In this document: piece after piece, positions 1 to 64,000 of the stretch | Layout: each line of letters starts with the position of its first letter | Numbering within the stretch: the stretch's first letter is position 1 | NCBI GenBank assembly: GCA_029288725.1 | Contig: JARIGS010000023.1 | Location: 20,582-84,581, forward strand | DNA length: 64,000 nt | Source: Candidatus Nomurabacteria bacterium | GTDB lineage: Bacteria > Patescibacteriota > Minisyncoccia > Phycocordibacterales > UBA9973 | Direction of reading: 5' to 3' | The notes under the pieces: model-generated | The model's database searches: none | What the model was told of the DNA's origin: nothing | The model's input: the letters and a program-made list of their open reading frames with translations, nothing else | Made by a program: the position numbers and the translations under genes

Positions 1-273
1 TTTTAAGGTTGGGGCATCGGTATTTGCTCCTCCTTCAAGGAGAGCAAAGTATACTTCATGATTTCTCATGCCACCCCATTCAAAGGCAAAGCGTCGCTGG
101 AGTTCGTTGATTTCATAAACGTTTTTTTCTGCATCCTGGGAAAGTTCCTTGATGTGATCCATGATCAGATTCGCATGTTTCACATAGCCGGCATAGAGCT
201 TCTTGTGTTCTTCAATGGTTTTTTCACTAATGCCATTGAGAGCAGGGATAGAAAATTGTTGTTCGGTATACAT
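1..273 (-). CDS. sodA: Fe/Mn superoxide dismutase, N-terminal part (gene continues beyond window start)
   Basis: Reverse-strand translation from ATG at 273..271 gives MYTEQQFSIPALNGISEKTIEEHKKLYAGYVKHAN...EWGGMRNHEVYF, matching the Fe/Mn SOD N-terminal helix signature (HHxKHH-like, EFxxxGGxxNH). The ORF runs off the window edge. Confidence 0.7.
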   Translation of the reverse strand, partial: MYTEQQFSIPALNGISEKTIEEHKKLYAGYVKHANLIMDHIKELSQDAEKNVYEINELQRRFAFEWGGMRNHEVYFALLEGGANTDAPTLK

Positions 274-324
274 ATTGATTATTTCTTTTGATTATCTTGG
301 ATTTAAATTGATAACGGTATTGCT

Positions 325-1209
325 ATGGTTACAGTATACATGAGCTATCACCGCCGCACACTATCCGTATTGTTTGGTCTGCTCGCCGCATTGATTGCGG
401 CAGGTGTGTTATTGCAGCCGGTGAAAAATGATGGCAAGACCCATATGTACATGCTCAATATCGGCCAGGGTGATAGCTTCCTGATTGTGGCCGCCAACCA
501 CAAGAAATTACTGATCGATGGCGGCCGCGATACGACGGTCCTTTCCGAGCTATCAAAAGTTTTGCCCGTAGGAGATCAGACGATCGATGTCATGATCGCC
601 ACTCATCCCGATGCTGACCACATTGGCGGTCTGCAGTATGTCCTGCAACGCTATCACGTTGGACTATTCCTTACCTCTGAAGTACTGACTGATACTAAGA
701 CGTTTACCGACTTGTATAAGGAATTATTGAAAGAGCATATACCTTCGTACTACGTGCGACACGGCATGATACTTACGCTTGATGCAGTTACCGGCACCAC
801 CTTCACTGTATTATTTCCTGATCGTGATACCTCGGGCTGGCAGACAAATCCTGCATCGGTGGTAGGGAAATTGCAGACAGGGAATAGAAGCATATTGTTT
901 ACGGGCGATTCACCATCATCAGTTGAGCATTTTTTAGTGCAGGCAGAACCACAAGCACTGCATGCCGATGTGTTGAAACTCGGTCATCATGGTTCAAAAT
1001 ATTCTTCCAGTACCGAATACTTACAAGTGGTCGCACCGGTACTTGGGTTGATTTCTGCCGGCATAGACAACAAATATGGCCATCCTAATGTCGAAACGCT
1101 TGGCAGGTTACAGGATTTGCACATTCCCTGGATCAGTACCCAGCAAAAGGGAACTGTCGAGCTTACCACCGATGGTACTGCTCAATGGACGTGGCATAGT
1201 GTTGAGTAA
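325..1209 (+). CDS. Membrane-anchored metallo-beta-lactamase-fold protein of the ComEC/Rec2 C-terminal type
   Basis: N-terminal TM helix, then MBL motifs (GQGDSFLI, ATHPDADHIGG, KLGHHGS). Resembles the standalone ComEC C-terminal nuclease domain. Alternative start at 340. Confidence 0.7.
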   Translation: MVTVYMSYHRRTLSVLFGLLAALIAAGVLLQPVKNDGKTHMYMLNIGQGDSFLIVAANHKKLLIDGGRDTTVLSELSKVLPVGDQTIDVMIATHPDADHIGGLQYVLQRYHVGLFLTSEVLTDTKTFTDLYKELLKEHIPSYYVRHGMILTLDAVTGTTFTVLFPDRDTSGWQTNPASVVGKLQTGNRSILFTGDSPSSVEHFLVQAEPQALHADVLKLGHHGSKYSSSTEYLQVVAPVLGLISAGIDNKYGHPNVETLGRLQDLHIPWISTQQKGTVELTTDGTAQWTWHSVE

Positions 1210-1449
1210 TTTTTGAGTATTTCTTCAGATAGTCTTGAGCATGTATTTTGTACACTGCATAAAAAAATATGGAAACAATCATCATCGAACAACCAGTTAT
1301 CATGTGCCCGCTCTGCTTACTCGTTATGTTGATATCAGAGTATGATGCTCATATCAAACTTCATGAACATGCGGAAATGCTGGCCGACATTGTAGCCTTG
1401 AATAGGCGATAGAACCCAGTAATGGGTTCTTGCTATTTATTGACATAAT

Positions 1450-1475
1450 TATACTGATATATATACTTCAGTATA
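1450..1475. promoter_or_regulatory. Inverted repeat TATACTGA-N10-TCAGTATA overlapping the antitoxin gene start; putative autoregulatory operator
   Basis: Perfect 8-bp inverted repeat (1450..1457 / 1468..1475) immediately upstream of, and overlapping, the DinJ start codons. This is the typical arrangement for TA operon autorepression. Confidence 0.4.
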
Positions 1476-1486
1476 TGCTTACCACT

Positions 1487-1765
1487 ATGCTCATCAAGAT
1501 CGACAAACCATTAAAAGAGAAAGCCCAAAAGACTGCCAAACAGCTTGGCTTGCCTCTCTCTACCATTATCAATAATTACCTCAAAACATTTGTGCAAGAA
1601 AAACAAGTGACTTTTAGTGAAAGCTATATCCCCAGTGCAAAAACGGTACGAGCCATTAGGTCTGCTGAAAAAGATATGAAGTTAGGAAGAAATATTTCTC
1701 CTAGCTTTAGTAATGCAAAAGAAGCAATTGATTATTTAAGAGAATACAATAAAAAACATGGTTAG
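1487..1765 (+). CDS. dinJ: RelB/DinJ-family antitoxin
   Basis: MLIKIDKPLKEKAQKTAKQLGLPLSTIINNYLKTF... The N-terminal ribbon-helix-helix and the C-terminal segment align with DinJ (IxSIKNSExG...DADDLFDKL-like). The ORF could start at 1430 or 1475 instead. AT-rich. Confidence 0.6.
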   Translation: MLIKIDKPLKEKAQKTAKQLGLPLSTIINNYLKTFVQEKQVTFSESYIPSAKTVRAIRSAEKDMKLGRNISPSFSNAKEAIDYLREYNKKHG

Positions 1766-1895
1766 CCTCCATGGTCCCTTCGAAGGATATTGGAGTATAA
1801 ATATCTCTGGAAATATTCGGGCAATATATAAAGCAGATGATAATAATGAAATTGTTTTTATTCGCATTGGCACTCACAGCGAGCTCTATAAATAA
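1758..1895 (+). pseudogene. YafQ/RelE-family toxin remnant, C-terminal 45 codons only
   Basis: ATG overlaps the dinJ stop (ATGGTTAG). The product MVSLHGPFEGYWSINISGNIRAIYKADDNNEIVFIRIGTHSELYK matches the C-terminal half of YafQ (LQGSWKGYRDAHVEPDWILIYK...RTGTHAALF). The upstream frame has stops, so the N-terminal half is missing. Confidence 0.45.
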
Positions 1896-1925
1896 AAACT
1901 CTTGAGGACCGACCTCAAGAGTTTT
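1894..1925. terminator. Rho-independent terminator hairpin (CTCTTGAGG-loop-CCTCAAGAG + TTTT)
   Basis: 9-bp perfect stem followed by a T-run, directly after the TA pair. Confidence 0.6.
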
Positions 1926-1975
1926 GCAGAATCAACGGTTTGGGATATAGTAAAGGAAACCAATACTTTATAGCC

Positions 1976-2170
1976 ATGTACAGCAATCAGACAGTATTCG
2001 CCTTGTTGGCGAAAAACGAAGAAAACTTTCCATTGTTTGAAAATCAAAAAGTAGACGAATTGGAAAAACAAAAAATATACTCTGCTGAAGAGGTATTACG
2101 ATCATTCATACACGTTTTAAAAAGTCCTAATAGGTTTAGGCGAAGCTTGGTCTCTGCATATTGCGCATAA
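1976..2170 (+). CDS. Hypothetical small protein (64 aa from ATG; ORF opens at TTG 1940)
   Basis: Open frame flanked by its own upstream and downstream terminator hairpins. AT-rich. No recognisable motif. Confidence 0.3.
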   Translation: MYSNQTVFALLAKNEENFPLFENQKVDELEKQKIYSAEEVLRSFIHVLKSPNRFRRSLVSAYCA

Positions 2171-2184
2171 TAAAGTTTATAAAT

Positions 2185-2217
2185 AAAAGGCGTTCCCCTA
2201 CGGGGAACGCCTTTTTT
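2185..2217. terminator. Bidirectional terminator (GGCGTTCCCC-TAC-GGGGAACGCC flanked by A-run and T-run)
   Basis: 10-bp GC-rich stem. A6 upstream and T6 downstream. Serves rpmB (minus) and the small plus-strand ORF. Confidence 0.75.
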
Positions 2218-2235
2218 ATTAACCCTACATTTGTA

Positions 2236-2481
2236 TTATTTCAACACGCCTGCTGTCTTAAGGGCATTGAAGGCACCGTTCTTTTGAATAGTGCGCATGC
2301 CTTTAGTAGAAACGGTCAAAATGACAGTCTTGTTCAGTTCAGGCACATATACGCGCTTCTTCTGAAGGTTTGCATACTTGCGGTGACTGCCTGTTGGGGT
2401 AAACACGGTCGCACGAGTGCGGTTCGCGTACTTGCCGCCTACCTGGGAGGTCTTTTTAGTTATTGCACATGCTTTTGCCAT
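2236..2481 (-). CDS. rpmB: 50S ribosomal protein L28
   Basis: MAKACAITKKTSQVGGKYANRTRATVFTPTGSH...VSTKGMRTIQKNG matches the L28 family. Confidence 0.85.
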   Translation of the reverse strand: MAKACAITKKTSQVGGKYANRTRATVFTPTGSHRKYANLQKKRVYVPELNKTVILTVSTKGMRTIQKNGAFNALKTAGVLK

Positions 2482-2513
2482 AGTGTCCGCATGGTACCAT
2501 ATGACTTTTTATT

Positions 2514-3170
2514 GTGCAAGAAGTATACTATGGCTCATATATGACTACTGCCACCTCTATTTTCTACTTTGTCGTCCTTATTTTCTCGATTATTGTGCAT
2601 GAAGTCGCTCACGGCCTGATCGCTGAGCGAGAAGGGGATCCCACAGCCCGCAATTTGGGACGTATCACGCTAAACCCCCTGAAGCATATTGATTGGCTTG
2701 GATCCGTTATTTTACCAGTAATTTTGCTGCTTTCTGGGACTAACTTCCTTATTGGCTGGGCAAAGCCAGTACCTTATAATCCTGATAACCTACACCATGG
2801 CCGGAAAAGCGAGGCAAAAGTAGCTATTGCCGGCATTGTCGTTAATCTCACCATTGCCCTCTTTTTTGGCTTGGTTATTCGAACGGCTTTGGCGCTGCAC
2901 TATGGAAATATCGCACTTATTGACGGCAGCGGCGTTATCGTCCTTATTAATATCGTTTTGGCCTTATTTAACAGTATTCCCTTGGCACCATTGGATGGAT
3001 TTCGCTTTTTAAACGCCATTCTCCCTGCGCGAACTATGCCTACTATGCGGATATTGGAACAATTTAGCCTCCCACTTCTCCTCCTTTTCATCGTATTTGG
3101 CTGGGCAGCGGTTGCTCCACTGGCATTTAAGGCATTTGCCCTCCTTACCGGCATAGCAGTTCCTCTGTAG
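2514..3170 (+). CDS. Site-2 protease family (peptidase M50) intramembrane zinc metalloprotease
   Basis: HEVAHG (HExxH) sits within a TM segment. The downstream NSIPLAPLDG (LDG) motif is present. Multiple TM helices. Alternative start at 2541. Confidence 0.8.
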   Translation: MQEVYYGSYMTTATSIFYFVVLIFSIIVHEVAHGLIAEREGDPTARNLGRITLNPLKHIDWLGSVILPVILLLSGTNFLIGWAKPVPYNPDNLHHGRKSEAKVAIAGIVVNLTIALFFGLVIRTALALHYGNIALIDGSGVIVLINIVLALFNSIPLAPLDGFRFLNAILPARTMPTMRILEQFSLPLLLLFIVFGWAAVAPLAFKAFALLTGIAVPL

Positions 3171-3211
3171 CCTCTTGTCTTTTTTGAGCAAGTATAGTAG
3201 CATAGCGGGAC

Positions 3212-3631
3212 ATGGCTACGTTTAATCAGCTAATCAAGAAACCACGAAAGAGCGCACCCCGCAAAATCAAGGCGGTGGCACTTTCTGTTGGGATGAACCA
3301 CATCCACAACAAACCAGTATTTTATCCGTCTCCTTTCAAGCGCGGCGTATGTACCAAAGTTACTACTACTACCCCAAAGAAGCCGAACTCCGCGGTTCGT
3401 AAGATCGCCCGTATTCGTCTTACTAATGGTAAGGAAGTAACTGCCTACATTCCAGGTGAAGGTCACAACCTCCAGGAACACTCAGTGGTTATGATCCGCG
3501 GTGGTCGTGTGAAGGACTTGATCGGTGTGCGTTATCACGTTGTTCGTGGCGTCCTCGACACACAGGGTATTGAAAAGCGTCGCAAGAGTCGCTCATTGTA
3601 CGGTACCAAATTGCCCAAGGCGAAGAAATAA
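3212..3631 (+). CDS. rpsL: 30S ribosomal protein S12
   Basis: [13 protein letters not shown]...[13 protein letters not shown]...[27 protein letters not shown]. Carries an insertion of about 10 aa relative to E. coli S12. Confidence 0.95.
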
Positions 3632-3643
3632 TTTACATAATAT

Positions 3644-4117
3644 ATGCGAAGAAAAGTTACCAATCGAAATATGGTCTCTCCAGACATCAAGTATGGCTCA
3701 GAACAGCTTGAGAAGTTTATCAATTCCATCATGCAGGACGGGAAGAAAAACACTGCCCGCACTATTGTCTACGGTGCCCTTGATATCATTAAGGAAAAGG
3801 ACAGTACTGTTGAAAATGCATTGGAAGTATTTGACAATGCGATCAAGAACGCTGGTCCTTTGGTGGAAGTACGCTCACGCCGTATCGGTGGTGCAAACTA
3901 CCAGGTTCCTCGTGAAGTTCGTACCGAACGCCGCAATGCGCTTGCAATGCGCTGGATCATTGATGCCACTCGTTCACGAAAGGGCGTAAAGACCGCTGTT
4001 GCACTCGCTGACGAGCTCGCTCTCGCTGCAAAAAATGAAGGAAATGCGGTGAAAAAGAAAAAGGATACCCACAAAATGGCGGAATCCAACAAAGCCTTCG
4101 CCCACTTCGCTTGGTAA
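3644..4117 (+). CDS. rpsG: 30S ribosomal protein S7
   Basis: Typical S7 sequence (EVRSRRIGGANYQVP, ERRNALAMRWII). Confidence 0.95.
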   Translation: MRRKVTNRNMVSPDIKYGSEQLEKFINSIMQDGKKNTARTIVYGALDIIKEKDSTVENALEVFDNAIKNAGPLVEVRSRRIGGANYQVPREVRTERRNALAMRWIIDATRSRKGVKTAVALADELALAAKNEGNAVKKKKDTHKMAESNKAFAHFAW

Positions 4118-4125
4118 TACAAATA

Positions 4126-4152
4126 AGACCCCGAAAGGGGTTTTATTTTTTT
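4126..4152 (+). terminator. Terminator or attenuator hairpin (ACCCC-GAAA-GGGGT + T-run)
   Basis: Stem-loop plus TTTTATTTTTTT between rpsG and fusA. Confidence 0.5.
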
Positions 4153-4213
4153 CTATATGGTGTATAGTATCTGCACTCTATATTAATTAATAACAAAACA
4201 GAGAACATTATTT

Positions 4214-6355
4214 ATGGAACGAGAATTCCCATTAGAAAAAGTACGAAATTTCGGTATCATTGCCCACATTGATGCCGGGAAGACCACGACGTCAGAACGC
4301 GTGCTCTTCTATACTGGCATGAGCCACAAGATCGGTGAGGTGCACGAAGGTGAGACCACAACCGACTGGATGGAACAGGAGCGCGAGCGCGGTATCACTA
4401 TTACTGCGGCTGCGGTGACCTGTACTTGGATCCCCACCTATGACAATGGCGACAAGAACCGCCGTTTCCGTTTCAATATTATCGACACCCCAGGACACAT
4501 TGACTTTACCGTGGAAGTGAAGCGTTCACTTCGCGTGCTCGACGGTGCCGTAGTGGTATTCGACGGCGTTGCTGGTGTTGAGCCACAGTCAGAAACCAAC
4601 TGGCGCTATGCTGACGAAGCAAATGTTCCTCGTATCTGTTTTGTGAACAAACTCGATCGTACCGGTGCCTCATTTGAGCACTCATTCAAGACCATTCTCG
4701 ACCGTCTCTCCAAGAAGGCCGTTCGCGCCCAGCTTCCAATCGGTCTCGAAGAAAACCACGAAGGTGTAGTGGACCTTTTGAAAATGAAGGCGTATTACTT
4801 CGAAGGCGACATGGGCAATAAGGTTGTTGAAAAGGACATTCCTGAAAACATGATGGCCGATGCAACAAAGTATCGCGCAGAATTGATCGAACGCATTGTT
4901 GAAAATGACGAGGCGGTCATGAATGATTACCTTGAAGGCAAGGAACCTTCTCTTGAGGTCTTGAAAAAGCTTATGCGTAAGGCTGTTATCGCCAATGACA
5001 TCTTCCCGGTGTACGCCGGTAGTGCATTGAAGAACAAGGGCGTACAGCTCGTGCTCGATGCGGTGGTGGACTACCTTCCAGCTCCAACTGACATTAAGGC
5101 TGTTACTGGAACCAACCCTGACACTGATGAGCCAATGCAGCGTCATGCTGATGACAAGGAACCGTTTGCCGCATTGGCTTTCAAGTCGATGGCAGACCCA
5201 TTCGTTGGCCAGCTCGTGTTCTTCCGTGTGTACTCTGGAACCGTTGAAGCAGGTTCATACATTTACAACCCTCGTACTGGTAACAAGGAACGCTTGAGTC
5301 GTATCGTGCGTATGCAGGCTGACCAGCGTGAAGAAGTGAAGAAGGTCTTTGCCGGTGAAATCGCCGCTGCAGTTGGTCTAAAGGAAGCTAAGACTTCAGA
5401 TACCCTCTGTGATGAAGCTAACCCTATCATTCTTGACCGTATCACCTTCCCAGAACCGGTGATCAACCTTCGTATTGAGCCAAAGACTAAGGCTGACCAG
5501 GAAAAAATGGGTCTTGCCTTGAACCGTTTGTCCGATGAAGACCCAACCTTCCGTGTTTCAACCGATCCTGAAACTGAGGAAACTATCATTGCCGGTATGG
5601 GCGAACTCCACCTTGAAATCATCGTTGATCGTATGAAGCGTGAGTTCAATGTTGAGGCAAATGTTGGTAAGCCACAGGTGGCATACCGCGAAACTATTAC
5701 TGCTGAAGCGCAGGCTGAAGGGAAGTACATCAAGCAGTCTGGTGGTAAGGGTAACTATGGTCACGTCAAGATCAAGATTAAGCCAATGGATCAGAATGTT
5801 GATCCAAAGGACCTTCCAAAGAACGTGAAGCGCTCAGAAGGCTTTGAATTCGTAAACAACATCAAGGGTGGTGCTATTCCTCAGGAATACATTGCACCGA
5901 TTGAAAAGGGTCTTCGTGAAGGACTTGACCGCGGTATCGTTGCCGGCTTCAAGATGGAAAACGTCTCTGTTGACCTTTACGATGGTTCATTCCACGAAGT
6001 CGACTCGAACGAAATGGCCTTCAAGATTGCCGCAAGTATGGCAATTCAGGAAGCTGCCCGCGCTGCAAAGCCGGTTATCCTTGAACCGATGATGAAGGTT
6101 GAAGTAGTAACCCCTGACAAGTTCATGGGTGACGTGACCGGATCCCTCTCATCACGCCGTGGCTTGATCGAAGGTATGGAAACACGCGGTATGAACCAGG
6201 TGGTAAACGCTGTAGTGCCATTGTCGGAAATGTTTGGCTACATGACCAACCTCCGTTCTATGACCGAAGGCCGTGCAAGCTTCACTATGGAATTCACTCG
6301 TTACGATATCGTTCCACAGAACGTTGCAACCACGATCGCAGAATCTCGCAAGTAA
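4214..6355 (+). CDS. fusA: Elongation factor G
   Basis: [22 protein letters not shown] and [11 protein letters not shown]. Full-length EF-G architecture, 713 aa. Confidence 0.97.
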
Positions 6356-6364
6356 GTACTATAG

Positions 6365-6398
6365 AAAAGGGTGGACACCTACGGTGTCCACCCTTTTT
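6365..6398 (+). terminator. Rho-independent terminator after fusA
   Basis: AAAGGGTGGACACC-TACG-GGTGTCCACCCTTTTT. Confidence 0.8.
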
Positions 6399-6422
6399 GT
6401 TATAGCTGTATCATTATAATGG

Positions 6423-6452
6423 TTGACAAATGACTTGATTTGGAGCTATGAT
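6423..6452 (+). promoter_or_regulatory. Sigma70-like promoter for tuf (TTGACA-18-TATGAT)
   Basis: Consensus -35 TTGACA at 6423..6428 and -10 TATGAT at 6447..6452, about 70 nt upstream of tuf. Confidence 0.5.
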
Positions 6453-6522
6453 AGGGCACAATCGCTTTTTTGCGTTGTTTTTGTTTGTTAGATTATTACT
6501 TAACTAAAAAGAGTTTATTATT

Positions 6523-7716
6523 ATGGCTGCTGAAGCTTTCGATCGTTCAAAGCCGCACGTAAACGTAGGTACCATTGGTCACGTTGACCACGGTAAGACT
6601 ACCCTTACTGCTGCTATCCTCCATGTTCTTAACATGGCTGGAAACCAAGTTAAAATGAAAGGTGTTAGTGATATTGACGGTGCTCCTGAAGAAAAGGCAC
6701 GTGGAATCACTATTAACATCTCTCACAACGAGTACTCTACTGCTACTCGTCACTACGCACACATTGATGCCCCAGGTCACGCTGACTACATCAAGAACAT
6801 GATTACTGGTGCCGCTCAGATGGACGGTGCAGTGCTCGTGGTTGCTGCGACTGACGGTGCTATGCCTCAGACTCGTGAACACATCCTTCTTGCGAAGCAG
6901 GTTGGTGTGCCAAAAATCATTGTCTTCCTTAACAAGTGTGACATGGTTGATGACCCTGACATGCTCGACCTCGTGGAAGAAGAAATCCGTGAAATCCTTG
7001 GTAAGCAAGGCTTTGACAAGGATTGTCCTGTAATCCGCGGTTCAGGTCTTAAGGCCCTTGAAGCAACTTCTATCGAAGATCCATGGGCTCAGAAAGTGCT
7101 TGATCTTTGTAACGCACTTGATACGTACTTCCCACTTCCAGAACGTGACGTTGATAAGTCTTTCCTTATGCCGATCGAAGACATATTCTCTATTGAAGGT
7201 CGCGGTACAGTGGTAACTGGCCGTATCGAACGCGGTATTGTGAAGGTTGGTGAAGAAGTAGAAATTGTTGGTATCAAGGATACTGCCAAGACTACTGTTA
7301 CCGGTATCGAAATGTTCAACAAGCAGTTGACTGAAGGTATGGCAGGTGACAACGCAGGTATTCTCCTCCGTGGCGTGAAGAAAGAAGACCTTACTCGCGG
7401 CCAGGTGCTTGCGAAGACAGGTACTGTGAAGCCTCACACCGAATTCGAAGGTGAAATCTACGTATTGAAGAAAGAAGAAGGTGGTCGTCACACCCCATTC
7501 ATCAACGGTTACAAGCCTCAGTTCTACATCCGTACAACTGACGTGACCGGTGAAGTAACACTTCCAGCAGGAACAGAAATGGTTATGCCAGGCGACACCG
7601 TGAAAATCACCGTGAAGCTCGTTGTACCAGTTGCGCTTGAAGACCAGATGCGTTTCGCTATCCGTGAAGGTGGCCGAACAGTCGGTGCAGGTGTTGTTAC
7701 TAAAGTTATTGCGTAA
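6523..7716 (+). CDS. tuf: Elongation factor Tu
   Basis: [26 protein letters not shown]. 397 aa. Confidence 0.98.
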
Positions 7717-7756
7717 TCAACTAGAGAAATAGACAAGGCTCTTTAGACAAAACGAT

Positions 7757-8110
7757 ATGGCAACAACAAAAACAACCAAGAAAACAGCAAAGAAGGAGGA
7801 CCTTCAGTCAATGCTTCGAATCCGTGTTCGTGCTTACGAAAACAAGATTCTTGATGCTTCAGTGAAGCAGATCATTGACACTGCAGTTCGTTACGATGCA
7901 GTAGTACGAGGCCCAATCCCTCTCCCAACTGAGATCAAAAAGTACACCGTGAACCGTTCACCGTTCATCTACAAGAACTCCCGTGAACAGTTCGAAATGC
8001 GCGTGCACAAGCGTCTCATCGACATCGAGAACCCATCACCAAAAGTGATCGAATCTCTGACAAACCTATCAATGCCTTCAGGCGTAGATATCGATGTCAA
8101 AATGATGTAA
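7757..8110 (+). CDS. rpsJ: 30S ribosomal protein S10 (with N-terminal extension)
   Basis: IRVRAYENKILDASVKQIIDTA...GPIPLPT...FEMRVHKRLIDI. Confidence 0.95.
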   Translation: MATTKTTKKTAKKEDLQSMLRIRVRAYENKILDASVKQIIDTAVRYDAVVRGPIPLPTEIKKYTVNRSPFIYKNSREQFEMRVHKRLIDIENPSPKVIESLTNLSMPSGVDIDVKMM

Positions 8111-8114
8111 TCGC

Positions 8115-8147
8115 AAAAAGAACCCCGAAAGGGGTTCTTTTTGTTTT
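8115..8147 (+). terminator. Rho-independent terminator after rpsJ
   Basis: AAGAACCCC-GAAA-GGGGTTCTT + TTTGTTTTC. Confidence 0.75.
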
Positions 8148-8190
8148 CTTTATCTGGAATTTATCTCATAGTGGTAGAGTATATCCGCCT

Positions 8191-8580
8191 ATGATTAAAA
8201 ATTTTTTAGAATGGATTGGATTAAAAGAGAAATTGGATAGCAATTCAGAAAAACCCGTATATTTTAATGAAATGGAGATATGGTGGGCGGCATTGGGAGA
8301 AAACATTGGAGTAGAGATAAATGGCAATGGTGAGATGTTTTCTCGACCAGTGCTGATATATAAAAAGATAAGTCCGGGGAGTTTTTTAGCAGTCCCTCTG
8401 TCTACTCAAATAAAACAAGGTTCTTGGTATACGGAACTTGATTTTAAAGAGGCTAAAATTTCTGCTAACCTAGCCCAAATTCGTATTATGAGCAGTGCTC
8501 GTCTATACGATAAGATGGGGGAAGCTAATATTGAGGATTTTGAAAAAGTAAAAAGCGGATTTCTCCGCCTTTACTCATAA
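8191..8580 (+). CDS. MazF/PemK-like endoribonuclease-fold protein (putative orphan type II toxin)
   Basis: The core EIWWAALGENIGVEINGNGEMFSRPVLIYKK...SFLAVPLSTQIK aligns with the PemK/MazF/EndoA motif GDVYxADLSPxxGSEQxGxRPVLVIxxD...xVVAxxTxQ. Preceded by a 25-aa conserved N-terminal extension. AT-rich, about 33% GC. No adjacent antitoxin ORF. Confidence 0.5.
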   Translation: MIKNFLEWIGLKEKLDSNSEKPVYFNEMEIWWAALGENIGVEINGNGEMFSRPVLIYKKISPGSFLAVPLSTQIKQGSWYTELDFKEAKISANLAQIRIMSSARLYDKMGEANIEDFEKVKSGFLRLYS

Positions 8581-8657
8581 ATTTTCCCTTTCGGGAACGT
8601 GGGTAACCCCAAAAATTACTCTTTTATTCTATTCCAGGCCCTGATAGGTGTCAAATG

Positions 8658-8685
8658 TTGCACTTTTTTGAATCCCGTGTATAAT
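8658..8685 (+). promoter_or_regulatory. Promoter for rplC-rplD-rplW-rplB (TTGCAC-16-TATAAT)
   Basis: -35 at 8658..8663 and consensus -10 at 8680..8685. Lies downstream of the MazF-like insertion and re-initiates the S10 operon. Confidence 0.5.
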
Positions 8686-8751
8686 CCTGGGACTTGTTAA
8701 TTAATGGTCCAATGCCTTCGGGGGAAGCTCCAGGGTACGAACAAAAAAGCA

Positions 8752-9357
8752 ATGAAATATATTTTAGGAACAAAAGTAAATATGACCCAGCTCTTTGACG
8801 AGAGTGGTAAGGTCGCACCTGTCACTATCGTGAAGGCTATGCCAAACGTAGTAACTGGTATCAAAACCATCGATCGCGATGGATACACAGCAGTGCAGGT
8901 TGGTACTGTTGAGCAGAAGGAATCTCGTGTTGCAAAGGCTCAGCTTGGGCAGTTTGCTGGCAAGGGATACAAGGAAGTGCAGGAATTCCGCACTGATGGT
9001 GCCCCTGAGGCAACAATTGGTGACACCGTAACCGTGGAATCATTTGAAAAGGGTGATTCAGTAACCGTTACTGGCACTTCAAAGGCAAAGGGCTTCCAGG
9101 GTGTCGTGAAGCGTTACAACTTCAAGGGTGGACCACGTTCACACGGTCAGAAGCACTCAGAGCGCGAACCAGGTTCTATCGGTGGTGGTCTTCGTACGCA
9201 CGTACCAAAAGGTATGCGCATGGCGGGACGCACTGGCGGTGACACCGTAACCGTAAAAGGGTTGAAGGTTGTTGCGGTTGATGCAGAAAATAACCTTCTC
9301 TACATTAGTGGAGCAGTACCAGGTCGTCGCGGTACCGTTATTAGTATTGTTGGTTAA
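8752..9357 (+). CDS. rplC: 50S ribosomal protein L3
   Basis: MKYILGTKVNMTQLFDESGKVAPVTIV...GFKGGPRSHGQKHSEREPGSIGGG. Confidence 0.95.
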   Translation: MKYILGTKVNMTQLFDESGKVAPVTIVKAMPNVVTGIKTIDRDGYTAVQVGTVEQKESRVAKAQLGQFAGKGYKEVQEFRTDGAPEATIGDTVTVESFEKGDSVTVTGTSKAKGFQGVVKRYNFKGGPRSHGQKHSEREPGSIGGGLRTHVPKGMRMAGRTGGDTVTVKGLKVVAVDAENNLLYISGAVPGRRGTVISIVG

Positions 9358-9368
9358 GAGTTATATAT

Positions 9369-10097
9369 ATGGAAAAGAAAACAACTACAACCAAAAAGAC
9401 TACTACTCCAAAGACTGCAAAGGCAACTATGACTCTTGATACCGCTATTTACAATCAGAAGGGTACTAGCGCAGGAACCTTTACTCTTCCAAAGAAGGTC
9501 TTCGGTCTTGCATGGAATGCTGACCTCGTACACCAGGTCGTTGTCGGTATGCAGGCTAACAAGCGTGCAGGTACCGCACACACCAAGGATCGCAGTGATG
9601 TATCCGGTGGCGGTAAGAAGCCATGGAAGCAAAAGGGAACTGGTCGTGCTCGTCACGGTTCATCTCGCTCACCAATCTGGGTTGGCGGTGGTGTTACCTT
9701 CGGTCCTCGCAATGACAAGGATTACTCAAAGAAGATCAACAAGAAGATGCGCGTTAAGGCTCTCTTCACTGTCCTTTCTCGCAAGGTTGCTGACGATGCA
9801 GTACTGCTCGTTGACGGACTTTCATTCGGTGCAATGAAGACCAAGGATGCAAGTACCGTGCTTAGCACTTTTGCTGGCATCAAGGGCTTTGAAAAGCTCA
9901 CTTCGAAGAAACCTACTACCTTGTTGGTAGTGCTTCCTGAGCACAATGAAGTAGTGGAAAAGAGCTTTGCAAACCTTCCTGGCGTAACTGTTATGACAGT
10001 AAACGACCTTAATGCATTGAATACTCTTACTTTCCACCACGTAGCGATTGTCGATCCTGCAGTGACCGTACCAGTGTTAGAGGCAAAATTGAGTTAA
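9369..10097 (+). CDS. rplD: 50S ribosomal protein L4 (Thr/Lys-rich N-terminal extension)
   Basis: KKPWKQKGTGRARHGSSRSPIWVGGGVTFGP. Start may be the internal Met at 9429. Confidence 0.9.
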   Translation: MEKKTTTTKKTTTPKTAKATMTLDTAIYNQKGTSAGTFTLPKKVFGLAWNADLVHQVVVGMQANKRAGTAHTKDRSDVSGGGKKPWKQKGTGRARHGSSRSPIWVGGGVTFGPRNDKDYSKKINKKMRVKALFTVLSRKVADDAVLLVDGLSFGAMKTKDASTVLSTFAGIKGFEKLTSKKPTTLLVVLPEHNEVVEKSFANLPGVTVMTVNDLNALNTLTFHHVAIVDPAVTVPVLEAKLS

Positions 10098-10101
10098 TAT
10101 C

Positions 10102-10404
10102 ATGGCTACAAAAAAGACTACAACCGAAAAAGTTTCTCCATCAATCCTTCTTGGCGCACGCATTACCGAAAAGGCGGCAAACAACGCTCAGTTCAGCATC
10201 TATCTTTTCAATGTTGCTGTTGGTGCAACCAAGTCAGAAATCGCCAAGGCTTTCAAGGCTCAGTACAAGAAGACTCCGTTGAAGGTTAATACCATTAACG
10301 TCCTCCGCAAGAGTCACTTCCGTCGCGGTCGTCTCGGATTTGGTACTTTTAGCAAGAAAGCGTATGTCTTCCTTCCAAAAGGAACAACGATAGATATCAT
10401 CTAA
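10102..10404 (+). CDS. rplW: 50S ribosomal protein L23
   Basis: ITEKAANNAQFSIYLFNVAVGATKSEIAKAFKAQY...INVL. Confidence 0.9.
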   Translation: MATKKTTTEKVSPSILLGARITEKAANNAQFSIYLFNVAVGATKSEIAKAFKAQYKKTPLKVNTINVLRKSHFRRGRLGFGTFSKKAYVFLPKGTTIDII

Positions 10405-10415
10405 GAGTTATTATT

Positions 10416-11261
10416 ATGGCAATGAAAACATACAAACCAACAACCAAATCAAGTCGCAATACCGTGACTATTGATTACCGCAAGGTCCTCACTACAGGCA
10501 AGCCATTGAAGTCACTGACAAAGGGCTCAAAGCGCACTGGCGGACGTAACAACACTGGTCGCATTACTGCTACCCACAAGGGAGGAGGAAACAAGCGTGC
10601 ATACCGCATGGTGGACTTCTTGTACAACAAGCACGACATCCCCGCAAAGATCACTACTGTTGAATACGATCCAAACCGCAGTGGTTTTATCGGTGTGGCA
10701 GTCTACAAGGACGGTGAGAAGCGCTATGTCTTGCTTCCAAAAGGCGTAACTGTCGGCAGTACCTTCGTCGTTGGTGAAAACGTTCCAGTGGAACAAGGTA
10801 ACCGCCTTCCATTGAAAAACATCCCTTCTGGTACTTTTGTATACAACATCGAAATCAAGCCAGGAAAGGGTGCCAAGATGGTGCGCAGTGCCGGAGCATT
10901 TGCTCAGATCATCGCTCAGAATGATGGCTATACCCAGCTCAAGATGCCTTCAACTGAAATCCGTCGCGTACAGGACCTTTGTTGGGCAACTGTTGGTGAA
11001 GTGTCAAACGATGAGCACAAGCTCGTGAAATACGGTAAGGCTGGTCGCTCACGATGGCGAGGTATCCGTCCAACTGTTCGTGGTACTGCCATGAACCCAG
11101 TTGACCACCCACACGGTGGTGGTGAAGGTGTTCAGGGTATCGGTCTCCGTCGCGGTCCTAAGACTCGTCACGGTAAGCAGGCATACGGTGTACGCACTCG
11201 CAGTCCGAAGAAGTACTCAAACAAGCACGTTATCACTCGTCGCAAGAACGGCAAGCGATAA
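10416..11261 (+). CDS. rplB: 50S ribosomal protein L2
   Basis: GRNNTGRITATHKGGGNKRAYR and MNPVDHPHGGGEG. Confidence 0.97.
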   Translation: MAMKTYKPTTKSSRNTVTIDYRKVLTTGKPLKSLTKGSKRTGGRNNTGRITATHKGGGNKRAYRMVDFLYNKHDIPAKITTVEYDPNRSGFIGVAVYKDGEKRYVLLPKGVTVGSTFVVGENVPVEQGNRLPLKNIPSGTFVYNIEIKPGKGAKMVRSAGAFAQIIAQNDGYTQLKMPSTEIRRVQDLCWATVGEVSNDEHKLVKYGKAGRSRWRGIRPTVRGTAMNPVDHPHGGGEGVQGIGLRRGPKTRHGKQAYGVRTRSPKKYSNKHVITRRKNGKR

Positions 11262-11272
11262 TTATGAAAATA

Positions 11273-11308
11273 AAAAGGGCGCATCCCTACGGGATGCGCC
11301 CTTTTTAT
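11273..11308 (+). terminator. Rho-independent terminator after rplB
   Basis: AGGGCGCATCCC-TAC-GGGATGCGCCCT + TTTTATT. Confidence 0.8.
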
Positions 11309-11365
11309 TGACTTTGCTGTTCTTTACTGTATTGTTTCAAAAAACATTCATAAAAAAATAGCGCA

Positions 11366-12394
11366 ATGAAAAAGAGCCTTCTACTACTTGTATGTCTATC
11401 GACACTATTGAGGGCCCAGGTGCCCCACACGGCCTCTACTGCGATGCCATTTCTCAACTTTATTCCCGATGCCCGGTCTGCCGGCATGGGCGGGGTTTAT
11501 TACGGACGAACTGATGTGAATGTCGGTTTCAATGCCGTTGCCAAGCTGGTGAGTTTGGTTGATGAGCCAACCCAGGTGGGCGTATCGTATACACCCCTCA
11601 AAAACGTTGCTCACAATGCTTACCTCTCAAGTGCAGCCTTTGTTGCTCGGAATGAGCAAGGGGCACTATTTGTAGGGCTTCGGTACTTTACGCCCGGGTC
11701 AGTAGTGCTTGCCGATGGTAATGCCAATTACTTAGGGACGGTCGAGCCGTCCGACATGGTAGTGCAGCTTGGATATGCATTGCCGCTTTCACCGGACTGG
11801 AGCATTTCAGTGACCGGAGGGTGGGCATATTCCAAATTGTTGGATGGTACCTATAACGGTACTACGTACCTCACTGGAAGTGCGGTAATGGCTGATATCG
11901 CCTGCTGTTATGACGGACGCGACATATTTCATCAGGGATTTTCCGGTGGCCTAGCATTGAAAAATATTGGCACCCCAGTTTCTTATACCAAAGAAACTAA
12001 AAGCTTCCTGCCAGCCAGTGCAACGGTAGGAGTTGCGTATACGGCGGTTGGGCCAGGTTCAGTAACGGGATTTACGATCGGGACCCTGATAGGGAAAGTC
12101 CTTATTCCTGCCAACGATACAACTGGCCATACCAGCATGATTCAAGGATTGCTGCATCCTGCGGGAGAAGTAACGTACGCTATCGGTGCCGAGTATTTAT
12201 ACAATTTCGCGGTACAAAAAATGAACCTTAGTGTTCGAGCTGGTTACAGTGGTGGAACTACGAGCACGGGTGGGGTTACGGCCGGCATAGGATATGGATT
12301 CAATAGTATTGCTATCGATGTGGCCTATCGTGCGTCCAATGTCTACGATCCATTTGGTAATACCTTCCGAATTGGGCTCGGATACAAATTTTAG
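11366..12394 (+). CDS. Secreted FadL/PorV/UPF0164-like putative outer-membrane-type beta-barrel protein (paralog 1)
   Basis: Signal peptide MKKSLLLLVCLSTLLRA. Conserved N-terminal D-A-R-S-A-G-M-G-G motif. Long run of alternating-hydrophobic beta-strand patterns. C-terminal ...TFRIGLGYKF ends in an aromatic residue as in OMP barrels. Has its own promoter-like TTGACT box and terminator. Confidence 0.45.
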   Translation: MKKSLLLLVCLSTLLRAQVPHTASTAMPFLNFIPDARSAGMGGVYYGRTDVNVGFNAVAKLVSLVDEPTQVGVSYTPLKNVAHNAYLSSAAFVARNEQGALFVGLRYFTPGSVVLADGNANYLGTVEPSDMVVQLGYALPLSPDWSISVTGGWAYSKLLDGTYNGTTYLTGSAVMADIACCYDGRDIFHQGFSGGLALKNIGTPVSYTKETKSFLPASATVGVAYTAVGPGSVTGFTIGTLIGKVLIPANDTTGHTSMIQGLLHPAGEVTYAIGAEYLYNFAVQKMNLSVRAGYSGGTTSTGGVTAGIGYGFNSIAIDVAYRASNVYDPFGNTFRIGLGYKF

Positions 12395-12404
12395 AATATT
12401 CTGA

Positions 12405-12438
12405 CAATCTCCTCTCTCATAGAGGAGATTTTTTTATT
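12405..12438 (+). terminator. Rho-independent terminator
   Basis: AATCTCCTCTCT-CAT-AGAGGAGATT + TTTTTTATT. Confidence 0.8.
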
Positions 12439-12490
12439 GACTTTTTTAAATAAAATAGTATTTTGTAATAAAACTAAACAATAGAATATT

Positions 12491-13507
12491 ATGAAAAAAT
12501 ACTTGTTTTTGCTCATGTGTGTAGCAAAACACGCTACATTTGCTCAGTCATTGGCCGAGTCTACTACTGTACCGTTATATCGTATAACGTTCGACACTCG
12601 TGCAGCTGGCATGGGTAAGGCCAATACCATTGCTGGTACCCCTGATAACATGGTGATGTTTTCCAATTTGGCAAAACTTCCCTCTGTCATGAATACCGAG
12701 GAAGGGTGGGAGCATACAAAAAACATGTTTGCCGGAGGCATGGCACAATATAACGCTGTCATCATTAACTATCTCGGATATGCTCATGCTGATAAGGACG
12801 GTAATGATTTTTGTGCCATAGCGAAATACCTTAATGGGGGAAATCCTCAGCAGGCATTTCTGGCAGGAAACGACAACTATGAATGGGATATTGAAATGGG
12901 CTATGCTAAAAGCATAGGAGATGCCTGGAGCGTGTCAGTAATGACCAAACTGCTTCAGTCAGAAACTAATAGCAAAGCAATAAATACTTTTCTGCCCGCA
13001 GCAACGGTAAGTGCCGATGCGCTCAGTCTCGATCTAGGAGCCTATTACGCTGACCTTAGTGAAATAGGCGCTGGTACGACTATCGGTTTCATGCTTTCCA
13101 ACCTTGGTACACCGCTGAATTACGGTCACGCCCTTATCAGGATACTTCCTGCCACGGTTGGAGCCGGAATAAGCCATACTTGGATAGAAGGAGTGCATAA
13201 CAATGCAATTACTACCTCTTTTGAGGTGAATAAGTCATTAAGCTTTCCATTTCCCGGTCCGTATCTTACATTGTCAGGCGGATTCGAGTACAGTCTTCGG
13301 ACTGACCCGGTAAAGACTGACGGTTTCAGTATCCGTATGGGGTATTGCGACGATAGCTTTATACACGAGTATTCCGGCATCACTATTGGCATCGGTATTG
13401 GCTTCAGGAAAATCCACCTCGACATGGCCAGTTTCATCGATCCGAGTGGCAGGGGAGAAAGCCCTCTCTATAACAAATTGCACGCTACGATATCGTATGG
13501 ATTGTAA
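12491..13507 (+). CDS. Secreted FadL/PorV/UPF0164-like putative beta-barrel protein (paralog 2)
   Basis: Signal peptide. FDTRAAGMGKA motif (the same D-x-R-x-A-G-M-G signature as paralog 1). Alternating beta-strand patterns (ITIGIGIGF, LHATISYGL). Confidence 0.45.
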   Translation: MKKYLFLLMCVAKHATFAQSLAESTTVPLYRITFDTRAAGMGKANTIAGTPDNMVMFSNLAKLPSVMNTEEGWEHTKNMFAGGMAQYNAVIINYLGYAHADKDGNDFCAIAKYLNGGNPQQAFLAGNDNYEWDIEMGYAKSIGDAWSVSVMTKLLQSETNSKAINTFLPAATVSADALSLDLGAYYADLSEIGAGTTIGFMLSNLGTPLNYGHALIRILPATVGAGISHTWIEGVHNNAITTSFEVNKSLSFPFPGPYLTLSGGFEYSLRTDPVKTDGFSIRMGYCDDSFIHEYSGITIGIGIGFRKIHLDMASFIDPSGRGESPLYNKLHATISYGL

Positions 13508-13508
13508 T

Positions 13509-13544
13509 CAAAGCCCTTTTGCTTTTAGCAAAAGGGCTTTTTCT
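13509..13544 (+). terminator. Rho-independent terminator
   Basis: AAAGCCCTTTTGC-TTTTA-GCAAAAGGGCTTT + TT. Confidence 0.75.
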
Positions 13545-13576
13545 ATAGCATTTTCTCTAAATGCTATACTTCTCCC

Positions 13577-13987
13577 ATGGATCGCCTTCCCAAACACATT
13601 TCCGAAAAGAAACGCTTTTCATTCATTGCTCGTGTCCGAAGTTTCCGGTATGCCATTCGGGGCATGGGCATTATTCTAAAAACCCAGCATAATTTCTGGA
13701 TACAGATTGTTGCGGCCGGTGTTGTGGCGTATTTGGGTATATTTTTCCATATTGCCGCTACCGAATGGGCATTACTGGTATTGGCTGTAACAGGGGTATT
13801 GGTAGCTGAATCCTTTAATACTGCCATTGAAATTGACATTGATTTGACCAGTCCTCAGTACCATCCCTATGCTCGGGATACCAAGGATGTAGCCGCTGGA
13901 GCAGTATTATTGGCCGTTATTGGGGCAATGGTGGTCGGCTGTATCGTCTTTCTGCCCAAGATATTTATCCTCTTTTTCGTGAGATAG
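13577..13987 (+). CDS. dgkA: Diacylglycerol kinase / undecaprenol kinase family protein (DgkA-like)
   Basis: [28 protein letters not shown]...[24 protein letters not shown]...[27 protein letters not shown] matches prokaryotic DAGK family motifs (EN-like FNTAIE, KDxAAGAVL). Confidence 0.8.
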
Positions 13988-13996
13988 CGAAATCAT

Positions 13997-14024
13997 TTGA
14001 CTTTCCGGTGCTATCTGATAAGAT
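13997..14024 (+). promoter_or_regulatory. Candidate promoter re-initiating rpsS onward (TTGACT-16-TAAGAT)
   Basis: -35 TTGACT at 13997..14002 and -10 TAAGAT at 14019..14024, between dgkA and rpsS. Confidence 0.4.
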
Positions 14025-14061
14025 AGTGGAGCTCAAATCGAGCTTCTTTTATTTCAGGTAT

Positions 14062-14406
14062 ATGACACGATCACTCGCAAAAGGTCCTTACGTTGACCCA
14101 AAATTACTCAAAAAAATCGAAGGTAAGACCCCTCTTTCAACAGGGTCTATTCGAACATGGTCACGTGACAGTCAGATTGCCCCAGAAATGGTAGGATTCA
14201 CCTTTGGTGTCCACAACGGCAAGCAGCACATTGAAGTGTTGGTGACCGAAGACATGGTAGGGCACCGTTTGGGTGAATTTTCTCCTACTCGCAAGTTTAC
14301 CCGTCACGGTGGTAAGATGCAGAAGGATATTGACCAGAAGAAAAAAGAAGCTGAAATCGCCGCTGCAAAGTCTGCAAAATCAACCGGTGATGCTAAGAAA
14401 AAATAA
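14062..14406 (+). CDS. rpsS: 30S ribosomal protein S19 (Lys/Ala-rich C-terminal tail)
   Basis: [20 protein letters not shown]...[18 protein letters not shown]. The ORF opens at 14008; the conserved start is at 14062. Confidence 0.95.
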
Positions 14407-14429
14407 TCCCTCTTAAATAATTTATTCGT

Positions 14430-14798
14430 ATGAAAGCCTCACTCTCAAACTATCGCCAATCACCTCGTAAGGTTCGTCTCGTGACTGACCTTGTTAAGGG
14501 CAAGCACGTTGCTGAAGCAAATGTAGTACTTTCCTACATGCCAAAGCGTGCTGCAGAGCCAATTCAGAAGCTTATCATGAGTGCTGCTGCAAATGCGGTA
14601 AACCTCGGCGCAACTGCTGAAAACTTGATGGTGAAAAATATTGAAGTAAACAAGGGATTTGTTATCAAGCGCTCAATGCCTCGTGCAATGGGTGTGGCAA
14701 AGCCAATCAATAAGCGCACCAGTCACGTTGCAGTTACTCTTGCTGAAGTTGCCCCAAAAGCTAAGAAGGCCAAGAACACTAACGTTAAAGAGAAATAA
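14430..14798 (+). CDS. rplV: 50S ribosomal protein L22
   Basis: SPRKVRLVTDLVKGKHVAEANVVLSYMPKRAAEPIQKLIMSAAANA. Confidence 0.93.
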   Translation: MKASLSNYRQSPRKVRLVTDLVKGKHVAEANVVLSYMPKRAAEPIQKLIMSAAANAVNLGATAENLMVKNIEVNKGFVIKRSMPRAMGVAKPINKRTSHVAVTLAEVAPKAKKAKNTNVKEK

Positions 14799-14801
14799 TA
14801 T

Positions 14802-15467
14802 ATGTCTAAAGTCGTCCATCCTTATGCTCATCGTCTTGTTATCCTCCGTGATTGGAAATCACGCTGGTTCGCAACAGACAAGAATTACGTAACCAACCTT
14901 CAGGTTGACGTTGCTATTCGTGAATACCTTGAAAAGCGCCTTCGTGGATACTATGTTTCAAGTGTTGATATCGAACGCGGACAGAAAATGATCCGTATCA
15001 TTATCCGCACTTCACGCCCAGGTATGGTTATTGGACGCAGTGGTGAAGGCGCAATCAAGCTTAAGGCTGATATTGAAAAGCAGCTTAAGCGCGAGAAGCT
15101 TACTATCACTGATGATCTTAAGATTGAGATCGCAGAGGTAGCAAACCCTGATGGTGACGCAAAGATCGTTGCCTACATGATTGCCGAAGGTCTTGAAAAG
15201 CGTCTTCCATACCGTCGCGTAATGAAGCTCCTGATCGAAAAGGTTATGGCAGTGCGCGGTGTGCAGGGAGTGAAGTTCTATGTCGGTGGTCGTCTTGGCG
15301 GTGCGGAAATCTCCCGTTCAGAAGTCTTGAAGCGTGGTTCTATCCCATTGCAGACATTCCGTGCTGACATTGACTACGCTCGCGAAACTGCGCGCTTGGC
15401 ATACGGTGGTATCGGTATCAAGGTCTGGATTTACAAGGGTCAGGTATTTGATCAGAAAGGCAAATAG
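14802..15467 (+). CDS. rpsC: 30S ribosomal protein S3
   Basis: KVVHPYAHRLVILRDWKSRWFA...RPGMVIGRSGEGAIKL...VKFYVGGRLGGAEISR. Confidence 0.95.
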   Translation: MSKVVHPYAHRLVILRDWKSRWFATDKNYVTNLQVDVAIREYLEKRLRGYYVSSVDIERGQKMIRIIIRTSRPGMVIGRSGEGAIKLKADIEKQLKREKLTITDDLKIEIAEVANPDGDAKIVAYMIAEGLEKRLPYRRVMKLLIEKVMAVRGVQGVKFYVGGRLGGAEISRSEVLKRGSIPLQTFRADIDYARETARLAYGGIGIKVWIYKGQVFDQKGK

Positions 15468-15476
15468 AGTTGATAT

Positions 15477-15893
15477 ATGTTATTCCCTAAAAAAGTAAAA
15501 TTCCGAAAGTGGCAAAAGAAACGAACTGATATGAGTAATCGTGTGGAAACACGCGGTACTACCATCAACTTTGGTTCTTACGCACTCAAGACTGAGAGCA
15601 TGGGTCGCGTGACTTCAAATCAGATTGAAGCTGCACGTAAGGCGGCAAGTCGTCACCTCACCAAGGTTGGTCGCATGTGGATCCGCATCTTCCCTGACCG
15701 TCCATTTACCGAAAAGGCCGCACAGCAGCCGATGGGTAAGGGTAAGGGTGAATTGCAGGGATACCATGTGGAAATCCTTCCAGGTCGCATTATTTTTGAA
15801 GTAGACGGCGTTGATGAGGCAGTTGCTCGCGAAGCATTGCGCAAGGCAGGTACCAAGCTTCCTGTTAAGACTCGTGTCATTTCACGTGCCTAG
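15477..15893 (+). CDS. rplP: 50S ribosomal protein L16
   Basis: MLFPKKVKFRKWQKKR...WIRIFPDRPFTEKAAQQPMGKGKG. Confidence 0.95.
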   Translation: MLFPKKVKFRKWQKKRTDMSNRVETRGTTINFGSYALKTESMGRVTSNQIEAARKAASRHLTKVGRMWIRIFPDRPFTEKAAQQPMGKGKGELQGYHVEILPGRIIFEVDGVDEAVAREALRKAGTKLPVKTRVISRA

Positions 15894-15930
15894 ACAAAAG
15901 GTAAAAAATAAGTAAGATACAAACACTATT

Positions 15931-16188
15931 ATGAAAGCAACTACTACCACAACTGAAGCAGCAAAGAAGACCCTCAAGGGGAAAGTTTTGTCCAACAAGA
16001 TGGACAAGACGGCTGTTGTTGCGGTTACTCGTTTCGTGAAGCATCCAAAGTACAAGAAGTACTTCAAGATCACCAAGAAATTCAAGGCTCATGATGAGAA
16101 CAACACGGCAGTAATTGGTGAAACAGTGGCAATCGTCGAAACCCGCCCACTATCAAAGGATAAGCATTTTGCCATCGTGCAGCAATAA
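15931..16188 (+). CDS. rpsQ: 30S ribosomal protein S17
   Basis: [44 protein letters not shown]...[15 protein letters not shown]. Confidence 0.93.
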
Positions 16189-16198
16189 GAGTTGAACT

Positions 16199-16570
16199 AT
16201 GTTACAAGCAGGATCAAAAGTTAAAATCACTGACAACGCCGGAGGTAAGAAGGGTACTATTTTCAAGGTACTTGGCGGTTCACGCCGTCGCTACGCCTCA
16301 CTCGGCGACATGGTAGTGCTCTCTGTTAAGGAAGCAGAACCTCGCAAGGCAATCAAGAAAAAAGATGTAGTCTATGGTGTAGTCGTTCGCGTCACTCAGC
16401 CATTTCGCCGCAAGGACGGTTCATACATTCGCTTTGATGACAATGCCGTAGTGATTGTTGAAAAGACCAAGAAGGAGCCAAAGGCAGGTCGTATCTTCGG
16501 TCCGATTCCTCGTGAATTGGCAGAACGTGGTTACCAGAAGATCATTTCTCTTGCCCCAGAAGTGCTGTAA
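16199..16570 (+). CDS. rplN: 50S ribosomal protein L14
   Basis: MLQAGSKVKITDNAGGKKGTIFKVLGGSRRRYASLGDMVVLSVKEA. Confidence 0.95.
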   Translation: MLQAGSKVKITDNAGGKKGTIFKVLGGSRRRYASLGDMVVLSVKEAEPRKAIKKKDVVYGVVVRVTQPFRRKDGSYIRFDDNAVVIVEKTKKEPKAGRIFGPIPRELAERGYQKIISLAPEVL

Positions 16571-16587
16571 TTTTTAAATACATTCAT

Positions 16588-16896
16588 ATGAAACTCAAAA
16601 AAGGAGACAACGTAATAGTGATTGCCGGCAAGAACAAAGGTCAGACAGGCAAAATCAGTGTGGTGCATACTGCGACCAGTCGCGTGATTGTTGACGGTGT
16701 AAACAAGACCAAGCGTCACATCAAGCCTCGCTCATCAAATGAAAAGGGCAGTACTATCGAAAAGGAATCACCAATTCATGTTTCAAACGTCATGATCCTT
16801 GATCCAAAGGGTAACAAGCCAACCCGTATTGGAAAGAAAACTGTTGACGGCAAGAACGTTCGCATTGCAAAGAAAAGCGGCCAAGAACTAAAATAA
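16588..16896 (+). CDS. rplX: 50S ribosomal protein L24
   Basis: MKLKKGDNVIVIAGKNKGQTGKISVVH...VIVDGVNKTKRHIKP (KOW motif). Confidence 0.93.
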   Translation: MKLKKGDNVIVIAGKNKGQTGKISVVHTATSRVIVDGVNKTKRHIKPRSSNEKGSTIEKESPIHVSNVMILDPKGNKPTRIGKKTVDGKNVRIAKKSGQELK

Positions 16897-16900
16897 ACCT

Positions 16901-17398
16901 ATGACATCAACTACAGCAAAACAAAATAAGATGGCAATGCCTCGCTTGACCAAGATTGTGGTTTCAAGTGGTACTGGTAGTGGCATGAAGAAAGATCGCG
17001 AGAAGAACAACATCGTCGCTGATCGTCTTGCTCGCATTACTGGTCAGAAGCCTTCTCTTCGCGTAGCAAAGCAGTCAGTGGCAAGCTTTAAGATTCGTGA
17101 AGGCGATCCTATCGGCCTCACCGTCACCCTTCGTGGTGCGCGCATGCAGCATTTCCTTAACAAGCTCGTGCATATTGCATTCCCTCGAACCAAGGACTTC
17201 CGCGGTCTCGACAAGAAGGCTATCGATAGCATGGGTAACCTCACGCTCGGTATCAAGGAACACACGATCTTCCCTGAAGCAGCCGATGAAGACCTTCGTG
17301 ATGTCTTCGGTCTTGCTATCACCCTCGTGACTACTGCCAAGTCAAAGGAAGAAGCAGAAGCATTCTTCGACCAGCTCGGCATTCCTTTTAAGAAATAA
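16901..17398 (+). CDS. rplE: 50S ribosomal protein L5
   Basis: PRLTKIVVSSGTG...FKIREGDPIGLTVTLRGARMQHFLNKLVHIAFPRTKDFRGL. Confidence 0.95.
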   Translation: MTSTTAKQNKMAMPRLTKIVVSSGTGSGMKKDREKNNIVADRLARITGQKPSLRVAKQSVASFKIREGDPIGLTVTLRGARMQHFLNKLVHIAFPRTKDFRGLDKKAIDSMGNLTLGIKEHTIFPEAADEDLRDVFGLAITLVTTAKSKEEAEAFFDQLGIPFKK

Positions 17399-17402
17399 TG
17401 AC

Positions 17403-17441
17403 AAAAAATCCCCAGGAGGTCTGACCTCCTGGGGATTTTTG
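17403..17441. terminator. Bidirectional terminator (AAAATCCCCAGGAGGT-CTGA-CCTCCTGGGGATTTT)
   Basis: 15-bp stem with A-run and T-run on either side. Ends rplE (plus) and the minus-strand coiled-coil gene. Confidence 0.8.
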
Positions 17442-17450
17442 CTTACAGCA

Positions 17451-17882
17451 TTAGGGCTTAAATTTCAGTGCAAATTGGTCGAACTGACGGTGGGTGACAA
17501 AACGGTCATCGAGGTTAAGGATATCTTGTCGGACTTTGAGAAAATTGTTGTCCATATCGTTAAATCGTTCGTCCATTTCTACAAAATGGGTATCTATGGC
17601 CGTAAATCGGTTCATTACCATAATGGTGAGTTTTTCAATTAAGGTATCAATTTCTTGGAATTTTATGTCCATTTTATTTTCTAAACAACCAAGTTTATTT
17701 TCTACGTTAAACATTCGGCTATCCAAACTATCGATTTTTGTTTCTATTTTAGACATTCTCGTTTCCATGTTGGACACTCTTGTGTCTAGGCCATCTATTT
17801 TGCCAGCCAAGCCAAGTACCAAATGCCCGACCTCGGTAATGGTCATTTCCTGGGAAATATGCTGTTCGACCTGCTTTTTCAT
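17451..17882 (-). CDS. Hypothetical coiled-coil protein
   Basis: 143 aa of heptad-like repeats (TRVSNMETRMSKIETKIDSLDSRMFNVENKLGCLENKMD...). No TM segment. Sits on the opposite strand, between rplE and rpsN. Confidence 0.55.
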   Translation of the reverse strand: MKKQVEQHISQEMTITEVGHLVLGLAGKIDGLDTRVSNMETRMSKIETKIDSLDSRMFNVENKLGCLENKMDIKFQEIDTLIEKLTIMVMNRFTAIDTHFVEMDERFNDMDNNFLKVRQDILNLDDRFVTHRQFDQFALKFKP

Positions 17883-18125
17883 GCTCCCAGTATAGCAACC
17901 CTTGGTTAGGGGATCCCAGTGGAAAAAGCCTTATTTTTCTTCATTTTTCCTTTATTTCAGATAAAAGCCCCAAGATCCATGCGATGCTTGACCGAAAAGG
18001 CTTTATTTGTTAGGATACGGAGGTTCTTGTTGAATCCGTAAGTTTCTCTTTGTTGATCAATTCAGCATCTGAGATAACCAATAAAGAAATCCTTACGCGA
18101 TATTCACCCGAACATATATTAATTT

Positions 18126-18311
18126 ATGGCAAAAACATCAGTTATTGCGCGTTCTCAAAAGACGCCAAAATTTAGTACCCGTCAGGTAAACCGCTGCTTC
18201 CGCTGCGGTCGTCGTCATGGCTACATGCGTGACTTCGGACTTTGTCGTATCTGTTTCCGTGAGCTTGCTAACGAAGGAATGATTCCTGGTATTCGCAAGT
18301 CTTCTTGGTAA
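18126..18311 (+). CDS. rpsN: 30S ribosomal protein S14, zinc-binding type Z
   Basis: 61 aa with [10 protein letters not shown]...CRICFRE (C4 zinc ribbon). Confidence 0.93.
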
Positions 18312-18325
18312 TTAACCACACTATT

Positions 18326-18718
18326 ATGCAGGATCCTATCGCAAACATGCTCATCACGATGAAAAACGCCTCAATGGTTTCAAAGGAAACCGTCGTTGTG
18401 CCTTTTTCAAAGCTCAAGTACGCCATTGCGCAGTGCTTGAAAGACCAGGGCTTCATCGTAAACGCATCAAAGAAAACAGAAAAGAATAATGTTCCTGTGC
18501 TTGAAATCGAACTTGCGTATACCGCTGAGGGTGCCAAGATTCATGACGTGAAGCGCGTTTCAAAGCAGTCACGCCGCGTCTACAGTGGAGTGAAGGAACT
18601 TCGTCCAGTGAAGAACGGTCACGGTATCACCGTATTATCAACTCCAAAAGGAATCTTGAGCGACAAGCAGGCGCGCAAGGAAATGGTCGGTGGAGAAGTA
18701 TTATTCACGATGTGGTAA
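18326..18718 (+). CDS. rpsH: 30S ribosomal protein S8
   Basis: MQDPIANMLITMKNASMV...GHGITVLSTPKGILSDKQARKEMVGGEVLF. The ORF opens at TTG 18305. Confidence 0.93.
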   Translation: MQDPIANMLITMKNASMVSKETVVVPFSKLKYAIAQCLKDQGFIVNASKKTEKNNVPVLEIELAYTAEGAKIHDVKRVSKQSRRVYSGVKELRPVKNGHGITVLSTPKGILSDKQARKEMVGGEVLFTMW

Positions 18719-18728
18719 GAGTTTATAT

Positions 18729-19274
18729 ATGAGCCGAGTAGGAAAACAACAACTGGTTATCCCAGCAAATACCGAAGTAACATACGCAGATGGCATCCTT
18801 CGCGTAAAGGGGCCTTTGGGTACGCTTGAAAAGCCATTCAAGGATGTCGTGACCATCAACATCGCTGACGGTATGGTAACATTTGCCCAGAAGGGTAATG
18901 ATCCATTCGCTCGCGCGATCTGGGGCACCTACGCTTCACACGTGAAGAACATGATTGCAGGCGTGAATACTCCTTACACCAAAAAGCTTATCCTGGAAGG
19001 GGTTGGTTTCAAGAGTGAGGTAAAAGCAAATGGATCTAACAGCGACCTTCACCTCGCACTTGGATTCTCTCACCCAGTCGTGGTAAAAATCCCAGAAGGA
19101 CTTACCGTTACCGCTGAAAAGAACGTGATCACCATGTCCGGCATTAACAAGGAAACCGTAGGACAGTTCGCCGCATCAGTGCGTGCGATGAAGAAGCCAG
19201 AACCATATAAGGGTAAGGGCTTCCACTACGATACCGAGGTCGTACGTCGCAAGGCCGGCAAGAAGAGCGCATAA
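18729..19274 (+). CDS. rplF: 50S ribosomal protein L6
   Basis: MSRVGKQQLVIPANTEVTYADGILRVKGPLGTL... Confidence 0.93.
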   Translation: MSRVGKQQLVIPANTEVTYADGILRVKGPLGTLEKPFKDVVTINIADGMVTFAQKGNDPFARAIWGTYASHVKNMIAGVNTPYTKKLILEGVGFKSEVKANGSNSDLHLALGFSHPVVVKIPEGLTVTAEKNVITMSGINKETVGQFAASVRAMKKPEPYKGKGFHYDTEVVRRKAGKKSA

Positions 19275-19286
19275 TAAGTTATCGAT

Positions 19287-19631
19287 ATGTCTACACAAAC
19301 TCCACAAGAAAAGAAACTCCGCATCAAGCGCAAGATCCGTGCTACTATTTCAGGGACCGATGTTCGTCCACGCCTTTCAGTATTTCGCTCAAACAACTAC
19401 ATGTACGCGCAGCTTATTGATGACGTACAGGGCGTAACACTTGCAGCGGCAACTGATATGAAGGCTAAGGGCACAAAAATGGAAGGCGCGATTGCTGCCG
19501 GCAAGGCCCTTGCTGCAGCCGCAAAGGCAAAGGGTGTTACTCAGGCAGTATTTGACCGTAACGGATTCAAGTACGCTGGTCGCATCAAGGCATTTGCTGA
19601 CGCTGCCCGTGAAGGAGGACTACAATTTTAA
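19287..19631 (+). CDS. rplR: 50S ribosomal protein L18
   Basis: [28 protein letters not shown]...[26 protein letters not shown]. Confidence 0.93.
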
Positions 19632-19633
19632 TT

Positions 19634-20227
19634 ATGACTACAACAACCCCAACAACAAATCAAAAATCAACTGAACGTCGCCCACGCCGTGACGGTGGCA
19701 AGCAGTTCGCTGACCGCGTAAAGGACGTTGATCAGAAGATTCTCGACATTCGTCGCGTGACTCGCGTGGTGGCTGGTGGTCGCCGCATGAGCTTCGCTGT
19801 CTCAATGATCATTGGTGACAAGAAAGGCGTTGTCGGTCTTGGTACCGGAAAGGGTAATGACACTGCATTGGCAATTGCTAAGGCATTGAAGGATGCAAAG
19901 AAGAACGCAATCAAGATCAAGCTCACTGACAAGCACTCTATTCCTTATGACGTGTCTGCAAAGTACACTTCATCAAAGGTCATGATCTTCCCAAACCACG
20001 GTAAGGGATTGGTAGCAGGTGCCGCTATCCGCGATATCGCAGTGCTTGGTGGCCTAAAGGACGTGTCTGCAAAGATCGTTTCTGGCAGTAAGAACAAGCT
20101 CAACACTGCTCGCGCAACCATGAAGGCACTTTCAATGGTAAGTACTAAGCATGTATTTGGTGCTGCACCAAAGGCCGAGGGAACTGAAGAAGTAAAAGCA
20201 GAAGCTCCAGTAGCACCAAAAGAGTAA
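19634..20227 (+). CDS. rpsE: 30S ribosomal protein S5
   Basis: ILDIRRVTRVVAGGRRMSFAVSMIIGDKKGVVGLGTGKGNDTALAIAKA... Confidence 0.95.
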   Translation: MTTTTPTTNQKSTERRPRRDGGKQFADRVKDVDQKILDIRRVTRVVAGGRRMSFAVSMIIGDKKGVVGLGTGKGNDTALAIAKALKDAKKNAIKIKLTDKHSIPYDVSAKYTSSKVMIFPNHGKGLVAGAAIRDIAVLGGLKDVSAKIVSGSKNKLNTARATMKALSMVSTKHVFGAAPKAEGTEEVKAEAPVAPKE

Positions 20228-20231
20228 TGAT

Positions 20232-20681
20232 ATGAATCTACTACAACGTACAACAGCAAATAAAAAAGCAAAGACCGTTGGTCGCGGCTCAAAGCGCGGA
20301 AAGACTTCTGGTCGCGGAACGAAAGGGCAGAAGGCTCGTGCTGGTCACAAGATCCGTCCAGAAATTCGTGATCGTATCAAGAAGCTTCCAAAGCTTCGCG
20401 GACGCGGCAAGAACATCAACAAGGCGTTTCGCATCGATGCAACCGTCGTTAACCTTTCAGTGCTTTCAAAGGCATTTCCAGCAAATGCTTCAGTTACTCC
20501 TTCAGCACTGTTTGAAAAGGGTCTCATCCGTCGCACTGGCGGCAAGATTCCTGCAGTCAAGATTTTGGCTGGCGGTGAAATGAAACATGCCGTTACCGTG
20601 TACGGATGTGAAGTATCAGCAGCAGCCAAGGTGAAAATCGAGGCGGCAGGCGGTACCGTGAAAGGGGCTGCTAAGGAATAA
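20232..20681 (+). CDS. rplO: 50S ribosomal protein L15
   Basis: GRGSKRGKTSGRGTKGQKARAGHKIRPEIRDRIKKLPKLRG. Starts 4 nt after the rpsE stop, with no L30 gene between. Confidence 0.93.
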   Translation: MNLLQRTTANKKAKTVGRGSKRGKTSGRGTKGQKARAGHKIRPEIRDRIKKLPKLRGRGKNINKAFRIDATVVNLSVLSKAFPANASVTPSALFEKGLIRRTGGKIPAVKILAGGEMKHAVTVYGCEVSAAAKVKIEAAGGTVKGAAKE

Positions 20682-20689
20682 TTACCCTC

Positions 20690-21961
20690 ATGAATACATT
20701 TTTCAAAAAGCTTAAGATGATGTTTGTCGACCGATCGATTCGCAATCGTCTGCTTTTTGTTATTGCCATGCTGGCAGCATTCCGTTTCCTTGCCACTATT
20801 CCTGTACCGGGCGTTGATACGTCTGCCATTTCTCAGGCATTCAGTAGCAACCAGTTTCTCAGTCTCTTCAACGTAGTCTCTGGTGGCGGTCTTTCAACAT
20901 TCTCTATTGTGATGCTTGGTGTTAGTCCATACATTACTGCTTCTATCATCATGCAGCTTATCGGTATGATGGTGCCTTCAATGAAGGAACTGATGCAGGA
21001 AAGTGGCGAGATTGGCCGCAAGAAATTCAACCAGTACACTCGCTTGCTCACTGTGCCAATCGCATTCCTTCAGGGCTTTGCCTTTATCAAATACCTTCAG
21101 TCTCAGGGCGCAATCGGCGCATTGTCATTGCACACCCTTCTTTTCAATATTGTCATCATCACTGGCGGCTCAATGCTCTTGCTCTGGATCGGTGAATTAA
21201 TCAGTGAATTCGGTGTCGGAAACGGTACCTCAATGATCATCTTGGCTGGTATTCTTGCCCAGATTCCTCCAAAGATCTCACAGTTCTTCTTTACCTTCAC
21301 GATTGATCAGCTTCCAGTAGTACTGCTCTTCCTTGCTGTTGGTCTTCTTGTGATCGCTGGTGTGGTGTACATTTACGAAGCAGAACGTCCAATCAAGATC
21401 ACGTATGCTCGTCAGGTTCGCGGTATTCGCTCATTTGGTGGTGATGACACCTACTTGCCGCTTCGCCTTACTCAGGCTGGAGTGATTCCAATCATCTTCG
21501 CGTCATCATTCCTTCTTTTCCCGCAGTTCTTCATCAGTCTTTTCCAGAACTCATCACACGTGTGGCTGCAAAACGTTTCAGCGTTCTTCGGTACCTTCCT
21601 TGCAAGTACCTGGTGGTACTCAGCGGTATACTTCTTCCTCGTGGTCTTCTTCACCTATTTCTATACTGCGGTGACTTTCGATCCTCAGCAGATCGCCGAA
21701 AACCTTCAGAAGAATGGTGCCTTTATCCCTGGTACTCGTCCTGGTGAGGCAACCAACTCTTTCATTGGTGCGGTAGTAACTCGCATCACTCTCGTTGGTT
21801 CACTCTTCCTCGGTATCATTGCGGTTCTTCCATTGGTAGTGAAAAGCACAACCGGTATCACGGCCTTCGCTATCGGCGGTACCTCACTCTTGATTACCGT
21901 ATCGGTTATCATTGACCTTATCCGCCGCGTTGACGCCCAAGTCGAAATGCAGGAATACTAA
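20690..21961 (+). CDS. secY: Preprotein translocase subunit SecY
   Basis: 10 TM segments. ILAGILAQIP and GGTSLLITVSVIIDL signatures. Confidence 0.95.
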   Translation: MNTFFKKLKMMFVDRSIRNRLLFVIAMLAAFRFLATIPVPGVDTSAISQAFSSNQFLSLFNVVSGGGLSTFSIVMLGVSPYITASIIMQLIGMMVPSMKELMQESGEIGRKKFNQYTRLLTVPIAFLQGFAFIKYLQSQGAIGALSLHTLLFNIVIITGGSMLLLWIGELISEFGVGNGTSMIILAGILAQIPPKISQFFFTFTIDQLPVVLLFLAVGLLVIAGVVYIYEAERPIKITYARQVRGIRSFGGDDTYLPLRLTQAGVIPIIFASSFLLFPQFFISLFQNSSHVWLQNVSAFFGTFLASTWWYSAVYFFLVVFFTYFYTAVTFDPQQIAENLQKNGAFIPGTRPGEATNSFIGAVVTRITLVGSLFLGIIAVLPLVVKSTTGITAFAIGGTSLLITVSVIIDLIRRVDAQVEMQEY

Positions 21962-21991
21962 ACAAAAAAGTCCCTTAGAGGGGATTTTTTG
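21962..21991 (+). terminator. Weak terminator hairpin after secY
   Basis: AAAAAAGTCCCTTAGAGGGGATTTTTTG. Confidence 0.45.
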
Positions 21992-22004
21992 TTATACTAG
22001 TCCC

Positions 22005-22592
22005 ATGCATCCTGTCTATCTCTTCATTGGTCAGTCCGGCGCCGGTAAAGGCACTCAAGTGGCCCTGCTCAAAGAGTCTATCCTTGCCAAGGATCCTACT
22101 ACTCGTTTTCTTGATATTGAAACCGGTAGCAAGTTCCGTGACTTCATTACGGGTTCAACCTACACGGCCGGTCTAGTCCGAGAGCTGATCGCACAGGGAA
22201 AGCTTCCCCCAGCATTTCTTGGTGTCCATATGTGGTCGCATGAGTTGATGGAAGACTATGATGGTACCACCACGGTATTTCTTGATGGCACGCCACGGGT
22301 GGCCGATGAGGTGCCATTATTGCTGTCCGCGGCCCAATTGTATAACTGGACCATCGATGTTATATATGTGGAGATCGGGGATGCCTGGGCCCATGATCGG
22401 ATTACGGGCCGGGGCAGGGAAGATGACAGCCATGAGGAGGCCGTAGGGGGCCGTATACGCTGGTTCCACACCAGTGTGGAACCAGCTATTGAACTGCTCA
22501 AACAGAGCCCTCTGGTGCGTTTTCACGCGATTAATGGGGAACAGACCATAGAGCAGGTTCATCAGGATATTGTGAGAAGCTTGGCGGCATAG
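22005..22592 (+). CDS. adk: Adenylate kinase-like nucleoside monophosphate kinase (short form, no obvious LID zinc motif)
   Basis: MHPVYLFIGQSGAGKGTQVALL P-loop. In the canonical position after secY. ORF opens at 21912; probable start at 22005. Confidence 0.7.
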   Translation: MHPVYLFIGQSGAGKGTQVALLKESILAKDPTTRFLDIETGSKFRDFITGSTYTAGLVRELIAQGKLPPAFLGVHMWSHELMEDYDGTTTVFLDGTPRVADEVPLLLSAAQLYNWTIDVIYVEIGDAWAHDRITGRGREDDSHEEAVGGRIRWFHTSVEPAIELLKQSPLVRFHAINGEQTIEQVHQDIVRSLAA

Positions 22593-22783
22593 CTTCAACA
22601 GAGGTGGTATATTGCTCCCAGCTGTCCGGGGTTGTATCCACTCTGCGTGAATAAAAAGTTATAACGTTTCCAGTGCTACGTAATGCGAGGCCGGAGATGA
22701 GCTAATCTTTTCCCGCCTGCTTGCCAGGGAAAAATTAGGTCATCGAAGCAATACACCACTTCATAGGTGACTAATATAAATAC

Positions 22784-23554
22784 ATGATAATCATAAAAAC
22801 AGAAAATGAAATAGAACGTCTACGAAAAGGAGGGAAAATACTCGCTGGTATTTTGAAACAGCTATCTGAGGCGGTTAAGCCAGGAATTACGACTGAATCA
22901 TTAGACGCTCTCACTAATGAGCTAGTTGCAAAAGCGGGTTGTACTCCTGCATTGTTGAATTACAAACCCGAGGGAGCGGATCACCCATTTCCTAAAAGTA
23001 TTTGTATCTCAGTAAATAGTGAGGTGGTACATGGTATACCCGGAAATAAGATTCTTAACGATGGTGATACCGTAGCATTGGATCTTGTAATTAATTACGA
23101 TGGTGTTTTTCTTGATAGTACTGTTACCGTTCCGGTAGGGGAGATTGCTCCAAAAAATAAACAATTGCTCTCTCTTACCAAATCCGCTCTTGATGAGGCT
23201 ATTGCTGCCATCAAGCCAGGTGCTACGGTGGGTGACATTGGTCATGCAGTAGAACAATTTGTGAAGCCCTACCGCCTCGGTATTGTCCGAGGATTGTCCG
23301 GGCATGGTGTCGGCCGTGCTATTCATGAGGATCCGTATATTCCAAACTATGGCAAGAAAGGGAAGGGGGAGAAATTGGTACCTGGCATGGTTATCGCTAT
23401 TGAACCAATGCTCACTCGGGGGGCTGAGGATGTTATCCAAATGAGAGACGGATATACTCTTAAAACTATCGACAACTCCCGCTCTGCTCACTTTGAGCAC
23501 ACTGTACTGATCAAGGAGGACGGCTATCCGGAAGTACTGACTATAGAAAAATAA
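22784..23554 (+). CDS. map: Methionine aminopeptidase type I
   Basis: IIKTENEIERLRKGGKILAG..., VHGIP, and metal ligands in D...D...H...E...E arrangement (GHGVGRAIHEDP). Confidence 0.93.
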   Translation: MIIIKTENEIERLRKGGKILAGILKQLSEAVKPGITTESLDALTNELVAKAGCTPALLNYKPEGADHPFPKSICISVNSEVVHGIPGNKILNDGDTVALDLVINYDGVFLDSTVTVPVGEIAPKNKQLLSLTKSALDEAIAAIKPGATVGDIGHAVEQFVKPYRLGIVRGLSGHGVGRAIHEDPYIPNYGKKGKGEKLVPGMVIAIEPMLTRGAEDVIQMRDGYTLKTIDNSRSAHFEHTVLIKEDGYPEVLTIEK

Positions 23555-23559
23555 ATAGT

Positions 23560-23982
23560 ATGAAATGGTATTTTGCGTCAAGGATGCGTCACAAAGAAAA
23601 GCTTGTAGAAGTTAGTGATTTTTTAAAGAGCAAGAACGAAACCATTCTTTCACAATGGATTTACGAAGATTCTCTAAAGCCCTATGATCAAAATATTGAT
23701 AAAGTGAACGTCTTATCAAAGAAGGTGGTGAGCAATCTTTTAGATTCAGATATTTTTGTATTAATTAGCGATCCGGAAGGAACGGATATGTTTATTGAGC
23801 TAGGTGTTTGTTTGGCAAAAAAGGAACTTTCAAAAAACATAAAAATTTATATTGTAGGAGGATACGCAAAACGGTCACTGATGCAGCTTCATCCTGACAT
23901 ACTGCATGTGAAGGATATAAAGGAACTGTTTACCTTAGAAAATATAGATACTCAAGAAGTTACGATGCCAAAATTGTCATAA
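23560..23982 (+). CDS. Nucleoside 2-deoxyribosyltransferase-like Rossmann-fold protein
   Basis: DIFVLISDPEGTDMFIELGVCLAK...IYIVGG resembles the D-x-G-T-x-F-E-x-G-x-A core of the Nuc_deoxyrib_tr-like family. AT-rich islet. Confidence 0.45.
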   Translation: MKWYFASRMRHKEKLVEVSDFLKSKNETILSQWIYEDSLKPYDQNIDKVNVLSKKVVSNLLDSDIFVLISDPEGTDMFIELGVCLAKKELSKNIKIYIVGGYAKRSLMQLHPDILHVKDIKELFTLENIDTQEVTMPKLS

Positions 23983-24031
23983 AACCTTTAGGAATTCTTA
24001 TCTAAAACTTTATTTCAAAAATGCATAATTA

Positions 24032-24429
24032 ATGGTTATGCAGAAAGATTTTAATACATGGAATAAGAAGAAAAAGGTATTAGATGATAATAAAATTAAA
24101 TACAGTTTCTTTTACCATGAAAGGGAAATATGGTGGACATCAATAGGTTTAAATATTGGAGTTGAAACGGACGGTAAAAATGACTCTTTCGAAAGGCCTG
24201 TCTTAATAATTAAAAAATTCAATAAAGATATGTTTTGGGGTATTCCGCTAACCTCTCATAAAAAAGAAGGAATATTTTTTTTGAAATTATTCACCCGGAT
24301 GGAACATCTTGGGCGATATTAAGTCAAATGAGAGTTTTTAGTACGAAAAGGTTGTTGAGAAAAATGACCACTATGTCTCGGATAGAATTTCATTACTTAA
24401 AAACAAAAATAATGGAGTATTTAATCTAA
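24032..24429 (+). pseudogene. Second MazF/PemK-like gene, frameshifted at a T8 homopolymer (24275..24282)
   Basis: Frame A gives ...REIWWTSIGLNIGVETDGKNDSFERPVLIIKK...EGIFFLKLF then a stop. A shifted frame continues HPDGTSWAILSQMRVFSTKRLLRKM...EYLI, which aligns with the C-terminus of the 8191..8580 paralog (GSWYTELDFKEAKISANLAQIRIMSSARLYDKM...). Confidence 0.5.
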
Positions 24430-24434
24430 CAAGT

Positions 24435-24466
24435 AAAACGAATCCCCCTCGTAAAAGGGGGATTCT
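24435..24466 (-). terminator. Terminator for rplT (hairpin GAATCCCCCT-CGTAAA-AGGGGGATTC read on minus strand, then T-rich run)
   Basis: Hairpin immediately 3' of rplT on the minus strand. Confidence 0.55.
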
Positions 24467-24503
24467 CGGAGGCCTAGGCCACTAATACTAACAGTGTATC
24501 AGA

Positions 24504-24848
24504 TTATGATACCTTGTCTACGATTCGCTTGAAGGTTTCAGGATTGGTGTGAGCAAGGTCTGCAAGGATCTTACGGTCTACCTCGATGCTGTTCTTCTTA
24601 AGCGCATCCATGAACTTTGAGTAGGTCGTGCCAAGGGTGCGGACTGCAGCATTGATCTGAATCTGCCAGATGCGACGCTTGTCGCTTTTCTTGTCACGGC
24701 GGTGCGCAAAGGCGTAACTACCAGCATGAGCGATGGCATCCTTTGCCATTCGTTCCTTGGTACTGCGACCAAAACGGTAGCCCTTTACCTGGGCTAGGAC
24801 GTTCTTGCGGCGCTTATTTGCTATGGTTCCTCGTTTTACGCGTGTCAT
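24504..24848 (-). CDS. rplT: 50S ribosomal protein L20
   Basis: MTRVKRGTIANKRRKNVLAQVKGYRFGRS... Confidence 0.95.
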   Translation of the reverse strand: MTRVKRGTIANKRRKNVLAQVKGYRFGRSTKERMAKDAIAHAGSYAFAHRRDKKSDKRRIWQIQINAAVRTLGTTYSKFMDALKKNSIEVDRKILADLAHTNPETFKRIVDKVS

Positions 24849-24876
24849 GGGAGTAGATTAATTAACTATATAAAGA

Positions 24877-25068
24877 TTATCGGTGAGGGATAAACTGGGC
24901 AATGTTCTTTGCCGTCATGGTAAATTCCTGACCCTTTTTGCCTGCCAATTGCTTGGTTCGAGACTGCTTGGCATTAAAGTGGTTAAACCCTGGGGTTCGA
25001 CCAATAATTTTGCCAGTTTTCGTCAATTTAAGGCGTTTTGTATATGATTTGTTGGTTTTTGTAGCCAT
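24877..25068 (-). CDS. rpmI: 50S ribosomal protein L35
   Basis: MATKTNKSYTKRLKLTKTGKIIGRTPGFNHFNAKQSRTKQ. Confidence 0.9.
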   Translation of the reverse strand: MATKTNKSYTKRLKLTKTGKIIGRTPGFNHFNAKQSRTKQLAGKKGQEFTMTAKNIAQFIPHR

Positions 25069-25076
25069 AAAGGGGT

Positions 25077-25595
25077 TTATTTCGCACTTTTGTCTCGCTC
25101 GATCACAATGGCTAGGCCTTTGGGAGAGCGTTTATGTGGCTCTGCAATCTTATAGTGTTCTGTCACAAAATGCAAGACCCGGTCAAGTCTTTCCCGGAGA
25201 AAGGCTTCATCCATGCCCTTTGAGCGCCCGCGGAGGAAAAGCTCGACTTTTATGCGGTGTCCTTCCTTCAGCCACTTTGAGGCGGTCTTGGCCTTTAGTT
25301 CCAAATCGTGGTCACCAGTACCCACCTTGATCTGAATAGACTTGGTTTCACTAGCCTTGGCGCCGCTTTTGGCTTTTTGGAGCTTTTTCTTCTGTTCATA
25401 CAGGTATTTGCCGTATTCAATGATCTTGGCAATAGCTGGTTTAGCCTGGGCATTGATTTCGACAAGGTCGGCACCCTGGGCAGCTGCCATCGCAAGCGCT
25501 TCTTCTAAGGGAAGGATACCGAGACTTTCGCCTTCTGCGTCAAGGACGCGAAGTTCGGTAGCGCGTATTTGTTTGTTGATTCGTTCCTTCAAAAT
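25077..25595 (-). CDS. infC: Translation initiation factor IF-3 (probable non-AUG start, ATT or TTG near 25592..25595)
   Basis: INKQIRATELRVLDAEGESLGILPLEEALAMAAAQGADLVEINAQAKPAIAKIIEYGKYLYEQKKK aligns with IF3. The ORF reaches 25655 but the conserved start region is TIIILKERINK. Confidence 0.85.
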   Translation of the reverse strand: MLKERINKQIRATELRVLDAEGESLGILPLEEALAMAAAQGADLVEINAQAKPAIAKIIEYGKYLYEQKKKLQKAKSGAKASETKSIQIKVGTGDHDLELKAKTASKWLKEGHRIKVELFLRGRSKGMDEAFLRERLDRVLHFVTEHYKIAEPHKRSPKGLAIVIERDKSAK

Positions 25596-25612
25596 GATTA
25601 TAGTGACAGTTA

Positions 25613-26413
25613 ATGAGTCTTTATAATACCGAAAAAAAGCATAATAGTCAATCAAATAAGGCTCAAATGTCTGCCGAGGGAGTGATATTGTTCTGGAAAC
25701 AACCAGGCGAGACGTTGGCGGTATTGTTGCGCCGTTTTCGGGAAGAGCGGGGACTTTCTGCCGATGAGAAAGTAACCTATGCCGGACGACTGGATCCGAT
25801 GGCCGAGGGCATCGTGCCGATACTAGTAGGGGAAGCCCGCTTTCAAAAGGATCACCTTATCGGTAAAGCAAAGACCTATGAGGTAGATATATTGTTGGGG
25901 ATTGGTACTGATACGGGGGACATGCTTGGGGTTGCTTCGCCGCGCCATAGCTTTAGCGGAGGAGGGGCTACGGAAAAAAGTGATATTCAAAAGGCCATCA
26001 TCGAACTCTCCCACACCACCGAACTTCCATACCCTCGCTACTCCTCCCGCCCTGTCGACGGCACGCCATTATTTATGCATGCCCGAGCGGGTCGGGCTGT
26101 GACAGTGCCGATTAAGAAGGTCACTATATATAGTATGGAGCTGCTTGGCATTGATGCATTGCCATTATCTACGTTACTCGGTACCGCACAGGATATCATC
26201 AAAAAAGTACAGGGGGATTTTCGACAGGAAGCTATCCTTGAGCAATGGGAAAAGTTAAAAAAAGAAGAGGGAGATACAGCCGCAACAATTGTTCGTATCC
26301 GCACCACCGTTTCATCCGGTACCTATATGCGCTCATTGGCTGAGAGAATGGGGGAGCTCCTCGGCGTGCCAGCATTGGCATATACCATCAAAAGAACTGC
26401 TGTTGAGGAATAA
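25613..26413 (+). CDS. truB: tRNA pseudouridine(55) synthase TruB-like
   Basis: YAGRLDPMAEGIVPILVGEARF (catalytic Asp motif). GC-rich repeat copy embedded at 25934..25973. Start may be the internal Met at 25667. Confidence 0.75.
   Translation: MSLYNTEKKHNSQSNKAQMSAEGVILFWKQPGETLAVLLRRFREERGLSADEKVTYAGRLDPMAEGIVPILVGEARFQKDHLIGKAKTYEVDILLGIGTDTGDMLGVASPRHSFSGGGATEKSDIQKAIIELSHTTELPYPRYSSRPVDGTPLFMHARAGRAVTVPIKKVTIYSMELLGIDALPLSTLLGTAQDIIKKVQGDFRQEAILEQWEKLKKEEGDTAATIVRIRTTVSSGTYMRSLAERMGELLGVPALAYTIKRTAVEE
25934..25973. repeat. GC-rich hairpin-repeat family copy, in-frame inside truB (encodes ...ASPRHSFSGGGATE...)
   Basis: TTCGCCGCGCCATAGCTTTAGCGGAGGAGGGGCTACGG. Shares the words CGCC(A/G)TAGC, TTTAGCG(A/G)AGGAGGG and GCTACGG with the other copies. 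Local GC spike. Confidence 0.55.
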
Positions 26414-26414
26414 T

Positions 26415-26446
26415 AAAAGCCGATGCAATATGCATCGGTCTTTTCT
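26415..26446 (+). terminator. Rho-independent terminator after truB
   Basis: CCGATGCA-ATA-TGCATCGG + TCTTTTCTTTCT. Confidence 0.7.
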
Positions 26447-26457
26447 TTCTCCATAAA

Positions 26458-26652
26458 TCAAGCGGTCTGCCTTTTGCCGGCGTCATTTTCTTTTGAGCTC
26501 ATGGCAACAACGTTGCTGTCGGTCGGTTCTTTTTGAAAATGGACGCCGCGCTCTTCGGCGCTTCTGCCCGGTACGTAACGATTGTTAATTTCTTGGAATA
26601 CTTGTCCCGGGTTCACCCTTGAAACCTTGTTGGGGTCTGTTACTTGTTTCAT
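26458..26652 (-). CDS. Hypothetical small hydrophilic protein
   Basis: ORF MKQVTDPNKVSRVNPGQVFQEINNRYVPGRSAEERGVHF... (the ORF is open up to 26694). No motif recognised. Confidence 0.3.
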   Translation of the reverse strand: MKQVTDPNKVSRVNPGQVFQEINNRYVPGRSAEERGVHFQKEPTDSNVVAMSSKENDAGKRQTA

Positions 26653-26741
26653 GTTAATCAATAATTTATTTTGTCTTATTATTGCACTAAACAAACAAAA
26701 GTCAATGTTTTGGATTAGAGCTTCAGGCGTATACTGGCCTT

Positions 26742-27269
26742 ATGGAAAAAGGCTTTTCCCTTGAACGATATAGCCCCACGCTTGAGCAACGGTTGGAAGA
26801 AATTCAGAGTCGAGCGATACCAGCTGATGAGGCAAAAAGGCTGCAAGAACAGATTGCTGTTTTGGTATTTGAACATGGCGGGAGCACTGCCGAATCCGAC
26901 CGTTTGCAGGCCCAGCTCGATGCCAGCACTCTGACAGTACAAACGCTTGGTGAATTTACGACCTTGTTGGAAAAGGTGGCATTTAGCCCGGAGCACATTG
27001 CTGCGGTACTGGAGAATAGGAAGGATATTCCCCCGCAGGCTGAACAGGCCGGCATTCACAATGAGGGATACTCACTTTTAGTAATGAAGGAGGGGAATGA
27101 GTTTCGCTACGTTGCCTCACAAAATATTTCCCGTCTTGAAATTCGCCAGCCACAGGAAGCCTTGCATGAAGCAATTCCGCAACTTCCTGATACTCGTTCA
27201 GCCGAGGATGAAGCAAAGATACAAAGACTGCGAGAGGAAGCGGAGGAGTCATACAGGGACGCGGCATAG
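26742..27269 (+). CDS. Hypothetical acidic coiled-coil-type protein
   Basis: 175-aa ORF ending in a terminator-less junction. No motif recognised. Confidence 0.45.
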   Translation: MEKGFSLERYSPTLEQRLEEIQSRAIPADEAKRLQEQIAVLVFEHGGSTAESDRLQAQLDASTLTVQTLGEFTTLLEKVAFSPEHIAAVLENRKDIPPQAEQAGIHNEGYSLLVMKEGNEFRYVASQNISRLEIRQPQEALHEAIPQLPDTRSAEDEAKIQRLREEAEESYRDAA

Positions 27270-27320
27270 GGAAATTGACATTCATAACAGCTGGAGTACA
27301 GTAGAGAAAAATGTACTCGT

Positions 27321-27869
27321 ATGGACTCAATACTATTATTTTTTGAAATTTTTTCCTTGCTCACTCTGTTGATCGTAGCGTTGAAAATATCAGCACATTA
27401 TTCCGATCCTTATCGAAAGAGCAATGTTCCGCCGTGGCATGTACGGTATTTCAGCAAAGGCTATAAGTCAGGAAAATGCCTCTTTGACGAGGTGGATGAA
27501 GCCGCTGACGTGTATAGCTACCTTACACTGTTTGCTCGGTTGAGTTTTGATCAAAGGTTTATCACCGGAAATGAAAAAGACGAATGTCTTATGTATGACG
27601 AAAACCTAGAAGCTCATTTTGCCCGAAGCAGAAAGCCCACGGAACTATTCATTGCCTCGCAAAAGGGAGGCTATCAGGTATCGGTTCGTTTTATTATGAA
27701 CGGAGGTAGCGTACAGTTGCGGCACATTGAACTTTCGTATGAAGAAGGTCATCCAGGCACACCCCGCTACTTCTTCTGTTCGATTGAAAAGAAATTCTTT
27801 CCGCCTGACCAGGATGATGACAATGCGTCATGCACTCCTTCTGACCCCGTCCTTTTTCAAATGGTGTAA
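27321..27869 (+). CDS. Hypothetical membrane-anchored protein
   Basis: N-terminal TM helix then a 150-aa domain. Followed by a terminator. Confidence 0.45.
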   Translation: MDSILLFFEIFSLLTLLIVALKISAHYSDPYRKSNVPPWHVRYFSKGYKSGKCLFDEVDEAADVYSYLTLFARLSFDQRFITGNEKDECLMYDENLEAHFARSRKPTELFIASQKGGYQVSVRFIMNGGSVQLRHIELSYEEGHPGTPRYFFCSIEKKFFPPDQDDDNASCTPSDPVLFQMV

Positions 27870-27872
27870 AGT

Positions 27873-27900
27873 AAAACCCGGCTTATGGCCGGGTTTTTGA
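27873..27900 (+). terminator. Rho-independent terminator
   Basis: AAAACCCGGC-TTAT-GGCCGGGTTTTTGA. Confidence 0.75.
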
Positions 27901-28184
27901 ATAAAAAAAGCCCGTGGATATGGAGTCCCGGGCCTTTCGAACTATTAATCACCGAAAGATCATTTAACTAATTAAGACTTTAGCATGAGAGGGCTTTTAG
28001 TCAAGTATGATAGAATCACGGTATGAATATCTCGTTTAAATACGATATCGAAAAAGACGTTGAAAATTTTCTGAAATCGTTTAGCTCTAGTAATAGTAAA
28101 AAACTCGAATATGGAAGTACCACAAAAGGGTATTGAATAATAAAAAGCCTATTAACATAGGCTTTTAGATTAAGTAAAAAACGG

Positions 28185-28559
28185 TTAAAGCAGTCTGTAC
28201 ACAGCCTTTGAAAGCTCATTTGTTTTAATATCGCTAGCAAATTCTTGAATTTCATCTTGTACGGGCTTGTCGACAGTTACAGGACTTCTATATTGAATAA
28301 GATAATTATCTAGCATTATTGATAAAAATACAGATTCTTCTTCAGAAATTGGAACCCAAGGAAAGTTGATATAGGCAGATCCGTGCACAACCTCTAACGC
28401 ACAGGAATTAATTACAAAGCATAATTCTATAAAATGCCAGTCTGTATCGAGTTTATGATAAAAAGAAACTTCCATCTTTTTGCCAAGTAAATCGGCTGTC
28501 TGTTTGATACCCAGCTTCTCAAAAAGAGACCTAGACAAATCTTTTGTTGTTTTATCCAT
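28185..28559 (-). CDS. Hypothetical protein
   Basis: 124-aa ORF in an AT-rich islet with a terminator hairpin at 28142..28168. No motif recognised. Confidence 0.45.
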   Translation of the reverse strand: MDKTTKDLSRSLFEKLGIKQTADLLGKKMEVSFYHKLDTDWHFIELCFVINSCALEVVHGSAYINFPWVPISEEESVFLSIMLDNYLIQYRSPVTVDKPVQDEIQEFASDIKTNELSKAVYRLL

Positions 28560-28635
28560 TTCTTCTGTTTTTAATTTGAATTTATATAATCACGCTTTAT
28601 ATAAAAAGTCAATAGATAGGGTTTTTGCAACTATA

Positions 28636-28676
28636 CAGTGAAAAACGAAATAGCCTTAATAAATAAGGCTATTTCG
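28636..28676 (-). terminator. Terminator for tmRNA (CGAAATAGCCTTA-loop-TAAGGCTATTTCG, then T-run on minus strand)
   Basis: 13-bp stem 8 nt downstream of the tmRNA 3' end. Confidence 0.6.
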
Positions 28677-28683
28677 TAATTTG

Positions 28684-29064
28684 TGGAGATGGGGGTATCG
28701 AAACCCCGTGTGGGTGGAGTGGGCAAGTAAATCTCCATGCGTAGTATCACTTAATGTTTAAGCAACGATCTCGAAGTAATACGAAACGATCATTGTCCGA
28801 GTCTCGTCTTATTCGGTGCGCTCCTGAGACGGGGAGGGCTGCCTATTCTGATGCATGTTGCCGCGAAGTCCTTATCAGAAATCTAGACTGCGACACCAAT
28901 TTGACCTAAGTTAGGCGAAGATTGGAATAGCGCCTGCCATGTAGGGAGACGCTACCTTAGATGAACTGTTTGCAGTTATCTGTGTGAGCGAAGGTTACGG
29001 GATTGCGCTCATACCCGGCATGCATACTTGTCCGACGACCATCCGTCGAAACCTTACATCCCCA
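28684..29064 (-). ncRNA. ssrA: tmRNA (transfer-messenger RNA)
   Basis: The minus-strand RNA starts GGGGAUGUAAGGUUUCGACGG. The 3' end ...CACGGGGUUUCGAUACCCCCAUCUCCA forms a 7-bp acceptor stem with the 5' end, including a G3-U70 wobble (alanine identity). CCA is not encoded. An internal tag-like frame GCA AAC AGU ... ends AUUCCAAUCUUCGCC-UAA. Sits immediately 3' of smpB. Confidence 0.8.
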
Positions 29065-29500
29065 TTTTTATAGCTCGATCAATATCGCGTCGATCGGCCT
29101 TTTCTTTCAAGGTATTTCGCTTATCAGCCACCTTCTTACCCTTTGCAATGGCAATGGAGAGCTTGATGAGCGAGCCTTTATTATACAATGAAATTGGCAC
29201 TATGGTCAATCCTTTGGTATTGAGGGCTTTTGATAGGTCGTAGAGTTCCTTCTTGCGAACAAGCAACTTGCGGGTGCGGTAGGGGTCATAGCCGGTACCG
29301 GCATTCTTTTCCTGCCAGGCCGGAATATGGGCACCCAAAAGCCATAACTCGCCATTGAGCAGGGTAACGTGGCTGCCGGTGAGGCTGCCGTGCTGGGCTT
29401 TGACCGATTTGACCTCGGTGCCGAGCAATTCGATGCCGGTTTCCATCGTTTCCTGAAGGGTGAAATTAAGGCTGGCCTTTTTGTTACGGAGGTATTCCAT
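29054..29500 (-). CDS. smpB: SsrA-binding protein SmpB
   Basis: GIELLGTEVKSVKAQHGSLTGSHVTLLNGELWLLGAHI...GYDPYRTRKLLVRKKE. The 3' end overlaps the tmRNA 5' end by about 11 nt. Confidence 0.9.
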   Translation of the reverse strand: MEYLRNKKASLNFTLQETMETGIELLGTEVKSVKAQHGSLTGSHVTLLNGELWLLGAHIPAWQEKNAGTGYDPYRTRKLLVRKKELYDLSKALNTKGLTIVPISLYNKGSLIKLSIAIAKGKKVADKRNTLKEKADRRDIDRAIKMGM

Positions 29501-29534
29501 ACCCCTATACTAACATATGTATATATATAGCATT

Positions 29535-29575
29535 GCCTCGCCGTAGCTTTTTTCTGAGAAATGCGAAGGCGGGTG
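29535..29575. repeat. GC-rich hairpin-repeat family copy in the ftsH leader
   Basis: GCCTCGCCGTAGC-TTTTTTCTGAGAAAT-GCGAAGGCGGGTG. Followed by a TATAAT box at 29576..29581. Confidence 0.5.
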
Positions 29576-29587
29576 TATAATGCCCTT

Positions 29588-31528
29588 ATGCCGAAAAAAG
29601 AACCTAAAAAACATATTGAACAGCACGAATCTATGCCTCCAGCACCGCAGATGCCGCAGCAAAAAAAGCCGGCGCCAAAAAAGTCCCTTTCTTCCTATAT
29701 CTTTTCAACCCTGCTGATTTTTGCAGTCATCGTGGTTATTTTCTCATTCTTCTCAGGATCAGGAACTGACAAAAGCACGACTGTACCCCTATCCGAGGTT
29801 GCACGTTTAGCTGAAGCGGGGGAGATCAAGACCATCGTCGTGGATGATCAGGACCTCACCATTACTAAAACCGATGACAGCGTGGTGAAGTCCAAGAAGG
29901 AAGCCGATGCGTCACTGGTCCAGACATTGTCCTCATACGGTGTCGATGGCACGCACTTGAGTGCCCTTGATATTACCGTTGCTGGCCAATCAGCCCTTCT
30001 GGTTTTTCTCGGTTCAATCTTTTTGCCGATTGTCTTTCCAATTCTTCTCGCAGTCTTCTTCATCTGGATGCTGACCCGTCAGGCCAAGGGTGCCGGCATG
30101 CAGGCATTTAGTTTCGGTCAGTCCAAGGCTCGCATTACCGACCCTAACGATGCCAATAACCGTGTGACCTTCAAGGACGTCGCCGGTGCGCGCGAGGCAA
30201 AGGAGGAACTAAAGGAAATCGTTGACTTCCTTCGCAATCCGAAAAAGTTTTTGGATATTGGTGCGCGCATTCCCAAGGGTGTATTGCTTTCCGGTGCACC
30301 CGGAACAGGGAAGACTCTGCTGGCTCGTGCCGTAGCGGGCGAAGCCGGCGTGCCGTTCTATCATTTGTCCGGTTCTGAATTCGTTGAAATGTTTGTCGGT
30401 GTCGGTGCCTCTCGCGTGCGCGATCTTTTCAAGATGGCCAAGCGTGCTGCTCCTGCCATTATCTTCATTGATGAGATCGATGCGGTTGGACGCGTTCGTG
30501 GTGGTGGTTTCGGTGGCGGCAATGACGAGCGCGAACAGACCTTGAACCAGATCCTTGTGGAGATGGATGGCTTCGAACCCAATGACAAGGTTATCGTCAT
30601 GGCGGCAACAAACCGCAGCGATGTCCTTGATCCAGCATTGCTTCGCCCGGGTCGTTTCGACCGTCGTGTTACTCTCGATCTGCCTGATCGCCGTGACCGT
30701 GAGGATATTTTGACTGTCCACTCCCACAAGAAGCCGTTTGCTGAAGATGTGAATCTGAAAGTGATTGCGGAACGCACGCCAGGATTTTCCGGTGCGGACC
30801 TGTTCTCATTGATGAATGAGGGCGCAATCCTTGCTGCTCGTGAAAATCGCAAGAAGATTTCACAGTTTGATCTTGTCCGTTCAATTGAAAAGGTGATGAT
30901 TGGCCCAGAGCGCAAGAGTCACTTGCTGACCAAGAAGGAAAAACTGATCACGGCCTATCATGAAGCGGCGCATGCCCTTGTTGCATCGGTCTTGCCTGAC
31001 GCTGATCCGGTCCACAAGATCTCGATCGTCTCACGCGGCAATGCTGCGGGATACACGATGAAGATTGCATTGGAGGAACGCAAGCTCAATAACAAGCAGG
31101 AATACTTAGATGACTTGGCAATGTCACTAGCCGGGTATGCCGTTGAGGATATGATCTTTGGCAATGTTTCAACAGGACCTTCAAACGATTTGCAGGTTGC
31201 AACAAGCCTTGCCCGGGCAATGGTCACTCGTTGGGGTATGAGTGAAGTGATCGGACCGTTGGCATTGGAGTCCGATGGTGGCCGAGCAATGTTTGGCCAG
31301 GGTGTTGATAGCAAGGACTATTCTGAAAAGACTGGCGCAACGATTGATGCAGAAGTGCAGCGCATTATGAAGGAGGCGTTGGAGCGCGCGCGTGAAGTGC
31401 TCACTACTCACCGCACCATCCTCGATGTCATTACCAACAAGTTGGTCGAAGTCGAAACATTGGAACAGCCGGAATACGAAGCCATTCTTTCCGCTCACGG
31501 CATTCCGCTTAAGAAGCTCGAAGTCTAA
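29588..31528 (+). CDS. ftsH: ATP-dependent zinc metalloprotease FtsH
   Basis: [22 protein letters not shown] Walker [12 protein letters not shown] zinc site. The ORF opens at 29561 inside the repeat; probable start is MPKKEPKK at 29588. Confidence 0.95.
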
Positions 31529-32637
31529 TGCGCAGCTTTTTCATCAGCATTGTCCTTGTCTTTGGACTGTTCACGTCAGCCCATGCCGCAACACTGAACA
31601 TCGTTCAGCACCCAGTGTCATTTGGCTACAAAACCGCCAGTGGCCGCACTATTGATACAGTAATCATTCATGCAACGTACAATCCTGCCCTCGCCACCCA
31701 AACCCTTGATGGAGCATTGGCGGAATGGAAGGCAAATAATGTCTCGCCGCACTATGCCATTGATCGTGATGGAACTATCTACCAGCTAGTGGCAGAAAAA
31801 AATATTGCCTGGCATGCTGGTGTCAGCACTTTGCCCAATGGGGCGACCAATGTGAATACTCGTTCGATTGGCATTGAAATGGTATACAGCAATACTGACA
31901 CGCCGAGCGATGCCCAGTATGCATCACTGCAGGCATTGATCAGTGACATTGAAAGCCGCTACCATATCACGTATGTCTTGGGACACAGCCAAATTGCACC
32001 AGGCAGAAAAGTTGATCCCTGGAATTTTGATTACACGAGGATTGCAGCGGTAATACCGTCCCACTCAACAAGTTCAGGGCAAACGGCAATATCATCGATG
32101 TTCCATAGTAACGTTACATCGCTTACTACCAATCAAAAAAATACCATGAAGTTGTATTCCTACCGCGCTTCATGTCCGGTTTCGCTTACCAATCTCCGTG
32201 CCGTGAGCGTTTCATATTATGACTTTAATGGCGCAGTCCAGCAGGGAACACTGATCGTCAACAAAACAATTACGGCAAAAACCGTTGCGGCATTTAAGGT
32301 GCTCTTTGCCCAACAATTTCCTATCAATAAGATCACACCAATTGATGCGTACAAGGGAGATGACACTGCCTCAATGGCAGCCGACAATACTTCAGCATTT
32401 AATTGCCGTCCGGTAGCGGGCACGAAAGTGTTTTCTGAACACGCGTATGGCACAGCAATTGATATTAATCCGAAAGAAAATGTCGCCTCCGCCTCGCCCG
32501 CCGTAGCTTTAGCGAAGGAGGGTCAGGGCGTGCTTACTTCCGCCGCGGTGCAGGCAGTGAAAAGTGCCGGCTTTAAATGGGGTGGGGATTGGACGAGCAA
32601 AAAGGACTATCAGCACTTTTCTATAAGTGGGAAATAG
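31528..32637 (+). CDS. Secreted bifunctional peptidoglycan hydrolase: N-acetylmuramoyl-L-alanine amidase (Amidase_2/PGRP) plus peptidase M15 (VanY-like) domain
   Basis: Signal peptide. TVIIHATYN...HYAIDRDGTIYQLVAEKNIAWHAG (amidase_2). C-terminal SEHAYGTAIDINP ... GFKWGGDW..DYQHF (M15). GC-rich repeat copy embedded at 32484..32525. Confidence 0.7.
   Translation: MRSFFISIVLVFGLFTSAHAATLNIVQHPVSFGYKTASGRTIDTVIIHATYNPALATQTLDGALAEWKANNVSPHYAIDRDGTIYQLVAEKNIAWHAGVSTLPNGATNVNTRSIGIEMVYSNTDTPSDAQYASLQALISDIESRYHITYVLGHSQIAPGRKVDPWNFDYTRIAAVIPSHSTSSGQTAISSMFHSNVTSLTTNQKNTMKLYSYRASCPVSLTNLRAVSVSYYDFNGAVQQGTLIVNKTITAKTVAAFKVLFAQQFPINKITPIDAYKGDDTASMAADNTSAFNCRPVAGTKVFSEHAYGTAIDINPKENVASASPAVALAKEGQGVLTSAAVQAVKSAGFKWGGDWTSKKDYQHFSISGK
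32484..32525. repeat. GC-rich hairpin-repeat family copy, in-frame inside the amidase/M15 gene (encodes ...[15 protein letters not shown]...)
   Basis: TCGCCTCCGCCTCGCCCGCCGTAGCTTTAGCGAAGGAGGGTC. Contains CGCCGTAGC and GCGAAGGAGGG. Confidence 0.55.
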
Positions 32638-32694
32638 CCACGATTGACTTTGCCCTAAGCAGGCGTACACTGGGAGAAACGTAATCTATTTGTC

Positions 32695-33051
32695 ATGAAA
32701 AAATTTGTTACAGGTATGATGATGCTACTGTTCCTGGGAGTAGGGGCAGTTATGGCACAAACAAAACAGGATTCTACTGAGTATGCTGTTCGCAAAAAGC
32801 ATTTCTGGGATTTTTTAAAATCAAAGAAAAGCAACACTTCTTCTACTGCCGCCGTTCCGTCGGTTGTCATATTACGGCATCCGGAAACATATCAGAAGCT
32901 ACAGCACGACTTTAACATCGGCAAAATTTCCGAAGAAGAATTTGACGCCGGAATGGTGAGGTATCTTATTGAAAATATGAAAGCACCTTCGGACGGTAAC
33001 TGTTTTAGTTTCAAAGATATCCTTTTTCAATTTCAGCGGGGATGGCAGTAA
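32695..33051 (+). CDS. Hypothetical small secreted protein
   Basis: Signal peptide MKKFVTGMMMLLFLGVGAVMA. 118 aa. Followed by a strong terminator. Confidence 0.45.
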   Translation: MKKFVTGMMMLLFLGVGAVMAQTKQDSTEYAVRKKHFWDFLKSKKSNTSSTAAVPSVVILRHPETYQKLQHDFNIGKISEEEFDAGMVRYLIENMKAPSDGNCFSFKDILFQFQRGWQ

Positions 33052-33065
33052 GCGTACCGTAAATT

Positions 33066-33100
33066 AAAAAAGCGGATTCCGTAAGGAATCCGCTTTTTAT
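33066..33100. terminator. Bidirectional terminator (AAAAGCGGATTCC-GTAA-GGAATCCGCTTTTT)
   Basis: Perfect 13-bp stem between convergent genes. Confidence 0.8.
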
Positions 33101-33114
33101 GTTGCCTGTTTGTA

Positions 33115-33588
33115 TTATGCGCTGACCTTGTCAGTGCCAATATTTTCCAAATGACCTTCGGCCATTTCCAACATATCGTAATGCCAGTTCACGCCTTCCT
33201 CGGTCAGTTCGAGCAATTGCGCATGTTCCAAGCCTTCGGCCACGCCGCGCATCAATGCCCAGTGCACGATTGCCGCCCCTTCGAAGAAGCCGCTCCATTC
33301 CATCAGCTCAGTGGCATTGTCCCACTGATCCGCAACGTACAGGTCACGCATCTTCTTGAGCTTTTCCTCGGTGGCTGCGGCCTTGGTCAGGGTAGTATCA
33401 ATGACGCCACCATCAGTGGCCAGTTTCATGATTGATTCGGCATGGAGGCGATTCTTTTCCTCAACGTCAGACACTTCTTCTTCGCCCAATGCTTCTACCA
33501 ATGCCGCCCGACCTTTTTCATAGGTATCGGTGCCAACACGGCTAAATGCCAATAATTCTCCTAATTTTTTTCCGGTAAATTCATTCAT
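33115..33588 (-). CDS. Hypothetical four-helix-bundle (ferritin-like?) protein
   Basis: 157 aa, acidic, with E/H-containing helices (EGLEH, EGHLE). The function assignment is weak. Confidence 0.4.
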   Translation of the reverse strand: MNEFTGKKLGELLAFSRVGTDTYEKGRAALVEALGEEEVSDVEEKNRLHAESIMKLATDGGVIDTTLTKAAATEEKLKKMRDLYVADQWDNATELMEWSGFFEGAAIVHWALMRGVAEGLEHAQLLELTEEGVNWHYDMLEMAEGHLENIGTDKVSA

Positions 33589-33634
33589 ATGTATATTGAT
33601 TATGCTGCTAATCTCCCTTATAGGGTAGTGGAAA

Positions 33635-33662
33635 TTGCGTATTTATACAAGACTGCTACAAT
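33635..33662 (+). promoter_or_regulatory. Candidate promoter for tRNA-Ile (TTGCGT-16-TACAAT)
   Basis: -35 at 33635..33640 and -10 at 33657..33662. The leader contains the hairpin TCGCCA-N12-TGGCGA with a GCTATGGCGAA word resembling the GC-rich repeat family. Confidence 0.4.
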
Positions 33663-33705
33663 CTCCTTACCTGGTCGCCACCGCTCACGCTATGGCGAAC
33701 CGAAG

Positions 33706-33779
33706 CCGTCCTTAGCTCAGTTGGTTAGAGCTCCGAGCTTATACCTCGGCGGTCCATGGTTCGAATCCATGAGGACGGA
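33706..33779 (+). tRNA. tRNA-Ile with anticodon UAU (TAT)
   Basis: Cloverleaf: acceptor CCGTCCT/AGGACGG, D arm GCTC-AGTTGGTTA-GAGC, anticodon stem CCGAG/CTCGG with loop CTTATAC, T arm CATGG-TTCGAAT-CCATG, discriminator A. CCA is not encoded. Confidence 0.75.
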
Positions 33780-33824
33780 CAAACAAAAAACCCAGATAAA
33801 AATATCTGAGTTTAATTTCTTTTA

Positions 33825-34058
33825 TTATTTTAAATATCCCAATAAATAGGCTATTAAGACACCAGTAAGATGTCCCATTATAGCAAGGGGTATTGATACA
33901 TATAGTGGAGCAAGAGAGGGAACAAATGCTGCGGCGACAGCTCCACCAGGGCTTCTAGCTGCTTTGTGCGCACCCAACATTGGCCATGTAAGAAAAAATA
34001 GTATCAGTCCCATTGAAAAGGAAATAATGCCTTTCCTTATTAATTTCTTTCTTTCCAT
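33825..34058 (-). CDS. Hypothetical small membrane protein
   Basis: 77 aa, two predicted TM helices. AT-rich. Preceded, on the minus strand, by the 50-nt repeat. Confidence 0.35.
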   Translation of the reverse strand: MERKKLIRKGIISFSMGLILFFLTWPMLGAHKAARSPGGAVAAAFVPSLAPLYVSIPLAIMGHLTGVLIAYLLGYLK

Positions 34059-34142
34059 TTTTTAATTATTTAATTTTCTTTACATTACTATATCTCAAAG
34101 TTAAGTCAACAACTTGAACTTATAACAATCGGATACCATTCG

Positions 34143-34192
34143 AAAATACACTCCTCAGGGCGGTTCCAAGTATTTGAGGTAGTGCGGACAAT
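34143..34192. repeat. 50-nt conserved element, copy 1 (AAAATACACTCCTCAGGGCGGTTCCAAGTATTTGAGGTAGTGCGGACAAT)
   Basis: 48/50 identical to copy 2. On the minus strand it lies downstream of a terminator hairpin and about 85 nt upstream of the next gene start. Confidence 0.6.
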
Positions 34193-34253
34193 TTTAGGAA
34201 ATAAAAAAGCCCAAATTGAATAGGGCTTTATGTTTTAGAATAGTGCAAAATAG

Positions 34254-34715
34254 TTAGTATCGTAATAGAGCTTTACGCTTATCGACCTCTTTTGCTTTCT
34301 TTGTGAAAAAGACTATGGCAAAAATAGCCATGCAGATACTTCCTAAGATTATCAATCTACCAGACCATAGTCGTGGGGAAACCAACACTATCGTTATAGC
34401 CATCAACACTATTGATATAGCTACAAACCAGGCTCTTTTGCGCAGTGATTTTTCGAGAGGAATAAGTCTTTTTCGTGTCCATTCATTAATTCTTTCATTG
34501 GCGTAATGCCATGAACTAATATAACCTCTTCCGAAAGGGCTTAAATTAAGAACTTCGTTACAAAGTTCTTTTCCGCTGTATGTTTTAGCTCCTACATATA
34601 GGACAAAATTTTCATCTGTTGCAAAACCTTTGATTTCGTCTACTAACGGCTTGGCTTCAGCAAGGACTTCCTCGTTACTTTTTCCTTGCATTTTGGGGTG
34701 TTCAGGTTTTTCCAT
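34254..34715 (-). CDS. Hypothetical protein with C-terminal TM helices
   Basis: 153-aa ORF. AT-rich. No motif recognised. Confidence 0.45.
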   Translation of the reverse strand: MEKPEHPKMQGKSNEEVLAEAKPLVDEIKGFATDENFVLYVGAKTYSGKELCNEVLNLSPFGRGYISSWHYANERINEWTRKRLIPLEKSLRKRAWFVAISIVLMAITIVLVSPRLWSGRLIILGSICMAIFAIVFFTKKAKEVDKRKALLRY

Positions 34716-34797
34716 AACTCTTTAATTTTAATGTTTTCTGTACCTTACCATATTTTTTTGAAATATCAATTAGTGATTCATTAATGAATACAATTCA

Positions 34798-34847
34798 AAA
34801 ATACACTCCTCAGGGCGGTTCCAAGTATTTGAGGTAATACGGACAAT
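34798..34847. repeat. 50-nt conserved element, copy 2
   Basis: AAAATACACTCCTCAGGGCGGTTCCAAGTATTTGAGGTAATACGGACAAT. Followed, like copy 1, by an A-run and a different GC hairpin. Confidence 0.6.
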
Positions 34848-34881
34848 AAAAAAGCAGCCCATGGTTTGACTGCTTCGTAGC

Positions 34882-35130
34882 TCATTGATTTTTATTTTGG
34901 GAGACAAATTTTTCAATGTCTCTTACCTCCTGGTTTCCCATAAAGGAAATTTTTTTTGCTATCCCTTGAACGATTTCCCAATGTTGTTCGGGGCTCTTAT
35001 TAACGTACATATAAAGGAGTTCAGTTTTCATCCTGTGTATTTTCTCTGGTTTAGAGCCTCCCTTTTTAAGTATCTCTGTAAAATGGTTAAGCTTTTCTAA
35101 AAAACTTTTCCCTTTAAGTATGTTTCCCAT
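34882..35130 (-). CDS. Hypothetical small protein
   Basis: 82-aa ORF. AT-rich. Confidence 0.35.
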   Translation of the reverse strand: MGNILKGKSFLEKLNHFTEILKKGGSKPEKIHRMKTELLYMYVNKSPEQHWEIVQGIAKKISFMGNQEVRDIEKFVSQNKNQ

Positions 35131-35279
35131 TTGTTTTTTTCTCTACTTTACATTTTCTTATCCAAAAAGCAAATCTCCCACAAAGAGCCAGAGTGGATAA
35201 AAACCTTCTATTTTCAGTCTATATTGTTATAATGAAAAGAGATTGGCGTGATTAATAACCCGCGGCAATCGCTTTATAT

Positions 35280-35651
35280 ATGAATACACAAAAAGCGGCA
35301 AAATGGTTCGGATGGATTATTTTAATAGTCGGCATTGCTGGGTTCATTCCGGGCATTGTCAGTACGACAGGATTGGAGCTTGGCATCTTTCAGGTTGATG
35401 CGATGCACAACATCGTTCACATCCTGACCGGTCTCATCGCATTGATGGTGGCACCAAGTCTTGGATCAACGAAGACGTTCTTCAAGATCTTCGGTGTGGT
35501 CTATGCAATCGTCACCATTCTTGGATTCGTGAATGGCGGCATGGTCCTTGGCATGATGATGAACATGGCGGACAACATCCTCCACGTTATCATTACGCTC
35601 TTCGCGCTCTACTACGGCTTTCGTTCAGAAGGCGGCGTAGCGGCAATGTAG
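35280..35651 (+). CDS. Small 4-TM membrane protein (DUF4383-like)
   Basis: WIILIVGIAGFIPGIV... Four hydrophobic helices, 123 aa. Confidence 0.45.
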   Translation: MNTQKAAKWFGWIILIVGIAGFIPGIVSTTGLELGIFQVDAMHNIVHILTGLIALMVAPSLGSTKTFFKIFGVVYAIVTILGFVNGGMVLGMMMNMADNILHVIITLFALYYGFRSEGGVAAM

Positions 35652-37895
35652 TTATTCAAAGTGTACCGCTGCAAACGGTTTGATATGAGCATCCAGCAAT
35701 GGATGCTTTTTCAATTGAGGATCGTCTGCCACGATGGCGATGGCGGCCTGACGGGCTGCCTCCACCAGTTTAAGGTTGCGCAATGCTTCCATGCCGATGT
35801 CGGACACGCCCCACTGCTGTACGCCAGTGAGCTCACCGGTACCGCGCAATTGCAAGTCATATTCTGCCAGTTCAAACCCGTTCTTTGCATTCAAAAACAG
35901 TTTCATGCGTTCCTGCGTTCGTTCGCTTTTAGCATCAGCAAAAAGGTAACAGTAGGGCTGATGCGATGAGCGTTGGACGCGGCCACGAAGCTGGTGCAGT
36001 TGCGAGAGGCCAAAGCGTTCTGCTCCTTCAATAATGATAACAGTGGCATTGGGCACGTTTACGCCCACTTCCACCACTGATGTGGCGACGAGGATGTCGG
36101 TTTCATGATTGGCAAAGTCATACATGCTTTCCTCCTTTTTCTCCTTGGTCATTTTGCTATGAAGGATGCCGATACGGTATTCGGGAAAGACCTTTTCCTG
36201 GAGATGCTTGGCTTCGGTCAGGACATTCTTCATTTGAATGGTCTTTTCCGCCCGCTTCGCCGAATCGAGGCGAGCATCTTTGTCAGTGGCGGCAATGCGC
36301 GGGCAGATGACATATGCCTGTCGGCCTTCCTTGAGGACGGCGCGAATGGTTTCATACACTTCTTCGCGTTTGTCCGGGGTGACCATGACGGTCGTGACCT
36401 GCTTGCGTCCAGCTGGAAGCTGATCCAACAGTGAAAGATCCAAGTCGCCATAGATGGTCAATGCAAGAGTACGAGGGATTGGTGTGGCAGTCATCGAAAG
36501 CAGGTGAGGGAAATGAGTGTCCTTTTTAGCCAAGCCCTTGCGCTGATTCAAACCGAAGCGATGCTGTTCATCGATGATGGCCAATGCCAAGTGCTTAAAG
36601 GTCAGGCTTTTTTGAATCAATGCATGAGTACCGATGACAATCGGGATTTCACCGTTGGCAATCCATTTCGAAAGCTGGGCGCGAGAGATGGTTGTCCATG
36701 TTGCTGACCCGACTTCGCCAGAGGCTACGTCGCGGCGAGGTGCGACCTTGCTAGGGAACTTGCGACAGCCACTGCCAGTGATGAGTGCAATGGAAATGCC
36801 AGTATGACGAAAGAGCTCAATGAAGCTTTCGAAGTGCTGTGTTGCCAGAATTTCGGTCGGTGCCATGTATGCAACCTGCAGACTGCCGAATGTCTGCTTC
36901 ACTTTTGGTCGAAGATCCTGAGCCGCGTCTGACGCGGCGAAGGGGCGATTCATCACCGTCGCATATGCTGCCGCAGCCGCCACGGCAGTCTTGCCGCTAC
37001 CCACATCTCCTTCAAGCAATCGTGACATGGGCACATCGCGTTCGAGATCCTGAAAAATATGCTTGATGGCATTCTCCTGGGCACCGGTCAACGGGAAGCC
37101 AAGTCGTTTGATGAAGTCTTCAGTATCGGCACTACTGACATCAATGGCGTACGCAACCTGTTCTTTCACGCTCGCTCGTTCTTGTTGGCGAGCGACATTG
37201 ATCGAGAATATCTCATCAAAGGCAAAGCGCTTGCGGGCGATCAGGGCATTGTCCTTGGTCTTGGGGCCATGAATCCAGATCAATGCGGTCTTGAGGGCAG
37301 GGAGGGAATATTGTTCCAGTAGGGTAGAAGGAAGATGGTCAGGGATGGTTTCTATCGTTGCCAGGGCACGAGTAATGGCATGGTGGAACCAGAGACTTGA
37401 AACCCCTCGTGTCTCCGGATAGATCGGGGTCAGGACGGCATGCTCATCACTGGCAAAGAGTGAGTCATGACTATCGATCGGCAATGCCTTTTCTTCGCGA
37501 ATGGTTGGATTGACCATCGCCAGCTTGTCCTTGTACATGCTGACCTTGCCCGTGATTTCAATAGTGCCCCCAATCTGTAGCATTTTTGCCAAGTAGGGTT
37601 GGTTGAACCACAATACTGACAAGGTACCACTGACATCCTCGATCACTCCCTCGGTCATCGGTACTTTTGAAGTCCACGATTTCTTGGCGGCAAGTTTTTT
37701 GATGGTGCCACGAACGGTGGCAACGGTGTCTTCGCTCAGGCCCTGGATGGAAACATATTGGCTTTCGTCAGCATAACGAGTAGGGAAATGATAGAGCAGG
37801 TCGCCCACCGTATGAAGGCCAAGCTTAGTCAGGCCGATGCGGATTTCTGGTTTCAAGCGGATGAGCTGGTCGATCGGCGAGTCGAGGGTAATCAT
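35652..37895 (-). CDS. recG: ATP-dependent DNA helicase RecG
   Basis: N-terminal wedge domain. LLEGDVGSGKTAVAAAAAYA Walker A. DEQHRFG. Helicase C motifs. 747 aa. Confidence 0.93.
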   Translation of the reverse strand: MITLDSPIDQLIRLKPEIRIGLTKLGLHTVGDLLYHFPTRYADESQYVSIQGLSEDTVATVRGTIKKLAAKKSWTSKVPMTEGVIEDVSGTLSVLWFNQPYLAKMLQIGGTIEITGKVSMYKDKLAMVNPTIREEKALPIDSHDSLFASDEHAVLTPIYPETRGVSSLWFHHAITRALATIETIPDHLPSTLLEQYSLPALKTALIWIHGPKTKDNALIARKRFAFDEIFSINVARQQERASVKEQVAYAIDVSSADTEDFIKRLGFPLTGAQENAIKHIFQDLERDVPMSRLLEGDVGSGKTAVAAAAAYATVMNRPFAASDAAQDLRPKVKQTFGSLQVAYMAPTEILATQHFESFIELFRHTGISIALITGSGCRKFPSKVAPRRDVASGEVGSATWTTISRAQLSKWIANGEIPIVIGTHALIQKSLTFKHLALAIIDEQHRFGLNQRKGLAKKDTHFPHLLSMTATPIPRTLALTIYGDLDLSLLDQLPAGRKQVTTVMVTPDKREEVYETIRAVLKEGRQAYVICPRIAATDKDARLDSAKRAEKTIQMKNVLTEAKHLQEKVFPEYRIGILHSKMTKEKKEESMYDFANHETDILVATSVVEVGVNVPNATVIIIEGAERFGLSQLHQLRGRVQRSSHQPYCYLFADAKSERTQERMKLFLNAKNGFELAEYDLQLRGTGELTGVQQWGVSDIGMEALRNLKLVEAARQAAIAIVADDPQLKKHPLLDAHIKPFAAVHFE

Positions 37896-37908
37896 GGAAG
37901 TAAGTATA

Positions 37909-37962
37909 CCCTGCCATAGCGAATTCGGCCCGCTGCGCCAAAGCGCTAGCGCGGCGAGCGAG
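37909..37962. repeat. GC-rich hairpin-repeat family copy (intergenic, upstream of recG)
   Basis: CCCTGCCATAGCGAATTCGGCCCGCTGCGCCAAAGCGCTAGCGCGGCGAGCGAGG. The phrase GCTAGCGCGGCGAGCGAGG parallels GCTACGGCGCGGCGAGGGG in the 58785..58831 copy. Confidence 0.45.
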
Positions 37963-37969
37963 GTAAAGC

Positions 37970-38000
37970 AAAAGGGGCACCCTACGGGTGCCCCTTTTGC
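37970..38000 (-). terminator. Terminator after the RRM-protein gene
   Basis: AAAAGGGGCACCC-TAC-GGGTGCCCCTTTTG. Confidence 0.75.
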
Positions 38001-38020
38001 AGTAACTCACTAATCAGTGA

Positions 38021-38332
38021 TTAGTAGTTGTTACGATCGCGGTTGAAACCTCCACGGTTTCCACCATTTCCGCCTTCGCGCTTTTCGCTAGGACGTGCAA
38101 TGTCAACGAAGATGGTGCGTCCATCAAGTTCGGTGTTGTTGAGCTTATCAACAGCTGCCTGCGCTTCTGCATCACTTGAGAATTCAACGAAGCCAAAACC
38201 TTTTGAGCGGCCTGTTGTCTTGTCCATGATGACGTTCGCACTGGTCACGGTACCAACCTGTGCGAAGTAGTCTGATAATCCCTGGTTAGTAGTATTGAAT
38301 GAAATACTACCAACGAAAACTTTATTATTCAT
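38021..38332 (-). CDS. RRM-type RNA-binding protein with Gly/Arg-rich tail
   Basis: RNP-2 KVFVGSISF and RNP-1 KGFGFVEF. C-terminal RGG-like GGNGGNRGGFNRDR. Confidence 0.85.
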   Translation of the reverse strand: MNNKVFVGSISFNTTNQGLSDYFAQVGTVTSANVIMDKTTGRSKGFGFVEFSSDAEAQAAVDKLNNTELDGRTIFVDIARPSEKREGGNGGNRGGFNRDRNNY

Positions 38333-38467
38333 TATGTATATTACTTATTTATTATCCTTGCAACGCACTATTCGAAACTAGAGCACATTACAATGAAATC
38401 ACTATAGCACACATTCCTAAAAAAGCTCTTAAGGAGTTATGAAGGAAATATAAAGGTATACCGGCCG

Positions 38468-39031
38468 TTACATGCTGCTTTTTGGCAGGAAGTAAAACAA
38501 GGGTGGAATGGTCAGGAGAACGTAGGCTAGGGGAATGGACATGATCGGTGCCAGGATGGCAAGAAAATAGACACTTGGCCCAATAAGACTGCGGAAACTG
38601 ACCCGAGCGGTACTATGAGCCTGATGATGGATCCAATAGCGCAAAAAACTGAAACTGGCAGAAGCGCCAAACAATACCAGGGCATAGATACTGACCGCTG
38701 GTGCAGACGGAGCGTTGAGACTCATGGTCTGGGTAACAAAGGGGATAAGAATGAGGAAGAGGAGGAACAGCATGTTCAGCCAGAGGATGCGACGGCGGGT
38801 AATGGTACTGAGACGTTGGGTGAGCTGGTGATGATTGACCCAGAAGATGGCAATGGTCACGAAGCTGAGCACAAAGGTTAGCAGACTAGGAATGAGCGGG
38901 ATCAGTCCGCGAAATGAAAAGGTCGGGCTTTGTAAATTGGGAACGCGGAGTTCCAATGCAAGAAGGGTAACGGCAATGGCAAAGACACCGTCGCTCAATG
39001 CCTCGAAACGAATTTTGGTAGCTGGCTTCAT
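38468..39031 (-). CDS. DUF1211 / TMEM175-like membrane protein (putative K+ channel family)
   Basis: RFEALSDGVFAIAVTLLALEL signature (RxEAFSDGVFAIAITLLVLE). Multiple TM helices. The ORF is open to 39097. Confidence 0.6.
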   Translation of the reverse strand: MKPATKIRFEALSDGVFAIAVTLLALELRVPNLQSPTFSFRGLIPLIPSLLTFVLSFVTIAIFWVNHHQLTQRLSTITRRRILWLNMLFLLFLILIPFVTQTMSLNAPSAPAVSIYALVLFGASASFSFLRYWIHHQAHSTARVSFRSLIGPSVYFLAILAPIMSIPLAYVLLTIPPLFYFLPKSSM

Positions 39032-39156
39032 ATGATAAGAGTATACTAAAAGAGGCAAAGAAAGAATAATGCCAAGGGAAGCGTATAAAGAATACAAGCG
39101 GAGCGACTGTCATGCGGTATGCTTGTGTGGATTATTAGCAATGAATACTTATATAT

Positions 39157-39963
39157 ATGAATAAAAAACTACTCACTATTCCAGCCCTTATGCTTGTTGC
39201 AACGGTAGGGTTCACTACTGCTGCATCAGCTGATGTACTCAATGCAAATCTTGGTATTAATGCCACTGTTACCGCACCGCACGTCCAGGTTCGTGGCGAA
39301 AGCGATGATCATATCAGTGATCGCGGCGACATGATGCGCAATTGGGGCGTGTTCGGTACCGTTACAGCCGTCAATGGCAGTACGATTACCGTACAGACCA
39401 AGGCAATGATGAAGGGTAACACCAGTATTCCTGCTGCAACGTATACCGTTACCACCTCAAGCAGTACGACCGTTGATAAGAACAATGCAACAAGTTCCGT
39501 CTCTGCAATCGCTGTCGGTGATACCGTGATGGTGGAAGGCACCATGAACGGTACGACCATTACGGCTAGCCGGATTCATGATGGTCTGATGATGAAAGGT
39601 CCAGGAACAGGAAATAGTACGAGCACTTCAGCTAATTTCCCTGCGGGCAATGGTCAGCCAGTGATTGGCGGCACGGTAAGTGCAGTCAATGGTAATACTA
39701 TTACCATCACCAATCAGAGCAATGCCTCATATACTATTGATGTCACCAATGCCAAGATCACCAAGGGTAATGCCACCAGTACTGCTGGAAACATTGCAGT
39801 TGGCGACAACCTCATCGCCCAGGGCACGATCAATGGCAACACCGTTACTGCGGTCAATGTCATCGACAGTAGTGTTACCGCCAACACCAACAATGGTGAA
39901 CACCGCGGATTCTTCGGTTCAATCGGAAGCTTCTTCGCACACCTCTTTGGGTTTGGAAAGTAA
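39157..39963 (+). CDS. Secreted protein with three DUF5666-like repeats
   Basis: Signal peptide. Thrice-repeated unit GTVTAVNGSTITVQT ... IAVGDTVMVEGTMNGTTITASRI. Confidence 0.5.
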   Translation: MNKKLLTIPALMLVATVGFTTAASADVLNANLGINATVTAPHVQVRGESDDHISDRGDMMRNWGVFGTVTAVNGSTITVQTKAMMKGNTSIPAATYTVTTSSSTTVDKNNATSSVSAIAVGDTVMVEGTMNGTTITASRIHDGLMMKGPGTGNSTSTSANFPAGNGQPVIGGTVSAVNGNTITITNQSNASYTIDVTNAKITKGNATSTAGNIAVGDNLIAQGTINGNTVTAVNVIDSSVTANTNNGEHRGFFGSIGSFFAHLFGFGK

Positions 39964-39989
39964 TTTCACTGAAATTTGATTCTTCTATA

Positions 39990-40025
39990 GAAAAGGGCCA
40001 CGCCTACGGCGTGGCCCTTTTTATG
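39990..40025 (+). terminator. Rho-independent terminator
   Basis: AAAAGGGCCACGCC-TAC-GGCGTGGCCCTTTTT. Confidence 0.8.
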
Positions 40026-40079
40026 TCTAGAGGGGGTTTATATTTTCTCCCTTTTGAGCTATGATATCCTCACAATCCT

Positions 40080-40164
40080 GGAGGATTGGATGAGTGGTTT
40101 AAATCAACGGTTTACTAAACCGTCGGCTGTCACAGGCCCGTGAGTTCGAATCTCACATCCTCCG
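40080..40164 (+). tRNA. Class II tRNA (Ser-type: 3-bp D stem, long variable arm, G73) with apparent anticodon ACU
   Basis: Acceptor GGAGGAT/ATCCTCC. D stem GAT/ATC. Anticodon stem ACGGT/ACCGT with loop TTACTAA. Variable arm about 16 nt. T arm GTGAG-TTCGAAT-CTCAC. CCA is not encoded. GCU or a UCN-reading anticodon was expected; A34 is unusual. Confidence 0.6.
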
Positions 40165-40262
40165 CCTTCGCCGCGCTGAAGCGACGGCTACGGCGCGACA
40201 CAGTCCGCCCAGTAGCAAGTCGCGAAAGCGGGTTCGCCGCGCCGTAGCTTCGACGAAACGCA
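40164..40262. repeat. Longest GC-rich hairpin-repeat family copy, overlapping and abutting the tRNA 3' end
   Basis: CCTCCGCCTTCGCCGCGCTGAAGCGACGGCTACGGCGCGAC...CGCCGCGCCGTAGCTTCGACG. Contains both GCTACGGCG and its reverse complement CGCCGTAGC as an imperfect roughly 16-bp inverted repeat. About 70% GC in a roughly 35% GC neighbourhood. Confidence 0.6.
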
Positions 40263-40332
40263 GTGCGCAAAGACTTTATTCTAATATTTTTTCTTTAAAT
40301 ATTCTTGACCACCCATTTGCTATAACCAATGA

Positions 40333-40569
40333 ATGTATTACGTTTACATTCTAACCGTTAAAGACGGCTTCTATATTGGTTGCACTGATGACTTGAAGTC
40401 TCGCATTGAAAGACACAAAAACGGCCACGTCCCTGCCACTAAAGACAGACTTCCTCTTCAGCTTAAAAATTATATTGCTTTCATTTCAAAATATTCTGCA
40501 TTCGAATTTGAACGATATTTAAAGTCTGGATCGGGAAGAAGTTTTTGTAAAAAGCATTTTAATTTATAA
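40333..40569 (+). CDS. GIY-YIG nuclease-superfamily protein (single-domain, YhbQ-like)
   Basis: MYYVYILTVKDGFYIGCTDDLKSRIERHKNG...EFERYLK carries the GIY-YIG signature Y-x-Y ... Y-I-G ... R ... E. Confidence 0.65.
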   Translation: MYYVYILTVKDGFYIGCTDDLKSRIERHKNGHVPATKDRLPLQLKNYIAFISKYSAFEFERYLKSGSGRSFCKKHFNL

Positions 40570-40577
40570 TTCCTCCT

Positions 40578-40973
40578 ATGCCAATGACTATTAAAACTAC
40601 TGTTAAGGATACTCCGGATAAGGGAAGCGGACTTTTTACTGTAGAAAAAATAACAAAAGGAGATATTGTTTTTAGGGACGATCCTAGCTTTGACAGGGTA
40701 TTTTCGAGAGAAGAGGTGCAATCAATGCCAAACGTATTGAGGGAATTTGTAAAATTCTATGCGTCATACGATAAGAAGAAGCAGGAATACTATCTTGATG
40801 CCGATAATACCAAGTTTATTAATCACAGTGACAACCCTAATATTACCTATATCGAAGACAAGGGGGTAATGGTTGCTACAAGAGATATCGATAGTGACGA
40901 AGAACTGACTTCGGACTACAGAGAGTATGATGATCCGTCCAAAGAGGGTAATTTCGGATTTGAATTTAAATAG
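40578..40973 (+). CDS. SET-domain protein (putative protein-lysine methyltransferase)
   Basis: GSGLFTVEKITKGDIVF ... FINHSDNPN ... EELTSDY matches the SET motifs (GxG, NHS-x-x-PN, ELxxDY). 131 aa. Confidence 0.65.
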   Translation: MPMTIKTTVKDTPDKGSGLFTVEKITKGDIVFRDDPSFDRVFSREEVQSMPNVLREFVKFYASYDKKKQEYYLDADNTKFINHSDNPNITYIEDKGVMVATRDIDSDEELTSDYREYDDPSKEGNFGFEFK

Positions 40974-41061
40974 TGACTATTATTCCGGTAGTACGTTTGA
41001 CCCCATAATAAAACCCTCTCATTATTTAATGAGAGGGGGATAGTGTAATTTTTTAGGTTCA

Positions 41062-41604
41062 TTACGGAACCGTAATGCTTTTTGAAAATGCAGAATTGTC
41101 GATCTTGTATCTGACATAGTCAGAAGTTGATGCGGGAGTGGTGTAGGCGAGCGTGTTCAGGGTGAGGGTATAAGTACCTGAGCCCGAAGGAAAATAGGTA
41201 ACCGTGATTTTAAATTCCTTGGTGGTGCCTTTTTCAATAGTATAGTTTCCCATACCGTCTGCCTTAAGGCTTCTTACACCCACCACGCTGGCAGAGCCAT
41301 TAGCTGAGAGCAGGATACTACCATTATTTATAGTGTACTGGCAGGCATTGCTAAGGTCTTGCAGGGCCGGGGCTTGTATTGTTCCTTGCGATATATTTAG
41401 CAATCGCGAGGATAGATGCGTCGATTGGTCCCTGGCCGTCAACAAAAAATCAATGGTGTAGGTTATTGCGCCGCTAACAGTATCTATAGAAGCAGCGACG
41501 TTTACTATTTTTGGCGGATCAAATATTGTAATATAGCCGGTTTTTTGGCACGACGTCATGCATAGCAATCCTAGTGCCATAACAAGGGTGAAAAGCTTTT
41601 TCAT
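41062..41604 (-). CDS. Hypothetical lipoprotein
   Basis: Signal peptide with lipobox (…LLCMTSC). 180 aa, beta-rich. Confidence 0.5.
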   Translation of the reverse strand: MKKLFTLVMALGLLCMTSCQKTGYITIFDPPKIVNVAASIDTVSGAITYTIDFLLTARDQSTHLSSRLLNISQGTIQAPALQDLSNACQYTINNGSILLSANGSASVVGVRSLKADGMGNYTIEKGTTKEFKITVTYFPSGSGTYTLTLNTLAYTTPASTSDYVRYKIDNSAFSKSITVP

Positions 41605-41753
41605 TTCCTATACTTTTTATGTGATTTGAGAATGTGGATTTTCTAAAATAATATCACATTTATCATAAAAGTCAATTAGCCTTGACGATACAGGGTGAAA
41701 TGACTATTATCACCATTGTAAGGTTAATTTGTCTACGGACGTACTATTTATAT

Positions 41754-43136
41754 ATGAAGAAATTTGGATACAAATCAATATTAGCAATGGTTATCGGGGC
41801 GGTCGCATCACTGGCTTTTGCCGCTCAGGTATTTGCCATGACACCAACATTGTCACTGACCAGTAACGGCTATGGCAGCATGCAGGTCAATGTCTTTGGC
41901 GATGCCAATGCCTCAGTGATCTTGGATTATTATTCAGGTGGACAGCTCATGGGGGCCGGGGTGATCGGTACTACCAACTACAGTGGCTATTTCAGCGGGC
42001 AGTTGAATCCGGGCAACTATGCGATTCCCAACGGCGCACAGGTCTTGGTTGTAGTAAACGGCCAGCAGTCAGCATCAACTACCTGGACTAACAATGGTTA
42101 TAACAACGGTGGATACAATAACGGCTCACTGTCACTCAGCCAGACATCAGTGAACCTTTCTGTTGGCCAGAGCGTGAGTATCACTGCTTACAATACCAGC
42201 GGTTCATTGTATGTTTCAACTAACTCAAACAGTGCAGTAGCAAATGCGACAGCATACGGTAATCAAATCACTATCAACGCTGTTGGATACGGATCCTCAT
42301 CACTGACAATTTGCTCTACCTACAATTACAATGGATGCAGTACTGTCTATGTAACCGTGAATGGTGGCTCAAATAATCAGACACCGGTGAGTCTCAGTCA
42401 GTCTAACGTGTCATTGGTAGTAGGGCAGACGCAGACGGTCTACATCAATAGTCTCTACAACAACAATAACGGCTATTACAACAATGGTCAGTACACCCTT
42501 TCCAATCTTTCAAGTGGTATCGTCTCTGCAACGATCAGCGGCAATGCCATTACCTTGTACGGACAGAATGCCGGCTCATCTACTATTAGTGTCTGCTCAA
42601 ACGGCTATAACGGGGGATACAATAATGGCTACTACGGCAGCACCACCTGTGCGAACTTGTACGTAACCGTTACAGGAAACTACGGATATCCTACCAATCC
42701 AACCTACCCATACTATCCACCAAACAATTACTACAACCAGCTCACGGTAAGCAACAGCAATGTTCAGGTGACTGTCGGAAACAGTGGCAGCGTGGTGATC
42801 AATGGCGGTATTAATTATTACAACAATGGCTATAACGGTGGATACACTAATGGGTATTACGGTTCTGGCAATGACTTCTACATAGCAAATAATAATTCCG
42901 GCATTGCCAATGCAACCATCAATGGAAATAACATCACCGTTTACGGTCTTGCAGCGGGCACGACTTCAGTGACAGTGTGTCAGACCAGTACCAATCAGTG
43001 CGCGACGATCAATGTCACGGTCATCGCACCGAACTACTACAACTACGGCATCTATAATGGACAGTACCAGTACGTTCCTTCACAGAATGGTCAGTACTAC
43101 TACTCATACAATGAACGCCGTTGGTGTCATCGATAA
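41754..43136 (+). CDS. Secreted surface protein with four Big_2-like (bacterial Ig-like) repeats separated by Asn/Gly/Tyr-rich linkers
   Basis: Signal peptide. Repeated unit LSLSQTSVNLSVGQSVSIT...AVANATAYGNQITINAVGYGSSSLTICS...CSTVYVTVNG. NNGYYNNG low-complexity linkers. The ORF is open from 41682. Confidence 0.55.
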   Translation: MKKFGYKSILAMVIGAVASLAFAAQVFAMTPTLSLTSNGYGSMQVNVFGDANASVILDYYSGGQLMGAGVIGTTNYSGYFSGQLNPGNYAIPNGAQVLVVVNGQQSASTTWTNNGYNNGGYNNGSLSLSQTSVNLSVGQSVSITAYNTSGSLYVSTNSNSAVANATAYGNQITINAVGYGSSSLTICSTYNYNGCSTVYVTVNGGSNNQTPVSLSQSNVSLVVGQTQTVYINSLYNNNNGYYNNGQYTLSNLSSGIVSATISGNAITLYGQNAGSSTISVCSNGYNGGYNNGYYGSTTCANLYVTVTGNYGYPTNPTYPYYPPNNYYNQLTVSNSNVQVTVGNSGSVVINGGINYYNNGYNGGYTNGYYGSGNDFYIANNNSGIANATINGNNITVYGLAAGTTSVTVCQTSTNQCATINVTVIAPNYYNYGIYNGQYQYVPSQNGQYYYSYNERRWCHR

Positions 43137-43147
43137 TATGAAATAAC

Positions 43148-43182
43148 AAAAGGGCCCCGCCGTCGGCGGGGCCCTTTTGTTT
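43148..43182 (+). terminator. Rho-independent terminator
   Basis: AAAAGGGCCCCGCCG-TC-GGCGGGGCCCTTTTG. Confidence 0.8.
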
Positions 43183-43231
43183 GACTTTTTATTCGAGCGT
43201 GATAAGTTGGAAAAAACAAAATCTTTCATAT

Positions 43232-43666
43232 ATGAAAAAAATATCCGTAATCTTTCCCACAAGAAACTTCTTGTGCGGAGCCACCTCCCTCTATTTGTTG
43301 GCTGTGTTCTTCAATATCCCATTTAGTGCCGCATCCGTCCTGATGACATTCGGTATCATGACTATTGTCATCCTCCATTATCTGTTTCTGTATGCCATAC
43401 AGACAGAGTTTAAAAAATGGCGATGGGCAGTATGGACCCTCAGTTTCATTACCTGTGTAGGTGAGTTGGTAATCCTGTACTGGCCGATACATATCATTTC
43501 CTCGTTCCAGGGATATTATGTCGTTGGTCGCCAAGAGTCGGCGTTGTTCTTCCTGTGGAATATCGCAGTCAATGTTAGCATTACACTCATTCCTCTATTA
43601 TGGAGCTTGTTCCGTCCCGTATGGCAGTGGTGTCAACACCGCCTGTTCCTCCGATTTGCGAAGTAA
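43232..43666 (+). CDS. Hypothetical polytopic membrane protein
   Basis: Four hydrophobic helices. The ORF is open from 43181; the start is chosen at MKKISVIF, downstream of the terminator. Confidence 0.4.
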   Translation: MKKISVIFPTRNFLCGATSLYLLAVFFNIPFSAASVLMTFGIMTIVILHYLFLYAIQTEFKKWRWAVWTLSFITCVGELVILYWPIHIISSFQGYYVVGRQESALFFLWNIAVNVSITLIPLLWSLFRPVWQWCQHRLFLRFAK

Positions 43667-43667
43667 A

Positions 43668-43694
43668 CAAAAAGCCCCTAACGGGGCTTTTTTC
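43668..43694. terminator. Terminator hairpin (AAAGCCCC-TAAC-GGGGCTTT + TTTC)
   Basis: Perfect 8-bp stem abutting the 3' end of the minus-strand tRNA-Ser. Confidence 0.65.
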
Positions 43695-43695
43695 T

Positions 43696-43783
43696 TGGCG
43701 GAGACGGAGGGATTCGAACCCTCGAGGCTGTGACACCTGCCTCCTTAGCAAGGAGGTACGTTAGACCACTCCGACACGTCTCC
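43696..43783 (-). tRNA. tRNA-Ser (anticodon GCU), CCA encoded
   Basis: Minus-strand sequence GGAGACGTGTCGGAGTGGTCTAACGTACCTCCTTGCTAAGGAGG...GGGTTCGAATCCCTCCGTCTCCGCCA. Anticodon loop TTGCTAA, long variable arm, G73, 3' CCA. Confidence 0.85.
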
Positions 43784-43849
43784 ATATATAGTGCGGTGCT
43801 GCTACTGTATCATAGAGCTGGTTTTTTTTCTACGTGATATACTTTTAGC

Positions 43850-44335
43850 ATGAAAATACATAACAAGGGGTTCACGCTTATCGAACTTTTGGTAGTAATT
43901 GCGATCATTGGTATCTTGGCTTCAGTTATTCTTGCGGCATTGGGCGGTGCTCGCGCAAAGGCAGTAGACTCTCAGCGTTTGTCTGATTTGCGTCAGACTC
44001 AGACAGCAATTGAAACTTATTATAATGAGCGGGGAAGTTACCCCAACACTGGTGGCCAGTGGTTTGGTACTTGTTCTTCATTCGGATCACATACCAACAC
44101 CGGTGCAACAGGATATATTCCTGATCTTGCTCCAACGTATATTCCCGTACTTCCAACTGAACCACAGCCAGTCAATCCTGCTACCGACTGTTACCTTTAT
44201 AATTCAAACGGGAACGACTATATGTTCATGGTATATAAGACCGTCCACGGTACGGTGCCAACAAGCTTGCAGCGCCCAAGCAATCCAACGGAAAAGGATT
44301 ATGTAGTTTATACACCGGGAGCAGCGAATTGGTAA
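43850..44335 (+). CDS. pilA: Type IV pilin (class III signal: MKIHNKG/FTLIELLVVIAIIGILA)
   Basis: Prepilin cleavage motif G/FTLIEL followed by a hydrophobic helix. 161 aa. Confidence 0.8.
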   Translation: MKIHNKGFTLIELLVVIAIIGILASVILAALGGARAKAVDSQRLSDLRQTQTAIETYYNERGSYPNTGGQWFGTCSSFGSHTNTGATGYIPDLAPTYIPVLPTEPQPVNPATDCYLYNSNGNDYMFMVYKTVHGTVPTSLQRPSNPTEKDYVVYTPGAANW

Positions 44336-44356
44336 ATAGTAATCAACTACCTAATG

Positions 44357-44392
44357 CAAAAGGGGCACACCGTAGGTGTGCCCCTTTTTGTT
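44357..44392. terminator. Bidirectional terminator (AAAAGGGGCACACC-GTA-GGTGTGCCCCTTTTT)
   Basis: Perfect 14-bp stem between convergent genes. Confidence 0.8.
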
Positions 44393-44407
44393 ATGTACGA
44401 TTCTGTA

Positions 44408-44749
44408 TTACTGCTTTGGTGCCGGTGCTGCTGTAGCAGGAGCAGCCTGCTGAGCAGGCACTATGACCGTGGTTGTACCTTGTGGTAAGCCGAGACCGTC
44501 CTGTCCTGGGATTATGTCATCATTTCCCATCATCCATTGACCACGGTATTCCATACGACGACCGCCCATATGACCATAATAGCCGTATCCTGCACCATCG
44601 CGCATTTCACCAATCTGAATGCCGAGGAGGAAGATAAAGATACCGATCAAGATCGCAAGCATCATGCGCTTTCCTGAAAAGCCCTTGTCCAATCCGCACC
44701 ATCCGCATTTCTCACCACTGTTGTGGTTCATGTCCTTTTCCATTTCCAT
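44408..44749 (-). CDS. Hypothetical small membrane protein with Gly/Tyr-rich and Ala/Pro-rich tail
   Basis: 113-aa ORF with one TM helix. Has a CGWCG motif. Confidence 0.4.
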   Translation of the reverse strand: MEMEKDMNHNSGEKCGWCGLDKGFSGKRMMLAILIGIFIFLLGIQIGEMRDGAGYGYYGHMGGRRMEYRGQWMMGNDDIIPGQDGLGLPQGTTTVIVPAQQAAPATAAPAPKQ

Positions 44750-44807
44750 AATTTGTCTTTTGTTATACTAACGTGAATAATACCAAGTATAGCATCAGGC
44801 TACCGTT

Positions 44808-45233
44808 ATGGAACATATTGCAATAATGAAACCGTCATGGGGGCTGATTCCAAAGATTATCTCCGGAGAAAAAACCATTGAATCACGTTGGTATCAGACC
44901 AAGCGGGCACCCTGGGATAAAGTTAAAAAAGGCGATACTGTCTATTTCAAAAATAGCGGTGCACTTGTCATGGCACAAGCGACCGTAGCAAAAGTACTGC
45001 AGTATGAAATTTCCACTAGATCAGAGCTCGCTGAAATTATCCGAACATATGGTAATCAGATATGTCTTGTTGAACAGGACCCAGACAAATGGAGCCGGGT
45101 TCCTAAATACGGCATCCTTATATTTCTCAAAAATCCTACCTTAATCGAAAAGCCTTTTGCTATCGATAAGAAAGGATTTGGTACCCCTGCCGCATGGTTG
45201 TGTGTGGAAGATATTGCTATACTTTCATCATGA
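44808..45233 (+). CDS. ASCH-domain (PUA-like) protein
   Basis: MKPSWGLIPKIISGEKTIESRWY... matches the ASCH N-terminal pattern (K-x-x-W-x-x-L-I-x-x-G-x-K-T-x-E-x-R). Confidence 0.55.
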   Translation: MEHIAIMKPSWGLIPKIISGEKTIESRWYQTKRAPWDKVKKGDTVYFKNSGALVMAQATVAKVLQYEISTRSELAEIIRTYGNQICLVEQDPDKWSRVPKYGILIFLKNPTLIEKPFAIDKKGFGTPAAWLCVEDIAILSS

Positions 45234-45811
45234 AACGACCAAACTTCCTTTATAGACTCCTTGTTCTGTCTTTTACGATCTCTTGTTTTTCTGAAGGCGT
45301 GATCGTGCCGATTTACGCGATCTTCGTGCAGAAGGTGGGTGGGGATATTTTAGATGCCGGTGTTGCAATGGGAATCTTCCTGATCACAGACGGTGTGTTT
45401 ACGATGCTCATTCACCGTATCAAATGGAATCCTCGTCAGAGATTGAACCTCTTGGTAGGGGGCTGGTTGATTTGGGTTATCGGTATTTTTTCCTATCTCT
45501 TGATTTCAAATATCTGGATGCTGTTCCTCTCACAAATTTTGACCGCTATCGGTAATGCCGTTGCCGACCCTGTTTTTGACCAGGAGCTATCTGATCACAC
45601 CGACAAGGATCTTGAAGAATTCGAATGGGGATTTTTTGAAGGCAGCAAATCGCTGATCGATGGTGCAGCGGCAATTATCGGTGCCAGCGTCGCTGCTTAC
45701 TTCGGCTTCAAGAACCTCATTTACACTATGATCGTTGCAGCAACACTCTCGTTTGTATTGATCGTGATCTATATCTCGAAGTTAAGAGGGAAGAAAATTG
45801 AAATATTATAG
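45230..45811 (+). CDS. Six-TM membrane protein resembling half of an MFS transporter
   Basis: ATGA overlap with the upstream stop. Hydrophobic helices. D-x-x-G-x-x-x-G-like loop motif. 193 aa. Confidence 0.4.
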   Translation: MKRPNFLYRLLVLSFTISCFSEGVIVPIYAIFVQKVGGDILDAGVAMGIFLITDGVFTMLIHRIKWNPRQRLNLLVGGWLIWVIGIFSYLLISNIWMLFLSQILTAIGNAVADPVFDQELSDHTDKDLEEFEWGFFEGSKSLIDGAAAIIGASVAAYFGFKNLIYTMIVAATLSFVLIVIYISKLRGKKIEIL

Positions 45812-46306
45812 GTGTTTCACCATTTCCAATTCTTCCAAGATGCTAAGTGCTGCTTGGCGCAAGTCTTCTGATTCGCTGGAAGCGGTGCATTCCTCGATGA
45901 CATAGCTGAAGAATCCGAGGTCGAAGGCCTCGTTGGCAGTGGCAAAGACACAGTCATTGGTGTCGAGACCGATGACATGAACCTCTTCGATATGGTGCTC
46001 CTTAAGAAATGCCGTGAGATCCTTGTCGCCCTTAAAGGCAGACTTAGTTTCTTTTTTGATATACAGATAATCATTCTGGGGAATTAATGATTTAACTTCC
46101 GGCACGGTGTCTTGCCAAGGAAAGGTCCAGTCTGATTGTCTTTGCCATAATGACCCTTCTGCTGCAGAGAATGTTACTTCAACATACGCATCGTATTTTT
46201 GTGTTTGAAACAGTTTCTCAACATTTGGAATAAGCCATTTATTTTCCTCGGTAATAAATCCTGGTTGAATGTCGACGATAATGAGAGCGGTTTTGCGTGT
46301 TTCCAT
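45806..46306 (-). CDS. Isochorismatase-family cysteine hydrolase (nicotinamidase-like)
   Basis: ALIIVDIQPGF ... K ... GLDTNDCVFATANEAFDLGF (Asp-Lys-Cys triad context). The ORF is open to 46393. Confidence 0.7.
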   Translation of the reverse strand: METRKTALIIVDIQPGFITEENKWLIPNVEKLFQTQKYDAYVEVTFSAAEGSLWQRQSDWTFPWQDTVPEVKSLIPQNDYLYIKKETKSAFKGDKDLTAFLKEHHIEEVHVIGLDTNDCVFATANEAFDLGFFSYVIEECTASSESEDLRQAALSILEELEMVKHL

Positions 46307-46336
46307 AATAACGGTATTATACGATATATACGCGAT

Positions 46337-46810
46337 ATGCCAGAATTCGATACACAACCCATTGCCGAGCGTGATATTGAGTATGTGGCGCATATCATGA
46401 GCAAGCGCTGGGGCACTTCATTAGAATGGTCACGGAAGGAAACAGCGCTCTATCTTGCACAAGATGCTATTTCCGCGGGGTTTTGTATTCACCATGAAGG
46501 AAACACCGTTGGTGTGGGATTATTTTCATTACACAATGAAGACGTATCGACTGAGTATGGACCATGGCTGTACTTATTATGGGTTGATCCAGAGTATAGA
46601 GGTTATGATTTAGGTATTCTGCTCACTCAAAAAAGAATGGAGCATGCTCGAAAGATGGGGTATAAGGAAATTTATCTTGATACCGTGGATGCTGCTCCAT
46701 ATCATAAGGCATTGGGTTGGGAAGAGGTTGGCACAGTGCGCTGGGAGGATAATCCCATACTCATTATGAAATGGGATTTAGCAAAGGAATTTCCGAACAG
46801 CACCAAATAA
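46337..46810 (+). CDS. GNAT-family N-acetyltransferase
   Basis: ...LWVDPEYRGYDLGILLTQKRMEHARKMGYKEIYLDT... (acetyl-CoA binding motif A, R-x-x-G-x-G). The ORF is open from 46199. Confidence 0.7.
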   Translation: MPEFDTQPIAERDIEYVAHIMSKRWGTSLEWSRKETALYLAQDAISAGFCIHHEGNTVGVGLFSLHNEDVSTEYGPWLYLLWVDPEYRGYDLGILLTQKRMEHARKMGYKEIYLDTVDAAPYHKALGWEEVGTVRWEDNPILIMKWDLAKEFPNSTK

Positions 46811-46830
46811 AGAATGGTATACTCATATCA

Positions 46831-47259
46831 ATGAACCCTGGATTTATCTATGCAATTGGTGCGGCAGTGGTGTGGGGAATCGTGTACTGCATTGACCAGC
46901 GCGTGCTTGATGCGACGTCACCATTGCCGCTGCTGTTTATTGACTCGCTAATTACTGCTATCGTGATGCTGCCGTTTATTTTTCATGAGCGTCATTCGGT
47001 TAAGGCGTTTTTGTCGTCAGGTAAGCTTAATCTCGAACTGATGTTTGCCTCAATCGTTCTTGCGGCAGTGGCAAACTTCTTAATTTTCTCCGGCATCAAA
47101 CTCGTTGGAGCCTCATCGGCTTCGATTATCGAAATCATGTATCCGTTTTTCGTAGTATTGTTCAGCTTTATCTTTTTTCGCACCACGCCAAGTACCTACT
47201 TCATCATCGGGGCCATCTTGGTCTTTATCGGTTCGGCACTGATCGTCTATCACCACTAA
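46831..47259 (+). CDS. EamA-domain (DMT superfamily) membrane protein, single-domain
   Basis: Five hydrophobic helices. AIGAAVVWGIVYCI and GSALIVY typical of EamA repeats. Confidence 0.5.
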   Translation: MNPGFIYAIGAAVVWGIVYCIDQRVLDATSPLPLLFIDSLITAIVMLPFIFHERHSVKAFLSSGKLNLELMFASIVLAAVANFLIFSGIKLVGASSASIIEIMYPFFVVLFSFIFFRTTPSTYFIIGAILVFIGSALIVYHH

Positions 47260-47320
47260 ATAAAGAATATCTTTAATAAAAATCGAGTTTTAATTTATCG
47301 CACTATGAGATAGTGTACGG

Positions 47321-47641
47321 ATGAAACGATACGCATTTATCGATGTTCAAAACACCGAAACAACCACCCTCAAACTGCTTCATTTTCAGCTTGACCATGC
47401 AAGGTTGTTTTTATATCTAAAAGATAAATGGAAATGCGAAAAAGTATTTTTCTATCCCGGCATAGGATATAACGATACTGAGAGGGAAAAAATGTTTTTA
47501 GAGCTTGCGGCAATGGGGGCAATAGTTCGTTCTAAATATTTTTTTACCTATAAAAATAAAGACAAGGTCATAACAACTATCTGTCCTCAATGTGAAGCTG
47601 TAATTACAAATTACTTCTCGCCTGTCGACAAGATTGCGTAA
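47321..47641 (+). CDS. Hypothetical protein
   Basis: 106 aa, AT-rich. Weak resemblance to NYN/LabA-like starts (AFIDVQN) and a CPQC pair. Function not assigned. Confidence 0.35.
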   Translation: MKRYAFIDVQNTETTTLKLLHFQLDHARLFLYLKDKWKCEKVFFYPGIGYNDTEREKMFLELAAMGAIVRSKYFFTYKNKDKVITTICPQCEAVITNYFSPVDKIA

Positions 47642-47831
47642 CCTTACCAGTAAAATTTATTGAGATAAATAACTTAAAATTTCAAATTAGAAAAAATGAA
47701 AAGGCCGCGAAGCGCGACCTTTCCTAATGACAAAAGGAAGTATAGAAAACTATTTTTACCAAGTCAAATGAGAAAATAATGGCTTGGGAAAATAAATTTT
47801 TCCTAAAGAAAAAAGGGCACTTATCCCACGT

Positions 47832-48623
47832 TTGGGAAAAATGGCGAGGGAGGGGATATGTTACACTGGAAGCATGACTACTTCATACAAAATTGTGCCG
47901 AGCGACTTCATGTTGGATGACGTATTGCCGGGAGAAATGAGCACTAAGCAGTATTCCTTCACCATCAAGGACATGCCAACCGAGGATAAGCCTCGGGAAA
48001 AGCTTGCCAAATATGGTCCGGCCGCATTATCGGTTCAGGAGCTCGTGGCAGTACTATTGATGACCGGTTCCAAGAAGGAAGACGTATTGAGCATGGCATC
48101 TCGCATCATCAAGGATTATGGTGAGAAGTCACTCAGCGGACAGACCAATGCCGAAGCAATGGCCAAGGATTTGGATATTCCATTGATTAAGGCCCAGCAG
48201 ATTGTGGCTTGTGCCGAACTTGGCCGCCGCTTCTTCGTGAAGCGGACTACTGGCCCGCAGACTATTCGCACGCCCAAGGATGTCTATGACTATTTATATG
48301 ACATGCGCAACTTGCCCAAGGAACACTTGCGCGGCATCTATCTCAATACCCACCACCGCGTTGTCCATGATGAAGTGATCTCAATCGGCACGATCAATGG
48401 CAATCTCATCCACCCTCGCGAAGTCTTCAAGCCGGCGATCGAGCATGGGGCAGCAGCAGTTATTCTTGCCCACAATCATCCGTCCGGTATCGTGACGCCA
48501 AGTCAGGCCGACATCGAGATCACCAAGCATATTGTCGAGGTTGGCAAACTGCTCGGTATTCCGGTGGTGGACCATGTCATTATCGGAAAGAACAAATTTA
48601 TCAGCATTGACGTAGCATACTAA
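47832..48623 (+). CDS. radC: RadC-family JAB/MPN-domain protein
   Basis: ...REVFKPAIEHGAAAVILAHNHPSG...PSQADIEITK (JAMM motif E ... H-x-H-P-x ... S ... D) plus an N-terminal HhH-like region. Start may be at 47874. Confidence 0.8.
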   Translation: MGKMAREGICYTGSMTTSYKIVPSDFMLDDVLPGEMSTKQYSFTIKDMPTEDKPREKLAKYGPAALSVQELVAVLLMTGSKKEDVLSMASRIIKDYGEKSLSGQTNAEAMAKDLDIPLIKAQQIVACAELGRRFFVKRTTGPQTIRTPKDVYDYLYDMRNLPKEHLRGIYLNTHHRVVHDEVISIGTINGNLIHPREVFKPAIEHGAAAVILAHNHPSGIVTPSQADIEITKHIVEVGKLLGIPVVDHVIIGKNKFISIDVAY

Positions 48624-48624
48624 T

Positions 48625-48888
48625 ATGAAAACAGCCAAACAGTACCGCATTCAGACCGTTCCCTCATACTTTTCAAATATCTCCTCCATCAATCGATTGG
48701 CCGTATTGCACGATGCACCGATTGAAGATGATCGCATGCAGCTGCAACTGTACTTCAATGACCTCTACCAGGTATTTCTCAAGCGCTTCTCAGCATTTGC
48801 GTATGCGGACTACTCCACTGAGGAATGCGATCAAATGATCACGATGTTTCAGGAAATCCTGAAAGTCAAAGCGCTTTTGTCCGCATAA
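48625..48888 (+). CDS. Hypothetical small protein, translationally coupled to radC
   Basis: ATG sits 1 nt after the radC stop. 87 aa. Its 3' end overlaps comF convergently by 40 nt. Confidence 0.35.
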   Translation: MKTAKQYRIQTVPSYFSNISSINRLAVLHDAPIEDDRMQLQLYFNDLYQVFLKRFSAFAYADYSTEECDQMITMFQEILKVKALLSA

Positions 48889-49538
48889 CCGTGCGCAACC
48901 GCAATTGCTCCAATGTGTCTTGCCCCAGCCGCGCGTAATGCGCGGCTGGCTTCGTTCACGGTGCCACCAGTCGTAATGACATCGTCTATTATTATATAGA
49001 GCGTATGTGGATCAAGAGTCTGATCGTTTTTAATACACATCGCATGGTACTGATTGCGAAGACGCTGCTGTCGGCTCTTCGTATGGGCTTGAGGAATAGT
49101 CGATCGTGTTTTCGCAAGGAGTGATTGTACGACAGTGTCGGGAATGACGGATTGCAGCCAGCGGGCGATCAGGGCGCTTTGATTAAAGCCACGACTAAAG
49201 GTCTTGGTCCGGTATTGAGGGATGGGTACTAGTACGATATGCTGGCCCTTTTTACTGAAGTCTTGTACAAAAGCATGCAGTGTTTCAGTACCATGCTGCA
49301 CCAATGCCTTCATGGCGCTGCTTTTGCGATGGTACTTTAATTCCCACACTGCCTGGCGAACGAGCGGGTGCCCATAATCAAATAACGCAATGGCATGGCC
49401 CTGGTTTTCAATGGGCAAGGCAAGGGGGATGTGCCCTATGCATGCAGGACAAAGGGCAGTACCGGCGGTCTGGCAGCCGTAACAGGTTTCGGGAAAGAAC
49501 AGGGCAAGCAGGCGATCAATCATGGCAATCATAGGCAT
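48849..49538 (-). CDS. comF: ComF/GntX-family competence phosphoribosyltransferase-domain protein
   Basis: N-terminal zinc finger CYGCQ...CPAC. C-terminal PRTase motif YIIIDDVITTGGT. Confidence 0.8.
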   Translation of the reverse strand: MPMIAMIDRLLALFFPETCYGCQTAGTALCPACIGHIPLALPIENQGHAIALFDYGHPLVRQAVWELKYHRKSSAMKALVQHGTETLHAFVQDFSKKGQHIVLVPIPQYRTKTFSRGFNQSALIARWLQSVIPDTVVQSLLAKTRSTIPQAHTKSRQQRLRNQYHAMCIKNDQTLDPHTLYIIIDDVITTGGTVNEASRALRAAGARHIGAIAVAHGYADKSALTFRIS

Positions 49539-49568
49539 TCCGGATTTTTGCGTTATACTGTCTACTAT

Positions 49569-50699
49569 ATGGATAGTATACTCGCCAGTATTAAAAACGT
49601 CTTCTCCAGTCTCCTGGGCAAGGCTAGTGACAATCGCGCAGTCGGTATCGACATTGGTACCAGTTCAATCAAGGTCGTTGAGTTAAAAAAGGAAGGAGGA
49701 AAAGTCCTGCTTGATACCTATGGGGCACTGGCATTGGGTCAGTACAATACCGACGGTCACATCGGACAGGTAACAAACCTTACGGCTGAAGTGTTGGCAA
49801 AGGCTTTGAAAGATGTACTGGAAGAGACAAAGATCACCAGTACCAACATCGTGCTCGGCATTCCTTCTGTATCATGCATTATTTTTATTTTGCAATTGCC
49901 GACTGAAATTGAGGAAAGCAACCTCCCACTCGTCATTCCAAATGAGGCAAAGAAGTTTATTCCCGTGCCGATCAATGACGTGTCATTGGACTGGTATGTC
50001 TTGCCGCGTCGCGAGGACTCCGGTACCGAAGCCCGTGTCTTGGCTGAAAGCGGTGGGGGAGCAAGCATGTCAGTCTTGGTAGTGGCAACGCTGAACGAAA
50101 CGCTTTCGAAATATACCGATGTTGCGCAGAAGGCCGCGCTTCCTGCTGACAGTTTGGAAATCGAAGTCTTCAGTCACATTCGTTCCGTCATGACTCGTGA
50201 ATTGTACCCGGTCATGATCGTTGATATCGGTGCCTCAAAGACCAAACTCACGATCGTGGAGCATGGCATCGTCGAAACGTTCCGTCTCGTCAATCACGGT
50301 TCACAGGACATGACCCTTGGTATCAGCCGCAGTCTTGAGCTGACCTTTGACCAGGCCGAAACGCTGAAGAAGCAGTATGGTTTGGCTGCACCATCGGAAT
50401 ATCCGCACCTTGCCGAACCGATCAAGCAACAGCTGGCTGAAATTTTTCAGGAAACCAATGCAACGATCCTGGCATTTGAAAAACGCTACAACAAAAATAT
50501 CGGCAAGATCATTTTCACTGGCGGAGGAGCGATGACCCATGGCCTCCTCGACTATGCCAAACAGAGCTTCGCGGCAGAATTGGCCATTGCCGATCCGTTT
50601 GCAAAAGTTGAGGCCCCAGTATTTCTTGGCGGTGTCTTAAAAAACACCGGCCCGGAGTTTTCCGTTGCAATTGGTCTGGCATTAAAGAAGATGCAGTAG
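49569..50699 (+). CDS. pilM: Type IV pilus assembly ATPase-fold protein PilM
   Basis: VGIDIGTSSIKVVEL and IVDIGASKTKLTIV actin-like motifs. The ORF is open from 49395, overlapping comF. Confidence 0.8.
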   Translation: MDSILASIKNVFSSLLGKASDNRAVGIDIGTSSIKVVELKKEGGKVLLDTYGALALGQYNTDGHIGQVTNLTAEVLAKALKDVLEETKITSTNIVLGIPSVSCIIFILQLPTEIEESNLPLVIPNEAKKFIPVPINDVSLDWYVLPRREDSGTEARVLAESGGGASMSVLVVATLNETLSKYTDVAQKAALPADSLEIEVFSHIRSVMTRELYPVMIVDIGASKTKLTIVEHGIVETFRLVNHGSQDMTLGISRSLELTFDQAETLKKQYGLAAPSEYPHLAEPIKQQLAEIFQETNATILAFEKRYNKNIGKIIFTGGGAMTHGLLDYAKQSFAAELAIADPFAKVEAPVFLGGVLKNTGPEFSVAIGLALKKMQ

Positions 50700-50715
50700 T
50701 ATACTTTGTATACCA

Positions 50716-51390
50716 ATGGAACCAGTCGTCGCCACATCGTTCATTCCAAAACGGCCTGTCTCAACTGAGCCTGTTTCAACTCCACACAAAAGTGCCGCAG
50801 TCGGGCTTTTGTCATTCATCACTATCATTGTAGTCATCGGTACCGTGCTTGCATTTGGCGGTGTGTACCTCTATCAGCAGTCACTTGTTTCAAAAAAGAC
50901 TCAATTGCAAACCTCCATCACTCAGGCTCAGGATGGATTGGGCAGTTCATTCGTGTCTGACATGAAGCGTTTGAGCAATCGTATCAATGGCGTAAAGACC
51001 CTTCTTCAGAACCATGTCGTAGTCTCACCAATTTTTGCCGCATTGCAGGCAACGACGCTGCAGTCCGTGCAGTACAAGAGCTTTACTTATGAGTTCACCA
51101 CTGACCCTGGTACCAAGACCAAGCTTGTGCAGGTTCATATCGAAGGAGTGGCAAAAAACTATGCGACCCTCGCATTGCAATCCGATGCGTTTGCAAAAAG
51201 CACGATCATTCGCAACCCTATTTTCTCTGACCTGACCGTTGAGGACAAGACTCAGCAGATTGACTTCAAGCTGCTCTTTACCGTCAATCCAAGCGACTTG
51301 TCATATCAGACATTTATCAACAGCCTTCCTACAAATCCTTTGAATACCACTCCGGCTGCTTCCGTAACAGCTAATCCTACCAGTCAATAA
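50716..51390 (+). CDS. pilN: PilN-like bitopic pilus assembly protein
   Basis: Single N-terminal TM helix then a periplasmic-type domain. Positioned directly after pilM. Confidence 0.5.
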   Translation: MEPVVATSFIPKRPVSTEPVSTPHKSAAVGLLSFITIIVVIGTVLAFGGVYLYQQSLVSKKTQLQTSITQAQDGLGSSFVSDMKRLSNRINGVKTLLQNHVVVSPIFAALQATTLQSVQYKSFTYEFTTDPGTKTKLVQVHIEGVAKNYATLALQSDAFAKSTIIRNPIFSDLTVEDKTQQIDFKLLFTVNPSDLSYQTFINSLPTNPLNTTPAASVTANPTSQ

Positions 51391-51391
51391 C

Positions 51392-51997
51392 ATGCGATAC
51401 TTTTTTCTTCTCTTACTCATAGCAGCGTCAGTCGGAGTGTTTATCACCCTGATTATTCCTCGTTATGATGTGATCAAGACTGAACAGGCTGACATTGCCA
51501 CTTACAATGCAAACCTTGCTACGGCCAACCAGCTTCAACAGTCTCGCGATGCACTGATTGCGCAGTACAACAACATTCCCAAGGCTGATTTGGATAATAT
51601 CAAAACGCTGTTGCCTGACAGCGTCGACAACATCCGTCTGATCATTCAGCTCGATGCGCTCGCTACCAAGAACGGCCTGTCATCATTGCGTCAGGTTGAT
51701 TACAATCCGGCCCAGGCTGCAACCAGTGCTACTGCCACCACCGCCAATGCACCTACTGCGGCTACCACTACTGCTGATCCAACCGTCAGTCAGTTACCGT
51801 ATGGTGAATTTGTCATTTCATTTACGACTAGTGGACAGTACTCCAACTTCCTGTCATTCCTTTCCGATCTTGAACAGAATCTCCGTCTCGTTGACGTAAC
51901 GGATATTGAATTTACACCAAGTACCAGTGGCCCTCAGACTGCTGCCAGCGGACTGTCGTACAAGGTAACGTTAAAAACCTATTGGCTAAAACAATAA
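51392..51997 (+). CDS. pilO: PilO-like bitopic pilus assembly protein
   Basis: Single TM helix. Coiled-coil region then a beta domain. Positioned after pilN. Confidence 0.5.
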   Translation: MRYFFLLLLIAASVGVFITLIIPRYDVIKTEQADIATYNANLATANQLQQSRDALIAQYNNIPKADLDNIKTLLPDSVDNIRLIIQLDALATKNGLSSLRQVDYNPAQAATSATATTANAPTAATTTADPTVSQLPYGEFVISFTTSGQYSNFLSFLSDLEQNLRLVDVTDIEFTPSTSGPQTAASGLSYKVTLKTYWLKQ

Positions 51998-51998
51998 C

Positions 51999-52652
51999 AT
52001 GAGTAAAAAAGTCAAAATTTTTGGTATCGTCGGACTGGTCCTTGCAATCATCATTGCGGTAGCTTCATATTTCGGTAATAGCGCTCCAGTTGTTTCAAAC
52101 AATGGCTTGAGCAGTTCAGCATCGACCATCGTACCAGGCAATGGCGGTACCGTTACACCAAGTATGAGCACCAATGCTTTTTCAGGTACTCTTGCAAGCA
52201 TTAATGGTATCAACTTGGATACGTCAATTTTTCAAAATGCTGGATACAAGGCCCTTCGGGATTATCCGGTGACGCTCGGAAGTGCGGTTATCGGCCGTCA
52301 GAATCCATTCGCCCCATTGGGTAGTGACAGTGCTACACCGCAGACTGCCGCACCATTGCAGGTGCAAACTTTGGCAGTCGGTAAGGTCCTTACGACATCA
52401 GCGGAGTTCGGTGCCCTTGTTACGGCTGCGACCACTGATCCAGTGACGGTAGTATTTCAATACGGTACCAGTGACGCATTTGGCTCAGCGACTCCACCGG
52501 TCAAGGTAACAAAAAATGGCACTGCCGTTTTTACCGCTACCGGTCTTACTCCAGGAACACCGTACTATGTTGAGGCAGTAGCAGTACAGGGATCGAGTAC
52601 TGCAACGGGCAGCGTTATGAATTTCACCACTGCGGGAACGCAGAAGCACTAA
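51999..52652 (+). CDS. Membrane-anchored pilus-assembly accessory protein with C-terminal FN3-like beta domain
   Basis: TM helix. Ser/Thr-rich linker. TPGTPYYVEAVAVQG. No secretin-like domain. Confidence 0.4.
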   Translation: MSKKVKIFGIVGLVLAIIIAVASYFGNSAPVVSNNGLSSSASTIVPGNGGTVTPSMSTNAFSGTLASINGINLDTSIFQNAGYKALRDYPVTLGSAVIGRQNPFAPLGSDSATPQTAAPLQVQTLAVGKVLTTSAEFGALVTAATTDPVTVVFQYGTSDAFGSATPPVKVTKNGTAVFTATGLTPGTPYYVEAVAVQGSSTATGSVMNFTTAGTQKH

Positions 52653-54392
52653 ATGTTTCTCGACTTTCTTCTCTCTCAAAGCATCATCACCGAGCTGCAA
52701 TACAATCGCGTGATGGCGGAACTTGACCATGAGTATCATGGCGATATCAATGCGGCATTGAAGGGTATTGGCCTGACCGAAGAGGTAGTGACGCAGGCAA
52801 AGTCCACCTTCTATCACTTGCCGTACGTAAAGGTTGATACCACTCAGATTGCCGGCAATGCGCTCAGGTATATTCCTGAGGAAGCGGCTCGTCAGTATAA
52901 GTTCATTCCGATTTCATTTGCGGATGGAGTGCTTTCTGTTGGGGTGACCGAACCGGAAAATATCGAGACCATGAACGCATTGCAGTTTCTATCAGTGAAG
53001 CTTGGCGTGCCGTTCAAGATTTTCCTGGTATCGGTTTCCGACTTTACGAAAGTGATGGAAAGCTACAAGAACATGGCTCAGCAGAACGTTGACGCCCAAG
53101 TCGATGAGTTCAATGGGGAATTGGAAATGGCCAATAAAAAGGACGGCACTGTTGATAACGCCGCATTGAAAAAATCCATTCTTGATGGCACGGCTCAGCA
53201 GGAAAAGATCGTTGAAGATGCGCCGATTGTGAAGATCGTGGCAGTGATCATTGAGCATGCCGTTGAAGGGGGAGCGTCCGATATTCACATTGAAAATGAT
53301 GGGGCATCGGTGAAGGTGCGCTATCGTGTTGATGGTACCTTGCACACTACGTTGGTATTGCCGCTGACCAGTTTCGATGCCATCGTGGCTCGTATTAAAA
53401 TTCTTTCGAAACTGCGTTTGGATGAGAAGCGCAAGCCGCAGGACGGTAGCTTCGCGACCACTATTGAGGGCAGAAAAATTGAATTCCGTGTCTCAACATT
53501 CCCAGCCTACTATGGTGAAAAGGTCGTGATGCGTATCTTGGACTCCGAGCATGGCGTGAAAAATTTGGAAGACCTTGATCTGTCTGCCCATGACTTGCAG
53601 CTCATTCAGGCGGCATTGCAGAAGCCGTACGGCATGATTCTGATTTCTGGACCAACTGGTTCCGGTAAGAGTACCAGTGTCTATGCCATGCTTGGTGCGG
53701 TTGATAAGGAAGGGAACAACGTGGTGTCACTTGAAGACCCGGTTGAATATCAGATTCCCGGCGTAACGCAGTCACAGGTGCTGCCGGAAATTGGCTATAC
53801 CTTTGCCACTGGTTTGCGCGCGATTCTCCGTCAGGACCCGAACATCATCATGGTCGGAGAAATTCGTGATAAAGAAACGGCGCAGTTGGCCATTCAAGCC
53901 GCCCTCACGGGGCACATCGTGGTGTCGACTATCCACACTAACAATGCGATCGGTATCATTCCTCGTCTTGTTGATATGGGCGTTGATCCGTATCTGATTG
54001 CGCCAACGTTGATTCTCGGTATGGCCCAGCGTCTCGTTCGCCGTGTCCATCCTAGTGCTCGTCATGAAGTACCGATGGATGACGTAACCAAAGAAATGAT
54101 CAAGAAGGAATTTGCCGACTTTAATCCTGAGGAAGTTGCCAAGCTGAACATTGGCGACAAGATGTATGAAATCCGCCCTTCATCCGAAGCACCGTCCGGC
54201 ACTCGTGGCCGTATCGCAGTCTTTGAAATGTTTGCCGTTGACCGAGACATTCAGGAAGTTATTTTGAAAAATCCTACCGAACCCGAACTCTACAAAATTA
54301 CCCGTGCCAAAGGCATGCTGACCATGCGCGAAGACGCTCTCCTCAAAGCCCTCAAAGGCGAAGTGGTAATGGAAGAAGTCTACGGACTATAA
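52653..54392 (+). CDS. pilB: Type IV pilus assembly ATPase PilB (GspE family)
   Basis: GMILISGPTGSGKSTS Walker A. Asp box. His box. Tetracysteine-free N1/N2 domains. Confidence 0.92.
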   Translation: MFLDFLLSQSIITELQYNRVMAELDHEYHGDINAALKGIGLTEEVVTQAKSTFYHLPYVKVDTTQIAGNALRYIPEEAARQYKFIPISFADGVLSVGVTEPENIETMNALQFLSVKLGVPFKIFLVSVSDFTKVMESYKNMAQQNVDAQVDEFNGELEMANKKDGTVDNAALKKSILDGTAQQEKIVEDAPIVKIVAVIIEHAVEGGASDIHIENDGASVKVRYRVDGTLHTTLVLPLTSFDAIVARIKILSKLRLDEKRKPQDGSFATTIEGRKIEFRVSTFPAYYGEKVVMRILDSEHGVKNLEDLDLSAHDLQLIQAALQKPYGMILISGPTGSGKSTSVYAMLGAVDKEGNNVVSLEDPVEYQIPGVTQSQVLPEIGYTFATGLRAILRQDPNIIMVGEIRDKETAQLAIQAALTGHIVVSTIHTNNAIGIIPRLVDMGVDPYLIAPTLILGMAQRLVRRVHPSARHEVPMDDVTKEMIKKEFADFNPEEVAKLNIGDKMYEIRPSSEAPSGTRGRIAVFEMFAVDRDIQEVILKNPTEPELYKITRAKGMLTMREDALLKALKGEVVMEEVYGL

Positions 54393-54421
54393 TGTGCTAG
54401 CTGCCAGGCAGCTCTCAATTA

Positions 54422-54454
54422 AAAAACGCCTGAGAATAATTCTCAGGCGTTTTG
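54422..54454. terminator. Bidirectional terminator (AACGCCTGAGAAT-AAT-TCTCAGGCGTTTT)
   Basis: Stem-loop between pilB and the convergent minus-strand gene. Confidence 0.7.
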
Positions 54455-54465
54455 GCTGTTTGTCT

Positions 54466-54912
54466 TTATGCATACAATGCTGATACGAGGGGCACTGAGT
54501 TAATTAATGCAAGATCAAATGGTATTCTTTCGGCATTATGATCATATCTTTCAGCAGAAAGCCAGATTGTTCCAGAATATCGGTCCATGTCATCACCGAC
54601 ACCGGTTTTAAAGGTTCCATCAATATAGTCACCACAATGCCCAGTGAAGTTAAAATCAGACCCTGTCATTCTCATTAATGCGCCCAGGTGAGTTTTTAAA
54701 TTACTACTCCGCATGTCATGGTTACCGTGGTTAAAATCATCTACCAGCTCTTTTGAAATTTTGTCAGACTGAGTAATGCTGATGCATACTGCTTTTGATA
54801 AACATTGTGACTTATCAAGCAAAAGAAAGCAGATTTTTTTCGAAAACTCGCTGCCGTTCTCTGACCCTAATAGCATATACTTTAAGGCTTCTATTTGTTC
54901 CTGTTTAATCAT
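54466..54912 (-). CDS. Hypothetical protein (AT-rich insertion between pilB and pilT)
   Basis: 148 aa with an HGNHD motif (metallophosphoesterase-like third motif only). About 38% GC against about 50% for the flanking pil genes. Confidence 0.45.
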   Translation of the reverse strand: MIKQEQIEALKYMLLGSENGSEFSKKICFLLLDKSQCLSKAVCISITQSDKISKELVDDFNHGNHDMRSSNLKTHLGALMRMTGSDFNFTGHCGDYIDGTFKTGVGDDMDRYSGTIWLSAERYDHNAERIPFDLALINSVPLVSALYA

Positions 54913-55078
54913 GTTTTTAAGTTTTCTTCACATTACTGTATTCCATAAATTTGTCAACAATTTGTGCGGTGCTCGGTAACGCACAGACTAAATCACAAGA
55001 GTTTGTATGTATGTTAAACACTAAGTGTCGAACATAGAGTAGACGACAGATAGAGAAGCGGGGTATACTTGATGCAAC

Positions 55079-56143
55079 ATGGACTATAAGAAGACGTTTG
55101 AAGCATTGCTCGATATTTTGATACATGAAGGGGGATCTGACCTGCATATTTCTGCAGGGCGTTCGCCGGCGGTGCGCGTGAATGGTGAGTTGGTATTTTT
55201 ATTAAACCAACCAGCACTGACTCAGGAAGATGTTGGCGGCATTTTGAAAGCCATTCTTTCCGACAAGAACTTTACCCGTTTTGCGGAAAAGGAGGAAGTT
55301 GATTTCTCATACGGATATCAGGATAACAAATACCGTCTGCGCGGCAATGCATTTATTCAGCAGTCCAAGATCGGTATTGCATTGCGTCTCATTCCCGAAG
55401 TCCAGACATTTGAAGCACTGCGCCTGCCACCAATATTGGCAGAGTTTGCCCGCAAGCGACAAGGATTCTTTTTGGTCGTTGGTCCAGTGGGGCAAGGAAA
55501 GTCTGCAACGATGGCATCAATGGTTCGACAGATCAATGAGGAACGCACCGCTCATATCCTCACCATTGAGGATCCGGTGGAATATACCTATCCAGAAGGG
55601 AAGTCCATCATCGATCAGCGTGAAGTCGGCATTGATACTGCGGACTTTGCAGGGGCACTTACGCATGCCTTGCGTCAGGACGTAAACGTTATCTTGATCG
55701 GTGAAATGCGCGACCCGGAAACTATTGCAACTGCGGTAACGGCAGCAGAAACTGGACACCTAGTCCTTTCAACATTGCACACCAACAATGCCTCACAGAC
55801 CGTCGATCGTATCATCGACTCATTTCCCGCCAATCAGCAGGATCAGATTCGCATTCAGCTTGCCTCATCATTGCTCGGCGTTTTCTCTCAGCGTCTTATC
55901 CCTCGCATTGCCGGTGGTCGTGTTCCCGCATATGAATTGCTTATCAACAATAATGCCGTGGCAAACCTCATTCGTGACAAGCGTACGCACGAAATCGACA
56001 TGGTGATCGAGACCGGTTCAGAACAGGGGATGATCGACATGAATCGCTCATTGGTAGAGTTAGTGCGTCAGGGAGAAATCACCGTTGAGAATGCCTATGC
56101 CTATGCTATTAATCCAAAGAGCCTGGAACGCTTGATGCAATAA
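55079..56143 (+). CDS. pilT: Twitching-motility / pilus retraction ATPase PilT
   Basis: LVVGPVGQGKSAT Walker A. ILIGEMRD. TGHLVLSTLHTN His box. 354 aa. Confidence 0.9.
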   Translation: MDYKKTFEALLDILIHEGGSDLHISAGRSPAVRVNGELVFLLNQPALTQEDVGGILKAILSDKNFTRFAEKEEVDFSYGYQDNKYRLRGNAFIQQSKIGIALRLIPEVQTFEALRLPPILAEFARKRQGFFLVVGPVGQGKSATMASMVRQINEERTAHILTIEDPVEYTYPEGKSIIDQREVGIDTADFAGALTHALRQDVNVILIGEMRDPETIATAVTAAETGHLVLSTLHTNNASQTVDRIIDSFPANQQDQIRIQLASSLLGVFSQRLIPRIAGGRVPAYELLINNNAVANLIRDKRTHEIDMVIETGSEQGMIDMNRSLVELVRQGEITVENAYAYAINPKSLERLMQ

Positions 56144-56144
56144 T

Positions 56145-57350
56145 ATGAACTACGTCTACAAGGCCATTACCGATAAGGGTGAAAAGCGCGAAGGAACGAT
56201 TGAGGCAGTCAATCAGGAGCTGGCAATCAGCGGGCTGCAGCGTCGCGGCTTGATCGTGACCTCCATTCAGAGCGAGGAAGCGTCAAAGAAGTGGTTTGAA
56301 ATCACCCTGTTTGAAAGAGTGCCGATGAAGGATGTGGTGATCCTGTCACGACAAATGTCCACGTTGTTCGAGGCTCAGGTTTCTGCATTGAAAGCCTTTA
56401 CCCTGCTTGCGGAAAATACCGAGAACAAACTGCTCGCTCGCAAGCTCAATACCATTGCTTCTGATCTCCAAGCCGGCTCATCAATTGCCGGGGCATTGGC
56501 CAAGCAGAACGATGTCTTCTCTGATTTTTATGTGAACATGGTCAAGGCCGGTGAAGAGTCAGGAAAGCTCACTCAGGTCCTCGCCTTTTTGGCAGACTAC
56601 CTTGATCGCCAATATGCCCTGACGACCAAGACCAAGAATGCACTGGTCTATCCGGCATTCGTGATCGGCGTCTTCTTTGTCGTGATGATCCTGATGTTTA
56701 CCGTTATTGTGCCGAAACTGTCTGACATTATTATTCAGTCTGGTCAGGATATTCCGGTCTATACCAAAGTGGTCTTCGCCATCAGTAATTTCTTTGTGAA
56801 TTACGGCGTATTCATGCTGATTTTCCTTGCTGTGTTTGTGGCATACATCGTATACCTGTCTCGCACTGCCAAGGGCAAGAAAGTTATCGATGACATTAAG
56901 TTCGGCTTGCCACTATTTGGTAACCTTTACCGCAAGCTCTACCTTGCCCGCATTGCCGACAACATGGACACGATGCTGTCATCCGGTATTCCCATTGTTC
57001 GCGCCATAGAAATCACCGCTCAAGTGGTGGGGAATAAGCGCTATCAGGCAATTTTGATCCAAACGATGGAAGGCGTGAAGGCTGGTAAGTCATTCTCTAC
57101 TGCGCTCGGCGAGCATGATGACATTCCAAAGCTGATGTCACAGATCATCCGTGTTGGGGAGGAAACCGGTTCCGTCGGTGCGATCTTGAAAATGCTGGCA
57201 AAGTTTTATAACCGTGAGGTTGATCAGGCCATTGATACCTTGGTTGGTTTGATCGAACCGTTTATGATCGTCTTTCTTGGTTTGGGTGTCGGTATTCTCC
57301 TTGTTTCAGTCTTGGTGCCGATTTATAACATTGCGGGCGGTATTCAGTAG
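56145..57350 (+). CDS. pilC: Type IV pilus platform protein PilC (GspF family)
   Basis: Two GspF repeats, three TM segments. Translationally coupled to pilT. Confidence 0.9.
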   Translation: MNYVYKAITDKGEKREGTIEAVNQELAISGLQRRGLIVTSIQSEEASKKWFEITLFERVPMKDVVILSRQMSTLFEAQVSALKAFTLLAENTENKLLARKLNTIASDLQAGSSIAGALAKQNDVFSDFYVNMVKAGEESGKLTQVLAFLADYLDRQYALTTKTKNALVYPAFVIGVFFVVMILMFTVIVPKLSDIIIQSGQDIPVYTKVVFAISNFFVNYGVFMLIFLAVFVAYIVYLSRTAKGKKVIDDIKFGLPLFGNLYRKLYLARIADNMDTMLSSGIPIVRAIEITAQVVGNKRYQAILIQTMEGVKAGKSFSTALGEHDDIPKLMSQIIRVGEETGSVGAILKMLAKFYNREVDQAIDTLVGLIEPFMIVFLGLGVGILLVSVLVPIYNIAGGIQ

Positions 57351-57421
57351 GTGGTACAATCATAGTGTTACATGCAAGTGTAATAATCGATTATTATTAG
57401 TGTGCAACTCTTAGAACATAT

Positions 57422-57889
57422 ATGAAAAAAGCTTTTAATAAAGGTTTCACCTTGATTGAATTGCTGGTGGTGATTGCCATCATCGGTATTCTCGCATCAG
57501 TGATTCTCGCTTCACTTAACTCAGCGCGTGCAAAAGGTACCGACGCTGCTTCAAAGGCCGACATCGACAATGCTCGTGCACAGGCGGAACTGTACTATGA
57601 CAGTAATAGTAGTTCCTATGCTGGTGTATGTACCGCTGCAGGCAGCGCTACTCCGGGTGGCATCAATACCATGGTGACCGATGCGGCTTCAAAGAGCGGT
57701 ACAACATTGGTTACCACGCTTGCAACTGCCGGTTCTGCAACCACGACCGTATGCCATGACCAGGCCGATGGCTGGGCAGCGGAAGTGCCGTTGAAATCCG
57801 TAGCGAACAGCTACTTCTGTGCTGACAATACTGGTGTATCAAAAGTCACCACCAATGTCTTGGCAGCAAGTGCCGTTACGTGTAGCTAA
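57422..57889 (+). CDS. pilA: Type IV pilin (MKKAFNKG/FTLIELLVVIAIIGILA)
   Basis: Prepilin motif. N-terminus nearly identical to the pilin at 43850. Confidence 0.8.
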   Translation: MKKAFNKGFTLIELLVVIAIIGILASVILASLNSARAKGTDAASKADIDNARAQAELYYDSNSSSYAGVCTAAGSATPGGINTMVTDAASKSGTTLVTTLATAGSATTTVCHDQADGWAAEVPLKSVANSYFCADNTGVSKVTTNVLAASAVTCS

Positions 57890-57902
57890 TACGTAGCTAT
57901 CG

Positions 57903-57940
57903 AACAGCCCGCCACCCCGTAGGGGTGGCGGGCTGTTTTC
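57903..57940 (+). terminator. Rho-independent terminator after the pilin gene
   Basis: ACAGCCCGCCACCCC-GTA-GGGGTGGCGGGCTGT + TTTC. Confidence 0.8.
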
Positions 57941-57980
57941 ATCTATTTTATTTACCGTCCATACTTGCTACAATATATGC

Positions 57981-58772
57981 ATGGTTTTTCTACCGTTGTT
58001 CGTATTTATCTTCGGCCTTATCATCGGGAGTTTCCTCAATGTCGTTATCCTTCGTCTGAATACTGGTCGCAGCATTGCTACCGGCCGCTCAGCTTGTGCG
58101 CGCTGCAGTGCGCCATTGTCATGGTATGAGCTCATTCCGGTTTTTTCATTCTTAGGATTGCGAGGGAAGTGCAAGACCTGCAGCAAGCCAATCTCATTCC
58201 AGTACCCACTAGTGGAACTGCTTACTGCCATTGTCTTCATGTTCATTTATACCAGTGTCATCGCTACCTATGGTCTTAGCATCATCGCATTAGCGATCGG
58301 TATTTTTTCTGCTATCGTTGCATCACTGTTGCTCGTGATTTTTGTCTACGATATTCGCCACACCATCATCCCTGACTTGTTGGTCTATCTCTTCATCATT
58401 GCCTCACTGATCGCCATTCTTTGGCAGACCTTTACCGTATCCGGCTTCAATCCCGGCATTGCAATCGTCAACGGCGTATTGGTTGCACTACCTTTCTTCC
58501 TACTCTGGTATTTCTCGAAAGGGAAGTTCATGGGATTTGGTGACGTAAAGCTTGCCATCGGTATGGGCTGGCTGCTCGGCTTAACAGGAGGGGTAAGTGC
58601 AGTGCTGTTTGCATTTTGGATCGGCGGCATTGTCGGCTTGTTCCTTCTTGCATTGACTCGTCGCTATTCAATGCGTTCACAGATACCGTTTGCCCCGTTT
58701 CTTATTGCCGGAACATTCATTGTCGGTGTCTGGGGCGTGACAGTATTTTCTCTTTTTCAATTATGGCAATAG
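57981..58772 (+). CDS. pilD: Prepilin peptidase (A24 family) PilD
   Basis: N-terminal CARC...CKTC zinc finger. Catalytic Asp-containing DIRHTIIPD and GFGDVKL motifs. Confidence 0.88.
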   Translation: MVFLPLFVFIFGLIIGSFLNVVILRLNTGRSIATGRSACARCSAPLSWYELIPVFSFLGLRGKCKTCSKPISFQYPLVELLTAIVFMFIYTSVIATYGLSIIALAIGIFSAIVASLLLVIFVYDIRHTIIPDLLVYLFIIASLIAILWQTFTVSGFNPGIAIVNGVLVALPFFLLWYFSKGKFMGFGDVKLAIGMGWLLGLTGGVSAVLFAFWIGGIVGLFLLALTRRYSMRSQIPFAPFLIAGTFIVGVWGVTVFSLFQLWQ

Positions 58773-59473
58773 TAGACAAACATCCCTCCTTCGCATCTCG
58801 CTTTACTCGACGCTACGGCGCGGCGAGGGGCTTTACGCTCGTGGAAATGCTTGTCGTGGTCGCAATCTTTGCCGTCGTAGCAACTATTCTGCTTTTTAAT
58901 TACTCTGACTTCAGTACCAGTATCGGTGTCCGCAATCTGGCTGAAGAGATTGGTCTCAGTACTCGTAAGGCTCAGACCTATGCAACCGGTGTTCGTGTCA
59001 TCAGTGGTACAAATGGATTGTACAGTGACATGTTCCCGGCCTATGGCGTCACTTTCTCCGTTAATGCCAACGCGGCCACAACCTACGATCCAACCATTAA
59101 TAACTTCGCATTGTTTGCCGACGTTGCGCCTAACAATGACCGTGTCACCAACAATACTTATGACAACAACGGCACGTGTGGCGTACCTGATGTTGGACAG
59201 GAATGCGTTGAGAACTTTGCTTTCACCGGACAGGATACTATTGCCTCACTATGTACTGATGTGCCGACAGCGAACACCTGCATGACGCCGGCCAATGGTG
59301 GGGGAACGGTGAACGTGGTCTTTCACCGTCCAAATCCGGATGCCGTGATCTGCGTCAGCGGGGTAAACTGCGCAACTCGCCAGGCATCGTACGTGAAGGT
59401 GACGGTCCAGTCACCGAAGGGTGCACAGCGTATTATTACTATTTGGAATACTGGTCAGATAAGCGTCAATTAA
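58763..59473 (+). CDS. Minor pilin with unusually long 23-aa prepeptide
   Basis: MAIVDKHPSFASRFTRRYGAARG/FTLVEMLVVVAIFAVV. The leader contains a GC-rich repeat copy. Cys-rich C-terminal domain. The ORF is open from 58616. Confidence 0.7.
   Translation: MAIVDKHPSFASRFTRRYGAARGFTLVEMLVVVAIFAVVATILLFNYSDFSTSIGVRNLAEEIGLSTRKAQTYATGVRVISGTNGLYSDMFPAYGVTFSVNANAATTYDPTINNFALFADVAPNNDRVTNNTYDNNGTCGVPDVGQECVENFAFTGQDTIASLCTDVPTANTCMTPANGGGTVNVVFHRPNPDAVICVSGVNCATRQASYVKVTVQSPKGAQRIITIWNTGQISVN
58785..58831. repeat. GC-rich hairpin-repeat family copy inside the minor-pilin leader peptide coding region
   Basis: CCCTCCTTCGC-ATCTCGCTTTACTC-GACGCTACGGCGCGGCGAGGGGC encodes ...SFASRFTRRYGAARG. Confidence 0.55.
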
Positions 59474-59474
59474 T

Positions 59475-60089
59475 ATGAAATCCACCTTCGTAAAAAACTA
59501 TGGCGAGACGAGGCAGGCAGGCTTTACCCTGGTAGAACTGTTGGTCTCACTGGCATTGTTCAGTGTGGTGCTGACCGCTGCTATTGGTTCGCTATATACC
59601 GTGAATCAGGCATCAGTGCGCGTTAATGCAATGCGTACCGTTCTCGATAACTTGAATTTTGCCACTGAGGCAATGAGTCGCACCATTCGCACCGGACAAA
59701 ACATTGTTTGTGGCGGTGTGGATAATCAAACCGGGGCGCCCAACTGTCCATTCGGAAATTCAAACGGTGCCGGTACTGCCATCTCGCTCGACAGTACGAT
59801 CGATGGCCAGACTGTTGAATATCGCTGGCGCACTGATACGACGACCGGTAACGGCGTCATACAGAAATGCACTGTTGAGAATGGCAGTGTCAGCGACGAC
59901 AAGTGCGTGGCCCTGACCGCACCGGAAATCAATGTCCAGCGCGCAAGCTTCTATGTTGATGGAGCGGATGCTACCGATACCAAGCAGCCAGGTGTTATGA
60001 TGATGATTGAGGGTACCGCCACTGCCGGTCCTGACAATATTGAACCGTTTGATATACAAACGTATGTATCGCAGCGCGCAGGAGAATAA
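59475..60089 (+). CDS. Minor pilin / pseudopilin
   Basis: MKSTFVKNYGETRQAG/FTLVELLVSLALFSVV prepilin motif. Confidence 0.7.
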   Translation: MKSTFVKNYGETRQAGFTLVELLVSLALFSVVLTAAIGSLYTVNQASVRVNAMRTVLDNLNFATEAMSRTIRTGQNIVCGGVDNQTGAPNCPFGNSNGAGTAISLDSTIDGQTVEYRWRTDTTTGNGVIQKCTVENGSVSDDKCVALTAPEINVQRASFYVDGADATDTKQPGVMMMIEGTATAGPDNIEPFDIQTYVSQRAGE

Positions 60090-60090
60090 T

Positions 60091-60651
60091 ATGAATAACC
60101 ACCATTCACAATCTGGCTTTACTTTAATCGAGACTCTCATCGCTATCTTTATTCTGACCATGACCATTGGCGGGCTGCTTACTCTTGCGGCAAATGGTTA
60201 TTTCTCCGTTCGCTATGCCCGCAATCAGATTACGGCCAACAATCTTCTTCAGGAATCATTGGAGTATGTTCGCAATAACCGTGATACGAGCTTGCAGCAG
60301 GGAGGTGATTGGAATCAGTGGGTGAATGGTTTGCAGGCTGCCGGCTGCATGAGCACCAATGGTTGTACCGTTGATGCCTACAGTACCGCTTCTCCTATTC
60401 GGGCATGTGGCAATACTTGTGAAGCTATGACGTTTTATCCTGATAACGGTCTCTATGGATATGCCGACGCGTCGTACCCTTCAACCGTTCAGCCGATTAA
60501 GCCCCCTTATCTCACGACCTATACTCGCGCCATTACCATTCAGGAAAATACGCCGGACGAACTGACCGTGACCTCAACGATGCACTGGATGAATGGCAAT
60601 GCAAAGCAGACATTGACCCAGTCAGTCGTCATCACTAATTGGCATCTATAA
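60091..60651 (+). CDS. Minor pilin (PilV-like)
   Basis: MNNHHSQSG/FTLIETLIAIFILTM prepilin motif. The ORF is open from 60007. Confidence 0.7.
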   Translation: MNNHHSQSGFTLIETLIAIFILTMTIGGLLTLAANGYFSVRYARNQITANNLLQESLEYVRNNRDTSLQQGGDWNQWVNGLQAAGCMSTNGCTVDAYSTASPIRACGNTCEAMTFYPDNGLYGYADASYPSTVQPIKPPYLTTYTRAITIQENTPDELTVTSTMHWMNGNAKQTLTQSVVITNWHL

Positions 60652-60652
60652 T

Positions 60653-63201
<2,549 letters not shown>

Positions 63202-63209
63202 TGTGGGGT

Positions 63210-63497
63210 ATGAGTAAAACGCTTACGGTAGAGGAGACAAAACGATTGGCAACATTGGCGCGATTGACGGTGCCAGAAGGGGAATTGGAAGCGGTATCGC
63301 AGGATATTGCCAACATTTTAGGTTTTGTCGATACTATTCAGTCTGTGCAGCTGGGCGACCAGGCTGCTGACAGTAGCAACCTTACCAATGTCTTTCGTGA
63401 GGATGCTGTCCATCCACTGGCAGCAGCTCATGATCTGATCGAGGTAGCCCCATTGCATCAGGATCATTTTGTAAAGGTACCAAAGGTTATTGAGTAG
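63210..63497 (+). CDS. gatC: Asp/Glu-tRNA amidotransferase subunit C
   Basis: [46 protein letters not shown]. The ORF opens at GTG 63201. Confidence 0.85.
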
Positions 63498-63501
63498 TCA
63501 T

Positions 63502-64000
63502 ATGGAATATCCCACTATCGAACAATTGCATACGAAGCTTATCAATAAGGAGATCACTGTTGCTGATCTTGTCGCTGAATACGTTGATCGTGCCAAGGCC
63601 AGTGACCTGAATGCCTTTCGGGAAATCTTTGCTGATACAGACATTGCCGCACAGGTAGCAGTAGCGGAGGCGATGTTTCAGCAGGGTACTGCAACAGTCC
63701 TAACCGGTATGCCCATTGCCCTGAAGGACAACATCCTCTTTGGCGGGCATGTCGTCAGTGGCAGTTCAAAAATGCTGGAACACTATACTGCCAGCTACGA
63801 TGCGACCGTGGTGGCAAAGATGAAAGAGGCCGGTGCAGTCATCATTGGCCGCACGAACATGGATGAATTTGCCATGGGATCCTCAACGGAAAATTCAGCC
63901 TATGGTCCGACCAAAAATCCTCACGATACCAGCAAGGTCCCCGGCGGTTCTTCTGGCGGCTCTGCTGCAGCAGTAGCTGCAGGACTTTGTGTTGCGGCAT
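63502..64000 (+). CDS. gatA: Asp/Glu-tRNA amidotransferase subunit A (N-terminal part; continues beyond window)
   Basis: Amidase signature region [10 protein letters not shown] and [14 protein letters not shown]. Confidence 0.9.

Follow-up and report, generated by a model that had tools for sequence, protein, structure and literature searches.

How would a cell tolerate a MazF-like toxin gene in the middle of a ribosomal protein operon with no antitoxin gene beside it? This question is raised by an open reading frame (ORF) between rpsJ and rplC in the 64-kb stretch of DNA analysed here (the window), which a first-pass annotation had described as an orphan MazF/PemK-like gene without a partner. 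MazF and PemK are textbook type II toxins. With a probability of roughly 0.6, the gene is instead one half of a two-gene module, the other half of which is a predicted small RNA (sRNA) that would act as its antitoxin.

A MazF-fold protein with a family-specific N-terminal helix

The toxin gene and its surroundings comprise the following features:

7757-8110, plus strand: rpsJ (ribosomal protein S10), upstream neighbour, 95-97% identical in amino acids to S10 of the related genomes L004 and L009
8113-8144, either strand: symmetric terminator hairpin (A-run, 14-bp stem, T-run), found by terminator scan
8191-8580, plus strand: MazF/PemK-fold toxin gene with ATG start, 129 aa, from the ORF list
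8658-8751, plus strand: presumed rplC promoter (TTGCAC 8658-8663, TATAAT 8680-8685; conserved) and conserved leader of ~65 nt
8752-9357, plus strand: rplC (ribosomal protein L3), downstream neighbour, from the ORF and synteny with L004

The PemK/MazF core that had been recognised in the 129-aa product is borne out by the exact ORF and by the HMM search that the first-pass annotation had proposed, in which Pfam PF02452 (PemK_toxin) matches residues 28-124 above the gathering score (E=4.1e-8; 33.9 bits against a cut-off of 23.1). Structure prediction, also proposed there, recovers the SH3-like barrel of the MazF/Kid fold: the AlphaFold2 model reaches a pLDDT of 85.2 and a pTM of 0.75, and the top 50 Foldseek matches in the PDB are all MazF/PemK (probability 1.0, TM 0.59-0.77), the closest being MazF of S. 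aureus, M. tuberculosis, B. subtilis and E. coli. In the alignment, R52 and S71 correspond to R25 and T48 of B. subtilis MazF, which we take to be the catalytic residues from the work on 4MDX. The catalytic Arg and Ser/Thr are thus intact, and across the family R52 is invariant and position 71/72 is always S or T. Judged by these residues, the product would be a catalytically intact MazF-fold endoribonuclease with the corresponding activity and toxicity. Neither the PADLOC defence models nor NCBIfam gave a match for the toxin, PHROGs returned only the generic 'MazF-like growth inhibitor' phrog_9567, and searches for phage carriage found no match in INPHARED (tblastn) or IMG/VR. In a check for leaderless mRNAs, a -10-like box stood 6-8 nt before the toxin ATG in a minority of loci only.

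The protein also carries traits of its own family. Residues 1-24 (8191-8262) form a family-specific N-terminal helix, in which F5, W8 and K12 are invariant across 118 homologues. The profile match to solved MazF structures begins at residue 24, and residues 1-24 fall outside it. A conserved N-terminal extension absent from canonical MazF, as had been noticed from two copies, therefore proves to be a trait of the whole family. The b1-b2 loop is likewise unusually invariant (G36, N38, G40, E42, G45). A non-redundant search at E<=1e-3 yielded 1,826 cluster representatives, most of them patescibacterial, and the family extends to plasmids of Helicobacter, Campylobacter and Nitratiruptor. Most members lie away from ribosomal genes, in the company of glycosyltransferases, transketolase genes or on plasmids, and some form multi-copy arrays of up to five toxin genes in 7 kb.

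No conserved protein partner accompanies this family. In the window, no protein antitoxin adjoins the ORF, as the upstream gap of 80 nt holds the rpsJ terminator only. Clustering of every ORF that encodes 35 aa or more and lies no further than 450 nt from the toxin, in ~80 related loci, gave no shared family beyond syntenic and shadow ORFs, which agrees with the earlier statement that no antitoxin-sized ORF lies on either side. An adjacent co-transcribed antitoxin of the MazE/PemI, AbrB or ribbon-helix-helix type was accordingly not found. A small protein antitoxin was also considered among seemingly conserved mini-ORFs and was rejected, as these turned out to be the translated sRNA element or transketolase shadows. 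A search for ToxI-like tandem-repeat RNA around the toxin gene found none. In one plasmid homologue (L090), a small ribbon-helix-helix-like gene lies just downstream of the toxin and could be a protein antitoxin in that lineage.

An old insertion in the S10 operon

In a further relative (L011), rpsJ and rplC are just 12 nt apart, and the module is therefore regarded as an insertion into the S10 operon. The identity of the neighbours is supported by the syntenic genes of L004, for which Pfam Ribosomal_S10 and Ribosomal_L3 are recorded; tuf (6523-7716) lies upstream of rpsJ, and the rplC start is most likely the ATG at 8752. Low GC in the toxin gene had been given as about 33% against about 48% for the flanks. 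The direction is correct and the difference slightly exaggerated, with 35.9% for the ORF and 38.1% for the whole insert (8111-8751) next to 44.9% for rpsJ, 47.8% for tuf and 49.0% for rplC.

Horizontal acquisition, which had been proposed on these grounds, needs qualifying, as a recent arrival does not fit. The insert occupies the same site in at least three species-level genomes, the toxin dS (1.3-2.6) is comparable to that of rplD (1.5-3.1), with synonymous sites saturated like those of the flanking genes, and comparison with the L004 and L009 orthologues gives a dN/dS of 0.10-0.19. Together these values characterise an old, maintained resident. Purifying selection acts on both the toxin and the sRNA genes. 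The body of the toxin ORF is only 67% identical to that of L004; allele replacement or recent transfer as the cause was ruled out, again because toxin dS is comparable to that of rplD. The ORF hardly differs from L004 over its last ~40 nt, nor does the sequence over the ~45 nt beyond, and this is attributed to the overlapping sRNA gene described below. A 10-nt exact repeat (CAATGCCTTC) at 8070 and 8710, 640 nt apart, was considered as a target-site duplication and taken as chance, as it is not conserved in L004 and ~0.3 such repeats are expected.

Both borders of the insert bear signals that fit this history. The terminator that had been placed upstream of the toxin is present as the 14-bp hairpin at 8113-8144, whose stem shows a compensatory change preserved between the window and L004. 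It is predicted to end rpsJ transcription and would also halt antisense read-through from the sRNA side. The fresh rplC promoter that had been suggested is plausible through its TATAAT (8680-8685), which the window has in common with L004 and L009, although its -35 is weak and a consensus promoter scan made no call there. It stands back-to-back with the sRNA promoter and would restart the split operon. As read from the sequence, the module entered the S10 operon long ago and split it, upon which rpsJ appears to have acquired a terminator and rplC a promoter of its own.

A predicted sRNA convergent with the toxin gene

The minus strand of the insert carries two further features:

8654-8626, minus strand: sRNA promoter (-35 TTGACA 8654-8649, 17-nt spacer, -10 TAGAAT 8631-8626)
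~8620 to 8545, minus strand: predicted class-1 sRNA of ~75 nt, from covariance model match, fold, terminator scan and covariation

The promoter agrees with the consensus at 11 of 12 positions and is the best promoter-like site in 7700-8800; its hexamers are conserved in L004 and L009, while the spacer sequence is free. The RNA predicted to start there opens with a 5' leader, which is followed by hairpin A (8611-8600), by a second hairpin with a GNRA cap (8597-8584) and finally by a terminator hairpin (8572-8551) and its U tract. According to the minus-strand terminator scan, this terminator and its U tract fall inside the toxin ORF, so that the sRNA would be antisense to the last ~30 nt of the ORF and to its 3' flank. 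This end inside the ORF, giving ~75 nt, is seen in the clade of the window, whereas most relatives have a shorter predicted RNA of ~50 nt that ends at the toxin stop codon. The U tract that follows the GNRA hairpin is interrupted (AAUAUUUUU), and in the clade of the window it is poor. The three-hairpin fold has an energy of -27.1 kcal/mol (z=-4.2). Two covariance models, R1 and R2, match 8572-8618 on the minus strand (E=1.3e-6 and 5.6e-8, respectively), which is the sole strong match within the window. The sRNA is thus a prediction, and its transcription is suggested by promoter and terminator.

The same arrangement recurs among related toxin genes from Patescibacteria genomes. In 763 kb of such sequence the covariance model found 88 matches at E<=1e-3, 85 of them antisense to a family toxin and at most 80 nt from its 3' end, and 83 of 94 toxin ORFs have a match. 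As a matter of gene anatomy only, these 85 loci and the window therefore each present a cis-encoded antisense RNA overlapping the toxin. Pairing holds in 94.6% of cells against 59% when partners are slid, and compensatory changes occur in 12 of 12 pairs (221 double-change cells), counts that are taken from an alignment fitted to the model itself. The strand of the RNA is indicated by GNRA tetraloops, which number at least 48 of 92 on the minus strand and 1 of 92 on the plus strand; the excess of G-U (47) over A-C (22) pairs is only about 2:1. An upstream promoter with at least 10 of 12 consensus positions is present on the RNA strand in 80% of loci, compared with ~1% on the opposite strand or at random sites, and at 65 of 82 loci its -10 ends exactly 4 nt upstream of the first model position. 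Among toxins that are just 45-60% identical, the primary sequence of the 5' leader, of hairpin A and of the linker is preserved. Two tandem sRNA copies were found at three loci only.

These observations revise the earlier view of the locus. 'Orphan' and 'without a partner' no longer describe the gene, since a convergent sRNA gene overlaps the toxin 3' end here and in almost all relatives. The first-pass annotation had named an adjacent, unannotated antitoxin ORF as the discovery that would speak against it; no such ORF exists, and a candidate RNA takes its place in spirit. Intramolecular inhibition by the N-terminal helix, which had been put forward, is no longer required to account for the cell's survival of the toxin.

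A second copy with its own predicted sRNA class

A second toxin gene in the window had been placed at 24032. It exists, but it is frameshifted, spans 24032-24429 and belongs to a sister subfamily:

24032-24429, plus strand: sister-subfamily MazF-like gene, frameshifted by the loss of 1 nt in a T8 run (24275-24282)
24520-24433, minus strand: class-2 sRNA and promoter, convergent to copy 2 (-35 TAGACA 24520-24515, -10 TACACT 24498-24493)

The T8 run is 1 nt short of that in an intact 130-aa orthologue, which occupies the same syntenic site (secY-adk-map-[toxin]-rplT/rpmI/infC). When reconstructed, copy 2 encodes 132 aa, aligns over 98% of its length to intact homologues of 129-131 aa and matches PemK_toxin (E=5e-8, 33.6 bits). 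The frameshift may mark a pseudogene, stem from an error in sequencing the homopolymer, or reflect phase variation. The predicted class-2 RNA (~24486 to 24433) comprises an AUUAGU leader, a GGCC-UA-GGCC hairpin, a UCCGAG linker and a terminator hairpin (24465-24440) with a U tract. Among 75 metagenomic loci of the copy-2 subfamily, 73 have the convergent promoter and, after it, AUUAGU-GGC(UUCG)GCC-UCCGAG with a terminator, and a compensatory GCC/GGC variant of the hairpin occurs in 9 class-2 loci.

A like layout was seen by eye in the Campylobacterota plasmid homologues. The R1 and R2 models detected neither the copy-2 class nor the plasmid versions, and a single covariance model for all versions was therefore rejected. 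Class 1, class 2 and the plasmid versions are thus alike in architecture only and are not linked by the covariance model. Rfam 15 gave no sRNA match in the window at the gathering score, none in 8000-8900 at E<=10, and none at E<=1 in 13 class-1 and 19 class-2 loci, with RF02913 included; a known Rfam family was thus discarded as the identity of the sRNA. Two new structured-RNA families, predicted from these alignments, are strongly supported.

How the sRNA may act, and what else could explain it

The sRNA is probably the missing antidote; we infer both the toxicity of the protein and its neutralisation by the RNA from fold, residues and gene arrangement. An RNA of ~75 nt would be made from the opposite-strand promoter, head-on into the toxin gene. 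In a type I-like mode, the duplex of sRNA and toxin mRNA, together with convergent transcription, would reduce toxin mRNA levels. Since no terminator of the toxin gene intervenes before the sRNA promoter is reached, this mRNA would carry a perfect complement of the sRNA. Complementarity of the conserved sRNA part to the toxin 5' region and coding sequence is at chance level (z ~0 against shuffled controls), so that an antisense effect on translation initiation is without support; trans pairing of the sRNA 5' part with either region was dropped as its energies were no better than shuffled. Long-range 5'-3' pairing in the toxin mRNA (8212-8234 with 8614-8636) was also discarded, since by eye it is not kept in L004. 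Antisense action at the 3' end alone seems a weak safeguard against an enzyme toxin. In a type III-like mode, the sRNA would bind the toxin as a pseudo-substrate or decoy. The conserved sequences of leader, hairpin A and linker differ between the two coexisting toxin subfamilies, which argues for a sequence-specific ligand, most plausibly the toxin itself; it is on this subfamily-specific conservation of unpaired sRNA sequence that direct RNA binding would rest. Given an antitoxin role, a combination of both modes is a serious possibility that falls short of an even chance, antisense action alone may be entertained tentatively, and protein binding alone is somewhat unlikely. The module has a type I-like layout and may act in a type III-like manner. 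A full type I/III hybrid, in which a MazF-fold RNase is bound by a single convergent sRNA that also pairs with the toxin mRNA, with at least two cognate classes in one genome, is on the doubtful side.

Alternatively, the downstream element could be a terminator with an outward promoter, or a cis-regulatory 3' UTR structure, with the toxin controlled otherwise. Such an insulator would travel with a mobile toxin cassette and let it sit inside operons, and modules do lie inside operons (between rpsJ and rplC, between split transketolase genes, beside tuf). The element does consist of hairpins beside A/T runs, and the copy-2 sRNA terminator directly follows rplT and could double as the terminator of that operon. 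However, a near-consensus promoter aimed into the toxin gene at a fixed 4-nt phase would be superfluous for an insulator, which likewise does not call for leader, hairpin A and linker sequences that track the toxin subfamily or for GNRA and UUCG tetraloops on the minus strand. Moreover, the plus-strand version lacks a U tract after either hairpin and would therefore not terminate the toxin mRNA. This explanation is unlikely. An inverted-repeat element at the 3' end of a cassette-like solo gene, found in many different genomic contexts, is also reminiscent of a DNA site that mobilises the cassette, such as an integron attC-like or other recombination site. Against this, the element forms a pair of distinct short hairpins instead of a single long, imperfect palindrome and has no R'/R'' core sites and no linked integrase or recombinase, and an asymmetric tetraloop bias with phased sigma-70 hexamers around a free spacer is a feature of RNA genes. 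A DNA site is hardly to be expected.

Two further explanations dispense with the RNA. The protein may be partnerless, either self-inhibited by its N-terminal helix or domesticated as a housekeeping RNase tied to ribosome biogenesis. In favour of this view are the invariant F5, W8 and K12 of a helix absent from canonical MazF, purifying selection on the toxin gene and the position of both copies beside translation genes, at sites conserved in relatives. Yet the location of most members on plasmids, in arrays and away from ribosomal genes fits a mobile module better than a housekeeping gene, copy 2 is frameshifted here and therefore dispensable, and the tightly linked sRNA would be left without explanation, which makes this account quite improbable. 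Very improbable, finally, is a conventional type II system in which a protein antitoxin, encoded at another place in the genome, acts on this toxin in trans. The view of the genome covers 64 kb, and solo toxins are common, with trans antitoxins proposed for them (Makarova et al. 2009, PMC2701414). Nevertheless, a conserved small protein neighbour occurs in 0 of ~80 loci, small plasmids such as a 5.8-kb H. suis plasmid carry the toxin and downstream element with no MazE-like gene, and a module moving between genomes cannot depend on an unlinked antitoxin.

Comparison with known toxin-antitoxin systems

With type II MazEF/PemIK (Kid-Kis), the predicted toxin-sRNA module has in common the toxin fold, the catalytic Arg and Thr/Ser, the C-terminal helix and PF02452. 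It differs in that no MazE/PemI gene lies upstream and no operon with a protein antitoxin exists, a convergent sRNA being found instead, and in the extra N-terminal helix of ~24 residues and the invariant b1-b2 loop. Its layout rather resembles type I systems with a 3'-overlapping antisense RNA, such as txpA/RatA and bsrG/SR4 of B. subtilis and fst/RNAII of the E. faecalis par locus: the genes are convergent, with transcripts that overlap at the 3' ends, the sRNA is served by a strong promoter and a terminator of its own, and no protein antitoxin is present. The toxins of those systems are membrane peptides of <60 aa, whereas the product here is a 129-aa soluble RNase of the MazF fold rather than a small hydrophobic peptide. 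Their sRNAs are conserved only among close relatives, in contrast to the present sRNA, the unpaired 5' part of which is kept across phylum-level lineages; overlap in this module amounts to only ~50-75 nt. SymE/SymR and RalR/RalA of E. coli are type I systems with nuclease toxins and a cis- or near-cis-encoded sRNA. The likeness lies in an enzyme toxin with a linked sRNA, here predicted. SymE is a protein of the AbrB fold whose RNA partner, SymR, covers the 5' end and ribosome-binding site, and RalR is a DNase; only the present module has the MazF fold and a convergent 3'-end layout.

Type III systems (ToxIN, AbiQ/antiQ, CptIN, TenpIN) likewise combine an endoribonuclease of the wider Kid/MazF-like class with a structured non-coding RNA, and in both cases RNA sequence conservation tracks the toxin family. 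Their antitoxins, however, are upstream, same-strand tandem repeats that are processed by the toxin, whereas here a single, convergent, downstream unit with its own transcription is predicted and no upstream same-strand repeat array was found. The toxin is also not a member of the ToxN/AbiQ, CptN or TenpN families, as its Pfam match is to PemK_toxin only and its structural neighbours are MazF. RF02913, the pemK RNA motif from the Breaker-lab survey of 224 motifs, is a similar structured RNA candidate beside genes of the pemK/mazF family; it gave no covariance match here. In Firmicutes, the pemK motif is found upstream of pemK and not in a convergent, downstream position. Within the literature covered, neither of the two RNAs was found described, nor was any MazF-family toxin to which an antisense or antitoxin RNA is linked. 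The solitary MazF-mx of Myxococcus xanthus, which is neutralised by the regulator MrpC (PMC2701414), is similar as a mazF homologue without an adjacent mazE, yet it is under unlinked protein control and has neither a linked sRNA nor the N-terminal extension of this family.

Implications for solo toxins and Patescibacteria

About half of the toxin homologues in genomes are 'solo' without explanation (PMC2701414). If the linked sRNA neutralises this family, a large class of 'orphan' MazF genes would be explained, whose RNA partner is overlooked by ORF-only annotation and for which a covariance model is now at hand. The boundary between types I, II and III would then be blurred, with one toxin fold held in check by protein or RNA antitoxins depending on lineage. 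Hardly any small RNAs are known in such organisms, and a TM7x transcriptome preprint states that none has been validated. Should the hybrid of types I and III hold true, the module would represent a widespread, undescribed kind of toxin-antitoxin system, and with its RNAs conserved small-RNA families would be defined for the first time in the Candidate Phyla Radiation.

A MazF-fold toxin gene inserted into the S10 operon

The first-pass annotation placed a MazF/PemK-like gene between rpsJ and rplC, and the ORF at 8191-8580 on the plus strand indeed encodes 129 aa. It is preceded by tuf and rpsJ and followed by rplC, rplD, rplW and rplB:

7757-8110, plus strand: rpsJ, ending 80 nt before the toxin ORF
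8113-8144: rpsJ terminator, a 14-bp hairpin between an A-run and a T-run found by terminator scan, as had been proposed
8752, plus strand: likely ATG start of rplC, 171 nt after the toxin ORF

Because rpsJ and rplC lie 12 nt apart in a related Paceibacterota genome (L011), the 644-nt stretch between them here is an insertion splitting the S10 operon. The low GC content described for the toxin gene held in direction but not in its exact values (33% against 48%), as the ORF has 35.9%, the flanking genes 45-49% and the whole insert (8111-8751) 38.1%.

The stretch 8658-8751 provides rplC with a conserved TATAAT (8680-8685) of its own and with a leader of about 65 nt whose stem has a variable loop. 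The leader is kept in alignments of the window and two related loci with the same gene order (L004 and L009) and might regulate the downstream half of the split operon. The presumed rplC promoter stands back-to-back with that of the small RNA gene described below. A direct repeat (8070-8087 and 8710-8727, exact core CAATGCCTTC) has one copy at the rpsJ end and one in the rplC leader; its spacing of 640 nt roughly equals the insert size, about 0.3 such repeats are expected by chance, L004 does not conserve it, and it is probably a chance occurrence. Elsewhere, ARAGORN located tRNA-Ile (anticodon UAU) and tRNA-Ser (anticodon ACU) genes at 33706-33780 and 40080-40166, both anticodons being unusual in bacteria, and a tmRNA gene lies at 28681-29063 on the minus strand (Rfam RF00023, 89 bits).

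Its fold and catalytic residues place the protein in the PemK/MazF family. Pfam PemK_toxin matches residues 28-124 above the gathering score (E=4.1e-8), and an AlphaFold2 model that includes the N-terminal extension, built from 118 homologues (pLDDT 85.2), adopts a MazF fold, for which the 50 best-ranking PDB structures in Foldseek are MazF/PemK proteins without exception (probability 1.0). In BLASTP and profile alignments R52 and S71, both conserved within the family, pair with R25 and T48 of B. subtilis MazF/EndoA, known as the catalytic pair (4MDX work). Fold and catalytic residues thus mark the gene, at the level of sequence and model, as a predicted competent MazF-fold toxin gene. NCBIfam and PADLOC returned nothing for the protein, and PHROGs gave a generic 'MazF-like growth inhibitor' match that includes the N-terminus. 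Residues 1-24 fall outside the canonical domain, in line with the extension described earlier; F5, W8 and K12 are invariant, and residues 3-18 are predicted to be helical. Unusual invariance also marks the b1-b2 loop (G36, N38, G40, E42, G45), which is modelled with low confidence. Speculatively, helix and loop are candidates for RNA contacts.

A predicted convergent small RNA gene accompanies the toxin

When all ORFs (35 aa or longer) lying up to 450 nt from the toxin were clustered across 80 loci from species-representative genomes, no neighbouring protein family was common to them beyond local synteny, which bears out the reported lack of an adjacent antitoxin ORF. Small apparent 'families' were translations of a conserved downstream element or transketolase shadow ORFs. 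The view of the gene as an orphan without a partner is not supported, as a predicted, conserved convergent small RNA (sRNA) gene is linked to it.

Between the window and L004 the ORF body is about 67% identical, and its last 40 nt or so and the next 45 nt or so are nearly identical; in the 3' flanks of all loci such an element follows virtually every family member. Read on the minus strand, it consists of TTGACA, 16-18 nt, TATAAT or TATACT, about 6 nt and a short leader of A/U; hairpin A, a G-C stem of 4 bp, with a CG(A/G) linker; and a longer hairpin of free sequence followed by AAUAUUUUU. In the window, an independent consensus scan and folding gave:

8654-8626, minus strand: sRNA promoter, TTGACA-17-TAGAAT, 11/12 positions, best site in the region (scan)
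about 8620 to 8545, minus strand: predicted RNA, three hairpins, -27.1 kcal/mol, z=-4.2
8572-8551, minus strand: sRNA terminator within the toxin ORF (scan)

A covariance model built from 35 examples found 88 matches at E<=1e-3 in 763 kb of loci, 85 of them antisense to a family toxin ORF and no more than 80 nt from its 3' end, with a median 3-nt overlap with the last sense codon. Conversely, 83 of 94 toxin ORFs have a match, and extra matches inside loci mark extra toxin paralogues. Of the remaining three matches, which have no toxin ORF beside them, two are second copies in tandem and one is an orphan; second tandem copies and an sRNA lacking an adjacent toxin were seen at L052 5463-5518, L088 5498-5560, L056 5449-5566 and L057 2717-2773. 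In the whole 64-kb window the refined model has a sole match, at 8572-8618 on the minus strand (E=5.6e-8).

In an alignment fitted to the model, 94.6% of cells are paired against 59% with partners slid by one column, and compensatory changes, likewise in the fitted alignment, occur at 12/12 pairs (221 cells); hairpin A is closed by C-G in 50 sequences and by U-A in 40. The strand is indicated by a GNRA apex of the second hairpin in at least 48/92 sequences on the minus strand against 1/92 on the plus strand, and by 47 G-U against 22 A-C pairs. A sigma-70 match of at least 10/12 is present within 60 nt upstream on the RNA strand in 80% of loci (about 1% on the opposite strand or in random 60-mers from the same loci), with the -10 hexamer ending exactly 4 nt before model position 1 in 65/82 cases. 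Among the window, L004 and L009 the promoter hexamers are kept while the spacer is free, and the loop varies (GAAA/GCAA/GUAA) with GNRA maintained. Linkage, covariation, strand and promoter therefore form the signatures of an RNA gene, and a chance palindrome or a DNA recombination site does not fit their combination. The comparisons establish a predicted convergent sRNA gene that is linked essentially 1:1 to the toxin and conserved in structure, promoter and phasing.

Distribution and recurrent sites

A word-index search gave 336 homologues and a cluster-representative search 1,826 at E<=1e-3; among the matches listed, most span nearly all 129 query residues. The named sources belong almost entirely to the Patescibacteria (Nomurabacteria, Paceibacterota, Saccharibacteria, Peribacteria/Peregrinibacteria, Gracilibacteria), often with several copies per genome, such as five paralogues within 7 kb in L056 and four in tandem in L075. 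Besides rpsJ/rplC, a second operon-internal site of the module (toxin plus sRNA gene) is a split transketolase, with the module between its N- and C-terminal halves, in eight loci (L027, L030, L037, L074, L033, L047, L068, L076); another recurrent site is beside tuf. Plasmid homologues of Nitratiruptor and Helicobacter suis have, by eye, the same layout of toxin and convergent element, yet other sequences. On the Nitratiruptor plasmid (L090), a 62-aa gene at 1955-2143 comes after the toxin and the element downstream of it. Its sequence reads as ribbon-helix-helix-like, and the product may be a repressor of plasmid copy control or, in that lineage, a protein antitoxin.

Toxin genes of both subfamilies mostly lack a Shine-Dalgarno sequence in their 5' flanks. 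About a quarter of the loci have a -10-like box 6-8 nt ahead of the ATG, which may point to leaderless toxin mRNAs there; several Peribacteria loci have TATAAT 20-21 nt upstream instead. Some toxin ORFs (L024, L027, L033, L037, L042, L047, L074) have no stop before the sRNA element and read through its complement, gaining tails such as KKFPPPFGGVVGKNPK; the same peptide-like frame (IFPFGNVGNPK) follows the toxin stop codon in the window.

A sister subfamily with its own predicted RNA

The second copy, at 24032, falls into a sister subfamily. Its reading frame is shifted by the loss of 1 nt in a T8 run (24275-24282), where its orthologue has TTTTTTACTTT; this could reflect a pseudogene, phase variation by strand slippage or an error in sequencing. 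Its reconstructed product (132 aa) can be aligned from end to end with intact homologues of 129-131 aa. In related genomes an intact orthologue occupies the syntenic position in secY-adk-map-[toxin], facing rplT-rpmI-infC convergently. A 140-aa AT-rich ORF (34% GC, 23560-23982) between map and this second copy had no significant Pfam match; it is missing from the syntenic locus L092, where the toxin directly follows map, and may be another small insertion.

Scanning metagenomes for this subfamily provided 75 usable loci. In 73 of them a convergent promoter precedes a predicted RNA of another kind (class 2), just as well conserved: AUUAGU, GGC-UUCG-GCC, UCCGAG, a terminator hairpin and a U tract. 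Nine loci carry the compensatory variant GCC-UUCG-GGC. Phasing is fixed across the subfamily. In the window:

about 24486 to 24433, minus strand: class-2 RNA, with two compensated stem positions relative to L092

The -35 of its promoter lies inside the rplT end. In L092 (segment 2893-3013) a separate hairpin terminator stands between rplT and the sRNA promoter. It is missing from the corresponding segment of the window, 24433-24520, where transcription of the infC-rpmI-rplT operon may also stop at the sRNA terminator. Covariance models did not link the class-1, class-2 and plasmid versions, and neither sRNA class matches any Rfam 15 family, pemK RF02913 included.

Age and selection

The arrangement rpsJ-[module]-rplC is shared by three species-level genomes (the window, L004/L010 and L009).

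Divergence of the toxin and two neighbouring genes
toxin: dS 1.3-2.6, dN/dS 0.10-0.19
tuf: dS 0.45-0.74, dN/dS 0.06-0.09
rplD: dS 1.5-3.1, dN/dS 0.05-0.08

Over all four flanking genes dN/dS is 0.02-0.09. From the common site and these values the toxin has therefore been resident since the common ancestor of these genomes and kept functional. Of the horizontal acquisition proposed earlier, insertion into the S10 operon stands, and the common site in three species-level genomes and the dS range mark it as an old one, not a recent arrival. Conservation of the sRNA region is much stronger than that of synonymous positions. Purifying selection acts on toxin and sRNA genes alike.

Possible mode of action

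The module lacks the defining architecture of three types of toxin-antitoxin system. Type II fails because there is no protein antitoxin, and type III because there is neither a repeat array nor a ToxN-type toxin. The 3'-overlap layout resembles type I, but type I fails because the toxin is not a small peptide. In its predicted working it comes closest to txpA/RatA and bsrG/SR4 (type I, 3' overlap), or to SymE/SymR in that the toxin is an enzyme. Full-text literature searches turned up no account of a linked RNA for any MazF-family toxin.

In a type I-like step the sRNA would act as cis-antisense on the 3'-overlapping toxin transcript. On the plus strand neither hairpin is followed by a U tract, so that the toxin transcript must run through the sRNA complement, and in the window's clade the sRNA terminator lies inside the toxin ORF. 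Pure cis-antisense would, however, leave the primary sequence free, whereas the sequence of leader, hairpin A and linker is kept among toxins only 45-60% identical and differs between the two subfamilies within this single genome, pointing to a sequence-specific ligand that travels with the module. Complementarity of this part of the sRNA to the toxin 5' region or CDS was no better than chance. The pattern argues for the toxin protein as this ligand, and in a type III-like step the sRNA would act by binding it.

We consider it probable (roughly 0.6) that the sRNA is the toxin's antitoxin. Given that role, protein binding alone seems unlikely and antisense alone is a tentative possibility, while the foremost candidate, itself held with reserve, is an sRNA that would act both as antisense and by binding the toxin protein.

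Follow-up and report, generated by a model that had tools for sequence, protein, structure and literature searches.

Two genes for outer-membrane-type beta-barrels of the PorV/PorQ family lie between rplB and rpsS in a Paceibacteria (CPR) genome, of which we analysed a stretch of 64 kb (the window) from a contig of 86 kb. They are probably accessory cargo, insulated by terminators, that was acquired horizontally from a Bacteroidota-type diderm donor, and not a part of a CPR outer membrane. The assignment of CPR as monoderms feeds the debate on a single or a double membrane in the earliest bacteria, and a reader who meets intact barrels of outer-membrane type in a CPR genome could mistake them for the sign of a hidden outer membrane. 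As an acquisition of Bacteroidota type, seen in one genome and lodged in a cargo slot, these genes would therefore not be usable as outer-membrane evidence. They offer instead a concrete, testable case in which barrels of a BAM-dependent family have been either stranded or put to new use in a cell that shows no evident outer membrane, and they could point to a Bacteroidota host or donor.

Family and predicted fold of the barrel proteins

In what follows P1 and P2 are the proteins of barrel genes 1 and 2 (copies 1 and 2), L0xx the compared loci and P0xxx the homologs. Both proteins score above the cut-offs of the NCBIfam PorV/PorQ family NF033709 (187.2 bits for P1 and 104 for P2, cut-off 90) and of Pfam PorV, PF19572 (65 and 28.6 bits, cut-off 27); they are 28% identical to each other. 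The AlphaFold2 models contain 14 long strands each, with a pLDDT of 92.3 and a pTM of 0.88 for P1 and a pLDDT of 84.3 for P2. Their best Foldseek match among solved structures is PorV, at TM 0.78–0.79 for P1 (chains 8gl6_F and 6h3i_F) and 0.72–0.75 for P2, and PorV is the only match of P1 in the PDB by phmmer (E 1.4e-21). P1 and P2 can thus be confidently modelled as 14-stranded FadL-fold barrels with an N-terminal hatch, their closure being deduced from the full-length superposition. The original prediction of two FadL/PorV-like barrels is borne out by the profile searches and by the structure comparison alike.

The sequence traits of outer-membrane barrels—signal peptide, amphipathic strands and C-terminal beta-signal—are found, with a weaker lipid face in P2. 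The putative signal peptides end in ...LRA/Q for P1 and ...TFA/Q for P2, an A/Q site being present in 96% of the family. As had been noticed beforehand, both proteins share an N-terminal D-x-R-x-A-G-M-G motif (PDARSAGMG in P1, FDTRAAGMG in P2), and this is the conserved hatch motif of PorV/PorQ. The C-terminal aromatic residue announced with it holds for P1, whose end ...RIGLGYKF is beta-signal-like; P2 ends instead in ...ISYGL. Of 58 family columns with a conservation of at least 75%, P1 keeps 45 and P2 only 35, for a family mean of 50.8 and a 5th percentile of 41.2, so that P2 falls under the latter. The family-conserved residues comprise the hatch motif D-x-R-x-x-G-M-G and, in P1 numbering, N200/G202, P216, G222, R291/G293 and G307/G309. 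The lipid face of P1 has a hydrophobicity of 1.61 (family mean 1.41) and its lumen face of -0.33; with 0.98–1.16 the lipid face of P2 is the weakest in the family. By these sequence measures P1 looks membrane-competent and P2 looks eroded.

The state of P2, the presence of the barrel genes in one genome only and the lack of evident partner machinery might suggest that both genes are dead cargo, i.e. non-functional remnants heading for loss. However, the two frames of about 340 codons are open, P1 is typical of the family on every measure, including conserved residues and lipid face, and clean promoter and terminator modules have been kept; we regard this explanation as highly improbable. In our preferred reading P1 is still constrained as a membrane barrel, and P2 is decaying or re-purposed.

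The slot between rplB and rpsS

The layout of the locus is given in Table 1. The promoter-like boxes and strong terminators reported around the barrel genes are real sequence features: hairpins with stems of 19, 10 and 14 bp, and TTGACT boxes. An exact 14-nt repeat, TTTTTATTGACTTT, which comprises the T-run and the -35 box, stands before both barrel genes (at 11302 and 12431), and the promoter-like site of barrel gene 1 also resembles the rpsS promoter at 13997. With 18 promoter-like matches against 17.2 expected from shuffled sequence, the window shows no excess of them, and because of this the promoter calls rest on position and on conservation in relatives. The comparison of Shine-Dalgarno sequences is non-discriminating: the host genes are mostly without a canonical one too, and use a AAGAGTTAT-like motif. 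The hairpin at 11269–11309 has A and T runs on both sides and is possibly bidirectional. For rpsS the longest ORF opens at the GTG 14008, and the ATG 14062 gives a protein of 114 aa as in relatives.

Table 1. Features of the rplB-rpsS slot and its flanks (positions in the window).
Feature	Coordinates	Strand	Evidence
rplB (L2), left flank of the slot	10416..11261	+	ORF; L2 in 90% cluster with Paceibacterota/Nomurabacteria; colinear with L084 up to 11261
rplB intrinsic-terminator hairpin, perfect 19-bp arms	11269..11309	+	inverted-repeat scan
Promoter-like site of barrel gene 1, TTGACT-16-TATTGT	11308..11335	+	
Barrel gene 1, PorV/PorQ family, 342 aa	11366..12394	+	NF033709, PF19572, AF2 model, Foldseek
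Intrinsic terminator 3' of barrel gene 1, 10-bp stem and T-run (hairpin 12406-12430)	12406..12437	+	
Promoter-like site of barrel gene 2, TTGACT-16-TATTTT	12437..12464	+	
Barrel gene 2, divergent paralog, PorV/PorQ family, 338 aa	12491..13507	+	NF033709, PF19572, AF2 model, Foldseek
Terminator hairpin 3' of barrel gene 2, perfect 14-bp arms and T-run	13510..13540	+	
dgkA-type lipid kinase (DAGK_prokar), 136 aa	13577..13987	+	PF01219; same position in L084-L089
rpsS promoter TTGACT-16-TAAGAT (13997-14024), TG-extended, then small hairpin and T-tract leader	13997..14061	+	alignment
rpsS (S19), right flank of the slot	14062..14406	+	ORF; colinear with L084 from 13649 on

Six loci whose L2 belongs to the same 90% cluster (L084–L089) provide the empty site, since they carry rplB-dgkA-rpsS only; three of these, L084, L085 and L088, are 77–85% identical to the window in nucleotides and colinear with it on both sides of 11262–13648. 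The dgkA product belongs to DAGK_prokar (PF01219, 111.3 bits for a cut-off of 22.3, profile positions 1–102 of 102), and its gene lies between rplB and rpsS in 13 of 80 GTDB loci as well as in L084–L089. As dgkA holds the same position in relatives devoid of barrels, it does not belong to the insertion: in this clade it is the gene that occupied the slot ancestrally. The insertion of three genes first proposed is thus reduced to the two barrel genes, which are lineage-specific. A functional link between the barrels and dgkA was considered and rejected for the same reason.

In close relatives the order is rplB-terminator-dgkA-promoter-rpsS. A different hairpin stands at the position of the rplB terminator, and the rpsS promoter and leader are conserved in the alignment with L084, L087, L088 and L001. 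The claim that the insertion cuts the S10 operon therefore does not hold: the rplB terminator and the rpsS promoter with its leader hairpin already exist in relatives without barrels. More generally, 37 of 54 CPR loci have more than 400 bp between rplB and rpsS (7,381 bp at most), against no more than 180 bp in each of the 11 non-CPR loci, and the cargo of the slot is unrelated between genomes: pyrF, pyrE and pyrD types, histidine kinases, a pilin-like protein. In this clade transcription already breaks at the rplB-rpsS junction, and the junction serves as a general slot for cargo. In Paceibacteria it forms a recurrent, terminator-bounded landing site inside the highly conserved S10-spc cluster, which matters for binning based on ribosomal proteins, for synteny checks and for insight into CPR gene flux. 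With an empty site in six close loci, no PorV-like ORF elsewhere among the 80 loci and terminators bracketing each barrel gene, the barrels can hardly be called hard-wired next to the translation core, as they had been.

The varied cargo of this slot in many independent MAGs also bears on the explanation by an assembly or binning artefact, i.e. a 2.3-kb piece of a co-occurring Bacteroidota genome joined into the CPR contig. The species and both barrel proteins are indeed known from one contig of one MAG, the codon usage of barrel gene 1 is the most atypical in the window, and the signal peptides are of Bacteroidota style. But both flanks are colinear with CPR relatives, and so exact an intergenic fit would need two precise chimeric joins; the -35 box TTGACTTT found before both barrel genes matches the rpsS promoter of the clade itself; the GC of the barrel genes is host-like; and Bacteroidota are so densely sampled that a fragment of an abundant neighbour without homolog above 37% identity is unexpected. 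We therefore hold an artefact for very unlikely.

Origin of the barrel genes and envelope of the host

The host is a CPR bacterium, in line with the original prediction of a CPR-like genome. The 90% cluster that contains its L2 carries the labels Paceibacterota, Nomurabacteria or Patescibacteria, and every one of the 67 best-matching loci, out of 80 genome loci, comes from a Patescibacteria-type MAG. The gene rpmD (uL30) is missing: only 4 nt separate the end of rpsE (20227) from the start of rplO (20232), an arrangement also found in L084. The type IV pilus locus comprises pilM, pilO, pilB, pilT, pilC, pilins and pilD; none of the ORFs scanned in the 64-kb window has a secretin domain.

The same prediction had left room for the barrels of this CPR lineage to reside in an outer membrane or in a layer resembling one. 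This would accommodate two intact outer-membrane-type barrels with signal peptides, in a lineage whose envelope has never been imaged. However, a search for outer-membrane biogenesis and tethering genes returned no domain of BamA/POTRA/Bac_surface_Ag, Lpt/LptD, Lol/LolA, TolC or type IX secretion in the scanned ORFs of the 64-kb window, the pilus locus is without secretin, and the relatives of the same 90% L2 cluster have no barrels, which means that the lineage as a whole cannot have a layer that depends on them. Besides, the barrel genes occur in one genome only, with their nearest relatives in Bacteroidota, and Patescibacteria are treated in the literature as devoid of outer membrane (PMC12102498, PMC8871954). 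To such a layer we give almost no credit. The other option offered with it, a FadL-type fold serving in another kind of envelope, would be conceivable but is demonstrated by none of the present results.

Several observations bear on a foreign origin. Of the 3,947 ORFs obtained in six frames from the 80 loci plus the window, the PorV HMM matches only the two of the window, and among about 15 billion proteins P1 and P2 form single-member clusters from one contig. Their closest relatives are 37% and 30% identical, with nothing above 37%. A word-indexed homolog search with P2 returned P2 itself only, and the profile search with the barrel-family alignment gave 27 proteins, none CPR-labelled. Exact-sequence look-ups of P1, L2, S19 and DgkA found no independent assembly, and an exact 24-mer of barrel gene 1 had 0 matches in metagenome_contigs. 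The genes of the nearest homologs adjoin PorU/PorP-SprF, TonB-type receptors, MBG_2 proteins and RND-TolC pumps; the homolog cluster P0034 is labelled Mucilaginibacter/Sphingobacteriales, and neighbour-joining places P1 and P2 together with P0034 and P0122 in 39 of the 50 bootstraps, a value that long-branch attraction may inflate. Of the 49 genes of the window, barrel gene 1 is the one whose synonymous codon use least resembles that of the host; the GC of the two genes (0.50 and 0.45) is host-like. A phage vector was also considered and set aside: tblastn against phage records gave three weak matches (28–30% identity) to unannotated faecal 'Bacteriophage sp.' fragments, which we take as Bacteroidota-like.

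The most probable course of events is a horizontal transfer. One Paceibacteria lineage would have acquired the two PorV/PorQ-family genes from a Bacteroidota-type diderm, the landing point being between the rplB terminator and dgkA, at the existing transcriptional break and hot spot of the S10 cluster. Each barrel gene is probably expressed from its own sigma-70-type promoter, with terminators that would insulate the ribosomal genes, and the products are probably exported through the SecYEG of the same gene cluster, with cleavage ahead of the conserved Gln. As neither T9SS nor BAM nor an outer membrane is evident from the 64 kb, the barrels could presumably not act as PorV does in Bacteroidota. 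If functional, P1 would most plausibly serve as a FadL-like passive channel or in adhesion, where the cell meets a diderm host.

Some points nevertheless weigh against the transfer. Its donor is unsampled, and a nearest homolog at 37% identity seems to fit a recent event poorly; such a value would suit a long residence in a fast-evolving CPR, yet the close relatives are without the genes. On the other hand the host-like GC and the promoter boxes suggest a residence long enough for a useless gene to decay, so that describing the barrels as mere passengers may be too weak. Around the insertion we found neither mobility genes (transposase, integrase) nor flanking direct or inverted repeats that would explain it, and the species is known from a single assembly. 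Genes for BAM or a T9SS may also lie in the genome beyond the 64 kb covered.

The barrels could also be directed at a host: secreted by an epibiont, they would insert in the outer membrane of a diderm, Bacteroidota-like host or in a contact structure and form a conduit for hydrophobic molecules (lipids), which the DgkA-type kinase would feed into CPR membrane synthesis. CPR are not known to make lipids de novo and scavenge them from their hosts, which would agree with this proposal. So would the intact P1, with its hatch motif, its C-terminal ...GLGYKF and its family-typical lipid face, the promoter-like sites and host-like GC of both genes, and a fold family (FadL, TodX) that carries hydrophobic substrates; Bacteroidota, the source of the nearest homologs, are moreover a plausible host as well as donor. 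But the adjacency of dgkA is an accident of the slot, since relatives without barrels have it there; no mechanism is known by which a barrel that depends on Omp85 could enter a foreign membrane from the outer side; the barrels are missing from all close relatives and hence not needed for the lifestyle; and P2 is eroded. On balance we consider the proposal unlikely. Slightly less probable still is that a CPR epibiont domesticated Bacteroidota PorV/FadL-fold barrels and secretes them for use outside its own single membrane, for instance in the outer membrane of its diderm host or in a contact zone, as a channel for scavenging lipids or other hydrophobics. If true, no earlier case would exist of a monoderm ultra-small bacterium using a beta-barrel of outer-membrane type, and the exploitation of hosts would gain a new mechanism. 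Acquisition as insulated cargo remains our preferred reading.

Comparison with known systems

The best known relative is PorV (LptO) of the T9SS, resolved in the SprA translocon of F. johnsoniae (PDB 6H3I/8GL6, chain F), which belongs to the same Pfam and NCBIfam families as P1 and P2. It shares with them the 14 strands, the hatch PFLxIxPDARSxGMG, the cleavage before Gln and the C-terminal aromatic residue. Its identity to P1 and P2 is however of 18–24%, and a segment of about 75 residues, which F. johnsoniae PorV has between ~242 and ~317, is missing from P1. Neither protein reaches the cut-offs of the T9SS equivalogs: for PorV, NF033710, P1 scores 158.8 and P2 83.3 bits (cut-off 250), and for PorQ, NF033711, 66 and 37.6 bits (cut-off 220). 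A true PorV, P0002, adjoins a PorU-type C25 peptidase and PorP/SprF; in contrast to T9SS PorV, P1 and P2 have no SprA, PorU, PorP or CTD-cargo genes nearby, and their host is a CPR without evident outer membrane.

P1 and P2 do pass the shared model NF033709, which also covers PorQ and the non-T9SS members such as UPF0164 of Treponema (PF03687). Their short-loop architecture is like that of P0009 and P0011, the former also matching UPF0164. The characterised PorV/PorQ members all sit in diderm outer membranes, whereas P1 and P2 come from a CPR. The FadL/TodX/TbuX channels have the same 14-stranded fold with an N-terminal plug and are the next-best structural match, but with TM values (~0.5–0.59) much below those of PorV and without sequence match (Toluene_X/FadL, PF03349, at E ≤ 1).

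For CPR, we found no mention of PorV/FadL-type barrels in the literature searched. The closest parallel lies in the rare parts of Gram-negative-type T4SS (MPF-T/F type) of Patescibacteria MAGs, which have been interpreted as separate horizontal transfers with a functionality that is unknown (PMC12102498). The proteins at issue there are those of T4SS, whereas P1 and P2 are barrels; in both cases diderm-type envelope components occur sporadically, in isolated CPR genomes.

The rplB–rpsS slot and its cargo

The gap between rplB and rpsS, which spans 11262-14061 and is called here the slot, lies in a normal str-S10-spc array, which runs rpsL, rpsG, fusA, tuf, rpsJ, rplC, rplD, rplW, rplB up to the slot and continues past it with rpsS through rplO, then secY, adk and map. 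The ORF map places the non-ribosomal genes of the slot exactly where they were first proposed; we set the rpsS start at ATG 14062 instead of the upstream GTG 14008 because relatives have 114 aa. As originally predicted rpmD is missing, rplO starting directly after the end of rpsE so that no space is left for it. The short rplP–rpsQ spacing indicates that rpmC (L29) is missing at its usual place, and L084, a close relative, likewise lacks it there, rplP being followed by an 81-aa S17-like ORF.

Features of the window and of comparison loci, with their positions
Feature	Position	Strand	Details
Strong terminator, upstream of PemK/MazF-like ORF	8113-8144
PemK/MazF-like toxin ORF	8191-8580	+	PF02452, 33.9 bits; GC 0.36
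rplB	10416-11261		ORF map
Hairpin after rplB	11269-11309		perfect 19-bp
Promoter-like site, gene 1	11308-11335		TTGACT-16-TATTGT
Barrel gene 1 (P1)	11366-12394		342 aa; ORF map
Hairpin and T-run after gene 1	12406-12437
Promoter-like site, gene 2	12437-12464		TTGACT-16-TATTTT
Barrel gene 2 (P2)	12491-13507		338 aa; ORF map
Hairpin after gene 2, ahead of dgkA	13510-13540		perfect 14-bp
dgkA-type gene	13577-13987		136 aa; ORF map
rpsS promoter and leader	13997-14061 (L084 11350-11413)		GAGCTC...GAGCYTC short hairpin, T-tract up to rpsS start codon
rpsS	14062-14406		114 aa; ORF map
rplP–rpsQ spacing	15893-15931		37 bp
Terminator at coiled-coil ORF	17404-17440		17-bp stem
Coiled-coil ORF	within 17404-17882	-	143 aa
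rpsE end / rplO start	20227 / 20232
tmRNA	within 28681-29500	-	Rfam RF00023, 89 bits
tRNA-Ile	33706-33780	+	anticodon TAT
tRNA-Ser	40080-40166	+	anticodon ACT
Secreted repeat protein	41682-43136	+	484 aa; PF13629 at residues 405-447
tRNA-Ser	43696-43783		anticodon GCT
MBG_2 + PorV-like pair, L082	7575-11038
MBG_2 + PorV-like pair, L083	691-4154
MBG_2 + PorV-like pair, contig of P0029

The PemK/MazF-like ORF, between rpsJ and rplC, has the lowest GC among the genes analysed and no obvious antitoxin was seen adjoining it; it is missing in the close relatives, L084 showing a 130-bp gap at that site. The coiled-coil ORF separates rplE from rpsN/rpsH and is accompanied by a possibly bidirectional terminator; L084-L089 have a 135-aa ORF there too, likewise on the reverse strand, so the clade has conserved this second interruption, which falls in the spc cluster. 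Besides, ARAGORN predicts the tRNA-Ile and a tRNA-Ser of unusual anticodon (ACT, A34), the window also holding a normal tRNA-Ser; the tmRNA is the immediate neighbour of smpB and shares ~10 nt with the annotated end of that gene.

Among the loci recovered with L2, the rplB–rpsS distance exceeds 400 bp in 37 of the 54 CPR (Patescibacteria) loci where both genes were found, with a maximum of 7,381 bp, and is 3-180 bp in the 11 non-CPR loci that this search also returned; rpsS was not found in several loci despite 8 kb of downstream flank. The cargo varies among genomes and is unrelated, pyrF, pyrE and pyrD types being found among others: OMP decarboxylase (5 loci), phosphoribosyltransferases (4 loci), dihydroorotate dehydrogenase (3 loci), histidine kinases, and a pilin-like protein in L001. 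Comparison of the window with loci L001-L067 shows the rplB–rpsS junction of Paceibacteria to be a hot spot of repeated insertion. A PorV-family HMM built from 159 sequences and run on 3,947 six-frame ORFs (80 loci and the window) matched only the ORFs of P1 and P2, the products of the two barrel genes. Since these sole matches sit in a variable slot, the barrels are one more cargo, carried by no other sampled locus; together with the barrel-free slot of L084-L089, this leaves the view that they are hard-wired to the translation core without support.

These six loci lie on contigs encoding one L2 variant (P0016), which shares a 90%-identity cluster with the L2 of the window, and all six have the order rplB, dgkA, rpsS with no other gene between. 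L084, L085 and L088 share 77-85% nucleotide identity with the window and are colinear with it up to 11261, then again from 13649. The slot also houses dgkA in 13/80 GTDB loci (tblastn). The order without barrels in L084-L089 makes dgkA an ancestral resident of the slot, and their empty site delimits the lineage-specific insertion as a ~2.3-kb segment (11262-13576) with the two barrel genes only. Three genes had been considered inserted: this holds for the barrels, but not for dgkA, which encodes a full-length DAGK_prokar kinase (111 bits) and whose adjacency, as relatives have it without barrels, is no evidence for a lipid module. Neither mobility genes nor target-site duplications were found around the insertion.

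Predicted transcription signals

The original prediction held that the insertion cut the S10 operon. However, barrel-free L084 already has its own terminator hairpin downstream of rplB, and the rpsS promoter, TTGACTTT-N-TAAGAT followed by a leader with a small hairpin and a T-tract, is kept in the window, L084, L087 and L088; promoter and leader are also conserved in the more distant L001. The operon break thus predates the insertion. The hairpin and T-tract before rpsS could act as a leader or attenuator for the rpsS–rplE unit.

The junction TTTTTATTGACTTT is identical upstream of both barrel genes, and the -35 box within it is that of the clade's rpsS promoter. Promoter-like matches show no excess over shuffled sequence in the region, so that promoters are assigned here by position and conservation only. 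Judged from its sequence, each barrel gene appears to be a self-contained transcription module; both would be insulated by the putative terminators and not co-transcribed with the ribosomal genes.

Family, fold and state of the barrels

P1 and P2, only 28% identical to each other, both pass the cut-offs of NF033709, the NCBIfam PorV/PorQ family (187.2 and 104 bits, cut-off 90), and of Pfam PF19572 PorV (65 and 28.6 bits, cut-off 27). The AlphaFold2 models, made with a 148-sequence alignment, show a short helical N-terminal segment followed by 14 long strands in each protein (pLDDT 92.3 and pTM 0.88 for P1; 84.3 and 0.83 for P2). Against solved structures, Foldseek gives for both as best match chain F of 8GL6 and 6H3I, i.e. 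PorV of the Flavobacterium johnsoniae SprA translocon (TM 0.78-0.79 for P1, 0.72-0.75 for P2), the next matches being FadL, TodX and TbuX (TM ~0.5-0.59); the same PorV is the sole match of a sequence search of the PDB (E 1.4e-21). The proposed PorV/FadL-like identity of both paralogs is thereby upheld, the predicted structures being PorV-type barrels.

The two proteins differ in their state. P1 is typical of the family on conserved columns (45 of 58 kept; family mean 50.8, 5th percentile 41) and on the lipid face (hydrophobicity 1.61; family 1.41 ± 0.16), and ends in ...GLGYKF. P2 keeps 35 columns, ends in ...ISYGL and has a lipid-face value (0.98-1.16) that is the family minimum, weak mainly in strands one to nine. 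In our reading, constraint still keeps P1 a membrane barrel, while P2 is being eroded or has taken on another role. Both reading frames are fully open; that the genes are dead cargo seems very improbable.

Origin of the barrels and envelope of the host

The CPR assignment of the genome is sound: the named members of the 90%-identity cluster of its L2 are Candidatus Paceibacterota, Patescibacteria group and Candidatus Nomurabacteria MAGs, and of the 80 species-representative loci that L2 retrieved, the best 67 belong to Patescibacteria-type MAGs. The type IV pilus locus comprises pilM, pilO, pilB, pilT, pilC, pilins and pilD and, as first noticed, no secretin domain was detected among the window ORFs scanned. 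A secreted protein with Asn/Tyr/Gly-rich repeats bears near its C-terminus a PF13629 (T2SS-T3SS_pil_N) domain, typical at the N-termini of CpaC/RcpA secretins, and has no secretin domain itself. Patescibacteria are regarded as devoid of an outer membrane (PMC12102498; PMC8871954). The suggestion that this lineage possesses one finds no support, Bam, Lpt, Lol, TolC, OmpA and T9SS domains being absent among the ORFs scanned in the 64-kb window, and we hold it to be extremely unlikely.

All nearest relatives of the barrels have a diderm context. P0002 adjoins a C25 (PorU-type) peptidase and PorP/SprF, P0028 and P0029 lie downstream of MBG_2 proteins and TonB-type receptors, and P0034 adjoins an RND pump with TolC, its cluster and neighbours being labelled Mucilaginibacter or Sphingobacteriales. 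A neighbour-joining tree groups P1, P2, P0034 and P0122 in a four-leaf clade (39/50 bootstraps), for which long-branch attraction is possible. The Gln straight after the signal-peptide cleavage site is kept in P1 and P2, as in 96% of the family, and fits the "Q-rule" of Bacteroidota signal-peptidase I substrates. By synonymous codon usage gene 1 is the least host-like of 49 window genes and gene 2 is unremarkable; GC is host-like in both (0.50 and 0.45).

The nearest P1 homologues (34-37% identity) each lie directly downstream of a ~760-810-aa MBG_2-domain protein, a pair recurrent in diderm genomes and unlike the canonical T9SS porU-porV pairs. Another homologue, P0031 (1,465 aa, PorV-like domain at residues 1128-1463), is labelled as coming from the fungus Russula earlei and probably reflects contamination by bacterial DNA, or else a wrongly fused gene model, in that assembly.

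P1 and P2 form single-member clusters, both from one 86-kb NCBI contig. When phmmer was run exhaustively against 1.84 billion cluster representatives, the best relative of P1 had 37% identity; a word-indexed search finds relatives at <=30% for P1 and none for P2. An assembly chimera, for which it may be argued that the species was assembled a single time, is quite unlikely: both flanks are colinear with CPR relatives, the promoter boxes are host-type, and a close Bacteroidota homologue is missing.

This case, known from one MAG contig, is explained most economically by ordinary gene transfer. The two genes would have moved horizontally from a Bacteroidota-type diderm into the pre-existing cargo slot, where each would be transcribed independently of the ribosomal genes, their products being exported via Sec with no part in a CPR outer membrane; we consider this scenario probable as a whole. 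The exported barrels may be transient cargo. That P1 works as a FadL-like conduit at an interface with a diderm host is a speculative and rather unlikely proposal, but a testable one, which adds to the interest of a genuine oddity in CPR; the rplB–rpsS hot spot is a useful by-product.

We found no paper in which CPR are connected with barrels of the PorV or FadL type. What comes closest as a precedent are T4SS parts of Gram-negative type that occur sporadically in Patescibacteria MAGs and have been interpreted as independently transferred, their function being unknown (PMC12102498). P1 and P2 add to a known family two new and strongly divergent members, in a host where they were not expected. 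Both fail the equivalog models of true T9SS PorV (158.8 and 83.3 bits, 250 required) and of PorQ (66 and 37.6 bits, 220 required), and P1 lacks the ~75-residue segment found between residues 242 and 317 of F. johnsoniae PorV. PorV of Bacteroidota is an outer-membrane protein that takes up T9SS cargo at the SprA translocon, by binding its C-terminal domains, and hands it on; no T9SS machinery is evident around P1 and P2. With the failed equivalog tests, this leads us to file them as members of the PorV/PorQ family and not as PorV.

Follow-up and report, generated by a model that had tools for sequence, protein, structure and literature searches.

A conserved tRNA-Ser(ACU) gene and an adjoining GIY-YIG cassette in a Patescibacteria genome

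A class II tRNA gene with an apparent ACU anticodon stands at the head of an AT-rich stretch that carries a GIY-YIG and a SET-domain gene, in a 64,000-nt piece of Candidatus Nomurabacteria DNA (here called the window). This raises the question of whether the tRNA is a working gene with an adenosine at wobble position 34 (A34), and whether it belongs with the genes that follow it. A34 in the Ser/Arg codon box was described in a 2021 review as "universally missing" (PMC8007984), and no description of a CPR tRNA-Ser(ACU) was found in the literature searched. The whole arrangement is probably explained as three unrelated things side by side, namely the tRNA, a small cassette attached to its 3' end, and a SET gene with a 180-aa gene.

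The tRNA gene and the cassette at its 3' end

The features at and immediately around the tRNA gene are as follows.
39993..40024, + strand: hairpin with T-run that ends the upstream DUF5666 gene (39157-39963); read from the sequence, with overlapping terminator-like sites
40037..40065, + strand: promoter-like site, TTTATA, 17 nt, TATGAT; consensus scan, about 14 nt 5' of the tRNA gene
40080..40164, + strand: tRNA-Ser(ACU), class II, ending at G73; ARAGORN, Rfam (55.1 bits) and covariation
40162..40234, + strand: GC-rich structured element, leader of the GIY-YIG cassette; model R1 and covariation
40235..40275, + strand: partial second GC-rich unit (TTCGCCGCGCCGTAGCTTCGACGAAACG...), a short member of the same family of repeats; sequence
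40276..40332, + strand: AT-rich leader, 25% GC; conserved with the L004 and L001 cassettes in an alignment
40333..40569, + strand: gene for a 78-aa single-domain GIY-YIG nuclease of the UPF0213 type; Pfam PF01541
43696..43783, - strand: tRNA-Ser(GCU); ARAGORN and Rfam

ARAGORN called tRNA-Ser(ACT) at 40080-40166 on the + strand, and the Rfam tRNA model (RF00005) matched well above its gathering score of 29, with zero non-canonical pairs and the anticodon loop UUACUAA. The class II fold and ACU anticodon proposed in the earlier note were thus reproduced by both methods, and the Ser-type features that it listed can be read directly from the sequence: a 3-bp D stem, a 16-nt variable arm, here with a 4-bp stem in which three of the four pairs covary, and the discriminator G73, which is invariant in the homologues. 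C74 and C75 are encoded (40165-40166) and are followed by T; A76 is not encoded, leaving the CCA incomplete. The promoter-like site, whose GCTATGAT block is conserved in the sister-lineage locus L004 and in L101, may serve as the promoter of the tRNA. The second tRNA-Ser(GCU) gene expected on the other strand was also recovered; it is convergent here, about 3.5-3.6 kb downstream, although it is the usual neighbour of tRNA-Ser(ACU). That the ACU gene is a recent duplicate of this local GCU gene was rejected, since bodies and stems differ throughout.

The GC-rich repeat reported as fused to the 3' end of the tRNA does begin with CCGCC, which is also the end of the tRNA. It is a conserved long irregular hairpin of about 68 nt with the apical stem-loop GGCGCGAC-ACAG-TCCGCC, and model R1 matched it with 70.3 bits (E 1.5e-13). 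Among 21 homologues, 92% of positions were paired and the covariation score was 0.224 against 0.111 for shuffles (0/500), with at most 0.065 for slid partners; column 16 in P1 covaries with column 68. G.U pairs outnumber A.C pairs by 23 to 5, so that the hairpin behaves as a structure of the sense-strand RNA. A local hairpin replacing the long-range P1/P2 pairing and a CCUUCGC/GCGAAGG closing helix, both possible on sequence, were set aside as lacking covariation support. An intrinsic terminator was also rejected, as a T-run does not follow the element in the window; in other loci a start codon lies 2-20 nt after it. Rfam 15 gave nothing beyond chance (E up to 10) over 40060-40600, and at gathering thresholds no family for the element was found in the whole window. 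The second GC-rich unit has an inverted-repeat match to 58802-58826, and short forms are also found by R1. GC content is 67% in the block 40162-40275 and 35% over 40276-41061, against 46% for the window; the AT-rich leader that opens the latter part could possibly act as the cassette's own promoter.

The GIY-YIG open reading frame matched PF01541 with an E-value of 3.7e-10 (40.4 bits, cut-off 22.6), and all 78 residues make up the catalytic domain, a separate DNA-binding domain being absent. More than 400 homologues with 64-86% identity were found across CPR classes. Among 30 of them, 25 residues are invariant, including Y5, Y14, G16 and R24, and E58 and E60 are nearly so. The predicted structure is a single-domain fold (pLDDT 95.6) whose best PDB match by Foldseek is UPF0213 protein BH0048 (1ZG2, E 3.4e-4, 37% identity). 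No account of a tRNA-linked small GIY-YIG gene was found in the literature searched.

The association of this nuclease gene with tRNA genes recurs. A same-strand tRNA was located no more than 700 nt upstream of 57 GIY-YIG genes, and 52 of the 57 tRNAs were tRNA-Ser (GCU 19, GGA 15, UGA 10, CGA 5, ACU 3), the others being Asp (3) and Trp (2). At the junction, CCGCC is nearly always followed directly by TTCG, while a smaller subtype has CCGC followed by TTTCACC; the CCGCC end represents C71, C72, G73, C74 and C75 of the tRNA gene. An R1 element was present no more than 250 nt upstream in 68 of 81 GIY-YIG genes, with a median of about 17 nt from its end to the start codon, and R1 found only 3 matches in 721 kb of tRNA-centred loci. 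About one fifth of the cassettes have no upstream tRNA and yet retain CCGCC. Downstream, homology between cassettes stops at the GIY-YIG stop codon. A phage origin was rejected, as the viral contigs hold only distant relatives of the nuclease (46% identity or less), nine of which were found to have no adjacent tRNA.

Occupancy of the sites varies. In the closest relative, the gene of this tRNA encodes its CCA and has no cassette attached; the cassette of that relative is located 12.8 kb away on the same contig. The same tRNA is occupied in the window and in L004 and empty in L101, a presence/absence polymorphism, and which of the tRNA-Ser genes is occupied varies between loci and genomes, some loci having several copies. 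Truncated cassette reading frames and one solo leader exist, and within one population the same cassette stands behind two distinct upstream contexts; a junction common to L002 and L004 is only suggestive for co-conversion of the flank. Judged from these sequence relationships, the GC-rich leader and the GIY-YIG gene appear to form a selfish cassette of about 0.3 kb that targets tRNA 3' ends and is unrelated to the A34 oddity. The cassette mRNA would probably be delivered by read-through from the tRNA promoter and 3' processing of the tRNA, which RNase Z and the CCA-adding enzyme could keep functional. Translation of the nuclease is probably kept low by the hairpin, and the cassette probably spreads through nuclease-triggered recombination in which the conserved end of the tRNA serves as homology arm.

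The conservation of the protein across CPR classes could also mean a cellular role, with the nuclease and its RNA leader as a housekeeping module of tRNA-Ser biology, acting in the processing or repair of transcripts or genes. Its strict co-orientation with tRNA-Ser genes, the sense-strand character of the leader, and a tRNA-like minihelix found upstream of 6 of 16 tRNA-less cassettes would all fit such a module. It is nevertheless an unlikely explanation, given that occupancy is patchy, with the closest relative empty at tRNA-Ser(ACU), that the occupied isoacceptor varies by genome with several copies per locus, that truncated reading frames and a solo leader occur, and that the same cassette stands in two upstream contexts in one population.

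Conservation and decoding of tRNA-Ser(ACU)

The tRNA itself is present in at least 76 Patescibacteria species genomes, always with the loop UUACUAA and with compensatory changes in its stems. A pattern scan of one genome per species, with a query that prescribed the anticodon stem and the D stem, found the same tRNA body with ACT in 76 loci, every label being Patescibacteria or without a phylum, and with GCT in 43 loci, all from non-CPR phyla and mostly Bacteroidota. Among 54 distinct homologues, 99.6% of cells were paired and 9 pairs had changed on both sides; the covariation score was 0.306 against 0.081 for shuffles (0/500 as good), and slid partners reached at most 0.070. Five more ACU tRNAs were found through the scan for the GIY-YIG protein, independently of any tRNA sequence query, and their D arms and anticodon stems differ while the loop is still UUACUAA. 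Over all loci collected, this loop was found in 82 of 82 ACU tRNAs.

A34 is also found in independent sister-lineage assemblies (L004, L005, L006, L008, L009 and L010). Because the same base occurs in these and in the 76 species-representative genomes, it is not a sequencing error. A tRNA-Ser(GCU) gene lies within 8 kb of tRNA-Ser(ACU) in 48 of 72 lineages, 32 of the 48 being divergent pairs 51-364 nt apart. Upstream, the order RecG, RRM protein, TMEM175, DUF5666 and tRNA is common to L004, L031, L047 and L101. tRNA-Ser(ACU) is a genuine, vertically inherited gene that is characteristic of Patescibacteria and kept under purifying selection.

SerRS does not read the anticodon, and for this reason tRNA-Ser(ACU) is presumably charged with serine. 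A34 is most likely an unmodified adenosine that would read AGU by a Watson-Crick pair, and the neighbouring tRNA-Ser(GCU) would cover AGC, as well as AGU by wobble. Such a reader of AGU looks feasible, since the lineage has apparently abandoned the use of inosine. From the tRNA genes seen, inosine decoding is probably absent, since tRNA-Arg in related loci is GCG and never ACG (GCG 11, CCG 5, ACG 0, the Arg(GCG) loci being without a taxonomic label); one tRNA-Arg(GCG) gene shares a contig with Ser(ACU), in L146. The presence of tRNA-Arg(ACG) has been tied to that of tadA (PMC8007984), and an orthogonal tRNA with an ACU anticodon in E. coli was shown to read AGU (9.4%), with AGC and AGA below detection (PMC11066159).

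It has also been proposed, in the earlier note, that A34 is converted to inosine by a TadA-like deaminase, in which case the tRNA would read AGU, AGC and, weakly, AGA. Outside organelles and Mollicutes, A34 is deaminated in nearly every tRNA known to carry it (PMC11066159, PMC8007984), and the loop has U33, A34, C35, A37 and A38 in common with bacterial tRNA-Arg(ACG). However, an ICU anticodon would misread AGA, an arginine codon, as serine, and AGA is in use: it was counted 1418 times in CPR loci and encodes the conserved Arg102 of the SET protein in the window. A recoding of AGA to serine was rejected on this limited evidence, the conserved arginine at SET residue 102 and the common use of AGA in CPR loci. 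With ICU, the GCU gene kept adjacent in most lineages would be redundant, and with GCG instead of ACG as the arginine anticodon in related loci TadA is not called for. G36 and C32 are determinants for TadA according to minihelix work with the E. coli enzyme (summarised in PMC11066159), whereas tRNA-Ser(ACU) has U36 and U32. In E. coli, the failure of the ACU-anticodon tRNA to read AGC implies that it is not deaminated (PMC11066159). No HAE...PCxxC deaminase motif was found among the open reading frames of the 64-kb window, and tblastn with an approximate E. coli TadA query against 1.33 Mb of loci, about 1% of each genome, found only a dCMP-deaminase-like reading frame in L134. Inosine decoding is therefore disfavoured, mainly by the GCG anticodon of the related Arg tRNA, the loop without G36 and the use of AGA as Arg, and would be a decidedly improbable account of A34.

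Another possibility is that the tRNA acts outside the ribosome, either donating seryl groups for the modification of cell wall or lipids or serving as a decoy. In Gram-positive bacteria, isoacceptor tRNAs that take no part in protein synthesis are known to contribute to building the cell wall, and such a role would explain the redundancy with GCU at AGY codons; it would also fit the window, where AGU is not over-used (221 AGU and 192 AGC codons). A clear selective advantage of having two AGY readers did not emerge. The loop is, however, invariant in 82 sequences while the stems drift, and with a SerRS that is blind to the anticodon this points to codon reading. The share of AGU in CPR loci (0.68) is on par with that of other NNY boxes and is depressed in Bacteroidota, which have GCU only (0.49), a weak comparison that is confounded by GC3. 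A role outside translation has little chance of being correct, and a dedicated AGU reader is retained as the preferred interpretation.

The SET gene and the region between the two tRNA-Ser genes

Beyond the cassette, the following features lie before the tRNA-Ser(GCU) gene.
40578..40973, + strand: 131-aa stand-alone SET-domain gene; Pfam PF00856
41014..41037, no strand: terminator-like hairpin where the convergent SET and 180-aa genes meet; consensus scan
41062..41604, - strand: 180-aa ORF with a lipoprotein-like N-terminus; ORF list
41682..43136, + strand: 484-aa Big_2 / pilus-N-like surface protein; Pfam
43181..43666, + strand: 161-aa membrane-like ORF; ORF list, with no Pfam or NCBIfam match

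The SET reading frame matched PF00856 with an E-value of 2.9e-12 (47.4 bits against 22.4; profile positions 1-104 of 105), so that both domain assignments made earlier, GIY-YIG and SET, were confirmed. The predicted structure has a SET fold (pLDDT 93.7) with a Foldseek probability of 1.00 to SETD8, Set7, MLL1 and vSET, at TM-scores of 0.5-0.64. The protein is a member of a large family of SET proteins that are likewise small and stand alone. A role as host-interaction effector, raised by the earlier note for bacterial SET proteins, would be a hypothetical one here. Among 40 homologues G16, N82, H83, E109 and Y114 are invariant and G18 and S84 nearly invariant, and from motifs and predicted fold it looks like an active small lysine methyltransferase. 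The gene is foreign in composition (37% GC; 6 AGA/AGG codons out of 131).

As the homology among cassettes ends with the GIY-YIG gene, SET as cassette cargo was rejected; a GIY-YIG gene directly followed by SET recurs once, in L212. The 180-aa reading frame has no Pfam or NCBIfam match and is absent from L004. Together with the SET gene, it makes up that part of the inter-tRNA region which is unique to the lineage of the window, and the two genes are accessory cargo of a variable region that extends from one tRNA-Ser gene to the other. The 484-aa protein shows 43-55% identity by tblastn to L004 10631-11770, beside the tRNA-Ser(GCU) gene of the sister lineage.

These data also bear on the suggestion that the layout represents a tRNA-targeted integration. 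In part this holds, as the leader and GIY-YIG gene do form a cassette found at tRNA-Ser 3' ends with any anticodon. A larger version, in which the tRNA is borne by an element or marks an integrase-made island with GIY-YIG and SET as one unit, could draw on the AT-rich region 3' of the tRNA, which differs between sister lineages, and on the role of tRNA genes as classic integration sites. It is hardly plausible here, considering that there is no tyrosine or serine recombinase domain among the ORFs in 40333-43666, that a repeat of the tRNA 3' end was not found in the window, that the mobile unit ends at the GIY-YIG stop codon and excludes SET, and that the tRNA, far from being element-borne, is vertically conserved with conserved synteny on its 5' side. 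There is virtually no prospect that the tRNA is a G34A mutant, pseudogene or assembly error of a tRNA-Ser(GCU) gene, as also considered earlier, even though ACU and GCU differ by a single transition and a normal GCU gene lies 3.6 kb off, given that ACU occurs in 82 sequences, in independent assemblies and in at least 76 species, with an invariant loop, compensatory stem changes and a body unlike that of the local GCU gene throughout.

Implications and comparison with known systems

That split codon boxes lack A34 is regarded as a universal decoding rule, for which misreading by a wobble A or I is the usual explanation. A phylum that keeps tRNA-Ser(ACU) represents a natural test case of this rule, and Patescibacteria also seem to have lost tRNA-Arg(ACG) and to rely on tRNA-Ile(UAU). 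Taken together, the findings could indicate a phylum-wide rewiring of wobble decoding along with an undescribed class of tRNA-Ser cassettes, a joint reading whose chances are judged to be slightly below even. It would comprise the loss of inosine, with tRNA-Arg(GCG) replacing ACG and AUA read by tRNA-Ile(UAU); a dedicated Watson-Crick reader of AGU with a genuine A34, in an anticodon described as universally forbidden in split boxes; and selfish cassettes of about 0.3 kb that join a structured RNA to a minimal 78-aa GIY-YIG protein and target the CCGCC end of tRNA genes. Cultivable Saccharibacteria, a group with published genetic tools (PMC10633639), would allow a direct test if they carry tRNA-Ser(ACU). 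In genome annotation, Ser(ACU) genes are at risk of being flagged as pseudo or odd tRNAs. The widespread UPF0213 family, to which no function has been assigned, can now be linked to a behaviour in the genome, namely settling at the 3' ends of tRNA-Ser genes in the company of a conserved RNA leader; the GC-rich leader is a new candidate structured RNA, and the cassette accounts for repeats of high GC content in CPR genomes, as well as for at least one junction of a rearrangement there.

Among known proteins, the SET protein resembles vSET of Chlorella virus, S. pombe Set7 and the SETD8 core in its fold, its GxG, NHS and ELxxDY motifs, its size (about 120-130 aa) and the lack of a post-SET zinc cluster; it differs in that identity is only 19-25% and in its location in a variable region of a CPR genome. 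The nuclease is, like the UPF0213/COG2827 proteins B. halodurans BH0048 (1ZG2) and E. coli YhbQ, a single-domain GIY-YIG protein of 80-100 aa, while a tRNA linkage or an RNA leader is not reported for that family in the literature searched.

RBS-sequestering hairpins are known from homing-endonuclease genes (I-TevI), and insertion at short targets from IS200/IS605. The cassette shares with the former a stable hairpin that ends a few nucleotides before the start codon, although occlusion of the RBS would here be an assumption. With IS200/IS605 it shares an insertion immediately 3' of one pentanucleotide beside a long imperfect palindrome, but it has neither an HUH transposase nor a right-end hairpin. 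SegB of phage T4 (mentioned in PMC13096335), a free-standing homing endonuclease, is likewise encoded by a GIY-YIG ORF between tRNA genes. It shares the presence/absence polymorphism and, presumably, the spread by break repair. At about three times the size, SegB includes a part that binds DNA, whereas the protein described here is a 78-aa catalytic domain only; the cassette resides in the chromosome of CPR bacteria, is specific for the CCGCC end of tRNA-Ser genes and is provided with a structured leader.

As for the tRNA, the Bacteroidota tRNA-Ser(GCU) has the same class II fold, G73, D arm and anticodon stem, with the loop UUNCUAA; it has G34, whereas Patescibacteria have the A34 tRNA besides a GCU gene of a different body. 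Bacterial tRNA-Arg(ACG), converted to ICG by TadA, is also an A34 tRNA and shares U33, C35, A37 and A38, but it has G36 and C32 where Ser(ACU) has U36 and U32, the lineage's own Arg tRNA is GCG, and inosine in Ser(ACU) would cause misreading of AGA. Natural examples of an unmodified A34 are Mycoplasma tRNA-Thr(AGU) and yeast mitochondrial tRNA-Arg(ACG), in which A34 is encoded and presumably undeaminated in reduced genomes (PMC11066159); these serve four-codon boxes, where loose reading is harmless, whereas tRNA-Ser(ACU) sits in the split Ser/Arg box beside a G34 isoacceptor.

Layout of the window and conservation of tRNA-Ser(ACU)

The window is a segment of a Patescibacteria (CPR, Paceibacterota-like) chromosome with 46% GC, and closely matching homologues of its proteins carry the names Paceibacterota, Kaiserbacteria, Moranbacteria and Nomurabacteria. 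Three tRNAs were identified by ARAGORN, all of which were also found by Rfam, together with a tmRNA. The arrangement described in an earlier note, i.e., a tRNA with an ACU anticodon followed by a GC-rich repeat, a GIY-YIG gene and a SET gene, was confirmed by ARAGORN, Rfam and matches to PF01541 and PF00856.

Features of the window
28681-29063, minus strand: tmRNA gene (Rfam, 89.2 bits)
33706-33780, plus strand: tRNA-Ile(UAU), loop CUUAUAC (ARAGORN, Rfam)
40080-40166, plus strand: tRNA-Ser(ACU) (ARAGORN; Rfam, 55.1 bits)
40162-40275: GC-rich block, 67% GC, downstream of the Ser(ACU) gene
Between the GC-rich block and the GIY-YIG ORF: AT-rich leader, 25% GC
40333-40569: GIY-YIG ORF, 78 aa (PF01541)
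40578-40973: SET ORF, 131 aa (PF00856)
43696-43783, minus strand: tRNA-Ser(GCU) (ARAGORN, Rfam)

Shortly downstream of tRNA-Ile(UAU), a 60-nt direct repeat (34133-34192 and 34788-34847, 93% identical) brackets an AT-rich ORF without a family match (34254-34715, minus strand).

In the Rfam match, all stems of Ser(ACU) are canonical and the anticodon loop is UUACUAA. Every stem differs from that of the Ser(GCU) gene in the window, and the two genes are therefore not recent copies of each other. The same tRNA with ACU was found in a sister lineage represented by independent assemblies from several JGI metagenomes (L004, L005, L006, L008, L009 and L010), where it follows the shared gene order DUF4383, RecG, RRM, TMEM175 and DUF5666; the sole differences from the window copy are compensatory changes in the variable-arm stem. 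A pattern scan with the D-arm and anticodon-arm sequence, in which the anticodon was left free and one genome per species was used, returned at least 120 loci. Among the matches listed, ACT was found in at least 76 loci, labeled Saccharibacteria, Paceibacteria/-ota, Nomurabacteria, Parcubacteria, Minisyncoccia, Taylorbacteria or Patescibacteria, or without a phylum label, and GCT in at least 43, from Bacteroidota plus one each from Chlorobiota, Dadabacteria and Gemmatimonadaceae; one listed locus was a chance match and not a tRNA.

In an alignment of 54 distinct ACU sequences, standard pairs fill 99.6% of pair cells and nine pairs have changed on both sides. The covariation score is 0.306; shuffles gave 0.081, with 0 of 500 reaching the observed score, and slid partners gave at most 0.070. 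Since the anticodon stem was held fixed by the scan pattern, weight is carried by five further ACU genes that came out of a search for an unrelated protein; their D arms and anticodon stems differ, and their loop is again UUACUAA. The loop was identical in all 82 sequences compared. A tRNA-Ser(GCU) lies within 8 kb of Ser(ACU) in 48 of 72 lineages, upstream in 46 of these, and 32 of the 48 pairs are head-to-head, 51-364 nt apart; GCU downstream of ACU was seen only in the window and the sister lineage. Judged by these sequence comparisons, tRNA-Ser(ACU) is a conserved gene of the phylum Patescibacteria.

The GIY-YIG cassette and its structured leader

The GC-rich block, AT-rich leader and ORF are common to the window, the sister lineage (L004) and the closest relative (L001, 86% protein identity), and the similarity ends at the GIY-YIG stop codon. 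In this relative, the Ser(ACU) gene encodes CCA and is followed by an ordinary hairpin, and the same contig carries the relative's own cassette at a distance of 12.8 kb. In the sister population, an identical cassette with 6 kb of downstream DNA was found behind two different upstream regions, a His_Phos_1 gene (L002, L003, L007 and L011) or DUF5666 and tRNA-Ser(ACU) (L004, L005, L006, L008, L009 and L010), with the break exactly between CCGCC and TTCG (position 5778 of L002 and L004). This junction could reflect rearrangement between cassette copies, co-conversion or mis-assembly at the repeat.

A metagenome scan with a GIY-YIG protein alignment yielded 80 loci, in 64 of which the upstream sequence extends to 300 nt or more. 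Of these 64, 52 have a tRNA within 600 nt of the GIY-YIG gene. The same-strand tRNAs at cassettes were Ser (GCU 19, GGA 15, UGA 10, CGA 5, ACU 3), Asp (3) and Trp (2). The junction nearly always falls between CCGCC and TTCG, i.e., after C75 with A76 lost, with a minor subtype between CCGC and TTTCACC. Cassettes between two adjacent tRNA genes also occur, ending 5-20 nt past the stop codon. No tRNA was found near nine distant GIY-YIG relatives in viral contigs. These sequences indicate that the GC-rich repeat and the GIY-YIG gene are one mobile cassette.

Same-family GIY-YIG genes likewise lie behind tRNA-Ser(GCU) in Bacteroidota. Behind tRNA-Ser(GCU), L105 (2196-3900) has four GIY-YIG copies in tandem with tRNA-Pro genes interspersed, L102 (1595-2442) has four GC-hairpin repeats, each about 85 nt long, ahead of a GIY-YIG gene, and L089 (5165-5201) has a short hairpin of the same family; the link to tRNA-Ser therefore reaches beyond CPR. 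Cassettes with no tRNA upstream (L001 5760-5830, L134, L143, L177, L152, L136 and others) still begin with CCGCC, and a T-loop-like GTTC[G/T]AAC motif lies 10 or 15 nt ahead of it; 6 of 16 have an acceptor-like helix whose closing point is 2-3 nt ahead of the element. A plain tRNA 3' fragment is present in L206 and L207.

The leader unit of about 68 nt, aligned from 21 leaders, comprises CCGCCUUCG, helix P1 (6 bp), a GAA/GAA internal loop, helix P2, a CUAC/GUAG helix and an apical GGCGGAC-AAAG-UCCGCC hairpin. In this alignment 92% of cells are paired and six pairs show double changes, with a covariation score of 0.224 versus 0.111 in shuffles (0 of 500) and at most 0.065 with slid partners. 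The excess of G.U over A.C pairs (23 versus 5) points to a structure formed on the sense strand, i.e., as RNA. No Rfam family matches the leader. A covariance model built for it, R1, identified a single full-length copy in the window (40162-40234, 70.3 bits) along with short relatives, and a copy upstream of 68 of 81 GIY-YIG genes, with its end at a median of about 17 nt ahead of the start codon; only three matches were found in 721 kb of tRNA-centred loci, and the element thus belongs to the cassette and is not a general tRNA feature.

The short relatives (36-49 nt) lie at 32489-32524 (plus), 61462-61498 (minus), 58782-58830 (minus) and 25932-25968 (plus). Two are within coding regions, an amidase/M15 peptidase gene (31528-32637) and ligA (61156-63201); of the others, one is a weak match in truB and one lies between the genes for a prepilin peptidase and a pilin. 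These short relatives could represent in-frame mini-insertions. In L110 (5351-5700), an intact Ser(ACU) without the element is followed about 170 nt downstream by two copies of the tRNA 3' end, the first inverted and the second direct, and then by a solo full-length GC-rich element with no GIY-YIG gene.

The GIY-YIG protein retains the catalytic Tyr, Tyr, Arg and Glu, and its predicted fold (pLDDT 95.6) best matches the UPF0213 protein BH0048. Most likely, its expression would depend on transcripts reading through from the tRNA promoter and on processing of the tRNA 3' end, with the hairpin restraining translation of the nuclease. The cassette would spread through recombination induced by the nuclease, in which the conserved tRNA end would serve as one of the homology arms, in the manner of free-standing Seg-type endonucleases (e.g., T4 SegB). 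Two features count against a simple homing model: the protein lacks a DNA-binding domain and it is unusually well conserved. The latter keeps alive the unlikely alternative that protein and leader have a housekeeping role and are not selfish.

The region between the two tRNA-Ser genes

Of the genes lying between Ser(ACU) and Ser(GCU), only that for a Big_2 protein beside GCU is shared with the sister lineage, which has six other genes in place of the SET gene and a 180-aa gene. No recombinase and no tRNA-end repeat were found for this region. The region is a variable one with tRNA genes at its borders, and not a demonstrable integrase island. The SET gene, with 37% GC and a tenfold excess of AGA/AGG codons, is marked by both as foreign. 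Its catalytic motifs are complete (G16, G18, N82, H83, S84, E109, Y114), its model (pLDDT 93.7) matches SETD8, S. pombe Set7, MLL1 and vSET, and its family comprises 533 cluster representatives at E<=1e-10, mostly of 120-135 aa. SET homologues with 30-36% identity recur near such sites, apparently more often than chance would lead one to expect: directly behind a GIY-YIG gene (L212, 3-673), about 0.8 kb from a GIY-YIG gene (L205, 4049-4432) and 0.5 kb upstream of a tRNA-Ser(ACU) (L017, 2327-2644).

Probable decoding by an ACU anticodon

According to a 2021 review (PMC8007984), ANN anticodons of split boxes are universally missing, and bacteria possess Arg(ACG) together with tadA but neither Arg(GCG) nor Ile(UAU); UAU is also listed as absent from prokaryotes. 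The CPR loci examined contradict all three statements, through Ser(ACU), Ile(UAU) and Arg(GCG). Ile(UAU), found in the window and 11 other CPR loci, implies AUA decoding without lysidine. The tRNA-Arg genes of the CPR-type loci carry GCG 11 times (L146 1013-1085, L134 5538-5610 and nine more loci) and CCG five times, and Arg(ACG) was not found among them; L146 has Arg(GCG) and Ser(ACU) on one contig. A search with E. coli TadA (tblastn, approximate query) of 1.33 Mb of loci, each about 1% of a genome, gave a single match, a dCMP/cytidine-deaminase-family gene (PF00383) immediately behind the cassette of L134 (3289-3786). The tRNA-Arg anticodons suggest a lineage without inosine decoding and without TadA; if ICG is not used, TadA is unneeded and A34 would remain adenosine.

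That A34 is converted to I34 is improbable, as the adjacent GCU gene would be left redundant and AGA would be misread; this codon is used 42 times in the window and 1418 times in CPR loci, and it specifies the conserved Arg102 in the SET domain. An orthogonal tRNA given the ACU anticodon decoded AGU at 9.4% in E. coli, and decoding of AGC and AGA was below detection (PMC11066159), which fits a U-specific reader. On these grounds the favoured reading, in which charging, modification state and benefit are inferred, is that Ser(ACU) would carry serine, keep A34 unmodified and decode AGU, and that the adjoining GCU would decode AGC. Codon usage within the window (AGU 221, AGC 192) gives no clear motive for Ser(ACU). 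The AGU share is 0.68 in CPR loci, equal to that of other NNY boxes, and 0.49 in Bacteroidota loci, below AAY or GAY; this comparison, which is confounded, gives a weak hint that ACU removes a cost of AGU.

No description of a CPR tRNA-Ser(ACU) or of a tRNA-linked small GIY-YIG cassette was found in the literature searched, and a cassette that combines an RNA leader with specificity for tRNA-Ser ends appears undescribed so far. The Ser(ACU) variant is an exception to a rule stated as universal. The components are all of known kinds, i.e., a tRNA isoacceptor, a free-standing GIY-YIG gene and a small SET protein.
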